Source of the DNA: an uncultured Rhodospirillales bacterium
GTDB taxonomy: Bacteria > Pseudomonadota > Alphaproteobacteria > RF32 > CAG-239
NCBI GenBank assembly: GCA_902795665.1
Contig: CADBMA010000159.1
Location: 1 to 26,527 of the forward strand
DNA length: 26,527 bases
Reading direction: 5' to 3'
This document shows positions 1 to 26,527 of the stretch, one piece after another. Under the pieces are notes generated by a model. It was not told the origin of the DNA. It saw only the letters and a program-made list of their open reading frames with translations, and searched no databases. Position 1 is the first letter of the stretch; each line of letters starts with the position of its first letter. The position numbers and the translations under genes are program-made.

Positions 1-17
1 TAAACTACGCTTGGTAG
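1..17 (+). CDS. Possible 3' end of an upstream gene (…NYAW*), perhaps an outer-membrane protein
   Basis: Frame 3 reads AAC TAC GCT TGG TAG (stop at 15-17). Y-x-W at the C-terminus resembles a beta-barrel signal, and a terminator follows at about 91-122. Only 4 full codons are visible. Confidence 0.25.
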
Positions 18-90
18 GTGGCACGGCCACCGCGCCAACTTGGCATTGTGCCTTGACCAAACAAAATATTTTGTATCTGGCAGCTAACAC

Positions 91-122
91 AAAAAAACTC
101 CCCACCATCGGGGAGTTTTTTT
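91..122 (+). terminator. Intrinsic terminator
   Basis: AAAAAAACTCCC-loop-GGGAGTTTTTTT hairpin with a U tract. Confidence 0.8.
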
Positions 123-161
123 ATAGCAGTGTAAAAAAATATGCATTTTTTTTGCCGAAAA

Positions 162-191
162 CTTGACTTTGTCAAAATCAATCACTAACTA
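162..191 (+). promoter_or_regulatory. Candidate groESL promoter (RpoH-like or sigma70-like)
   Basis: CTTGAC-N17-CTAACT upstream of the GGAG RBS of groES. It resembles the alphaproteobacterial sigma32 consensus CTTG…CTAnnT and overlaps a TTGAC-N3-GTCAA palindrome. Confidence 0.35.
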
Positions 192-225
192 AAGTATAGC
201 AAAATTTTTACAGGAGATTAAAACT

Positions 226-2186
<1,961 letters not shown>

Positions 2187-2198
2187 ACCAGATAAAAC

Positions 2199-2236
2199 AG
2201 AAAAAAATACCCGTTAAAAAAACGGGTATTTTTTCT
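2199..2236 (+). terminator. Intrinsic terminator of groESL
   Basis: AAAAAATACCCGTT-AAAA-AACGGGTATTTTTT inverted repeat. Confidence 0.9.
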
Positions 2237-2237
2237 T

Positions 2238-2267
2238 TTGACTGCACGTTTGTTTTCAGATTATACT
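2238..2267 (+). promoter_or_regulatory. Sigma70-like promoter of the histidine phosphatase gene
   Basis: TTGACT-N18-TATACT, about 30 nt upstream of ATG 2300. Confidence 0.5.
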
Positions 2268-2299
2268 TACTGAGCCGCAAACAATTTGTAGATAAAAAC

Positions 2300-2917
2300 A
2301 TGAAAAAACATTTTTATATATTTCGACATGGGCAAACAATTTGGAATGCTGAGGGACGCCCTCAGGGACAGCATGAATATCCGGTACCCCTGACAGTGAC
2401 AGGCAAAGAACAGGCTTTGATGCTTGCGCAAAAGCTCAAAGATAAAAAAATTAAACGAATTGTCAGCTCTGATTTGCTGCGTGCCATGCAAACAGGAACT
2501 ATTATAGCTGAAGAATTAAATGTGCCTATTGAATTTGACAAGAGGCTGCGTGAAGTAGATTATGGAATTTTAAATGGACTGTATACCATTGAACGACAAG
2601 AAGTTTATCCTGATTTTCGGCTATGCTATGAAAATATGGATTTACCCTTTCCGGAAGGAGAAAGCCTAAACACAGTGGCTGTGCGTTTTGCTCAAGCACT
2701 GCATAAAATTGCAACCGATGTGCCGCACCGCATAATTGGCATTTCTTCGCATGGACATGCAATCACAGCATTTATTGCCAAAACATTTAATTATAAAATG
2801 CAGCGTGTAGATAACTGCGATTATGTGCATATTACGTATGATCCTGCTAAAGCTGTTTTTGAGGCAATAGAACTACTGCCCGAAAGAGCTGAATTTGCTA
2901 TAACCGTTAATTATTAG
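2300..2917 (+). CDS. Histidine phosphatase family protein (phosphoglycerate mutase/CobC-like)
   Basis: RHGQTIWN catalytic motif, SSDLLRAMQT, RLREVDYG, GES and SHG motifs. Confidence 0.9.
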   Translation: MKKHFYIFRHGQTIWNAEGRPQGQHEYPVPLTVTGKEQALMLAQKLKDKKIKRIVSSDLLRAMQTGTIIAEELNVPIEFDKRLREVDYGILNGLYTIERQEVYPDFRLCYENMDLPFPEGESLNTVAVRFAQALHKIATDVPHRIIGISSHGHAITAFIAKTFNYKMQRVDNCDYVHITYDPAKAVFEAIELLPERAEFAITVNY

Positions 2918-2959
2918 AAATGGTTCGTAAAAAAAAATAATAAAATAATAAAAAAACGC

Positions 2960-2987
2960 TTGCAAAAATTTTTACTTGTGATATTAA
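2960..2987 (+). promoter_or_regulatory. Promoter of tRNA-Gly
   Basis: TTGCAA-N16-TATTAA with extended -10 TG and an AT-rich upstream tract. Confidence 0.4.
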
Positions 2988-3006
2988 ATAACACGTTCTA
3001 CATGAT

Positions 3007-3081
3007 GCGGGCGTAGCTCAGGGGTAGAGCGCGACCTTGCCAAGGTCGATGTCGAGGGTTCAAATCCCTTCACCCGCTCCA
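3007..3081 (+). tRNA. tRNA-Gly (anticodon GCC)
   Basis: Cloverleaf: GCGGGCG acceptor, GCTC/GAGC D stem, CGACC-TTGCCAA-GGTCG anticodon arm, GAGGG-TTCAAAT-CCCTT T arm, discriminator U, encoded CCA. Confidence 0.97.
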
Positions 3082-3089
3082 ATTGAAAC

Positions 3090-3115
3090 AAAAGCCACCT
3101 TTAAGGTGGCTTTTT
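3090..3115 (+). terminator. Intrinsic terminator after tRNA-Gly
   Basis: AAAAGCCACCT…AGGTGGCTTTTT hairpin. Confidence 0.85.
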
Positions 3116-3273
3116 GTGTACAGAGATATACGAATGTTTTTCCTATAAAAAAACAGATAATAAAACATTCAGATTTCTGCAAATCTTTGCAGAATAAATA
3201 AGTTGTTTTTTTTGAAAAAAATGTTACACTTACCGATATTTAAAAATATTATGTATAATTATTAAAACTACAG

Positions 3274-4002
3274 ATGATTATGGAAAAAAAATCTACAGAA
3301 GAGCAAATGCTTATGTTTGAGCAGCCCAACGCAGAAAAACTAGTTTGCAAGTACATTTCAGACGGATTGAAATTATGTTATGCTGCAAGGGTTAAGCTAA
3401 CACAAAGATTGCCCGAGGAGCTCCGCATGAAAGAAATGATTGCTTTTAGTCTCGGGTTTGATAAACCGCCAAAAATATCTATAAAACTCTCTGTAAAGGA
3501 TGCTATTGAAATTATTCATTATGACTATCTCAGCGATATAGCTCAAAAAGAAATATTGAGAAAGTTTTCTTGTGATGTGTCCCACGCTTTGTTGCTTCAA
3601 TATGGCAGAGCATGGACACTTTGCAAAAGAGCTCAAATGCTGATTATTCAGACTTCTCCAGCTAGCGAAGGGTTGAATTTCTTGGATGAAATCCTGTACC
3701 CTCACGAAGATGCAGTGCTACAGGCAATAGGATTGTATCCTCCTGAGGCATTAAAAGGCTTCTTTATGAATCGCACTTGCTTAAGTGATACTGTTCTGGA
3801 AAAGTTGATAATGAAACTTCCTTCGGCCTATTCTAAAGACGTCTTATTGGAATATAGCACAACTGAGCAGATGAGTCCTGAAATTCAAAAAAAAATTATA
3901 GAAAATCTTGATTTAGATGATGCTAGGTTCATCTTGATAAAAGCGTGGCTAATCTACGGCAACCCGCTTTGTCAAGAAGCGTTAGAGTTTTTGGGTAAAT
4001 AG
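3274..4002 (+). CDS. Hypothetical protein with imperfect helical repeats of about 30 aa
   Basis: 242-aa ORF with an upstream TATAAT and a downstream terminator; recurring L[SC]xxAQxxLI-like motif; no family recognised. Confidence 0.75.
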   Translation: MIMEKKSTEEQMLMFEQPNAEKLVCKYISDGLKLCYAARVKLTQRLPEELRMKEMIAFSLGFDKPPKISIKLSVKDAIEIIHYDYLSDIAQKEILRKFSCDVSHALLLQYGRAWTLCKRAQMLIIQTSPASEGLNFLDEILYPHEDAVLQAIGLYPPEALKGFFMNRTCLSDTVLEKLIMKLPSAYSKDVLLEYSTTEQMSPEIQKKIIENLDLDDARFILIKAWLIYGNPLCQEALEFLGK

Positions 4003-4003
4003 C

Positions 4004-4033
4004 AAACAAGCTCCTTTAAATAGGGAGCTTGTT
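4004..4033. terminator. Terminator between convergent genes (likely bidirectional)
   Basis: AAACAAGCTCC-N9-GGAGCTTGTTT followed by a T run. Confidence 0.85.
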
Positions 4034-4065
4034 TTTTTGTTAGCGCTTTACAGAATACCTTCAGT

Positions 4066-5226
4066 TTACAAGAAGATATCTATTATTTTAATGGCGGCAG
4101 CTTGTCCTGAAGCTATTGCTTCGACCAGAGTTGAACCGCCGGTTTTGCAATCTCCGGCAAAAAATATTTTTTCCGAATCTTCATATCGCGGAGCCGAGCT
4201 GCCTATCGCCTTAATTACCAAATTAAAATGCGGACGCTCTATCAAAGTTCCGGATATAGGTTGAAGTTTGCCGTCTACAAAATGATTTTTACAAGTGTCC
4301 AAGGTTAATAGCCCTTCATCAACGTGGATTTGTTTTACACTTGTCATAGTGGTCAAATCGATATCGTTTTCCAGCAAAGACATTCTTTCTTCGGCTGTAA
4401 TTCTCATATCGCCTATTTTTCTACGCACAAACATTTCAACATTTTGGGCGCCGTTTTTTCGTGCTGTTAAAGCGCAGTCAACGGCCACGGCTCCGCCTCC
4501 GATAATTGCAACATTGCCGTCCGTAACAAAATCTTTTGGACTGCGCAAATATTCAAGATATGAAACGGCACATTCTTCTCCCTCAATTCCTAAGTCAATC
4601 ACATTCGGTTCGCCGCAGGCAACGATTACAGCATCAAAACCCTGCTTTAAAAGGGAGGTGTAATTTTCGACAACGTGATTCAAACGGAGTTCAATCAACG
4701 AATTTTGAGCTACAAATTCCCAGTCTGCTCTAATTACTTCATGAGGCAAGCGAAATTGGGGAATTAGATTTAAGGCACCACCGACCCGATCAGATGCTTC
4801 AAAAATAACAACAGCAAATCCGTTTTTGCCTAAATAAGCTGCCGCACCGATTCCGGCCGGACCTGCACCAACCACAGCGATTCGGTGTCCATTAAACTTT
4901 ATGTCCGAGGTTGATGATGGATATCCGTGCTTGAGAATAGAGGCTTGAATCTTCGGAATATTAATCGGAAAATCGAGATGAGAACGTGTGCAAGCATTCA
5001 TACAAAATTTATCCGGACAAATCAATCCGCATGACTGCCCCATCGGATTGGCATTAACAATAGAAGCGGCGGCTCCTTCATAATCACCATTTTTAGCCAT
5101 TTGTATAAAGTCATGAGGACTGCAGCCAACCGGACATGCTTTCATGCAAGGCTTAGTTTTACAATTAAGGCATCGATTAATTTCCGCATTAAGCTGAGCC
5201 TGGTTCAAATATATGTTTTTCGTCAT
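4066..5226 (-). CDS. PreT/GltD-like NAD(P)-dependent Fe-S flavo-oxidoreductase
   Basis: RCLNCKTKPCMKACP and CGLICPDKFCMNAC cluster motifs, FAD motif GAGPAG, second Rossmann motif GGGAVAVD…RR, FAGDC. The ORF is open to 5259, but ATG 5226 (MTKNIY) is preferred because a possible promoter overlaps 5259. Confidence 0.88.
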   Translation of the reverse strand: MTKNIYLNQAQLNAEINRCLNCKTKPCMKACPVGCSPHDFIQMAKNGDYEGAAASIVNANPMGQSCGLICPDKFCMNACTRSHLDFPINIPKIQASILKHGYPSSTSDIKFNGHRIAVVGAGPAGIGAAAYLGKNGFAVVIFEASDRVGGALNLIPQFRLPHEVIRADWEFVAQNSLIELRLNHVVENYTSLLKQGFDAVIVACGEPNVIDLGIEGEECAVSYLEYLRSPKDFVTDGNVAIIGGGAVAVDCALTARKNGAQNVEMFVRRKIGDMRITAEERMSLLENDIDLTTMTSVKQIHVDEGLLTLDTCKNHFVDGKLQPISGTLIERPHFNLVIKAIGSSAPRYEDSEKIFFAGDCKTGGSTLVEAIASGQAAAIKIIDIFL

Positions 5227-5292
5227 TTTCCATTGTTTCCTAATAGCCGACCGAGCCATATTAAATTGAGGTCAGGCATGAAATCAAAATCG

Positions 5293-5318
5293 AAAAGCCT
5301 CCTATTGAGGAGGCTTTT
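5293..5318 (-). terminator. Intrinsic terminator after the OMP gene
   Basis: AAAAGCCTCCT-ATTG-AGGAGGCTTTT inverted repeat. Confidence 0.85.
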
Positions 5319-5337
5319 GTATTTTCAAACTACCATC

Positions 5338-6000
5338 TTAGAATACGTAGCGCAAACCGCCGTATACTTCGTGATTGTGGATTTGACCTTTACCTAACTT
5401 ACCAAAGTCAAAGTAACGATATCCGACATCCAAGTTCAAACGGTTGGTCATCTTTGCAGACAAACCGGCACCGACTGACCAAGTAAAGCGAGTCTTTTTG
5501 TAGCTGTCAGATCCGGTTACATCTTGTACAGTTTCGCCACCGATTACAACAGCATCTCTGTAAGAGTAGTTATATTCCAACTCGCTCACACCGACACCGG
5601 CGCTCAAATAAGGTGTAAACCATGTGTACGGTGATAAATCCCAATAAATGTTGAACATATAAGAGGTGTAATCAAACTCACCCTTACTGGAGGATATGTT
5701 ATCTTGATTAAGATCCGGATCATGCAGAACCACAGTATGTTTATCCTCATTGGTATCGCGCCAGATATATTCAACCTCTGCACGGAAGTACTCATAACGA
5801 TAACCCAAAGCTCCGCTCAGCATCAAATCTGTGCCGCCAATATCAAAACGATTTGAGCCTTTGCTTTCATCGTCGATTGTCGGGCTGGAACCGCCGCCAC
5901 GCAAGGCGATATAAATACCATCACATTCGGCATGAGCTGAACCGGCTGCGGCAATACCCATAACTGCAGCAGATAGACCAATCATCATTCTTTTTAGCAT
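5338..6000 (-). CDS. Outer-membrane beta-barrel protein (8-stranded Opa/PagN/OmpA-TM-like)
   Basis: Signal peptide ending AHA|E; alternating strands ALGYRY, RAEVEY, PYLSAGVG, LDVGYRY; C-terminal GLRYVF. Confidence 0.88.
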   Translation of the reverse strand: MLKRMMIGLSAAVMGIAAAGSAHAECDGIYIALRGGGSSPTIDDESKGSNRFDIGGTDLMLSGALGYRYEYFRAEVEYIWRDTNEDKHTVVLHDPDLNQDNISSSKGEFDYTSYMFNIYWDLSPYTWFTPYLSAGVGVSELEYNYSYRDAVVIGGETVQDVTGSDSYKKTRFTWSVGAGLSAKMTNRLNLDVGYRYFDFGKLGKGQIHNHEVYGGLRYVF

Positions 6001-6136
6001 TCTAAAATTCCTTTTTTAGCTGTTGGACAAAATTTGTTATAAGCAACACTACCTTATTTTTTATAATGAATCAAGTTTTTTTATAGCAAAATACAAAAAA
6101 TATTGAAATATCCCTCTAATATGGTATCAAAAAAGA

Positions 6137-6655
6137 ATGAGAGCAACAAAAGAGACATATGCCCGAAGCGGGAGCGGCGGTTTTAATACATTGGCGACAT
6201 CAATATTGCCGCTAATGCGGCGGATTCTCGGCAAAAAAGGGATGGTAACGGCTGATTTAATTGCCTTATGGGAGCAAATAGTCGGATCTGAGATGTCTGC
6301 ATATACATTTCCTGAAAAAGTTGAATTTTTACGGGGAGAGCGCGGCAACGGAACTTTAAGGGTTAAGGTTCCCGGTGGTGCGTTTGCTTTAGAGGTTCAG
6401 CATCGCGAGAAATTTATTGTTGAAAAAATAAATGCTTATTTCGGATATAATGCCATTTCCAAACTAAAGATAATCCAAGATGCCAACTTTGCTCGAAGAG
6501 CAGTTATCAAAAGTAATCAACCGGCAATGCAAAAAACTCTTGTAAGCGAAGAAGAACAAAATTATATTATGCAGAAAGTCAAAAATATTTCTGACGCCGA
6601 ACTGCGGGAGAAACTTGCGGAACTTGGCAAAAAAGTGTTTAACCAAAATAGATAA
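6137..6655 (+). CDS. dciA: DUF721/DciA-family protein (putative replicative helicase loader)
   Basis: WEQIVG, GTLRVKV…ALEVQH…IVEKINAYFGYNAISKLKIIQ, typical of alphaproteobacterial DUF721; upstream of dsbA. Confidence 0.8.
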   Translation: MRATKETYARSGSGGFNTLATSILPLMRRILGKKGMVTADLIALWEQIVGSEMSAYTFPEKVEFLRGERGNGTLRVKVPGGAFALEVQHREKFIVEKINAYFGYNAISKLKIIQDANFARRAVIKSNQPAMQKTLVSEEEQNYIMQKVKNISDAELREKLAELGKKVFNQNR

Positions 6656-6669
6656 GTGAGTTATCATAC

Positions 6670-7383
6670 ATGTTTGAAAAATTTATAAAGATAATCAGCC
6701 GCACTTTGGCAACGGTAATAATGTTTTTACTTGCCGATAGTTTTTATTTGTCTCAAAAAGGCTTTGTTTGGAGCGATGGAAATATTGTTTTACTCAAGAG
6801 CGCACAAGCTGCTGAGGCAGATCAAAAACCCTTAGATACTGCCAATTTTAACATGAAACCTCATCATGTTCTTGGCAAAAGTGATGCTCCGGTTACAATA
6901 TATGAGTTTTCTTCTTTGGGATGCACTCATTGTGCAGATTTTCATCTTGATACACTCCCTAAACTGCAAGAAGAATTTATTGATATAGGTAAGGTTAAAC
7001 TGATTTTTGCAGACTTTCCGATTGATAAGCGCTCCATGCAGGCAGCAATGCTTGCTCGCTGTATGCCGGAAAATAAATATTTTGATTTTCTTGCGATTCT
7101 GTTCAAAAAACAAATGTCATGGGGACTGTCTTTCAAAGCCGAAAAATTGCTCTCCGGATATGCGGAAGTTGAGGGCATAACTCCAGAAGAAGCAAAAGTA
7201 TGTATGGACAATAAAGATGTTGCTAACGATATAATTTATGTTCGTCAGCAAGCTATGGAAAAACTGGGAATTAGAGCAACTCCATCATTTTTAATTCGCT
7301 CGGCAGATGGCGACGAAATTATATCCGGAGCCCCGGATTATAATGATCTAAAAGAAATTATAAATAAAAAGCTTGAAAATTAA
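6670..7383 (+). CDS. DsbA-family thioredoxin-fold protein
   Basis: N-terminal hydrophobic segment, LGKSDAPVTIYEFSSLGCTHCADFH (CxxC), cis-Pro loop ATPSF, and an extra Cys pair in the helical domain. Confidence 0.9.
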   Translation: MFEKFIKIISRTLATVIMFLLADSFYLSQKGFVWSDGNIVLLKSAQAAEADQKPLDTANFNMKPHHVLGKSDAPVTIYEFSSLGCTHCADFHLDTLPKLQEEFIDIGKVKLIFADFPIDKRSMQAAMLARCMPENKYFDFLAILFKKQMSWGLSFKAEKLLSGYAEVEGITPEEAKVCMDNKDVANDIIYVRQQAMEKLGIRATPSFLIRSADGDEIISGAPDYNDLKEIINKKLEN

Positions 7384-7414
7384 TAAGTAAGTAACTTTTT
7401 AGAGGTATAAGATT

Positions 7415-7729
7415 TTGACAAAGGAAAATATTCCTGAAAAGCTGAAAAAACTGGAAGAAAAGATTGAGAGTTTTCGCAATACTTCTTCCAAGCAGAAACA
7501 AAAATCAGCGGAGTATTCGATAGCAGTCGGCAGAGGTGTTCGGCTGGCAGCGGATTTGCTGGCCGGAGTTGTTGTCGGATCAGGTATCGGATTTGTACTT
7601 GATTGGCTGTTAAACACACGCCCTATTATGCTGGTTGTTTTTTTGCTGTTTGGCGGAGCCGCCGGCTTTTTGAATATTTACCGTACAGCACATAGTACAG
7701 AACAACATAACGAATTGAAGGATCACTAA
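7415..7729 (+). CDS. atpI: AtpZ/AtpI family protein
   Basis: TTG start with GAGG RBS; two TM helices DLLAGVVVGSGIGFVLDWLLNTRP…LFGGAAGFLNIYR. Confidence 0.88.
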   Translation: MTKENIPEKLKKLEEKIESFRNTSSKQKQKSAEYSIAVGRGVRLAADLLAGVVVGSGIGFVLDWLLNTRPIMLVVFLLFGGAAGFLNIYRTAHSTEQHNELKDH

Positions 7730-7730
7730 C

Positions 7731-8453
7731 TTGTCAAATCCTATGGAACAATTTAATATCAAAAAAATTATCCCGATTGAAGTCGGAGGATATGACATAT
7801 CCTTTACCAATTCATCGCTGTTTATGTTTTTGGCTGTAATCTGCTGTTCTTTTTTGTTTTTGTTCTGCTTGCGCCGCCGCACAATTGTGCCCACCGGAGC
7901 GCAGGCTTTTGCGGAAATGATTTATAATTTCATTCATTCCTTGGTCAGAGAAAATGTCGGCGTTGAAGGATTGAAATATTTTAGTTTTATTTTTTCATTA
8001 TTCTTGTTTGTAGCATTTGGCAATGTTTTGGGGTTGTTTCCATATGCATTTACATTTACCTCGCATGTGGCTGCGGTTGGAACGCTGTCCTTAACGGCTC
8101 TGCTCCTAAATATTGCAATTGGTATCAAAAAGAAAAAGTGGGGATATATTCATACCATTATGCCTAAAGGCATCCCATGGGCTTTGGCTCCGCTGGTTAT
8201 GCCTATTGAAACTATTTCGCTGTTATCAAAGCCGTTCAGTCTTACGGTACGTTTGGTTGCCAATATGACCGTTGGACATATTATGCTGAAAATAATAGCC
8301 GGATTTGTGGTAGCACTCGGAGCGGTAGGCTTTATACCGTTACTGTTTGATGCCGGTATTATTATTTTTGAACTGTTTATTGCTTTGCTTCAAGCTTTTA
8401 TATATACAGTCTTGAGCTGTATTTACTTGAGCGATGCGTTACACAGTCACTAA
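7731..8453 (+). CDS. atpB: ATP synthase F0 subunit a
   Basis: MSNPMEQF, FTNSSLFM, SLTVRLVANM (essential Arg), LQAFIY. Confidence 0.97.
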   Translation: MSNPMEQFNIKKIIPIEVGGYDISFTNSSLFMFLAVICCSFLFLFCLRRRTIVPTGAQAFAEMIYNFIHSLVRENVGVEGLKYFSFIFSLFLFVAFGNVLGLFPYAFTFTSHVAAVGTLSLTALLLNIAIGIKKKKWGYIHTIMPKGIPWALAPLVMPIETISLLSKPFSLTVRLVANMTVGHIMLKIIAGFVVALGAVGFIPLLFDAGIIIFELFIALLQAFIYTVLSCIYLSDALHSH

Positions 8454-8480
8454 ACTGAATAATTTTAGAAAGGAAAAAAA

Positions 8481-8708
8481 ATGGAACCTATGGCTTATAT
8501 CGGCGCTGCTATCTGCGCTTTAACCATGACTGTTGCCGCTTGGGGCGTAACTCAAATATGGGTAACAATGATTACTACGGTAGGACGCAATCCTCAGGTA
8601 AAAAAAGATGTTGATATCTACGGATGGGCTGGCTTTGCTGCGGTTGAAGCTATTGCTTTGTATGCTTTGGTAGTTGCGCTGGTTATGCTGACCGGCGGCG
8701 GTAACTAA
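8481..8708 (+). CDS. atpE: ATP synthase F0 subunit c
   Basis: 75-aa hairpin with RNP loop and ion-binding Glu56, located between atpB and the b subunits. Confidence 0.93.
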   Translation: MEPMAYIGAAICALTMTVAAWGVTQIWVTMITTVGRNPQVKKDVDIYGWAGFAAVEAIALYALVVALVMLTGGGN

Positions 8709-8723
8709 ATTGATGGATGACCA

Positions 8724-9206
8724 ATGCCGCAGCTTAACAGTACAACTTTTTTATCACAGATGTTCTGGCTGATTGTCAGCTTTTCCATAATGTGGATGAT
8801 TGTGGGGAATTTTATTGTACCTAAAATCGCAGATATTATACAAAGACGTCAACGCAAAATAGATGACTATTTAGCTGCGGCAGAAGAGTTTAAACAAGCG
8901 ACTCAGGAATTGATTTCGCGCTATGAAACTACGCTGAGTCGCACAGAACAAGAAGTCGCAAAATATCAAACAGATGCAGAAAAAGCTTTGCAAGAACAAA
9001 AACAGGCTATGTCGGCAGAAGTATCCGCACAGCTTGAGCAAAAAATGAATAACAACAAACAAGATTTGCATGATATTCAAAATTCAGTTAAAGCCCAAAT
9101 TGACGATTTGGCATCAAATTTGGCTGAAAAAGTTTTGCTCAAGTTAAATCTGCCGAACATTGGTCGCAATGAAATTGCAAAAACCATGAAAAAGGATAAA
9201 AAATAA
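8724..9206 (+). CDS. ATP synthase F0 subunit b' (b2)
   Basis: MPQLN…SQMFWL N-terminus typical of alphaproteobacterial b', then a long coiled coil. Confidence 0.92.
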   Translation: MPQLNSTTFLSQMFWLIVSFSIMWMIVGNFIVPKIADIIQRRQRKIDDYLAAAEEFKQATQELISRYETTLSRTEQEVAKYQTDAEKALQEQKQAMSAEVSAQLEQKMNNNKQDLHDIQNSVKAQIDDLASNLAEKVLLKLNLPNIGRNEIAKTMKKDKK

Positions 9207-9826
9207 TGGCCGAAGAAGCTATTGAAAACACCGGCAAAGAACTGATTAATGCCACACAAGAGGCGGTAATCGGGGCGGTGACTGATGTTAGCAATATTAT
9301 TAAAACAACATCAGAAGAAATATCCGAAATGCACCATGAAGTCTTTTATCAATCGGCTGAATTCTGGGTTGGTGCCGCTTTTGTTTTAGTAATGGTTTTA
9401 ATGTTTGTTCCGATTCGCAAAATTGTGCGGATGCTGTTACAAAAACAGATTGATAATGTTGTTAATCAAATTAGCAATGCGGAAAGTTTGCGCAACGAGG
9501 CTCGCCAACTGCTGGCCGACTATGAGCAGAAAACTGAAAATCTTGACAAAGAAACCAAAAAAATGATGAGTACCGCTAAAAAGAACGTAGAGATTTTTCA
9601 GAAAAAAGAGTTAGAAGAGTTCAAAAAAGAGCTCTTATCACAAGAAAAATATGCAGAAAATATAATGAAAGCTCGCCGTGATAAAATAATTGATGAAGCT
9701 TCACAAGAAATTATTGAGAGAACCAGTGAAATTTTAATGCAAACAATTCGTGATAACCTGAGCGAAGAGGCTCAAAAACTTCTAATTGATAAATCTATCG
9801 CCGCAATTGCAGAACTTAAACCATAG
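9206..9826 (+). CDS. atpF: ATP synthase F0 subunit b
   Basis: EFWVGAAF TM segment, coiled coil, LIDKSI C-terminus; TAATG overlap with b'. Confidence 0.9.
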   Translation: MAEEAIENTGKELINATQEAVIGAVTDVSNIIKTTSEEISEMHHEVFYQSAEFWVGAAFVLVMVLMFVPIRKIVRMLLQKQIDNVVNQISNAESLRNEARQLLADYEQKTENLDKETKKMMSTAKKNVEIFQKKELEEFKKELLSQEKYAENIMKARRDKIIDEASQEIIERTSEILMQTIRDNLSEEAQKLLIDKSIAAIAELKP

Positions 9827-9828
9827 AG

Positions 9829-10422
9829 TTATATTTCTTTACGGGAATTAAGCGCCAATTGCAAAGTTCCCTCGTCCATATAATCTAACTCAGCTCCTAC
9901 CGGAATGCCTTGGGCAAGTGTGGTTGTTTTGATGACGGTGTCTTTTAATCTTGAAACTAAGTAGTGTGAGGTTATTTTGCCGTCAATAGTTGCCGGCAGG
10001 GCTAATATAACTTCTTTAATCTCACCATCTGACACTCTGTTAAATAACGAATCAATATTTAAATCCTCAGGAGCCACGCCGTTTAAAGCGGACAATACTC
10101 CTCCCAGTACATGATACTGCCCGTGATAAAATCCGGAGCGCTCCATAGCCCACAAATCAGCAACATCTTGAACTACGCACACAATTGCTTTGTCGCGTTT
10201 TGCAGATTCGCATATTGCACAGGGAGAAGACGTGTCAAAATTGCCGCAGATATCACAGGTCTTTATATTATCAGCAACCCCCTGCATAGCCTCAATCAAC
10301 GGCAATAGAGCCGATTCTTTTTTCTTAATCAAGTGCAAAACTATCCTACGCGCTGAACGCGTGCCTAAAGACGGCAGTTTGGCAATAATTTTAACCAGTT
10401 TTTCTATATCCTGTCCGGCCAT
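9829..10422 (-). CDS. recR: Recombination mediator RecR
   Basis: LPSLGTRSARR, C4 zinc finger CDICG…CAIC, Toprim YHVLGG, GELDY-like GAELDYMDEGTL. Confidence 0.97.
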   Translation of the reverse strand: MAGQDIEKLVKIIAKLPSLGTRSARRIVLHLIKKKESALLPLIEAMQGVADNIKTCDICGNFDTSSPCAICESAKRDKAIVCVVQDVADLWAMERSGFYHGQYHVLGGVLSALNGVAPEDLNIDSLFNRVSDGEIKEVILALPATIDGKITSHYLVSRLKDTVIKTTTLAQGIPVGAELDYMDEGTLQLALNSRKEI

Positions 10423-10433
10423 GATATTATTTC

Positions 10434-10757
10434 CTAAAATGGCAGCTTGAGACCACCCAAATTAAGTCCTCCGGTAATATCTTTCATGCCCTCGCTCATC
10501 ATAGCCTCAGCCTTATGCTGAGCATCGTTGCACGCAGCTACAATAAGATCTTCAAGTATCTCGGCATCGTCTTCATTTAACAATGATTTATCAATCTGAA
10601 CCTTTTGAGTTGTCATTTTTCCGGTCATGGTAACTTTTACCATACCCCCGCCGCTTGTGCCGACGACCTCAGTTTGCGCCAATTTTTCTTGCGCTTCCTC
10701 CATTTTTTTCTGCATCAATTGAGCTTGTTTCATAAGACCTTGCATATTCATCATCAA
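10434..10757 (-). CDS. ybaB: Nucleoid-associated protein YbaB/EbfC
   Basis: MKQAQLMQKKM, SGGGMVKV, EILEDLIVAA; located between dnaX and recR. Confidence 0.96.
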   Translation of the reverse strand: MMMNMQGLMKQAQLMQKKMEEAQEKLAQTEVVGTSGGGMVKVTMTGKMTTQKVQIDKSLLNEDDAEILEDLIVAACNDAQHKAEAMMSEGMKDITGGLNLGGLKLPF

Positions 10758-12463
10758 TCAAATACCTCATTTATAAAATCATCGTTATTATCAAAATTTT
10801 CTTTTTCCTCTTCAGCAATTTTGCGAATCAATGTTTCGATTTTGGCACCTCTAAACTCTGCCAACACTGCCTTTACTAAAGGGTCTTCGGCAACATTTTT
10901 CTGTTCGGCTTCTTTTCTGGCTTTTTCAATATTTGCCATACTCAAAATTACCTCGCCGGGGATAATATCTAAAGTCCATTTTTGTCCGGTTGCGCTTTCC
11001 AAGATTTTACCTATTGTAATTACAAAATCAGACGCAATACGATCATCAGCTTTGAATTTCATGTTTCCATTACCGAACTCGGTGACTTCGATATCATTTT
11101 TAATAATATATACCAAGCGTAGTTGTTTTTGCTCCTCAAGATAGCATATAAAATCTTCAATTTTTTCAAACTGTAATGCTGTTTTTGGGGCAACACTTCG
11201 TGGTGTTATCTGAATATTGTCATAATTCTCATTTGCATCATAAGACGCTGGGTCAGCAATAGTGTGTTTGGGGTTTATGTCAGATTTTTTTTTTACACTC
11301 TCGAGCAGTTCTGCCGGAGTTGGAAGATTTGCCGAATAAGCAATTCTTATTAATATCATCTCCAAAGCATCAATCGGCACCGGTGCGTTTTGGATTTCTC
11401 CCAGTCCTTTGATTAGCATTTGCCATATTCTTGAAAGCAGTGCAATATTTGTTTTTGCCGACATCTCTTTCAGAAAATTTCGATCTGTCTCACTAAGCCT
11501 ATCATCTTTTATAAAATCTGGAATTAACAATATTTTGGTCAGAGAATGCGTAATTCCGATAAGGTCATTAAGAATTGCTGTCGGATTGGCTCCGTTTTTA
11601 TAAATTTCTTGAAGTTTGCTAACCAAGGCGGACATATTTCCATCCATCAGGTTTTCAAAAATTTCAAATGCTTGGCCGCGATCAGCCATGCCCAACATTT
11701 CTTTAACAATATCAACACGAATTTTTCCGCTGCCGAGAGAAATAGCCTGATCCAAAAGCGACAGACCATCGCGCGCCGAACCATCAGCCGCCGCAGCAAT
11801 CATGTGCAGAGCTTCATCATCTGCCTTAAGATTTTCTGCTGTTACAATTTTATTGAAGAGCTTCATAAGGTCTTCAATTTGCAGGCGCTGCAAGTCAAAC
11901 CTCTGACAACGCGATAAAACTGTTACCGGCACTTTGCGAATTTCGGTAGTAGCAAAAATAAATTTTACATGAGCTGGCGGCTCTTCAAGAGTTTTAAGCA
12001 GTGCATTAAAAGCATTTTTCGATAGCATATGCACTTCATCGATAATGTAAATTTTGTAGCGGCAGTTTGTCGGCTTGTAACGCACACCATCTAAAATATC
12101 GCGGATATCATCTACACCGGTGCGCGAAGCTGCATCAAGCTCCAAAACATCAATATTGCGTCCGGCAGCAATTGATTTGCAGTTTTCGCAGACACCGCAA
12201 GGGTGAGTGGTCGGACCGCCTTTGCCGTCAGTGCCGATACAGTTAAGAGCCTTTGCAATAAGCCTTGCGGTTGTTGTTTTTCCCACTCCGCGAATGCCGG
12301 TCAAAATATAAGCATGGTGTAGCCGATTTGATTTTATGGCATTAGTCAAGGTTTGCACCAAAGCATCTTGTCCCAGCAAATCTTCAAAATTCTGAGGACG
12401 ATACTTGCGTGCTAAAACCACATAATCTTCTTGTTTTTCTTCTTCTGCCATAATTTTTTTCAT
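10754..12463 (-). CDS. dnaX: DNA polymerase III subunit gamma/tau
   Basis: LARKYRP, Walker A GIRGVGKTT, zinc motif CG.C..C, IIDEVHML, SRC motif. The start could be 12463 or 12451. Confidence 0.98.
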   Translation of the reverse strand: MKKIMAEEEKQEDYVVLARKYRPQNFEDLLGQDALVQTLTNAIKSNRLHHAYILTGIRGVGKTTTARLIAKALNCIGTDGKGGPTTHPCGVCENCKSIAAGRNIDVLELDAASRTGVDDIRDILDGVRYKPTNCRYKIYIIDEVHMLSKNAFNALLKTLEEPPAHVKFIFATTEIRKVPVTVLSRCQRFDLQRLQIEDLMKLFNKIVTAENLKADDEALHMIAAAADGSARDGLSLLDQAISLGSGKIRVDIVKEMLGMADRGQAFEIFENLMDGNMSALVSKLQEIYKNGANPTAILNDLIGITHSLTKILLIPDFIKDDRLSETDRNFLKEMSAKTNIALLSRIWQMLIKGLGEIQNAPVPIDALEMILIRIAYSANLPTPAELLESVKKKSDINPKHTIADPASYDANENYDNIQITPRSVAPKTALQFEKIEDFICYLEEQKQLRLVYIIKNDIEVTEFGNGNMKFKADDRIASDFVITIGKILESATGQKWTLDIIPGEVILSMANIEKARKEAEQKNVAEDPLVKAVLAEFRGAKIETLIRKIAEEEKENFDNNDDFINEVFD

Positions 12464-12473
12464 TCAAAAAAAG

Positions 12474-12563
12474 GCGGAGGAACACCGACCTCAAGCGGAT
12501 TCGTTACGGCTGCTTCCTTCCGAACCTGACCGGGTTGGCGAAAGCCTGACCCGATGCCCTCCA
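12474..12563 (-). ncRNA. ffs: Signal recognition particle 4.5S RNA
   Basis: Minus strand contains TCAGGTTCGGAAGGAAGCAGC (domain IV with GGAA tetraloop) in a long hairpin GGAGGGCATCGG…TCGGTGTTCCTCC; canonical position upstream of dnaX. Ends are approximate. Confidence 0.95.
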
Positions 12564-12627
12564 TTAATATTGTACTATAATGGACAGATTTTTAATTTAA
12601 TTTCAAGCAAAAAATATTCTCTATCCT

Positions 12628-14031
12628 CTAATATGTATCTTTCCCATATCCAAAACCGAGCGGGCGACCAAATATCAAGGTCTGAGCCTCTGCATTATCC
12701 TTGCCGAAAATCAACGGAGGATTGTTTTCGTATTCACTTACAAAGTCAGTGCTGTCAAAATTATATGGAGCAGATGTAAACTTGTGCGGAGCTGCGTCCA
12801 CCACAACATCAGCAGAAGATGTTATTTGCATAATATCCAGACTATGTTGATTTTTTCCATCAGCAAAAAAACGGAAAATGCCATTAATACCGGCAAAACC
12901 ATCAGGATTGACGATTGCTTCATCTAAATTTGACGGATTGTGACGCGCTAATACGGATGATAAAGCAACGGCATCATACGCAAAAGCTGCCAACCCGTTC
13001 GGATAGTGTCCGAATAGGGCGTGATATTTTTTATTAAAGTATGAGCTATGAGTGCGCGACAGCCGTGGATAAGAAGCCTTGTTCATAATTGTTTCTTTGT
13101 TCAGTCCGGTATTTTCCCAGACAGATGTTCCCAAAAACATTACATCGGGGGCAAGAACATCATAATACCCAAACATTGCCGCGGCTGATTTTAGTCGGCT
13201 TCCAGATTCGGGGATGAGAATGGCGTCAAAATCAACACCTTCTGCTGTTTCTTTCAAATTAAGCTTGCGCAAAGCCTTTTGTGCTGCAGCATCGCCATTT
13301 TGAGCCAAAGCCTTTAGGCGTTTTTTCTCTTTTTTGATAGGTTCAGCGCGGTTGTCAAAATTGCTCAGCTGACGAACAATATCAGAAAAGTCTGCGGTAT
13401 TTGGAGCATAAAATGCAATTCTGACTACTCGCCCACCATGTTTTGGCGCAGCTCTGACCGCGGATTGTGCAACCGCAATACCGGTAGAATTGTCAGGAAT
13501 GAGTAGCGCAAAACGATTTCGTCCTTTAGACGCCGCATAGCTCAGAATGCGTTCAACCTGTTCTTCAACCAACAATCCCAAGGTATAAACCTGATTTTGC
13601 AAAACCTTTTCATTTGATGAAAAAGCCACAACCGGAACATTGCGGTTTCGTGTTTGATAAGAGATAGCCTCGACCTCGCTTGACATTAAGGGGCCGATAA
13701 TCATTTTTACCTGCTGATTTAAGGCGTTTTCAGCAGCCACGCGCGCTCCTTCCGGAGAGCTTTGCGTGTCATAAAACTGCAATATAAGATTGTTATTATT
13801 CATATCATCAAGAGCAAGCATGGTTGCTTGTTTTAGTTCCTGCCCGATTTTTGCCGCCTCGCCGGTAAGCGGAAGCAAAACTCCCACCCTGAAACTGTTG
13901 GCCGTAATAAACGTATGCTCATCAATCTGCGTATAAGCAGAATCGGAAAAATCTCCGGTTGAAATAATCAGCGGTGACCGGCATGATGATAAGCATATTA
14001 TCAAAAATAGAATATAAATTTTTTTAAACAC
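12628..14031 (-). CDS. LpoA/LppC-like lipoprotein (penicillin-binding protein activator, periplasmic binding protein fold)
   Basis: GTG start, lipobox LSSC, RVGVLLPLTG, IIGPLMS, AFAYDAV, GFAGINGIFRF; divergent from rsmI. Confidence 0.85.
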   Translation of the reverse strand: MFKKIYILFLIICLSSCRSPLIISTGDFSDSAYTQIDEHTFITANSFRVGVLLPLTGEAAKIGQELKQATMLALDDMNNNNLILQFYDTQSSPEGARVAAENALNQQVKMIIGPLMSSEVEAISYQTRNRNVPVVAFSSNEKVLQNQVYTLGLLVEEQVERILSYAASKGRNRFALLIPDNSTGIAVAQSAVRAAPKHGGRVVRIAFYAPNTADFSDIVRQLSNFDNRAEPIKKEKKRLKALAQNGDAAAQKALRKLNLKETAEGVDFDAILIPESGSRLKSAAAMFGYYDVLAPDVMFLGTSVWENTGLNKETIMNKASYPRLSRTHSSYFNKKYHALFGHYPNGLAAFAYDAVALSSVLARHNPSNLDEAIVNPDGFAGINGIFRFFADGKNQHSLDIMQITSSADVVVDAAPHKFTSAPYNFDSTDFVSEYENNPPLIFGKDNAEAQTLIFGRPLGFGYGKDTY

Positions 14032-14108
14032 TTGCTTTTTGTCCCGAAATATAAAACAATTATGCCCAGTAATTTAATTGATAAAACATAGAATGTAAAG
14101 CAAAAGAA

Positions 14109-14945
14109 ATGAAAAAAGGCTTGTATATAGTCGCCACCCCGATAGGCAATATCAGTGATATATCGGAACGAGCAAAAGAATTATTAAGTCAAGCAGATGT
14201 CTTGGCCTGCGAAGATACCAGAGTGACAAAAAAACTTATGGGACTGCTCAATATTCCATATACTGATAAAAAATTTATCCCTTTACATGATCATAACGAG
14301 CTAGAAAACGCGCAAAAAATTATTGATATGGTCAATCAAGGGATGTGCGTGGTTCAGATCAGCGATGCCGGTTCGCCATTAATTTCAGATCCCGGATATA
14401 AATTGGTTCGTATGTGCCATGAACAGAACGTTCCGTTTGCGGTAGTTCCGGGGTGTTGTGCCATAATCTGCGCGTTGCAGATGTCAGGATTGCCAACCAA
14501 TCGTTTTATGTTTGCCGGTTTCATTCCTAACAAAGACAAAGCGCGTGAGGATTTGTTCAAGGAGTTATGCAATATTGATACAACTTTAGTTTTTTATGAA
14601 ACCTCACCGCGACTGCTGAAAACATTAAAAACTGCGGCTGTTATTTTTAAAAACCGTGAGTTTTCCGTTGCAAGAGAGATAACCAAAGTTTATGAGGAAT
14701 GCCAAACCGGTGCTCCGGAGGATATAATTAAACACTTTGAAAATAACCCTCCTAAAGGTGAAATTGTTTTCATGATTGCGCCTCCGTCAGAAAAAATATC
14801 AGCCGATATCGATGTTGAAGAAATATTGCTGCAAAAGTTACAAAATATGCCACTCAAAACAGCGGTTACGGATATGGTTAAGGAATATGGCTTAAACAAA
14901 AACGAGGTTTATCGATTGGCGATAAAATTGAAAAATGAATCATAA
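14109..14945 (+). CDS. rsmI: 16S rRNA C1402 2'-O-methyltransferase
   Basis: LYIVATPIGN, ACEDTRVT, SDAGSPLISDPG, AREITKVYEE, KGEIV. Confidence 0.97.
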   Translation: MKKGLYIVATPIGNISDISERAKELLSQADVLACEDTRVTKKLMGLLNIPYTDKKFIPLHDHNELENAQKIIDMVNQGMCVVQISDAGSPLISDPGYKLVRMCHEQNVPFAVVPGCCAIICALQMSGLPTNRFMFAGFIPNKDKAREDLFKELCNIDTTLVFYETSPRLLKTLKTAAVIFKNREFSVAREITKVYEECQTGAPEDIIKHFENNPPKGEIVFMIAPPSEKISADIDVEEILLQKLQNMPLKTAVTDMVKEYGLNKNEVYRLAIKLKNES

Positions 14946-15294
14946 TCAAAGCGGAAAATTGGCCGAACTGCTGGCTGCAATGTACTTTATTGTTCATGGT
15001 TTTTGGGTAGTTCGCCGAAATTTTATAACCGGCCGCGGAACCGGAGCCGGTGAGATAGATTTAATTGTTCGCCGCGGCAAACTACTGGTGTTTGTTGAGG
15101 TAAAAAAGCGTGGCGATTTAGAACGTGCTGCCTATGCAATTGCTCCGGAGCAACAGCGACGCATTTGGAGAGCGGCTGAAAATTTTATAAAAAATAATCC
15201 GCAGTATAGCGATTATAATTTGCGTTTTGATGCTTTTTTAGTGGGCAAACGGCTACGCTGCAGTCATATCTCTGACGCATGGCGATGCGAGTAA
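14935..15294 (+). CDS. yraN: YraN family (UPF0102) nuclease-like protein
   Basis: GEIDLIVRR, VFVEVKKR, RFDA; overlaps rsmI. Confidence 0.93.
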   Translation: MNHNQSGKLAELLAAMYFIVHGFWVVRRNFITGRGTGAGEIDLIVRRGKLLVFVEVKKRGDLERAAYAIAPEQQRRIWRAAENFIKNNPQYSDYNLRFDAFLVGKRLRCSHISDAWRCE

Positions 15295-15364
15295 AATAAC
15301 AAAATAGCTTGGCTAAAAAATCTTTGTTGATTATATTGAATAAAAATGCTTGTGGAGAACAAAT

Positions 15365-18109
15365 ATGGTCGCAAAAATATGCTTAGTTGATGGTTCAGGA
15401 TATATTTTCAGAGCCTTTTACGGTTTGCCGCCAATGACCGCTCCGGATGGAACTCCGGTCAATGCGGTATATGGCTTTACTAATATGTTCATGAAATTAA
15501 CTTCTAAAATTGACTGTGACTACAGTTTAATTCTCTTTGATGCTAAAAGACAAAACTTTCGTAATGATATTTTTGCCGACTATAAGGGAACACGCAAAGA
15601 AATTCCCGAAGAATTGATACCTCAGTTTCCGATTATCCGCGAGGCCGTTGACGCCTTAAATCTCAACCATCTGGAAATTGAAGGCTATGAGGCCGATGAC
15701 TTAATTGCCACTTATGCCAATTTGGCTCGACAAGCCGGTATGGAAGTAGTTATTGTTTCTGCGGATAAGGACTTAATGCAGCTCATTCGCGATGGTGTCA
15801 GCTTTTATGATCCAATGAAAGATAAGTTTTTTACTCCTGAAGATGTTAAAGAAAAATTTGGAGTCTATCCGGATAAAGTTGTTGATGTCCAAGCCTTATC
15901 AGGTGACAGTACCGACAATATTCCCGGAGTTCCCGGAATTGGGCCTAAAACTGCTGCTGAGTTGGTCAATATCTACGGTTCTTTGGAAGAAGTTTTAGCT
16001 CGTGCCGGAGAGATCAAACAAAACAAGCGGCGCGAAACTTTGTTGGCAAATATTGAAAATGCTAAAATTTCCCTGCAATTGGTTACACTAAAATCTGATG
16101 TTCCGGTTGAAAATAATGTGGAGTTTTATAAGATTCGTTGTCCCGATTTAAAAATCGCGCAGAATTTTGTTGAAAAGTACGGCTTTAATAGTCTAAAACT
16201 GAGAATTGCCAGATGGGTTGAAGAACAATGCAGTAAAACCGGACAAAAAAACTTCAATATAACCCGTATACAATATGCAAATTATAAAGTTGTTTCAAAT
16301 GTCAACGATTTGCAAAAATGGTTGCAAAAAGTAGCCACAATCCGACAGATGTCGTTAAAAGTTCTAAGCTCCGGAAATCATCCTTTTTTTGATAGCACAT
16401 ACGGGGTTGCTTTGGCGGTTGATAATCGTGATGCCATATATGTTCCGCTGCTTGATGAAACAAAAACTGGAGATAATTTTGATTTATTTGCTGTTGAGCA
16501 GAAAAGCGGCTTGAGCTTTGCGCAGTTTTCCGAGTGTTTGTTGCCGATATTAAATGATTCTTCAATCTTAAAAATTGGCCATAACTTAAAATCCGATATG
16601 CATTTGCTTAACAGAATATCTGGCGGCAAAGCTGATATTTTTCCCTATGATGATATTGCCGTTATTGCTTATGTTTTAGATTCAACCTTTCATGGGCATG
16701 ATATTCCCCAATTGGCAGAACTGTTTTTGGATTATCAGACACAAAACCCTGAAGATGTTTTTGGTACCGGCAAGCAGCGACAGCATCCTGACAATATTGA
16801 TATAAATATCTTATGCAAATATATGTGCGAGCAAGCTGATTGTATATTTCGGCTGCACGAAGTTCTGCGCCATCGATTGGTAAAAGAGCATCAAGCCTCT
16901 GTCTACGAGTTATATGATCGACCTTTGGTCAAAACACTCTGGAATATGGAAAAAAACGGAGTCATGATTGACGCTCAAAAATTGCATAAATTGAGCATTC
17001 AATTGGAAATGCGTCAAAAGCATATTGAAAATGAAATATTTGATTTGGCTGGTGAAGAATTTAATATCGGATCACCCAAGCAAATTGGCGAGATTTTATA
17101 CAACAAATTGGGATTGAGCGGAAAAAAACATAGCAGCGGCAACTTTCAGACCGGCGCCGAAATCTTGGAGCAGATGGCAGAAGAGCACCCGCTTCCGGCC
17201 AAAATTTTAGAATGGCGTGCGGTTAGCAAACTAAAAAGTACATATACCGATAACTTGATTACCCAATTGGATAAAAATAGCCGTATTCATACCACCTATG
17301 ACCAAACCAATGTAAACACCGGTCGATTGTCATCAAATAACCCCAATCTGCAAAATATTCCCATACGCAGTGAAGACGGGCAAAAAATCCGTAATTGCTT
17401 TGTGGCATCAGCGGGACATAAATTAATTTCGGCAGATTATTCTCAGGTTGAGTTGCGATTGGTTGCGGTGTTGGCAGATGTGTTAGCGCTAAAAGAAGCC
17501 TTTGAGCATGGAGTTGATATTCATACCGCCACTGCAATGAAAGTTTTTGGCTTGACCGCCGAACAAGTAACTCCGGAAATCAGACGCCATGCAAAAGCCA
17601 TAAATTTTGGTGTGATTTACGGAATCTCGCAATACGGACTGGCCAAACAAATAAATGTTCCGGTTGCCGAAGCCAAAAAATATATTGATGCATATTTTGC
17701 AAAAATGCCCGAAATAAAAGATTTTATGGAAAAAACCATCGCTTTTGCCCGCAAACACGGATATGTTGTCACTCCTTTTGGACGCAAATGCGCGGTTGCC
17801 GGTATTAATGACAAAAATCAAAGAATATCATCTTTTGCCGAACGCGCGGCAATGAATGCTCCAATACAGGGAGGAGCTGCTGATATTATGAAAAAAGCAA
17901 TGAATAATATGCACAACGCACTAATTAAAGGCGGTTTTAAATCCAAAATACTGCTCCAAGTTCATGATGAAATGGTTATTGAGGCGCCGGAAAACGAGGT
18001 TGAAGAAGTAAGTTCATTGCTGAAAAAAGTCATGGAAAATGCCGTCGATTATGACGTAAAATTCGTGGCAGAAGTCGGCGTTGGCGACAATTGGACTGAA
18101 GCTCACTAA
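15365..18109 (+). CDS. polA: DNA polymerase I
   Basis: 5' nuclease motifs DGSGYIFRAFY, EADD, GDSTDNIPG; polymerase motifs A (DYSQVELR), B (RHAKAINFGVIYG) and C (VHDE). ATG 15365 has a GGAG RBS; the ORF track starts at TTG 15350. Confidence 0.98.
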   Translation: MVAKICLVDGSGYIFRAFYGLPPMTAPDGTPVNAVYGFTNMFMKLTSKIDCDYSLILFDAKRQNFRNDIFADYKGTRKEIPEELIPQFPIIREAVDALNLNHLEIEGYEADDLIATYANLARQAGMEVVIVSADKDLMQLIRDGVSFYDPMKDKFFTPEDVKEKFGVYPDKVVDVQALSGDSTDNIPGVPGIGPKTAAELVNIYGSLEEVLARAGEIKQNKRRETLLANIENAKISLQLVTLKSDVPVENNVEFYKIRCPDLKIAQNFVEKYGFNSLKLRIARWVEEQCSKTGQKNFNITRIQYANYKVVSNVNDLQKWLQKVATIRQMSLKVLSSGNHPFFDSTYGVALAVDNRDAIYVPLLDETKTGDNFDLFAVEQKSGLSFAQFSECLLPILNDSSILKIGHNLKSDMHLLNRISGGKADIFPYDDIAVIAYVLDSTFHGHDIPQLAELFLDYQTQNPEDVFGTGKQRQHPDNIDINILCKYMCEQADCIFRLHEVLRHRLVKEHQASVYELYDRPLVKTLWNMEKNGVMIDAQKLHKLSIQLEMRQKHIENEIFDLAGEEFNIGSPKQIGEILYNKLGLSGKKHSSGNFQTGAEILEQMAEEHPLPAKILEWRAVSKLKSTYTDNLITQLDKNSRIHTTYDQTNVNTGRLSSNNPNLQNIPIRSEDGQKIRNCFVASAGHKLISADYSQVELRLVAVLADVLALKEAFEHGVDIHTATAMKVFGLTAEQVTPEIRRHAKAINFGVIYGISQYGLAKQINVPVAEAKKYIDAYFAKMPEIKDFMEKTIAFARKHGYVVTPFGRKCAVAGINDKNQRISSFAERAAMNAPIQGGAADIMKKAMNNMHNALIKGGFKSKILLQVHDEMVIEAPENEVEEVSSLLKKVMENAVDYDVKFVAEVGVGDNWTEAH

Positions 18110-18222
18110 AAAAACACGCAAACACTGTTAAAATATACACAAAACGGTGAATTTTTGTGACTTTTTTCTATGCTTTTTTGTAAAAATGTTCTATCTTTGC
18201 CTAAGTTTGAATTTTATTTTAA

Positions 18223-20691
<2,469 letters not shown>

Positions 20692-20708
20692 GATTGCGCA
20701 TCAATTTT

Positions 20709-20738
20709 AAAAAAAGCACGCAATAGCGTGCTTTTTTT
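20709..20738. terminator. Bidirectional terminator between gyrB and the prepilin peptidase gene
   Basis: AAAAAAAGCACGC-AATA-GCGTGCTTTTTTT. Confidence 0.92.
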
Positions 20739-20751
20739 ATAAATATATGAC

Positions 20752-21429
20752 TTATAAAAACAACAATATTATGGCTGCAATAGCCAGAGCCGGACCAAAG
20801 GCTCCATCACGCTTATGCCTAAGTAGAGAATAAACTCCAAAAATTGCGCATGATAATAAAATAGTATACATTAACTTCTCAACTCCGAGCCATGCGCCGA
20901 TGGCCGCTAACAGTTTAATATCTCCGCCGCCAAAAGCTTCGTGAGTATGCCATAACAAGAACAAGGTTGCCAATATTGGAATTATATATCCGGCCAAAGC
21001 AGCAATTGCACTTTCGGTTGCTGACAAATCAGGATTGTCAAACACGGCAAAGGCAAAACCGCACATCAGCAAAGGAAATGTAACAATATCCGGCAGCAAG
21101 AACATTTTTATATCAACTTCTGCCAAAAGCAAAAGAGACCATATAAAACCAAGTCGCCACCATATTGCATCTGTTCCGAAATGAATCCACGCCAATGCTG
21201 AAATTATGGCAGTCAACACGGCATATAAGCATCCGCGTAACATATATGCCTTGCGGAGTTTGTAATATTTAGCATTTTTGCGGGCAGAAGTTTTGTTAGG
21301 TTTTATCAGGCGGTATAATGCATATGCAGGAGTTGCCGGCATAAACTTAGCAAAACGTCTAGCCATATATGGGATTAAGGCTCCCCAGAACAATCCTACC
21401 AAAATATAAATCATAAGCACCATCCGCAA
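20752..21429 (-). CDS. Prepilin peptidase (A24 family aspartic protease)
   Basis: Multiple TM segments with catalytic Asp motifs EVDIKMFLLPD and GGGDIKL, and C-terminal AFGPAL. Confidence 0.88.
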   Translation of the reverse strand: MRMVLMIYILVGLFWGALIPYMARRFAKFMPATPAYALYRLIKPNKTSARKNAKYYKLRKAYMLRGCLYAVLTAIISALAWIHFGTDAIWWRLGFIWSLLLLAEVDIKMFLLPDIVTFPLLMCGFAFAVFDNPDLSATESAIAALAGYIIPILATLFLLWHTHEAFGGGDIKLLAAIGAWLGVEKLMYTILLSCAIFGVYSLLRHKRDGAFGPALAIAAIILLFL

Positions 21430-21480
21430 AATTACGTTGCCACAATTTTAAAACATAATGCCTAATATTTAATTAAAATA

Positions 21481-22182
21481 TCAGCCAAGCAAATGCATAA
21501 AATCGGATAACCGACTTGCCCGCAAATAAATATTGCATTCTTTTTCTTCGCCGAGCGTTATAGGCGAAACCGGCAAGCCTTGTTCCAAACGATTTTGCGC
21601 TTTGGCGATATATGCCTCTCCGCTCTTTCCGCTCAAAGTATTAAGGCCATAGACTGTGTATTCGTGCCCCGGATAAAAAAGCGTATCATCAGGAAGACTT
21701 TTTATTTTTTGTAAAGTATTCCACATTTGCTCCGGAGTTCCCTCAAACAAGCCACCAATACTTAAATTAAATAGAGTGTCTCCGGTAAAAAGAACCTTAT
21801 CTTGAGGAAAATACCATAAAATATGCCCGATAGTATGCCCATCAGCTGCAATAATTCTAGCTTCGCTGTTTCCTAACTTAAAGATATCACCATCTTGCAA
21901 GCCTATTGTCATATTATCAATTCGGCCTCTATCAGCTTCTGCTCCGACAATTTGACAATTATAGAGTTTTTGCAATTGCGGGTTGCCTTCAACATGATCA
22001 AAATGGTGATGTGTGTTTAATAAAAATTGCGGGGCAATATTTTGTTTTTCACACTCGGTTATAATCGGAGCGGCTTCTGAAGCATCCAGAACAGCCGCAG
22101 TTTGGGTATCATTATCAACCAGCAAATATGCATAATTATTCATCTTGCCGGCACGGCACAATATTGGGGTTATTTTCAACAT
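21481..22182 (-). CDS. gloB: Glyoxalase II-like metallo-beta-lactamase (hydroxyacylglutathione hydrolase family)
   Basis: NNYAYLL, THHHFDH, GHTIGHI, FTGDTLF, GHEYT, EKECN. Confidence 0.85.
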   Translation of the reverse strand: MLKITPILCRAGKMNNYAYLLVDNDTQTAAVLDASEAAPIITECEKQNIAPQFLLNTHHHFDHVEGNPQLQKLYNCQIVGAEADRGRIDNMTIGLQDGDIFKLGNSEARIIAADGHTIGHILWYFPQDKVLFTGDTLFNLSIGGLFEGTPEQMWNTLQKIKSLPDDTLFYPGHEYTVYGLNTLSGKSGEAYIAKAQNRLEQGLPVSPITLGEEKECNIYLRASRLSDFMHLLG

Positions 22183-23112
22183 TTATTTATTTTCCATTTC
22201 ATCTATGCTGCCAAGCGAGGATTCGTCTACATAAATCAAGTCATAAAAAGTCAGAATATAATTAAGCAGTCCGGCATAATTTTCCAATGGAGATCCGACA
22301 ACCATATTATAAACCGTAGTTCTTCCCCGCATATTTTTATTGCGATTCATAATTTGTCTTCTGGCAACGCGCAGTTGATGAAAATTGATATCGCTATTGA
22401 TTTTTAAGGCATAATCACGGGTTGCCGACAATAGGTCAGGATAAGTTTTAATGCGATAACTATCGTCATCTTCTCCTTCTGGTTTAATGCCTTCGTCGGT
22501 GTACCAATTTTTCATTTTATACAGTGCATTTCCCTGCTTTACCTCTATGGCAGTTCCCCAGTTGCTCTCTGCGGCAGCGGCTGCAATCAGCAATGATGGG
22601 GCGATAACATCAACTTTCAGCATTAAATCATGCAAAATTATGTTATAATAATCACGCCCCTTCATTCGTGTAAAAACATCATATTTTTTAATCAGCTTTT
22701 CAAGGGTACTCTTTTGCTCATCAGTCAAATCTTTTCCGGCATCAAAATCCTCTTTTATTTTGCGCAAAACGTTGCGTTCAAATATAATTTCTTCATTTGT
22801 TTTCAATGTTAGCGGCGCCATTATCATAATAAACAGCCTGTTACGCTCATCTTGAGACTTAATTTTATCAAAATCAGAAGGTAGCGTTTTCATAAATATC
22901 GGAGGAAGTTTTTTGTCTTTTCTAACAAAATCGTCATACTTATAATCGGAGAATATTTTTTGCAAGACTGCAACATTGGTATTGTTTAGGTACAGTCCGT
23001 CCGGCTGCAAATCCATTTCCAGCTCCGATGCTGCTGCAGGCGCTGAAAAACAGAGCAGCCCGCATAAAAATATAGCACAAAATTTTGCCAAACTATTCTT
23101 CATATTTTTCAA
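22183..23112 (-). CDS. Bax-like glucosaminidase (GH73) domain protein, exported
   Basis: Signal peptide, RNRLFIMIMAPL…N, VDVIAPSLLIAAAAAESNWGT resembling the GH73/Bax catalytic Glu motif. The start could be 23112 or 23103. Confidence 0.75.
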   Translation of the reverse strand: MKNMKNSLAKFCAIFLCGLLCFSAPAAASELEMDLQPDGLYLNNTNVAVLQKIFSDYKYDDFVRKDKKLPPIFMKTLPSDFDKIKSQDERNRLFIMIMAPLTLKTNEEIIFERNVLRKIKEDFDAGKDLTDEQKSTLEKLIKKYDVFTRMKGRDYYNIILHDLMLKVDVIAPSLLIAAAAAESNWGTAIEVKQGNALYKMKNWYTDEGIKPEGEDDDSYRIKTYPDLLSATRDYALKINSDINFHQLRVARRQIMNRNKNMRGRTTVYNMVVGSPLENYAGLLNYILTFYDLIYVDESSLGSIDEMENK

Positions 23113-23629
23113 CCGCTTTTATTTCCGGAATATAGGTTTTGAGCAACTTTTCAACACCATCTTTAAGGGTTTGTTGTGCGTGGGGGCAGCCAACACATTT
23201 GCCTTGCATTTCAACATATACAATTCCATCTTTATAACTACGAAGTTCAATATTTCCGCCATCTTTTTGAATGGCAGGACGAATTCTGGCTTCAATCAAT
23301 GCGTTAACACGCCGTACAATCTCTTCTTCATCAAGGGATTCATCTTCAACTGCAATCTGGGCGCCAGAGGCTAGAAAATCCATTATTTCTGCAAGTATCT
23401 GCGGTTTTAAAAATTGCCAGTCGGTAGAAGATTTTTTGGTTACAGAAATGCAATCCGGAGTAATGATAATTGCTTCTACTTCCCCTAAATCAAATATTTT
23501 TTCAGCCAAGGGAGATTTGCGCAATGTTTTTGCATCGCTATACTCCCCGCCTTTTTTGACATTAAGTCCATTCTCGGGATAAAAGTGCATAATATTTTCA
23601 TTTGTTGAAATTTGTGTTTCAATTATCAT
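23093..23629 (-). CDS. NifU/Nfu-family Fe-S carrier (Nfu N-terminal domain + NifU C domain)
   Basis: IETQISTNENIMHFYP, SPLAEKIF, IRPAIQKDGGNI, GKCVGCP (CxxC). ATG 23629 has an AAGGA RBS; the ORF is open to 23659. Confidence 0.92.
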   Translation of the reverse strand: MIIETQISTNENIMHFYPENGLNVKKGGEYSDAKTLRKSPLAEKIFDLGEVEAIIITPDCISVTKKSSTDWQFLKPQILAEIMDFLASGAQIAVEDESLDEEEIVRRVNALIEARIRPAIQKDGGNIELRSYKDGIVYVEMQGKCVGCPHAQQTLKDGVEKLLKTYIPEIKAVEKYEE

Positions 23630-24626
23630 TTTTATTTCCTTCGTATAAATGACTATCAATTTTCATAAGCAAACTTTGTGCTTTGAGCGTATAGTATCCA
23701 AGAGCAGCGAGATGATTTGCTTTTATTCCATGTTTTATGTCGCCGTTTAATACCGGATACGGCGCAATTTCAGTCCCATTTTGCAGAGCGCGGATTGCTG
23801 TTGTCCAATCTTGATATATGCCTTCAGACATCAAAACCTGCTTATAATCTCGTCCTAATTTTTTCAATATAATCATATAAGCATAAATTCGTCCTTGGTT
23901 ATAATAAAAAACATCATCGGCGTGTGTATCAAACCAGCTGTTATTTCCTTCGCGAATTTCGTTCTCGAGATATTTTGATGTTTTTTTCAAACCAATAATA
24001 ATGGTTTTATTAATTTCTGCAAAATTTTTAGTATCTCTGACCCAAAAACATTTTTCATCTTTGAGAGCATTATTCAGATCTTTAATTTTCTTATATGCTT
24101 TACGATATTGGCTTGATGAAGATGGAGCTGTTTTAAGTTTGTTTTCGGTATCAAAAAGCCAAACATTTGGGGGATATGCCAGCAAATTTGATGCAGTTGA
24201 TAAAAGTTTTTGTTTTTTCTCATCATTCGGGCAGTTGATTTGCGTAGCAAAAGTTCCTACGATTGAAGATAAAACTTTGAGCATTCCGGTCTGAAAATTA
24301 GGCATATTATCAAGACAATAAGCCGGAAAGAAAAAAGGCAAATTGGCCGTCCAAAGATGTTGATTGGTTTCGCGGTCAATAAGATAGGCAATTGCTTCCG
24401 CAGTCTGAGATTGAGTTTCTGCAAGGCTTGAGAACTCATAATCAGATGTTTTATCAATATTTTCACTCATCTTTCCGCCTAGTGGATAATATAAACACGC
24501 CAACAGCAACAGCGTTCCGATAAAAGCTTTGGGCCAAGAATTAAATAGATATTTTATACCTTTTATCACCATGGCAAAGCTATCTTTAATTTTGCCCGCA
24601 ATCCACATTAGTTTATTTTTGAGCAT
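23619..24626 (-). CDS. DUF2333-family membrane-anchored protein
   Basis: One N-terminal TM segment, then LDNMPNFQTG, ADDVFYYNQG and NHLAALGYY motifs that I recall from DUF2333. Confidence 0.7.
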   Translation of the reverse strand: MLKNKLMWIAGKIKDSFAMVIKGIKYLFNSWPKAFIGTLLLLACLYYPLGGKMSENIDKTSDYEFSSLAETQSQTAEAIAYLIDRETNQHLWTANLPFFFPAYCLDNMPNFQTGMLKVLSSIVGTFATQINCPNDEKKQKLLSTASNLLAYPPNVWLFDTENKLKTAPSSSSQYRKAYKKIKDLNNALKDEKCFWVRDTKNFAEINKTIIIGLKKTSKYLENEIREGNNSWFDTHADDVFYYNQGRIYAYMIILKKLGRDYKQVLMSEGIYQDWTTAIRALQNGTEIAPYPVLNGDIKHGIKANHLAALGYYTLKAQSLLMKIDSHLYEGNKNDN

Positions 24627-26199
24627 AGTTTTTTCTCCGCAAAAAATTCATGGTTATTGCAAAAATATCAATAACTCCGCACCACTTCACCGACAATAGA
24701 AAAACAAGCATTGCCGTGCTTCCGATAAACGATAAAGACAACAGTTTCATTATTATTGAAAAATCAAACCAATTTCCGCCCCAAAGATTGATGCTTAGCA
24801 TTCCAAACCACAGTACTCCGCCCATTAATATTGAGCAAGCACCTATTTTTATCAGGCGGACAGTCAGCTCTGAAGAAAATTCCCAAAATCCGCGTTTTTT
24901 CAAACCGTGAATATACTGATACAAAGAAACAAAAGCCGCAATGGTAGTGGCAGAGGCAATTCCAACATGGCCGAATGGTTTCATTAAGATAGCTGAACAG
25001 ACTATATTTGCAACCAAAACCACAGCGCTGTATTTGACAGGGGTTTTTGTATCGCAGCGTGCAAAAAAATTTGGGGTTAAGGCCTTGACCATAACGTACA
25101 ATGGCAGTCCAACCGCATAAGCTACCACCGCCTGTGAAGTCATATCAGTTTGAAAAGAGCCAAACTTGCCATGCTGAAACAACAAATTTATTATCGGTTT
25201 GGCCAATACTATAAGAGCTACCGTGGCCGGAAAAGAAAGTAACGCTCCATATTCTACAGCCTTATTTTGAGTTTGTTTTGCCTCTTCAGCGGCACCGGCC
25301 TTAAGCTGTTTTGATAAAATCGGCAGCAATGCAACACCTATAGCTGCTCCCACCACACCAAGAGGCAACTGTTGCAAGCGATTGGCATAATATAACCACG
25401 AAATTGCTCCGGTTCCGACTAAAGACACCAAAATGGTATCAACCATCATATTAATTTGATAAATACCGGCTCCAAAAACCCCTGGAGCAATGCGTTTGAA
25501 TAAAGTCTTTATCTCTTCCGTCCGTGCAAGATCCACAATATTGCGCTGCGGAACAATAAATACATCTTGTCTTTTTAAAAAGCAGTGCAACCAAATAATT
25601 TCTAAAACACCGGCGGTTGGAATTGCAATGGCAATGCGATATGCCGGAGTGGCAATAAACGGCATCAAGACAAAAACCGAAGCAATCATTGTCAGATTCA
25701 AAATCACCGGAGCTGAAGCCGGAGCGGCAAATTTCCCCAAAGAATTGAGAATACCGGATTGAAACGAAACTATCGACACCAAAAGCAAAAACGGAAAAGT
25801 AATGCGTGATAAAAATACCGCTAACTCAATTTTTCCGGCATCGTTTACAAACCCCGGAGCCAAAAACATCACAACCACAGGCATTATAACTTCCATGAGC
25901 AAAACAAAAAGACCGACAAAGACAGCCAAAACAGAAATTGCGCGGGCTGCAAATTTAATGGCTTGCTCTTTGCCTTCTCCTACCAATTTTTGTGAAAAAA
26001 TCGGCACAAAGGCTGAGGTGAAAGCACCTTCTGCAAACAAACTTCGAAATAAATTGGGCAATTTGAATGAAACGAAAAACGCATCTGAAACCATGCCGGC
26101 ACCCAAATATCTTGCCAATATTATATCGCGGCAGAAACCGGTAATTCTGCTGATGAGGGTCCAACCTCCAAAGGTGGTTATTGATTTCAATAAAGACAT
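24613..26199 (-). CDS. murJ: Lipid II flippase MurJ (MviN)
   Basis: SRITGFCRD, DAFFVSFKLPNLFRSLFAEGAF, YANRLQQLPLG, about 14 TM segments. Confidence 0.97.
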   Translation of the reverse strand: MSLLKSITTFGGWTLISRITGFCRDIILARYLGAGMVSDAFFVSFKLPNLFRSLFAEGAFTSAFVPIFSQKLVGEGKEQAIKFAARAISVLAVFVGLFVLLMEVIMPVVVMFLAPGFVNDAGKIELAVFLSRITFPFLLLVSIVSFQSGILNSLGKFAAPASAPVILNLTMIASVFVLMPFIATPAYRIAIAIPTAGVLEIIWLHCFLKRQDVFIVPQRNIVDLARTEEIKTLFKRIAPGVFGAGIYQINMMVDTILVSLVGTGAISWLYYANRLQQLPLGVVGAAIGVALLPILSKQLKAGAAEEAKQTQNKAVEYGALLSFPATVALIVLAKPIINLLFQHGKFGSFQTDMTSQAVVAYAVGLPLYVMVKALTPNFFARCDTKTPVKYSAVVLVANIVCSAILMKPFGHVGIASATTIAAFVSLYQYIHGLKKRGFWEFSSELTVRLIKIGACSILMGGVLWFGMLSINLWGGNWFDFSIIMKLLSLSFIGSTAMLVFLLSVKWCGVIDIFAITMNFLRRKNYAQK

Positions 26200-26291
26200 T
26201 TTTTTCTCTGGACAAATTATTAAAACAGCTTAATTATAGACCATAAACAAAATAAAGCCAAAATATTTTTCTCAATAATACATTTTTTTTA

Positions 26292-26320
26292 TTGACAAAA
26301 CTTTTAAATATTGAGATAAT
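26292..26320 (+). promoter_or_regulatory. Near-consensus sigma70 promoter
   Basis: TTGACA-N17-GATAAT. Confidence 0.7.
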
Positions 26321-26361
26321 AGACAAAAATACAGAATATTTATTATAAGAGGAGAACTTAG

Positions 26362-26527
26362 ATGAGTGTTTATGATAAAATTAAAAAGGCTGCAGGAGAA
26401 AAATTGAAGTGGTTCACTGGCAGCACGACAGAAATGGACCCTAAAAAAGCCGATGAAATGGTTAAACTGGCTTACAATAGTCATACAGGCCCAACAGAGT
26501 ACGTAGATCCGTTACTGGCAGCTGAAA
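26362..26527 (+). CDS. 5' part of an unknown protein (MSVYDKIKKAAGEKLKWFTGSTTEMDPKKADEMVKLAYNSHTGPTEYVDPLLAAE…), runs off the window
   Basis: GAGGAG RBS, ATG at 26362, 55 open codons to the edge, strong promoter upstream; absent from the supplied ORF track. Confidence 0.75.
   Translation, partial: MSVYDKIKKAAGEKLKWFTGSTTEMDPKKADEMVKLAYNSHTGPTEYVDPLLAAE

What the first reader, a model, noticed from the sequence alone, without database searches (positions are those of the whole stretch)
11260..11300. dnaX A10 run after domain III: candidate gamma/tau recoding site
Seen: the coding strand reads …GAG AGT GTA AAA AAA AAA TCT GAC ATA A… (10 A; T run 11285-11294 on +), right after the domain III end (AYSANLPTPAELL) and before a low-complexity linker. 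One extra A, or a -1 shift, gives ATC TGA: one residue then stop. One fewer A gives AAT CTG ACA TAA. Both alternative frames make a product of about 390-395 aa. Established: E. coli makes gamma by a -1 frameshift followed by one codon and UGA; Thermus thermophilus makes it by transcriptional slippage on a poly-A run. Inference: this alphaproteobacterium makes both tau and gamma, probably by slippage, since I see no strong downstream hairpin or clear internal SD. Caveat: A8-A9 runs occur elsewhere in this AT-rich window.
Basis: partly seen in the sequence, partly recalled or inferred. Interest (0 to 1): 0.7.

Follow-up and report, generated by a model that had tools for sequence, protein, structure and literature searches.

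The report
Conserved poly-A slippage site in dnaX
A run of ten A's in the DNA-replication gene dnaX of this uncultured rumen alphaproteobacterium is a slip site conserved across its whole order; it very probably lets one gene make both a long (tau) and a short (gamma) clamp-loader protein, a trick already known from Thermus.

Summary
dnaX (window 10754-12463, minus strand, 569 aa) has an A10 run (11285-11294) six residues after the last residue that aligns with crystallised E. coli gamma. One extra A gives ...KKKI-stop. One fewer A gives ...KKNLT-stop.

It is not an AT-bias accident:
- It is the only A/T run of 10 or more inside a long ORF in the 1.1-Mb genome.
- 136 of 137 species genomes from 24 genera of the order keep A9 or A10 at this exact place. 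Neighbouring synonymous sites are randomised and the linker downstream cannot be aligned.
- Both off-frame stops stay within a few codons, although they change between TAA, TAG and TGA.
- The one genome that lost the run also lost both stops.

E. coli-type stimulators (A_AAA_AAG, SD, stem-loop) are absent.

In a same-genus gut species, public assemblies carry A10 on hundreds of contigs and A11 on more than a thousand. With A11 the zero frame gives gamma, and tau can only come from slippage.

No RNA or protein data covered the site, so transcriptional and ribosomal slippage cannot be separated.

This is a new, well-supported member of a known kind (Thermus-type dnaX slippage). The scan has already noted similar dnaX sites in about 150 other genomes.

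The parts
10754..12463 (-). dnaX CDS (tau, 569 aa, 63.6 kDa)
   Evidence: ORF. NCBIfam PRK09111 at 720 bits and Pfam domains. Similar to E. coli gamma/tau structures, E 1e-94.
11297..12463 (-). Domains I-III (residues 1-389), the part shared by tau and gamma
   Evidence: Pfam DNA_pol3_delta2 32-194, ATPase lid 203-246 and DNA_pol3_gamma3 250-389. The alignment to E. coli gamma ends at residue 384.
11285..11294 (-). A10 slippery run (third base of Val390 plus Lys391-393)
   Evidence: It is the only coding A/T run of 10 or more in the genome. A9 or A10 is kept in 136 of 137 genomes of the order. Third-position entropy inside the run is 0-0.15 bit, against 1.2-1.95 bit in the flanks.
11280..11282 (-). 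TGA read after one extra A or a -1 shift (product ...KKKI, 394 aa)
   Evidence: A stop in this frame lies 1-11 nt after the run in 136 of 137 relatives, as TAA in 56, TGA in 43 and TAG in 38.
11275..11277 (-). TAA read after one fewer A or a +1 shift (product ...KKNLT, 395 aa)
   Evidence: A stop in this frame lies 4-19 nt after the run in 135 of 137 relatives.
11165..11284 (-). Variable linker (residues 394-433), present in tau only
   Evidence: No Pfam domain. Column entropy is about 1.9 bit across the family, so it cannot be aligned.
10835..11164 (-). Tau-specific C-terminal domain (PF12362/DUF3646, residues 434-543)
11297..11320 (-). Possible nascent-RNA hairpin ending 2 nt before the run (weak, genus-level only)
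   Evidence: a 9-bp imperfect stem; the 121-nt fold has z -2.8; present in most of the 26 same-genus sequences (78% of cells paired, against 30-53% for slid controls). The pairs are almost all invariant, and the family as a whole has no consensus structure.

Best explanation
The A10 run is a programmed slippage site that makes one dnaX gene give two clamp-loader subunits. Transcripts or decoding events that keep the templated length (or change it by a multiple of 3) give full-length tau (569 aa). Tau carries the linker and the C-terminal domain that tethers the polymerase. Events that add or lose one or two A's meet a stop 1-3 codons later in either other frame. They give gamma (393-396 aa, about 44 kDa), which ends just after the collar domain III. 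The most likely slipping machine is RNA polymerase on the rA:dT hybrid, as shown for the A9 run of Thermus thermophilus dnaX. Ribosome sliding or a -1 shift on the same A's may contribute. Shown here: the anatomy, the nucleotide-level conservation of the run and of both off-frame stops, the absence of E. coli-type stimulators, and natural out-of-frame alleles in a sister species. Inferred: that mixed mRNAs and a gamma protein are actually made, and at what ratio.
For: (1) Anatomy as in Thermus: an A run at the domain III/linker junction with stops in both non-zero frames (Thermus described in PMC1088944, and PMC5009743). (2) It is the only coding A/T run of 10 or more in a genome where runs of 9 or more are sharply depleted: 986, 228, 24 and 2 for lengths 7-10. 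PMC1088944 reports selection against such runs from about 9 nt. (3) Of 137 species genomes (24 genera, two families, the whole order as sampled), 136 have A9 (83) or A10 (53) at the same codons, although N-terminal identity falls to 62-66%. (4) The constraint acts on nucleotides. The third base of the preceding Val/Ile/Leu codon is A (entropy 0.15 bit), although GTA, ATA and TTA are each only about 20% of their codon families. Both Lys codons are always AAA (AAA is 80% genome-wide). Flanking third positions show 1.2-1.95 bit. Two species moved the run by one base (ATT/GTT AAA AAA AAA ACT) and kept exactly ten A's. (5) Both off-frame stops are kept close to the run while they change between TAA, TAG and TGA and while the zero-frame residues change among D/E, S and N/K. 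In G000's long ORFs about 2% of codon positions have both stops as close as the typical site, and about 10% as close as the widest case seen. (6) The single genome with a broken run (G104: GTT AAA AAC AAG) has its first off-frame stops 99 and 146 nt away and no other A run of 8 or more in the linker. (7) Natural role reversal. In a same-genus species (dnaX about 97% identical to G001 and G010), 15 of 15 contigs fetched through the gamma-length product have A11, so the zero frame ends ...KKKI-stop and the tau part is out of frame. That product is on record on 935, 256, 111 and 44 contigs. A10 full-length forms are on several hundred, and A12 and A9 forms on a few tens. One A11 contig and one A10 contig from different samples are identical over 2,558 flanking bases. 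Tau's role is to tether the clamp loader to the polymerase and helicase (established knowledge; see also the preprint 10.1101/2022.11.10.516041). A11 cells therefore have to recode at the run. (8) G046 (another genus) has a 10-nt insertion just after the run. It puts the rest of tau in the +1 frame and removes the +1 stop.
Against: There is no direct evidence of expression. Every public run holding this DNA was available only as contigs, and the RNA contigs did not cover 11039-11494. Conserved stops in both frames also fit ribosome sliding, which goes into several frames (PMC4363877), so sequence alone does not prove the transcriptional level. About a dozen A9/T9 runs lie in other possible ORFs of this genome, so A9 is not absolutely excluded from coding DNA. 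The species are related, so 136 of 137 overstates the number of independent trials. The A11 allele evidence comes from a sister species, not from the window's own species, where both DNA contigs laid show A10.
Confidence: 0.7

Rival explanations
1. The recoding is translational. Ribosomes shift -1 on A_AAA_AAA (or A_AAA_AAC in the A9 species), or slide on the poly-A tract, and stop at the nearby off-frame stops. RNA polymerase copies the run faithfully.
For: The run contains in-phase X_XXY_YYZ heptamers. E. coli ribosomes slide on iterated AAA codons into several frames and stop at out-of-frame stops, robustly from A11 and detectably with three AAA codons (PMC4363877). E. coli dnaX itself uses a -1 shift (PMC3711429).
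Against: None of the E. coli stimulators is present. There is no A_AAA_AAG. An SD-like 4-mer occurs upstream in only 21 of 136 sequences and not in the window. The downstream 50 nt fold no better than shuffles (mean z -0.33). Rfam's DnaX element gives no hit at E up to 10. A heptamer needs 7 bases, yet selection keeps 9-10 A's, including a synonymous third position outside the heptamer. A +1-frame stop is not needed for a -1 shift but is conserved. A_AAA_AAA is reported as much less shift-prone than A_AAA_AAG in E. coli (PMC5009743). The genome also has a tRNA-Lys(CUU) besides UUU.
Confidence: 0.2
2. The tract is only a DNA-level contingency locus. Replication slippage makes A9, A10 and A11 subpopulations, and the short product comes from out-of-frame cells, with no slippage in RNA or translation.
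For: Run length really varies in DNA assemblies of a sister species (A9, A10, A11; a product on record implies A12), and it switches on identical backgrounds.
Against: Out-of-frame cells would lack tau, which links the clamp loader to the polymerase and helicase, so they could not persist. Yet the A11 product is on record on more than a thousand contigs, up to 575 kb long. All 28 species representatives of the genus with a match, and 136 of 137 in the order, are in frame. That is not what a freely switching neutral locus would give.
Confidence: 0.04
3. The run is a neutral by-product of a conserved Lys-Lys-Lys/Asn motif in an AT-rich genome. If a gamma exists, it is made otherwise, for example by ClpXP processing of tau as in Caulobacter.
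For: AAA makes up 80% of Lys codons. The only alphaproteobacterium studied, Caulobacter, makes gamma by proteolysis.
Against: With about 20% usage of the NNA codon before the run and 80% AAA, an unconstrained site would give A9 or more in only about one lineage in eight, against 136 of 137 observed. Both off-frame stops are conserved although they code nothing in the zero frame. Run and stops were lost together in G104. 78 of 81 other alphaproteobacterial dnaX genes have no A run of 7 or more at this position. The three with one are L026 (A9, same order), L092 (A9) and L027 (A7); AT-rich genes are among those without one.
Confidence: 0.04

Closest known systems
Thermus thermophilus dnaX programmed transcriptional slippage (Larsen et al. 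2000 PNAS 97:1683, as described in PMC1088944 and PMC5009743)
   Same: Tau is encoded in a single ORF. A sense-strand poly-A run (A9 in Thermus; A10 here, A9 in most of the family) sits before the tau-specific part. Stops lie close by in both non-zero frames, so any non-multiple-of-3 slip gives gamma.
   Different: The phylum differs (Alphaproteobacteria, a gut lineage with 40% GC). Here the site lies directly at the end of domain III (codon 390 of 569), whereas PMC1088944 places the Thermus run seven-eighths of the way along the gene. Expression is untested here. A sister species shows DNA-level A10/A11 polymorphism.
Two-ORF dnaX genes in which tau requires recoding at a poly-A run (Antonov et al. 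2013, PMC3711429)
   Same: The same kind of A9-A10 tract sits at the gamma/tau junction. The A11 alleles of the same-genus species and the G046 gene have exactly this layout: gamma in the zero frame and tau out of frame.
   Different: In the window's own gene tau is in frame. The published cases named in the passages I read are Chlorobi (Chlorobium, Chloroherpeton), and no alphaproteobacterium is named there. Here both layouts coexist within one species.
E. coli dnaX -1 programmed ribosomal frameshift (A_AAA_AAG, upstream SD, downstream stem-loop; Rfam DnaX element)
   Same: The outcome is the same: gamma ends one codon plus a stop after the shift, as with KKKI-TGA here.
   Different: None of the three signals is present. 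The E. coli site lies about 55 residues further into the protein, at residue 430 by my own knowledge, against a position equivalent to about E. coli 373-376 here.
Caulobacter crescentus gamma made by ClpXP partial proteolysis of tau (Vass and Chien 2013, as cited in PMC5009743 and 10.1101/2022.11.10.516041)
   Same: Same class of bacteria and the same need for two DnaX forms.
   Different: The mechanism is post-translational and needs no slippery run. Most other alphaproteobacterial dnaX genes sampled here, GC-rich with Pro/Ala linkers, look like that type and lack the run.

Membership tests
Thermus-type dnaX transcriptional slippage | Sense-strand homopolymeric A run of about 9 or more inside dnaX | tested here: met
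   A10 at 11285-11294.
Thermus-type dnaX transcriptional slippage | The run lies between the clamp-loader core (domains I-III) and the tau-specific domains | tested here: met
   Codons 390-393. Domain III ends at 389, and PF12362 starts at 434.
Thermus-type dnaX transcriptional slippage | Stop codons close by in both non-zero frames | tested here: met
   TGA 2 nt and TAA 7 nt after the run. Conserved in 135-136 of 137 relatives.
Thermus-type dnaX transcriptional slippage | The run is conserved at nucleotide level among relatives | tested here: met
   136 of 137 genomes; third-position entropy 0-0.15 bit against 1.2-1.95 bit in the flanks.
Thermus-type dnaX transcriptional slippage | The mRNA population varies in A-run length while the DNA is uniform | not testable with these tools
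   Only contigs were available, and the RNA contigs did not cover the site.
Thermus-type dnaX transcriptional slippage | A gamma protein of the predicted size and C-terminus is made | not testable with these tools
   No proteomic data. Predicted products are 393-396 aa, about 43.7 kDa.
E. coli-type dnaX -1 ribosomal frameshift | In-phase A_AAA_AAG heptamer | tested here: not met
   The run is followed by TCT, so there is no AAG. Family members read AAA AAA AAC or AAA AAA AAA.
E. coli-type dnaX -1 ribosomal frameshift | Shine-Dalgarno-like stimulator upstream | tested here: not met
   None within 20 nt in the window; present in 21 of 136 relatives.
E. coli-type dnaX -1 ribosomal frameshift | Stable stem-loop a few nt downstream | tested here: not met
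   The downstream 50 nt give a mean z of -0.33; the window gives -6.6 kcal/mol, z -1.3. No Rfam DnaX element at E up to 10.
Two-ORF dnaX (tau needs recoding) | Zero-frame stop right after the run, with the tau C-terminal part in another frame | tested here: not met
   In the window tau is one 569-aa ORF. The feature is met in A11 alleles of a same-genus species and in G046.
Caulobacter-type proteolytic gamma | Gamma arises by ClpXP partial degradation of full-length tau | not testable with these tools
   This is a biochemical property, and no sequence test was run.

The most novel reading that the evidence does not exclude
The tract works at two levels. RNA polymerase slippage always supplies both tau and gamma. 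Heritable DNA-level length changes (A10 to A11 and back) flip which product is the default. Strains of one gut species would then differ in their tau:gamma ratio, making this a contingency locus inside an essential replication gene. In the window's organism the A10 state would be one setting of this switch.
Probability: 0.2. Interest if true: 0.65.

Novelty: new member of a known kind. Interest (0 to 1): 0.4.

Why it matters
Why bacteria keep two DnaX forms is still an open question, and three unrelated ways of making them are known. The only alphaproteobacterium studied (Caulobacter) uses proteolysis. This finding shows that a whole order of gut Alphaproteobacteria instead carries a Thermus-like poly-A site. 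By NCBI names these are the 'Azospirillum sp. 51_20 / CAG' group, which I recall GTDB files as RF32/CAG-239. That adds an independent origin and strengthens the case that gamma is selected for. The A10/A11 polymorphism in an abundant sister species is a ready-made natural experiment. The same strain background exists with tau or with gamma as the templated product. Slippage efficiency and the consequences of the tau:gamma ratio could therefore be measured in existing metagenome and metatranscriptome data. Practically, dnaX genes of this group that look truncated or split at this site should not be annotated as pseudogenes.

Tried and rejected
1. RNA evidence. The look-up of sequencing runs found 20 runs holding part of the gene (bovine, sheep and other gut metagenomes), all kept as contigs. 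Read laying on two RNA and two DNA runs placed RNA contigs on parts of dnaX but none on 11039-11494, so they say nothing about slippage. The sheep DNA contig spans the site without an indel.
2. The search for related loci in genome contigs returned only distant Alphaproteobacteria (50% identity or less). It gave no name for the close relatives, but it served as an outgroup set.
3. The full-length protein search listed only full-length relatives, because truncated forms score lower. Searching residues 1-396 was needed to see the gamma-length forms.
4. An exact look-up of G046's 419-aa zero-frame product found no record, so that split gene rests on one MAG.
5. Family-wide RNA structure. RNAalifold on the 36 nt upstream of the run gave no consensus. 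The genus-level hairpin has almost no covariation, so I do not claim it as a stimulator.
6. Rfam gave no DnaX frameshift element.
7. Larsen et al. 2000 (PMC26496) is not held, so Thermus details are cited through PMC1088944 and PMC5009743.
8. The 'stops inside' flags for G013 and G045 lie upstream of the start codon and do not bear on the site.
9. A literature search for dnaX + gamma + tau + slippage + Alphaproteobacteria found no paper.

Full report
**The observation.** On the minus strand the window encodes a 569-aa ORF at 10754-12463. It is dnaX: NCBIfam PRK09111 scores 720 bits. Pfam finds the AAA+ module, the lid, domain III (residues 250-389) and the tau C-terminal domain PF12362 (434-543). 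The coding strand reads GAG AGT GTA AAA AAA AAA TCT GAC ATA AAC, so the A10 run occupies 11285-11294. Similarity to crystallised E. coli gamma ends at residue 384, which is E. coli 367. The run (codons 390-393) therefore begins six residues after the last residue that aligns with it. One extra A gives ...KKKI-TGA (394 aa). One fewer gives ...KKNLT-TAA (395 aa). +2A and -2A give 396 and 393 aa. All are about 43.7 kDa, against 63.6 kDa for tau.

**Is it more than chance?**
- The 1.10-Mb assembly (GC 40%, about 90% complete) has 986, 228, 24 and 2 A/T runs of 7, 8, 9 and 10 nt, and none longer.
- The drop steepens from about 2.6-fold per base (lengths 5 to 7) to about 4-fold (7 to 8) and about 10-fold from length 8 upward. 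Baranov et al. attribute this pattern to selection against slippage-prone runs (PMC1088944).
- The only other 10-mer lies in no ORF of 120 aa or more, so dnaX has the only coding run of 10 or more.

**Relatives.**
- All 24 same-genus genomes in the first search have exactly ten A's at the same place. The downstream linker is completely different in each.
- Two of them read ATT/GTT AAA AAA AAA ACT instead of GTA AAA AAA AAA TCT. The run moved by one base, but its length was kept.
- I then fetched the site from 111 further genomes of the family, covering 23 genera, and from the one genome of the sister family. The order as sampled consists of these two families.
- Of 137 sequences, 83 have A9 (GTA AAA AAA AAC TCT ...), 53 have A10 and one has a broken run.
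- A9 and A10 differ by a substitution at the last base, not by an indel, so the frames are the same.

**The constraint acts on nucleotides.**
- Third-position entropy is 1.2-1.95 bit in the 12 codons upstream. It is 0.15 bit in the Val/Ile/Leu codon before the run and 0.00 and 0.06 bit in the two Lys codons. Every linker column shows about 1.9 bit.
- In this genome GTA, ATA and TTA are each only about 20% of their codon families, and AAA is 80% of Lys codons. An unconstrained site would therefore keep nine or more A's in roughly one lineage in eight.

**The off-frame stops.**
- With one extra A, a stop follows 1-11 nt after the run in 136 of 137 sequences. With one fewer A, it follows 4-19 nt after the run in 135 of 137.
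- The stops change identity (TAA 56, TGA 43 and TAG 38 in the first frame). The overlapping zero-frame residues vary among D/E, S and N/K. So the stop is selected, not the amino acid.
- In G000's long ORFs, only 2.3% of codon positions have both off-frame stops as close as the typical site. 9.8% have them as close as the widest case seen.
- The single genome with a broken run (G104, GTT AAA AAC AAG) has its first off-frame stops 99 and 146 nt away and no other A run of 8 or more in the linker. Run and stops were lost together.
- These species are related, so the counts are not independent trials. The saturation of neighbouring synonymous sites shows that there was ample time to lose the run.

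**Outside the order.** I located the homologous position in 81 other alphaproteobacterial dnaX genes. Besides the sister-family genome L026 (A9, same order), an A run of 7 or more occurs there only in a Marinicaulis MAG (A9, with a stop right after one extra A) and in L027 (A7). AT-rich genes such as a Pelagibacteraceae MAG and a goat-omasum MAG lack one at this position. AT bias therefore does not explain the run.

**Which mechanism?**
- The E. coli signals are absent. There is no A_AAA_AAG. An SD-like 4-mer lies within 20 nt upstream in 21 of 136 sequences and not in the window. The 50 nt downstream fold no better than shuffles (mean z -0.33). Rfam's DnaX element is not found at E up to 10.
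- Selection keeps nine or ten A's, more than a heptamer needs. It also keeps a +1-frame stop that a -1 shift does not need. This is the logic of the Thermus site, where RNA polymerase makes mRNAs with variable A numbers and stops in both other frames give gamma (PMC1088944; PMC5009743).
[quoted passage not shown] It is robust at A11 in E. coli systems (PMC4363877), so a translational contribution cannot be excluded.
- I put about 0.7 on a mainly transcriptional mechanism and about 0.2 on a mainly translational one.

**A natural experiment.**
- Searching with residues 1-396 found gamma-length proteins among close relatives. They end ...KKKI or ...KKNLN.
- Cluster look-ups show that the ...KKKI form is on record on 935, 256, 111 and 44 contigs, counted over its exact sequence variants. 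A form ending ...KKKNLNQVP, which implies A12, is on 25 contigs.
- All 15 contigs fetched through these products carry A11. They come from different samples and assemblers and are up to 575 kb long. Their dnaX is about 97% identical to that of G001 and G010, two species of the window's genus whose representatives have A10. Two further contigs (L260, L261) carry A9.
- Full-length A10 forms of the same species are on several hundred contigs. One of them bears the NCBI name 'Azospirillum sp. 51_20'.
- One A11 contig and one A10 contig from different samples are identical over 2,558 flanking bases. A11 appears at three or more places on the tree of these contigs.
- So in a sister species the DNA tract switches length, and the allele that encodes gamma in the zero frame is common. 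Tau's job is to link the clamp loader to the polymerase and helicase. Such cells can only live if slippage at the run restores the tau frame.
- This is the role reversal that Atkins et al. predicted for sites with efficiency near 50%. It is also the two-ORF layout that Antonov et al. described in other phyla.
- A second case is G046, in another genus. A 10-nt insertion right after the run puts the rest of tau in the +1 frame and removes the +1 stop. It rests on one MAG.
- By contrast, all 28 species representatives of the genus with a match, and 136 of 137 in the order, are in frame. The in-frame state is therefore the usual one, as in the window.

**What is missing.** There is no RNA or protein evidence. 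All public runs that hold this DNA were available as contigs only, and the RNA contigs did not cover the site.

**Organism.** It is an uncultured alphaproteobacterium from bovine and sheep gut metagenomes. NCBI labels its relatives 'Azospirillum sp.', 'Rhodospirillales bacterium' or 'Alphaproteobacteria bacterium'. From memory, GTDB files that group under RF32/CAG-239. I did not test this.

**Comparison and novelty.**
- The site works like Thermus dnaX and meets every sequence-level criterion of that type. It fails the criteria of the E. coli type.
- The only alphaproteobacterium studied, Caulobacter, makes gamma by proteolysis. A literature search found no paper combining dnaX slippage with Alphaproteobacteria.
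- This scan has already recorded similar dnaX poly-A sites in about 150 other genomes, including one in another uncultured alphaproteobacterial clade.
- It is therefore a well-supported new member of a known kind. The extra point of interest is the within-species A10/A11 polymorphism.

Noticed in passing
window 12470-12565 (-): Bacterial small SRP RNA (ffs; Rfam RF00169, 66 bits) lies directly upstream of dnaX. This gives the conserved ffs-dnaX-ybaB-recR block (ybaB 10434-10757, recR 9829-10422, both on the minus strand).
   Followed up: partly
L262-L276 (A11), L277-L286 (A10), L260 (A9); same-genus species: DNA-level length polymorphism of the dnaX tract within one abundant gut species. A11 puts gamma in the zero frame, and its product is on record on more than 1,000 contigs. 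A10 forms are on several hundred. A11 and A10 occur on identical flanks (L264 and L283).
   Followed up: yes
L243 (G046, genus g22), about 2655-2760 of the reverse strand: dnaX is split. A 10-nt insertion just after the A9 run moves the rest of tau to the +1 frame and removes the +1-frame stop. The zero frame ends 35 codons later, right after a second A10 run. Only one MAG carries it, and its exact product was not found elsewhere.
   Followed up: partly
L245, L251-L259 (genus g22), about 100 nt downstream of the first run: A second conserved A8-A10 run (GAA AAA AAA AAT ...) lies inside the tau linker of this genus. Its meaning is unknown.
   Followed up: no
L215 (G104, genus g37): This is the only genome of 137 with the run broken (GTT AAA AAC AAG). 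Both off-frame stops are gone too, and the linker has no other A run of 8 or more. It is a natural loss-of-site control.
   Followed up: partly
L100, L092, L027 (other Alphaproteobacteria): L100 is a 36%-GC MAG labelled Paracoccaceae. It has an A12 run 166 nt after domain III, a zero-frame stop right after the run and an open -1 frame, which is a two-ORF layout. L092 (Marinicaulis, 60% GC) has A9 at the same position as the window, with TGA after one extra A. L027 has A9 111 nt into the linker, with stops in both frames. These look like independent poly-A sites in the class.
   Followed up: partly
L025 (G023), codon 298 upstream of the run: An in-frame TGA replaces a Cys of the DnaX zinc module (PCGI*ENCKS). 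The MAG is fragmented (270 contigs) and dnaX is split over two contigs, so a sequencing error is likely.
   Followed up: no
window 11297-11320 (-): An imperfect 9-bp RNA hairpin ends 2 nt before the run. It is present in most same-genus sequences but with almost no covariation, and it is absent in other genera. Hairpin-stimulated transcriptional slippage is known from IS630 (Penno et al. 2015, cited in PMC5009743). I do not claim it here.
   Followed up: partly
genome contig C1 7003-7012: This is the only other A/T run of 10 in the genome, a T10 in an AT-rich stretch with no ORF of 120 aa or more.
   Followed up: partly
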